Virus record (IMG/VR): IMGVR_UViG_2795385840_000015
Coordinates: 1 to 64,000 of that record
Source: a virus
Taxonomy: Duplodnaviria; Caudoviricetes
Length of the DNA stretch: 64,000 bases
Direction: 5' to 3' (one strand)
This document shows, in pieces, positions 1 through 64,000 of the stretch. Made by a program: the position numbers and the translations under genes. Under the pieces are notes generated by a model. The model did no database searches, was not told the DNA's origin, and worked only from the letters and a program-made list of their open reading frames with translations. Each line of letters starts with the position of its first letter. The stretch's first letter is position 1.

Positions 1-771
1 CTACACGGGCTCGGGTCGTCGTGGCGGCTGGTCGTCGGTAACGGCGGCCTCGGCGTTCTCTTTATCTTTTCCCAGCCATGACGCTGCGCCGGTAACTGCG
101 AATCCGGCCCCGCATGCGCAGGCGAGCAGCCAGACTGCTCCGCTGCCGATTGCTGGGGGAATGCCGGGGGTGAATGAGATGAGTACGCGGATAAGGCTGG
201 CCGCGATGCCGCAGAGGCACGAGACCAAGTAGGCATCGGCCACCAAGGTTGAACGCGGGTCCTCGCGGAGTATTGCGAGCATCTTGCATCCGTAGCCGAG
301 CAGGTGGACAAGGGTTACGCAGAGTATGAGCCAGTACGCGCCCAACCAGAAGTCGGTCGGCAGCTGGAGGAAGTCATCAGCGTAGTGGTCGGTGCTTTCA
401 CTTAGCGCGAAGGTGACCAGCATGAGCGGCATTGCCAATGTTGCTGGGATTTCGACGTATAGCTTGAATGATCGTTCGAGATATGGGCCTTCGTCTACGC
501 GGCCTAACGCGTTGTATGCGACTGCGCTTGCGGCCACTATGTAGGCGTCGTGCGCTATGTAATCCTCTAGGTTGGCCCAGCCGGTGATGTGTTGGAGCCA
601 AATGCCGATGTGCTGGGAGGCCCACGGCGACATGAGGATTACTGCGATGCCTTGAAGGAGTAGGTTTATCGTCGCGGCGCGTTCGTACGTGGTCGTCCAT
701 GTGGCGCGCCGAATCCACAGGCTTAGGCAGAGCGTAATTAGGGTAACGAGTATCAACGTCGGTACTGACAT
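1..771 (-). CDS. Multi-pass membrane protein downstream of the repressor
   Basis: About 7 hydrophobic segments; ATG at 771 preferred over ORF start 828; repressor-adjacent membrane genes are typical of cluster K-like immunity regions. Confidence 0.8.
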   Translation of the reverse strand: MSVPTLILVTLITLCLSLWIRRATWTTTYERAATINLLLQGIAVILMSPWASQHIGIWLQHITGWANLEDYIAHDAYIVAASAVAYNALGRVDEGPYLERSFKLYVEIPATLAMPLMLVTFALSESTDHYADDFLQLPTDFWLGAYWLILCVTLVHLLGYGCKMLAILREDPRSTLVADAYLVSCLCGIAASLIRVLISFTPGIPPAIGSGAVWLLACACGAGFAVTGAASWLGKDKENAEAAVTDDQPPRRPEPV

Positions 772-859
772 GTAAGAACGGCCCCCGTGGCTGGTCTTGT
801 GCGCAGCGCCCTGGTCCCTAGCTATCACCGGGGCCGCTGTGTGTGGGTTGGTTGGTTGG

Positions 860-896
860 TTTTTTGGCCCCCGGTTATAACGGGGGCTTTCTTTTT
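860..896. terminator. Putative intrinsic terminator hairpin
   Basis: GCCCCCG-GTTATAA-CGGGGGC stem flanked by T runs, at the repressor stop. Confidence 0.55.
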
Positions 897-1234
897 GCGG
901 TGTCTAGTCGTCGTTCTCGCCTACTTGCCTTGGTGACCTCCTTTCGTCTTGTGGTCACCGTAGGGTGGCCGGATCGGTGCTCCCGCAAGAACTCTATGGC
1001 CTCATCGTCAATGAGCCCGAAGTCGTAGTGCAGGGCTGCGGGGACTAGTTCGAAGTGCTTTGCGATAGCTGTGAGCTCTTCAAAGTTGGGGAAGTCGGCT
1101 CGGACGGCAAGCTTGCGGCTGTACGCGGCAGCGGGCAGTCCGAGGGCGGCGGTTATTTCGTTCTTCTGTACAACTCGCCCCAGGGCATCGCTCAGGGCAA
1201 CTTGTATGTCGTTACCTCGACTGTCTGTGCGCAT
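875..1234 (-). CDS. Immunity repressor (HTH)
   Basis: MRTDSRGNDIQ...ALGLPAAAYSRK...FPNFEEL...FGL resembles cluster K-type repressors; divergent from cro; leaderless promoter upstream. Confidence 0.8.
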   Translation of the reverse strand: MRTDSRGNDIQVALSDALGRVVQKNEITAALGLPAAAYSRKLAVRADFPNFEELTAIAKHFELVPAALHYDFGLIDDEAIEFLREHRSGHPTVTTRRKEVTKASRRERRLDTAKRKPPL

Positions 1235-1240
1235 GCGTGA

Positions 1241-1269
1241 ACCGTACAACCACTTTCGGTTGTGAGCAA
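1241..1269 (-). promoter_or_regulatory. SigA-like leaderless promoter of the repressor with an operator-like palindrome in the spacer
   Basis: Minus strand TTGCTC-N17-TACGGT ending 6 nt before ATG 1234; spacer contains ACAACCACTTTCGGTTGT (1246-1263). Confidence 0.6.
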
Positions 1270-1312
1270 CTATCTTGCACCTGCGGTTATGAACTTTCCA
1301 CCACGGCATGCC

Positions 1313-1364
1313 ACAACCACTTTTAGTTACATGCTTGCAATTTTGGAAAGTGCCTTGCTAGTGT
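1313..1364 (+). promoter_or_regulatory. Second operator-like site and cro promoter
   Basis: ACAACCACTTTTAGTTAC (1313-1330) resembles the 1246-1263 site; TTGCAA(1335)-N18-TAGTGT(1359) ends 7 nt before GTG 1372. Confidence 0.6.
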
Positions 1365-1371
1365 CGATAGC

Positions 1372-1644
1372 GTGCAACAGACCACACCAGACATCCACTG
1401 GGACTGCGAATACGTTCGAAACCTGATGGCCGTCAACAAGATTGAGACCCGCGAGGATCTTGCCCGTGAGATTTATGAAGCGCCGACGACAGTTCGCCGG
1501 TCGTTCTCAAAGAACTGGCAGGGCCGTCCAACGGTCAAGCTGATCGCGGCAATGTCCTACCGATTCAATGTCCCAATCAACAACCTGATCACCGACCCTC
1601 GACGGATGCCGCGACGCATCGCGGCTGTGAGGCGGGCCGGATGA
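1372..1644 (+). CDS. cro: Cro-like HTH regulator
   Basis: Divergent from the repressor; TREDLAREI...TTVRRSF HTH pattern. Confidence 0.7.
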   Translation: MQQTTPDIHWDCEYVRNLMAVNKIETREDLAREIYEAPTTVRRSFSKNWQGRPTVKLIAAMSYRFNVPINNLITDPRRMPRRIAAVRRAG

Positions 1645-1856
1645 CTGCGGTAGTCGAAAGGGTCACTGCCGAGCCGGTGCTAGTGCCCAGGAGGCAGGCG
1701 GCGGAAATGCTCGGACTCGGACTCACCGAGTTTGACGAGCTGCGGCGAGCAGGACGCATCTTTGTACGCAAGTACGGACGCAAGGTGCTGGTTCCGATGG
1801 AAGAGATTAGGAAGTGCGCGGAAACTATTCCGTGGGATGAAGATAAGGATTCGTGA
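1641..1856 (+). CDS. Excisionase-like/MerR-type HTH protein
   Basis: RRQAAEMLGLG...G.I..RKYGRKVLV pattern; ATGA overlap. Confidence 0.7.
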   Translation: MTAVVERVTAEPVLVPRRQAAEMLGLGLTEFDELRRAGRIFVRKYGRKVLVPMEEIRKCAETIPWDEDKDS

Positions 1857-1857
1857 C

Positions 1858-2169
1858 ATGGGCTTTGCGAACATTGAAACCGAGTTGCGTTTAGCCGAGG
1901 CTCTTACCGCTATCAATGATATTCGGGAGCTTACGGGAATCGCCAACGAGCCCGTCGAACGCGGATACGTTGTTCATCGGGTCACTGCCGAACTTCAGGA
2001 ATGGCTACCGAGTGTCAAGTTTGACCAGCTTGCAGCAATCGCGGATGCCATTGTTGACAACCTAGCCGAGGTGAACCTTATCCCGGTTGGGCCGAATCTG
2101 GACGAACCCATCGGGTTCGAGATTGTTGAAAAACGAGAGTTTTCGATTGTTCCCCTTAATGGGGGATAA
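1858..2169 (+). CDS. Hypothetical protein
   Basis: ATG immediately after the previous stop; 103 aa. Confidence 0.65.
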   Translation: MGFANIETELRLAEALTAINDIRELTGIANEPVERGYVVHRVTAELQEWLPSVKFDQLAAIADAIVDNLAEVNLIPVGPNLDEPIGFEIVEKREFSIVPLNGG

Positions 2170-2187
2170 TTGAAATATGAGGATGGG

Positions 2188-2290
2188 GGTCAGGAGTAGG
2201 TTTGCGCGAGCGCGAAGGATCGCAAAAATCAAAGTCTATCGCCTTGTGGCGCGTGTGAATCTACTTCTGACCGAGTGGACGTATCCGCTC
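2188..2290 (+). ncRNA. Putative structured ncRNA (long stem plus hairpin)
   Basis: GGTCAGGAGTAGGTTT (2188-2203) pairs with GAATCTACTTCTGACC (2257-2272) using G-U pairs; GAGTGGA/TCCGCTC hairpin follows. Confidence 0.45.
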
Positions 2291-2546
2291 TAACTTAATC
2301 CAACCAACCACATAAAAACTTTTACAGCTGGCCGTACGAAGTAACCCCGTTGTCGGGGCGCCTGTGACGTTTATACCGGGTGGGTGTGCGTTTCGCCGCC
2401 AAGTTTAGGTCGCAATGAATATTGTGTGCTTTCACTGTTGGGCACAAACCGATGGTATGGGCGGCGTCTACACGTCTGACGCAATGCCTTGACTCGTATC
2501 CCGTGGCTGAGATACGGAGGTAGAACGGTTAGCCCTAACAGTGAGG

Positions 2547-2649
2547 ATGCGCGGGGCAGGTAATGGCTGCCGCACCCTTGCTACTTATCTATTACAAGGT
2601 AGGGACGCTGACTGGGGGGTGTTTCCGAGTTCGATTCTCGGCGCGCAGC
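2547..2649 (+). ncRNA. tRNA-like RNA with aberrant anticodon arm
   Basis: TGCGCG/CGCGCA acceptor stem, GGCAG/CTGCC D-like arm, CCTTG-N14-CAAGG arm, perfect T arm CCGAG-TTCGATT-CTCGG. Confidence 0.65.
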
Positions 2650-2650
2650 T

Positions 2651-2769
2651 AGTCGGCCGGGTTGAGCGAGCCTAATTGGAAACGGCGTTATTTGTGGTCA
2701 TACGCCTGTTTGTGTTGGGGCTTAATACGGGTTTGCCTCACTCACCGGGTTTCCGCTCCCCGGCCGACT
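2651..2769 (+). ncRNA. Putative multibranch ncRNA
   Basis: Perfect 11-bp terminal stem AGTCGGCCGGG/CCCGGCCGACT; inner TGAGCGAG/CTCACTCA and GGCGT/ACGCC stems. Confidence 0.5.
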
Positions 2770-2803
2770 CATTTCTCTAAATCCCTTCATCGAGAGGTGG
2801 GCA

Positions 2804-3112
2804 ATGGCTATCAATCTTGGGAAACCCACAGGTCCAAAGTTACGTGAACTGCCGCGAGCAGATAGAAACCGCATCCGCATTCTTCTGAATGCTTGGCTGG
2901 ATTGCGCTATTCGTTATCCACCTCACAAGCGTGAGCCGCTGCCGGTTGATTACACCCGTGCGCTGGCGTCTTTGGCGAAACAGCGGGGCATTCAAGTGGT
3001 CTTTGATGGCCGCGATGGTTCTAAGCCTCTACAGGTGACCTTGGATCGCACAATTCCGGGGTGCGTGGGCGGCACTCACCGAAAGGTCGCAGTTCGGAAG
3101 CCGTGGAAATGA
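2804..3112 (+). CDS. Hypothetical protein
   Basis: GAGGTGG RBS; 102 aa. Confidence 0.7.
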   Translation: MAINLGKPTGPKLRELPRADRNRIRILLNAWLDCAIRYPPHKREPLPVDYTRALASLAKQRGIQVVFDGRDGSKPLQVTLDRTIPGCVGGTHRKVAVRKPWK

Positions 3113-3142
3113 GTTTATCCATTTAGGAAAGGTAGTAAAGGA

Positions 3143-3298
3143 ATGTTTGAGTGCCCGCTGGGGTGTGGTCATGCGTACCGCGAAGAGTATCAGCTTCATT
3201 TACATGAATGGGCTTCTGAGGCGGGGCGTCTGCCGGATTGCGGCAAGGGGATGAGTGGCCCGCCAATACATTCTCAGTTCGAGGTCATCGAGCGGTGA
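3143..3298 (+). CDS. Small hypothetical protein, possibly Zn-binding (not in ORF track)
   Basis: MFECPLGCGHAYREEYQLHLHE...; AAGGA RBS. Confidence 0.5.
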   Translation: MFECPLGCGHAYREEYQLHLHEWASEAGRLPDCGKGMSGPPIHSQFEVIER

Positions 3299-3432
3299 AT
3301 AGGTGCCGGTTTGGTTGGCACAAATGGACGTTATGGCACAAGCCCGAGCCCCCTTCCGGGGGTGGATTAAAGCAGCAACGCGAGTGCGTCAGGTGTCGGA
3401 TTGTGAAATGGAGGTTAGTCACATGGTGGTGA
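3295..3432 (+). CDS. Small Cys/His-rich phage protein
   Basis: CRFGWHKW...CVRC; GTGA overlaps at both ends. Confidence 0.55.
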   Translation: MNRCRFGWHKWTLWHKPEPPSGGGLKQQRECVRCRIVKWRLVTWW

Positions 3433-4202
3433 CGGAGCCGAACAAGGTAATGGTTGCGGGGGACTGGCACGGTAACCCGTACTGGGCTGAGCAGGCCATT
3501 AAGTACGCCAAACGTAGTGGCGCAGACATGATAGTTCATGTTGGCGATTACGGGTTTTGGACGCCATCGGAGCGGACCTATGCCTACCTGCTCGGGTCTA
3601 ACCAACTGCTTGAAGAGCTGGACATGCGGCTGATCTGGGTGGATGGCAACCATGAGGATCATTCGCAGCTTGACGAGTGCAACATACCTGGCGGTAAGCC
3701 AACGGTATTCGGTGATCTAGACCGGATCATGCATCTGCCTCGCGGTTTCCGCTGGGAGTGGTGGGGTATGACGTGGATGGCGCTAGGTGGCGCACATTCG
3801 GTGGACCGCTCGTGGCGGCGCGAGGGTCACGACTGGTGGCCTGGTGAGGTGCTTAGCGGTGAGCAGGTCGAATACGCTTCACGGCCTGGCGGCGTGGATG
3901 TGATCGTTGCCCATGACGCGCCTCGCGGGTTCGCGATTCCAGGTATCGGTTCGGGTAACGAGTTCCCTAGCGAAGACCTGTTAGCAGCCGAGTCTCATCG
4001 GGGCCTCGTCCGCGAAGTGGTTGATGCGACTAAGCCAAGCCTGTTCTTTCACGGGCACTATCACGTCAACTACCGGGCCAGGCTTGAGCGCGAGGGCGGT
4101 ACCACCGAGATTTTCGGTTTGGACCGTGATAACTCCACGATTGCACGAAACACCATGTTCCTTACCCGCGAGGATTTGGGGCAGATGGTGAGTAGCCGGT
4201 GA
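3423..4202 (+). CDS. Calcineurin-like metallophosphoesterase
   Basis: GDWHG, GDYG, GNHE, HGHYH motifs; start 3423 or 3429. Confidence 0.9.
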   Translation: MVVTEPNKVMVAGDWHGNPYWAEQAIKYAKRSGADMIVHVGDYGFWTPSERTYAYLLGSNQLLEELDMRLIWVDGNHEDHSQLDECNIPGGKPTVFGDLDRIMHLPRGFRWEWWGMTWMALGGAHSVDRSWRREGHDWWPGEVLSGEQVEYASRPGGVDVIVAHDAPRGFAIPGIGSGNEFPSEDLLAAESHRGLVREVVDATKPSLFFHGHYHVNYRARLEREGGTTEIFGLDRDNSTIARNTMFLTREDLGQMVSSR

Positions 4203-4456
4203 GAATCCTTGTGCTCATAGTCATCTTGGCTCTGCTCGCGCTCGTCGGCTACGCGATATACGCCACTGTCCGATGGCGAGAACGGGGACGGCTTATCGCG
4301 GGGCTAAACGATCCCGTTAAGTGGCTGTCCCGCAAGGAACGCCGAGAGCATGCCCGAATGCTCCTAGCTCGCGAGCAAGACGAGTACGACCAAAAACGGC
4401 AACAACAAATCGAATCAACAATCAACCAATTTTTAGAGAGGCAATCCAAAGTATGA
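4199..4456 (+). CDS. Small membrane-anchored protein
   Basis: N-terminal TM helix followed by coiled coil. Confidence 0.7.
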   Translation: MRILVLIVILALLALVGYAIYATVRWRERGRLIAGLNDPVKWLSRKERREHARMLLAREQDEYDQKRQQQIESTINQFLERQSKV

Positions 4457-5355
4457 AACGCACTAAGGCAGCTGTAGTCGGTATCGCCGTGGCCGCTGGC
4501 CTCACGCTTTCCGCCTGCGCTACCCAGATTCCCGCCGGTCAAACGGCAGTTAAGGTCGATGACTACGCGTTTGTTCCTACCGCCCCAAAGATCATCGGTT
4601 GTATGGGGCCGGAAACCTCGGAGGCCAACCCGATTGGCGGTTTCAAGATCTACCGTTATCCGGCGCGCCAGATCAGTTGGGACGCTACGGGCGCAAAGGG
4701 CGCGGAACACCAGCCTTACGTTGTGGTGTCGGGCGCGGAGGCACCGGCTGAGCTTAAGGTGCCGGTTGTTGTGACCATGGACCTGACCTCGGATTGCGAG
4801 AAGCTGTCTCAGTTCCACCGGGACTTCGGTACTAAGTATCAGGGTTGGCTGAATGCGGATGGCACTCAGTCGGATGGTTGGGTGCAGTTGGTCAATTATG
4901 TTGTGGGCCAACCACTTGAGCAGACGCTTACGCAGGTGGCGCAGAAGTACACTTGGCGTCAGATCTGGAATGACGAGAAGGTGCGTGTGGAGTTCCAGAA
5001 CGTGCTTAAGGAACGGCTTCCGGGCGCGTCCAAGGCGCGCACTGATGGCAAGGAGTATTTCACCAATTTTCAGATAACGGTGCTTAAGCCTGAGCCGATG
5101 GACGGAAACCTCAAGGCTGCAATCAATAAGGAGCAGTCCAGCGTCGCGGAGGCGAACGCTAAGAAGGCTGCCGCCGACGCGGAGGTTAAGGCTGCGGAGT
5201 CGCAGACTGAGGTGGCTAAGCAGCAGGCGTTGCAGAAGCAGGCCGAGATTGCGGGCTTCCCAACCATTGAGGCGTACTTGCAGTCCCAGTTGATTGCGCA
5301 GGGCGGCAACCCTTACCAGCCGACTTACGTTGTCCCGCAGGGCGGTAATCGGTAA
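4453..5355 (+). CDS. SPFH/band-7-like lipoprotein
   Basis: Lipobox LSAC; band-7-like core; Ala/Glu/Lys coiled coil. Confidence 0.7.
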   Translation: MKRTKAAVVGIAVAAGLTLSACATQIPAGQTAVKVDDYAFVPTAPKIIGCMGPETSEANPIGGFKIYRYPARQISWDATGAKGAEHQPYVVVSGAEAPAELKVPVVVTMDLTSDCEKLSQFHRDFGTKYQGWLNADGTQSDGWVQLVNYVVGQPLEQTLTQVAQKYTWRQIWNDEKVRVEFQNVLKERLPGASKARTDGKEYFTNFQITVLKPEPMDGNLKAAINKEQSSVAEANAKKAAADAEVKAAESQTEVAKQQALQKQAEIAGFPTIEAYLQSQLIAQGGNPYQPTYVVPQGGNR

Positions 5356-5565
5356 GTGAGGCGTTCGAAGATGCTGGTGGCCGGTGGCGTTGTCGCTGCC
5401 GGTCTCACCGGCCTACTAGTCGGGTGTGATGTCAGCGACCAACGCACAAACACGTCCGACCCTGATCTAACAGTTGCGCATATCAACGTGGATAACGTTC
5501 CGCGTACATGCGTTGTCTACCGGGACTACCGAAAAGGTGGATTGTCCTGCAATTGGAGTGACTAA
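5356..5565 (+). CDS. Small lipoprotein
   Basis: LVGC lipobox; CVVY...GGLSCNW C-terminus. Confidence 0.65.
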   Translation: MRRSKMLVAGGVVAAGLTGLLVGCDVSDQRTNTSDPDLTVAHINVDNVPRTCVVYRDYRKGGLSCNWSD

Positions 5566-5569
5566 CCTT

Positions 5570-5914
5570 ATGAGTAAAAAGCTAACTAAGACACAAGGAT
5601 TGGTGCAGACAGTGCCCATGCCCAAAGACGTTGCATGGGCTACCAAAGTCACCGGCAGAAACCTTGGGGCAGTGACCTACATGCTGTCATTGTCGTGCGA
5701 GAAGAAGAGCAAGCTTGGGCAGCTCACGGTGACGTTCAAAGAGGACGGCTCACTACGGCGAATCCGGTTCCGGGGCACGGGCGTTGTCGTCTATCCCGGC
5801 ACCTATCTGGTGTACGTGCCATCAACCGGAAACGTCCACGTCGTACCGGCTAAGGACTACAAAGAGAACTTCGGGGAGGTAATAGATCGTGACCACGTTT
5901 TTGCAGGAGATTAG
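5570..5914 (+). CDS. Hypothetical protein
   Basis: ATG 5570 with GGAG RBS. Confidence 0.6.
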   Translation: MSKKLTKTQGLVQTVPMPKDVAWATKVTGRNLGAVTYMLSLSCEKKSKLGQLTVTFKEDGSLRRIRFRGTGVVVYPGTYLVYVPSTGNVHVVPAKDYKENFGEVIDRDHVFAGD

Positions 5915-7322
5915 CCGCGAGACCAACCTGACCCGCACTGAGAACGGCGCGGTCACGAATGCGTCGAGTCTCAACGCGGTGGTTGATTTCTTCGCAGCTG
6001 CCGGGGCGATGCGGGACACCCCCGACAAGGCTGCCGATCTTTTCGAGAAGGCGTATCGGGAAGACCCGCAGACTGCTATCCGCACCATGTTCTACCTGCG
6101 CGATGCGCGCGGAGGGCAGGGGGAGCGCGCTGTCTTCCGGGCCTGCCTTAAGCGCTTGGCCGACCTGGGCTTTACCCCAATGGACAAGGTGCTTAAGCAC
6201 ATTCCGGAGTATGGCCGCTGGGACGACATGTTTTATCAGGGTTCGACGGTGACAGGTGGCATGGCCAAGATCATTGGCGACCAGCTCGTGAAGGACGCCG
6301 ACGCGTACAACCGTGGCGAGTCAGTATCACTGCTGGCCAAGTGGCTGCCGTCCGATACGTCCAAGGGACGCAAGGATCTTGCGGTAAACCTACGTAAGGC
6401 TATCGGCCTGGATCAGCGCAAGTACCGCAAGGTGCTGTCTCGGCTGCGGGCTCACATCGGCCTGCTTGAGCAGGACATGTCCGCTAAGCGTTGGAGTGAG
6501 ATTGACTGGGGCAAGCTGCCTTCGCGCGCTCACATGACGCACGTTAAGGCGTTCCATCGCCACACGCCCGCCGAGTATCAGGCTTACCTCGATTCGGTTG
6601 TCAAGGGCGAGGCCAAGGTAAACGCGGCGACCCTGTATCCGTATGAGCTGTATGACATGGTGAATGCCGGTCAGTCGCAGGCTGCGGATGCGTTGTGGGC
6701 GAATCTGCCTGACTACACGCGCGGCAACGATGGGATCGTCCTAGCGGACGTGTCGGGATCGATGAGTGGTCGGCCTATGTCGGTTTCGGTATCGCTGGCT
6801 TTGTATTTCGCGGACCGCAATCAGGGCGCTTACAAAGATCACTTCATGACCTTCTCGTCCACCCCCAAGATTGAGAAGGTCGCGGGCAAGACCCTGGCGG
6901 ATCGGATGCGCGCGATTGAGAATTCGACCGGCTGGTATGGCTCAACAGACCTGCATGCGGCCTTCCGGGCCATCTTGGCAGCGGGGCAGCGCTCAGGCCA
7001 GGTGCCCAAGACTCTCTACGTGGTGTCGGATATGGAGTTCAACGCGGCGTTCGGGTTCTACCGCAACGACCGCACCGTTGACACCATCTTTGAGACGGCC
7101 AAGCGGGAGTTCGCAGCTGCGGGGCTCGTACTGCCTCACGTCGTGTTCTGGAACGTCAACGCCCGAAACAGTAACTACCCGGCACTAGCCCATGACGGCA
7201 ATGTGACGCTGGTTTCTGGACTGTCGCCCACGGTGTTCGGAATGGCGGTAGAGGGTAAGTCTCCCGCTGAATTGGTGCGAGATGTCGTGAATGGACCGCG
7301 CTATCAGCCCATCGTAATTTGA
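5889..7322 (+). CDS. Ro60/TROVE-like RNA-binding protein with vWA domain (DUF2828-type)
   Basis: TENGA, RDARGGQGER, YGRWDD, LAKWLP, LYPYE, MIDAS motif DVSGSM, SDMEF, VFWNV, SGLSP; GGGGAGG RBS. Confidence 0.85.
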   Translation: MTTFLQEISRETNLTRTENGAVTNASSLNAVVDFFAAAGAMRDTPDKAADLFEKAYREDPQTAIRTMFYLRDARGGQGERAVFRACLKRLADLGFTPMDKVLKHIPEYGRWDDMFYQGSTVTGGMAKIIGDQLVKDADAYNRGESVSLLAKWLPSDTSKGRKDLAVNLRKAIGLDQRKYRKVLSRLRAHIGLLEQDMSAKRWSEIDWGKLPSRAHMTHVKAFHRHTPAEYQAYLDSVVKGEAKVNAATLYPYELYDMVNAGQSQAADALWANLPDYTRGNDGIVLADVSGSMSGRPMSVSVSLALYFADRNQGAYKDHFMTFSSTPKIEKVAGKTLADRMRAIENSTGWYGSTDLHAAFRAILAAGQRSGQVPKTLYVVSDMEFNAAFGFYRNDRTVDTIFETAKREFAAAGLVLPHVVFWNVNARNSNYPALAHDGNVTLVSGLSPTVFGMAVEGKSPAELVRDVVNGPRYQPIVI

Positions 7323-7326
7323 TGGG

Positions 7327-7356
7327 TTGGTAGTGTTCCCCTAGTTGGGGTATGGT
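7327..7356 (+). promoter_or_regulatory. Putative SigA-like promoter of the RNA array
   Basis: TTGGTA-N18-TATGGT places +1 at about 7363-7365. Confidence 0.5.
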
Positions 7357-7364
7357 GAATTTAG

Positions 7365-7423
7365 TGGGCGCGAACAGCAATCACACTCAACTTTCATTTT
7401 CAGAAAAAATAGAGTGCGCCCAG
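7365..7423 (+). ncRNA. CAGCAAT stem-loop RNA unit 1
   Basis: TGGGCGC(7365-71)/GCGCCCA(7416-22); ACAGCAAT at 7374; inner ACTC/GAGT. Confidence 0.7.
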
Positions 7424-7436
7424 TTTCTAAACTTTG

Positions 7437-7489
7437 TGGACCCATACAGCAATATTTTACCTTGCATATAGGAAAGAAATCGGGTCCAG
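7437..7489 (+). ncRNA. CAGCAAT stem-loop RNA unit 2
   Basis: TGGACCC(7437-43)/GGGTCCA(7482-88); ACAGCAAT at 7446; inner CCT-TGCATAT-AGG. Confidence 0.7.
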
Positions 7490-7500
7490 TCTTGCGGTCG

Positions 7501-7561
7501 AGGACACAAGCAGCAATCTAAAATCAACTGTTAAATGGTAACTGTTTCAAACGGTGTCCTG
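7501..7561 (+). ncRNA. CAGCAAT stem-loop RNA unit 3
   Basis: AGGACAC(7501-07)/GTGTCCT(7554-60); GCAGCAAT at 7510; inner CTGTTAA loop and T-arm-like hairpin. Confidence 0.7.
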
Positions 7562-7619
7562 TCAAACCGCGAAAACTCACTGTTTTCACGCTCGTGAGTC
7601 CTAACAATATTTTCGGGTT

Positions 7620-64000: not shown

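What the first reader, a model, noticed from the sequence alone, without database searches (positions are those of the whole stretch)
7454..7561. Variable loops of the mini-RNAs look like tRNA anticodon arms (possible decoys)
Seen: unit 3 has ATCAA-CTGTTAA-ATGGT, whose 7-nt loop is identical to the anticodon loop of this phage's tRNA-Asn (33164-33236). It is followed by a T-arm-like hairpin (ACTGT-TTCAA-ACGGT) and closes with a 7-bp acceptor-length stem plus G. Unit 2 has CCT-TGCATAT-AGG (CAT-centred). Unit 1 contains CTTTCAT/TTTTCAG (TTC-centred, weak). Inference: these are tRNA relics whose D arm is replaced by the CAGCAAT motif. They could be displayed by the Ro-like protein as decoys or sensors for anticodon nucleases (VapC/MazF/PrrC types), complementing the phage tRNAs, PNK and RNA ligase.
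Basis: inference. Interest (0 to 1): 0.8.

Follow-up and report, generated by a model that had tools for sequence, protein, structure and literature searches.

The report
Degenerate anticodon-arm relic on phage Y-like RNAs
The stretch is the variable part of three small RNAs that probably partner a Ro60-shaped phage protein; across this RNA family such parts are often real copies of tRNA anticodon arms, but in this prophage only one worn-down copy is left, and a decoy role is untested.

Summary
The heptamer CTGTTAA (7528-7534) does equal the anticodon loop of this prophage's tRNA-Asn. Within this window that is weak evidence. A match to one of the 16 tRNA loops arises in 27% of shuffles. The claimed 17-nt arm does not fold on its own, and its stem has an A.A mismatch. 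98-99% relatives mutate or delete it. The "T arm" is not a T loop and shares two bases with the closing stem. The loops of units 1 and 2 break the U33/R37 rules.

The three units belong to a large "CAGCAA-handle" RNA family that lies on the same strand beside Ro60-fold DUF2828/vWA genes in very diverse phages. Of 98 non-redundant short units, 18 carry a stem plus 7-nt CU-NNN-AA loop, against 0.6 in shuffles. In longer units the same hairpin sits before a tRNA-type variable loop and T arm. In cluster L relatives the middle unit is YrlA-like.

So these are Y-RNA-like partner RNAs with tRNA-derived cargo, and unit 3 is a decayed Asn-type arm. A decoy or sensor role is plausible but unshown. This scan has noted the family in at least 51 other genomes. 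I found it neither in Rfam nor in the papers searched.

The parts
5889..7322 (+). Gene for the Ro60-fold protein (DUF2828 + DUF7788/vWA, 477 aa), the presumed protein partner of the RNAs.
   Evidence: Pfam PF11443 at 1.2e-32 and PF25043 at 1e-31. The AlphaFold model (pLDDT 77) matches TROVE/Ro60 structures over its full length: 9kop, 1yvp, 9l5y, 2nvo, E 1e-7 to 1e-4.
7365..7424 (+). Unit 1. Handle TGGGCGC(G)/(T)GCGCCCA, motif CAGCAA at 7375-7380, inner helix CACTC/GAGTG, apical hairpin TTTC-ATTTTCA-GAAA (7392-7406), 3' tail GT.
   Evidence: R1 model 44.9 bits. Fold z = -2.8. The orthologous hairpin in Aegeus is TTTCA-CTTCTAA-TGAAA.
7437..7490 (+). Unit 2. Handle TGGACCC/GGGTCCA, motif at 7447-7452, 3-bp hairpin CCT-TGCATAT-AGG (7460-7472), 3' tail GT. 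It sits at the array position where cluster L relatives carry a YrlA-like tRNA body.
   Evidence: R1 model 45.8 bits. Relatives compared.
7501..7562 (+). Unit 3. Handle AGGACAC/GTGTCCT, motif at 7511-7516, variable insert with the direct repeat AACTGTT..GGT twice, 3' tail GT.
   Evidence: R1 model 36.6 bits. Folds.
7528..7534 (+). Heptamer CTGTTAA, identical to the tRNA-Asn anticodon loop. Probably a relic of an anticodon-arm module.
   Evidence: Chance 0.27. The canonical version is in L031, L033, L037 and L064.
7541..7555 (+). Second hairpin of unit 3 (ACTGTT-TCA-AACGGT). It is not a T arm, and its 3' end overlaps the handle.
   Evidence: plus coordinates read.
7494..7570 (+). Outer 5-bp helix GCGGT (7494-7498)/ACCGC (7566-7570) that encloses unit 3.
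   Evidence: Fold z = -3.1. The same helix is kept with changes in cluster L: GCGGC/GCCGC and GCGGT/GCCGC.
7622..7657 (+). GC-rich 10-bp hairpin followed by TTTTCT. Likely the terminator of the Ro-like gene plus RNA array transcript.
   Evidence: Fold. Conserved in relatives. Not called by the consensus scan, whose loop limit is 8 nt.

Best explanation
The region 7454-7561 is the variable part of units 2 and 3 of a three-unit array (7365-7562) of small Y-RNA-like RNAs.

Anatomy of a unit:
- a conserved 'handle': a 7-bp closing helix, then a 5' bulge nnA-CAGCAA-Y, and a 3' tail GU;
- a free-to-vary apical part.

The handle is most likely bound by the Ro60-fold DUF2828/vWA protein encoded just upstream (inferred from conserved same-strand linkage, not shown). 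Across the family the apical part is often tRNA material. It can be an isolated anticodon arm, or an anticodon arm, variable loop, T arm, closed acceptor helix and D arm together (YrlA-like).

This prophage lineage has lost the tRNA body of the middle unit. Unit 3 keeps only a decayed Asn-type anticodon loop on a stem that no longer folds well. The loops of units 1 and 2 are not anticodon-like.

Proposed working (inferred): the array is transcribed with the Ro-like gene and cut into RNAs of about 55-62 nt. Each RNA loads onto the ring protein through its handle and presents its apical part to proteins that recognise tRNA. This would be part of the phage's tRNA-damage toolkit (PNK/phosphatase, RNA ligase, 16 tRNAs).
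For: - Handle family. The R1 model finds only these three sites in the 103-kb provirus, both strands. In 8 unrelated GenBank phages that were not in the seed it gives 22 hits. All lie on the strand of the Ro-like gene, next to it or between its neighbouring tRNA genes, in 7 of the 8 phages.
- The closing helix covaries. For example, one pair is AU 37, GC 24, CG 7, UA 6.
- The protein has the Ro60 fold.
- The middle units of relatives hit Rfam YrlA: 47, 40, 39, 28 and 25 bits.
- Anticodon-arm modules are enriched: 18 of 98 short units against 0.59 in shuffles (maximum 4 of 300), while same-composition control patterns score 0. Within-loop permutation gives 15 CU..AA of 41 loops against 0.5 expected. 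MFE loops are 7 nt in 37 of 91 cases, against 6.8% in shuffles.
- In about 20 of 35 T-arm-bearing units a 7-nt-loop hairpin sits 3-6 nt before the T stem, with spacers such as AGGTT or AGGC.
- Decay in this lineage.
- Context: PNKP at 16958-17893 and RNA ligase at 21388-22668; 16 tRNAs.
Against: - No expression data. No RNA run holds the prophage.
- Binding of the RNAs to the protein is inferred from linkage only.
- My unit finder required a stem next to CAGCAA, so the percentage of paired cells is partly circular. The fixed register, the conserved G-C pair and the independent R1 hits are not circular.
- E-values of R1 come from a short calibration.
- The enrichment of anticodon-type loops could reflect descent from tRNA genes rather than present function.
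- The unconstrained MFE of unit 3 pairs part of the CAGCAA motif.
Confidence: 0.72

Rival explanations
1. First reader's model. The apical hairpins are working anticodon-arm mimics, displayed by the Ro-like protein as decoys or as cleavage-triggered sensors for host anticodon nucleases (VapC, MazF, PrrC/RloC, PARIS-type). They would complement the phage tRNAs, PNK and ligase.
For: - Family-wide enrichment of CU-NNN-AA loops with variable triplets. In short units these are UUU x4, GUU x3 and GCU x3, then UCU, CAU, CUU and UUC.
- Orthologous hairpins in cluster L change mainly at position 35: CTGGTAA, CTGTTAA, ATGATAA, CTGATAA.
- Ro-like genes sit in or beside tRNA arrays and RNA ligases.
- A preprint reports that the Ro60-like gp130 of the coliphage Bas63 counters the Ppl defence.
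- Among 98-100% identical prophages, 6 of the 7 differences within the array fall in the apical parts of units 1 and 3; the seventh lies in the spacer between units 1 and 2, and none falls in a handle.
Against: - In this window the only anticodon-type loop sits on a stem that does not fold.
- It is mutated at position 37/38 in L006 and deleted in L007.
- Units 1 and 2 fail the U33/R37 rules.
- No nuclease, cleavage or protection was tested.
- Ppl is not known to be a tRNA nuclease.
Confidence: 0.13
2. Only the handle matters here. The units act as gates or regulators of the Ro-like ring, or tether it to a host RNase such as PNPase, as shown for Deinococcus, Salmonella and Thermus phage phiLo. 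The apical loops of this prophage would then be neutral remnants.
For: - Handles and motifs are invariant, while apical parts mutate and suffer indels among near-identical prophages.
- Many family members carry apical hairpins with no tRNA likeness.
- phiLo Ro60 with Yrl1/Yrl2 forms complexes with host PNPase (PMC12135203).
Against: It does not explain why 7-nt CU-NNN-AA loops and whole tRNA bodies are kept on unrelated stems across phyla.
Confidence: 0.12
3. Not an RNA gene at all. Instead a small protein gene (as annotated for Aegeus gp61, or the ORF 7345-7521), or plain terminator/attenuator hairpins.
For: An ORF of 58 aa spans 7345-7521. Aegeus carries a 47-aa 'hypothetical protein' annotation over units 1-2.
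Against: - Relatives differ by indels of 1, 2, 4 and 7 nt inside that span, so no frame is kept.
- The conserved features are a covarying helix and a fixed motif, found on one strand in phages of Actinobacteria, Firmicutes, Cyanobacteria, Campylobacter and Enterobacteria.
Confidence: 0.03

Closest known systems
YrlA/YrlB Y RNAs with bacterial and mycobacteriophage Ro60 (Rsr). Chen et al. 2014, PMC4201824; Rfam RF02553.
   Same: - Small RNAs on the same strand beside a Ro60-fold gene.
- A terminal helix with a large internal loop as the presumed protein site, plus a tRNA-like module.
- Short (YrlB-like) and long (YrlA-like) forms occur side by side.
- Middle units of cluster L relatives hit RF02553 at 25-47 bits.
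   Different: - The protein is DUF2828-type, not Pfam TROVE.
- The handle carries CAGCAA, which the RF02553 consensus lacks.
- Units come in arrays of 3 to more than 8.
- Many units carry an isolated anticodon arm, which YrlA lacks.
- The three units of this window give no RF02553 hit.
Thermus phage phiLo Ro60 with Yrl1/Yrl2 (PMC12135203; PDB 9KOP, 9L5Y).
   Same: - A phage-encoded Ro60 ring with phage-encoded partner RNAs next to the gene.
- It is the top structural match of the model here.
   Different: phiLo's RNAs were picked through a CGAA motif. I did not compare them with the CAGCAA handle.
Class I RNAs of dictyostelid amoebae (Rfam RF01414; Kjellin et al. 2021, PMC7919456).
   Same: - About 60 nt long, with a short covarying terminal stem and a conserved motif directly after the 5' stem strand.
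- Variable interior and a conserved 3' end.
- In the 103-kb provirus the only three RF01414 matches at E up to 10 are exactly the three units.
   Different: - Scores of 10-17 bits lie far below the 41.5-bit cut-off, and control genomes also give weak hits.
- They are eukaryotic nuclear genes with their own promoters, and the known binder is an RRM protein.
tRNA anticodon stem-loop.
   Same: - A 7-nt loop C32 U33 NNN A37 A38 on a stem of about 5 bp in about 18% of short family units.
- In long units the hairpin sits in the tRNA position before a variable loop and T arm.
- Twelve of this phage's own 16 tRNA loops are CT-NNN-AA.
   Different: - The stems are AU-rich and unrelated to those of the cognate tRNAs.
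- In this window the stem is broken, and two of the three loops fail the rules.

Membership tests
   All three units align end to end to R1 (36.6-45.8 bits). The window units were part of the seed, so their own scores follow by construction. Specificity is shown.
   Motifs at 7375-7380, 7447-7452 and 7511-7516. Tails GT at 7423-7424, 7489-7490 and 7561-7562.
   The gene ends at 7322 and unit 1 starts at 7365.
YrlA (Rfam RF02553) | Covariance-model score at or above the gathering score (69 bits). | tested here: not met
   No hit up to E = 10 in 5000-10000. Relatives' middle units reach 25-47 bits.
YrlA (Rfam RF02553) | tRNA-like domain: T arm, closed acceptor helix, D arm. | tested here: not met
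   Absent from all three units. Present in Crossroads, Archie, Snenia, JoeDirt, L013, L019, L021, L022 and L024.
Y RNA in the functional sense | Bound by the Ro60-type protein. | not testable with these tools
   Only linkage and the protein fold are available.
tRNA anticodon arm (unit 3, 7523-7539) | 7-nt loop with Y32, U33, R37. | tested here: met
   CTGTTAA, identical to the tRNA-Asn loop.
tRNA anticodon arm (unit 3, 7523-7539) | Stable stem of about 5 bp closing the loop. | tested here: not met
   A.A next to the loop and only 4 pairs. MFE 0 kcal/mol. Pair probability about 0.2.
tRNA anticodon arm (units 1 and 2) | Y32, U33, R37 in a 7-nt loop. | tested here: not met
   ATTTTCA has A32 and C37. 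TGCATAT has G33.
tRNA T arm (7541-7555) | 5-bp stem ending G53-C61, with a 7-nt loop TTCRANY. | tested here: not met
   Folds as 6 bp with a 3-nt loop. In the 7-nt reading the loop is TTTCAAA. It shares G7554 and U7555 with the handle. Only 1 of 98 short family units has a T-type loop.
Dictyostelid Class I RNA (RF01414) | Covariance-model score at or above 41.5 bits. | tested here: not met
   16.6, 14.4 and 10.5 bits, though these are the only three RF01414 matches at E up to 10 in the record.

The most novel reading that the evidence does not exclude
Phage Ro60-like rings carry a cassette system. One constant handle displays interchangeable tRNA anticodon arms (Lys, Asn, Ser, Arg, Met, Ile, Thr types and others). 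These arms bait, or are cut by, host tRNA-targeting defence nucleases or anticodon-reading enzymes. Cleavage or capture then switches the Ro-like particle on for tRNA rescue together with the phage PNK and ligase. On this reading, the fast turnover of apical loops among near-identical prophages is an arms-race trace.
Probability: 0.15. Interest if true: 0.85.

Novelty: new variant of a known kind. Interest (0 to 1): 0.5.

Why it matters
Ro60/Y-RNA particles are known from animals to bacteria, and why bacterial Y RNAs mimic tRNA is an open question. This family offers new material on that question.

- It occurs in hundreds of phages, including Felix O1-like, P100-like and cluster L phages that can be handled at the bench.
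- One conserved handle carries anything from a bare anticodon arm to a whole permuted tRNA, often inside tRNA gene arrays and near RNA repair enzymes.
- That makes the 'why mimic tRNA' question testable in phage-host pairs. It may also link Ro-like proteins to counter-defence, as reported for Bas63 gp130 against Ppl.

For this particular prophage the lesson is more modest.

Tried and rejected
- Rfam at E up to 10 over 5000-10000 found nothing at the units. Over 1800-3400 it found nothing relevant.
- A sequence search of the protein against PDB chains gave no hit. The fold search was needed.
- Expression: no RNA holder is listed for 7300-7700. Four raw-read RNA runs with the same species labels laid 0 reads on 5800-7800, so the prophage is not shown to be in those strains and this is no test.
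- The consensus promoter/terminator scan of 7200-7750 found no site.
- T-arm reading of 7541-7555: rejected.
- Small-ORF reading: rejected because indels break the frame.
- I considered that loops of the TGCATAY/TGCGGAT class (unit 2; unit 1 of cluster L) pair with GCAA of the motif, or form kissing dimers. At most 4 nt are complementary and L011 breaks it (TCGCATAT), so I did not pursue it.
- I looked for agreement between mimic triplets and the tRNA genes in the same locus in a few phages. F352 has a Ser-type loop against tRNA Met/Asn/Tyr. B3 has a Lys(CUU)-type loop against Pro/Arg/Gly/Ile. There is no obvious rule, and the sample is too small.
- I did not check that Bas63 gp130 is the orthologue of this protein. 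Only its described position upstream of a tRNA array matches the Felixounavirus locus L110.

Full report
**1. What is at the coordinates**

The window is a mycobacterial provirus (103-kb IMG/VR record). It is related to cluster L phages. The closest named relatives are Mycobacterium phages Aegeus and Baudelaire from M. chelonae (80% DNA identity over the region; 81% protein identity).

ORF 5889-7322 (+) encodes a 477-aa DUF2828 + DUF7788/vWA protein. Its AlphaFold model (pLDDT 77) matches Ro60/TROVE structures over the whole length. The top hits are 9kop and 9l5y (Thermus phage phiLo Ro60), 1yvp (Xenopus Ro with RNAs) and 2nvo (Deinococcus Rsr), with E 1e-7 to 1e-4.

The 364-nt gap that follows holds three tandem units: 7365-7424, 7437-7490 and 7501-7562. 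After them come a small hairpin and a GC-rich terminator-like hairpin at 7622-7657.

Each unit has the same plan:
- a 7-bp closing helix;
- 2-3 nt, then CAGCAA;
- a variable insert;
- the 3' strand of the helix, then GU.

The finding (7454-7561) covers the inserts of units 2 and 3.

**2. Check of the observation**

The heptamer CTGTTAA at 7528-7534 is indeed the anticodon loop of the prophage's tRNA-Asn. Several results weaken it as evidence within this window.

- Twelve of the 16 phage tRNA loops have the form CT-NNN-AA and the inserts are A/T-rich. As a result, 27% of dinucleotide shuffles of the three inserts contain a heptamer equal to one of the 16 loops.
- The proposed stem ATCAA/ATGGT has an A.A mismatch next to the loop and only four pairs, one of them G-U.
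- The 17-mer stays unfolded. With the handle forced and the motif left single-stranded, its pairs have a probability of about 0.2, and another fold is the minimum.
- The 'T-arm-like' hairpin folds as 6 bp with a 3-nt loop and lacks the G-TTCRA signature. Its last two pairs use G7554 and U7555, which are also the innermost pairs of the closing helix.
- The unit 2 loop TGCATAT has G at the U33 position. The unit 1 loop ATTTTCA has A32 and C37.
- Among prophages whose Ro-like protein is 98-100% identical, L006 has CTGTTTA, L009 changes the 3' flank, and L007 has a 7-nt deletion that removes the 5' half.

Six of the seven differences within the array among these near-identical copies fall in the apical parts of units 1 and 3; the seventh (L009) lies in the spacer between units 1 and 2. 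None falls in a handle, a motif or unit 2.

**3. What the units are**

Downstream of every Ro-like gene of cluster L and related actinophages lies the same three-unit array.

In most of these phages the middle unit is about 125 nt long. It contains a T arm (GGGTTCGAnTCCC), a closed acceptor-like helix, TA, and a D arm (GCTCAnnGGnAGAGC). This is the permuted tRNA of YrlA. Rfam RF02553 finds these units below its threshold: L022 47 bits at E 1e-7, JoeDirt 40, Snenia 39, L024 28 and L013 25.

The lineage of the window, Aegeus, L010 and L011 has replaced that body with a 13-nt hairpin.

The handle reaches much further than the actinophages. In IMG/VR loci whose Ro-like protein is only 35-55% identical, units with the same handle lie up- or downstream on the same strand, often 3 to 8 or more in a row.

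An alignment of 78 short units shows two things:
- CAGC-A is invariant at a fixed distance from a helix with one conserved G-C pair;
- the other helix positions covary heavily.

My finder required a stem, so the percentage of paired cells is partly circular. The fixed register and the independent hits described next are not.

A covariance model, R1, was built from this alignment.
- In the 103-kb provirus it finds only the three units, on both strands searched.
- In eight unrelated GenBank phages that were not in the seed it gives 22 hits, all on the strand of the Ro-like gene and beside it.
- The phages with hits are Staphylococcus SEP9, Listeria P200, Bacillus PBC2, Synechococcus B3, Campylobacter F352, Enterococcus VRE9_1 and Felixounavirus VpaE1. 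Vibrio 6E35-1b has none.
- In VpaE1 and PBC2 the units sit in the gaps between tRNA genes of the same strand.

Rfam 15 has no family for these units. RF01414 (dictyostelid Class I RNA) matches the record only at exactly the three units (no other match up to E = 10), but at only 10-17 bits against a 41.5-bit cut-off. That is a resemblance, not membership.

**4.

I took 160 units, non-redundant at 85% identity: 98 with inserts of 48 nt or less and 62 longer ones.

Short units:
- 18 of 98 contain a stem of at least 4 bp closing a 7-nt loop CT-NNN-AA. Dinucleotide shuffles give 0.59 +/- 0.81, with a maximum of 4 in 300.
- Control patterns of the same composition (TC...AA, AA...TC, CT...TT, TT...AA) occur 0 times.
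- Of the predicted hairpin loops, 37 of 91 are 7 nt long, against 6.8% in shuffles.
- The position counts of these loops are C at 32, U at 33, A at 37 and A at 38, with a variable middle.
- Permuting letters within each loop predicts 0.5 CU..AA loops, where 15 of 41 are seen.

The same heptamers sit on unrelated stems. CTGTTAA occurs on TTTCA/TGAAA, AATTTCA/TGAAATT, TACAA/TTGTA and ATAAGC/GCTTAT. CTTTTAA occurs on five different stems.

Long units:
- 35 of 62 have a T arm.
- In about 20 of these a 7-nt-loop hairpin ends 3-6 nt before the T stem, with spacers such as AGGTT, AGGC or AGGT. This is the tRNA order anticodon arm, variable loop, T arm.
- Both module orders occur: T arm before D arm (YrlA-like) and D arm before T arm (tRNA order, with the handle in the acceptor position).

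So the hairpins are anticodon arms by position as well as by shape, and the family-wide enrichment is real.

Unit 3 of the window aligns with the canonical TTTCA-CTGTTAA-TGAAA hairpin at the same array position in relative L031 (61% protein identity). It differs by an extra A on each side of the loop. I read it as a decayed copy.

**5. How it most likely works**

Shown:
- the protein fold;
- the strict same-strand linkage of handle RNAs to this gene family across phyla;
- the tRNA origin of many apical parts;
- the presence in this prophage of a PNK/phosphatase (16958-17893), an RNA ligase (21388-22668) and 16 tRNAs.

Inferred:
- the array is co-transcribed with the Ro-like gene, since no promoter-like site was found and the spacers are only 12-14 nt, and is then processed;
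- the handle is the protein's binding site, by analogy with Y RNAs (PMC4201824; PMC12135203);
- the apical part is presented to tRNA-recognising proteins.

Which proteins those are is open. The decoy/sensor idea fits the variable triplets, the tRNA-array and RNA-repair neighbourhood, and the report that the Ro60-like gp130 of the coliphage Bas63 counters the Ppl defence (bioRxiv 10.1101/2024.10.10.617714). I did not verify orthology with gp130, and that Bas63 is a Felixounavirus is from my own memory. Nothing tested here speaks to the decoy idea directly, and in this prophage the mimic is poor and dispensable in at least one natural relative.

**6. Comparison and novelty**

tRNA mimicry by Y RNAs next to Ro60 genes is known, including in 22 phages with TROVE-annotated proteins. 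Three things differ here:
- the DUF2828-type protein;
- the CAGCAA handle;
- the array format with isolated anticodon arms as cargo.

I found no description in Rfam or in the papers searched.

This scan has already noted the family in at least 51 other genomes, several times with the same anticodon-arm reading. I reached the same view independently on this DNA. I add that this window is a weak, degenerate example.

**7. Verdict**

- Observation: partly confirmed.
- Interpretation: partly supported. The tRNA-derived cargo holds. The T arm and the D-arm replacement do not. The decoy role is untested.
- Interest: moderate. The family is worth bench work, but this locus is not its best representative.

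Noticed in passing
window 7494-7498 with 7566-7570: An outer 5-bp helix (GCGGT/ACCGC) encloses unit 3 only. Cluster L phages keep it with changes (GCGGC/GCCGC; GCGGT/GCCGC), so the third unit has a two-storey handle.
   Followed up: partly
window 7574-7600; L012: A hairpin (ACTCAC...GTGAGT) lies between unit 3 and the terminator. It exists only in the window's closest relatives. A 25-nt deletion in L012 removes it, and it is absent from Aegeus and L010.
   Followed up: no
L001 3062-3205 (Aegeus gp61): The annotated 47-aa 'hypothetical protein' lies exactly over units 1 and 2 of the RNA array. It is probably not a gene.
   Followed up: partly
L110 4543-7303; L112 349-2438: The feature tables list the tRNA genes of Felixounavirus VpaE1_ev78 and Bacillus phage PBC2 on the minus strand of the locus. 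ARAGORN finds all of them on the plus strand, the strand of the Ro-like gene. CAGCAA units fill the gaps between these tRNAs.
   Followed up: partly
L111 5851-7062: Listeria phage P200 (P100-like) has an RtcB-type RNA ligase 1.3 kb downstream of its Ro-like gene. This echoes the Salmonella rsr-yrlBA-rtcBA operon.
   Followed up: no
L028 964-1395 (minus strand): A tmRNA gene (Rfam 72 bits) lies just upstream of the Ro-like gene of an AT-rich metagenomic phage that carries at least five CAGCAA units.
   Followed up: no
window 14219-16629: A phosphoribosyltransferase-domain gene overlaps a Nampt/NAPRTase-family gene (Pfam).
   Followed up: partly
They do not carry the CAGCAA handle, since R1 has no hit there.
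   Followed up: partly
window 7463-7469; L003 and L024 unit 1; L002 unit 1: A second recurrent loop class, TGCATAY/TGCGGAT, sits on unrelated stems in mycobacteriophage units. It is not anticodon-like (G at position 33), and TGCA is self-complementary.
   Followed up: no
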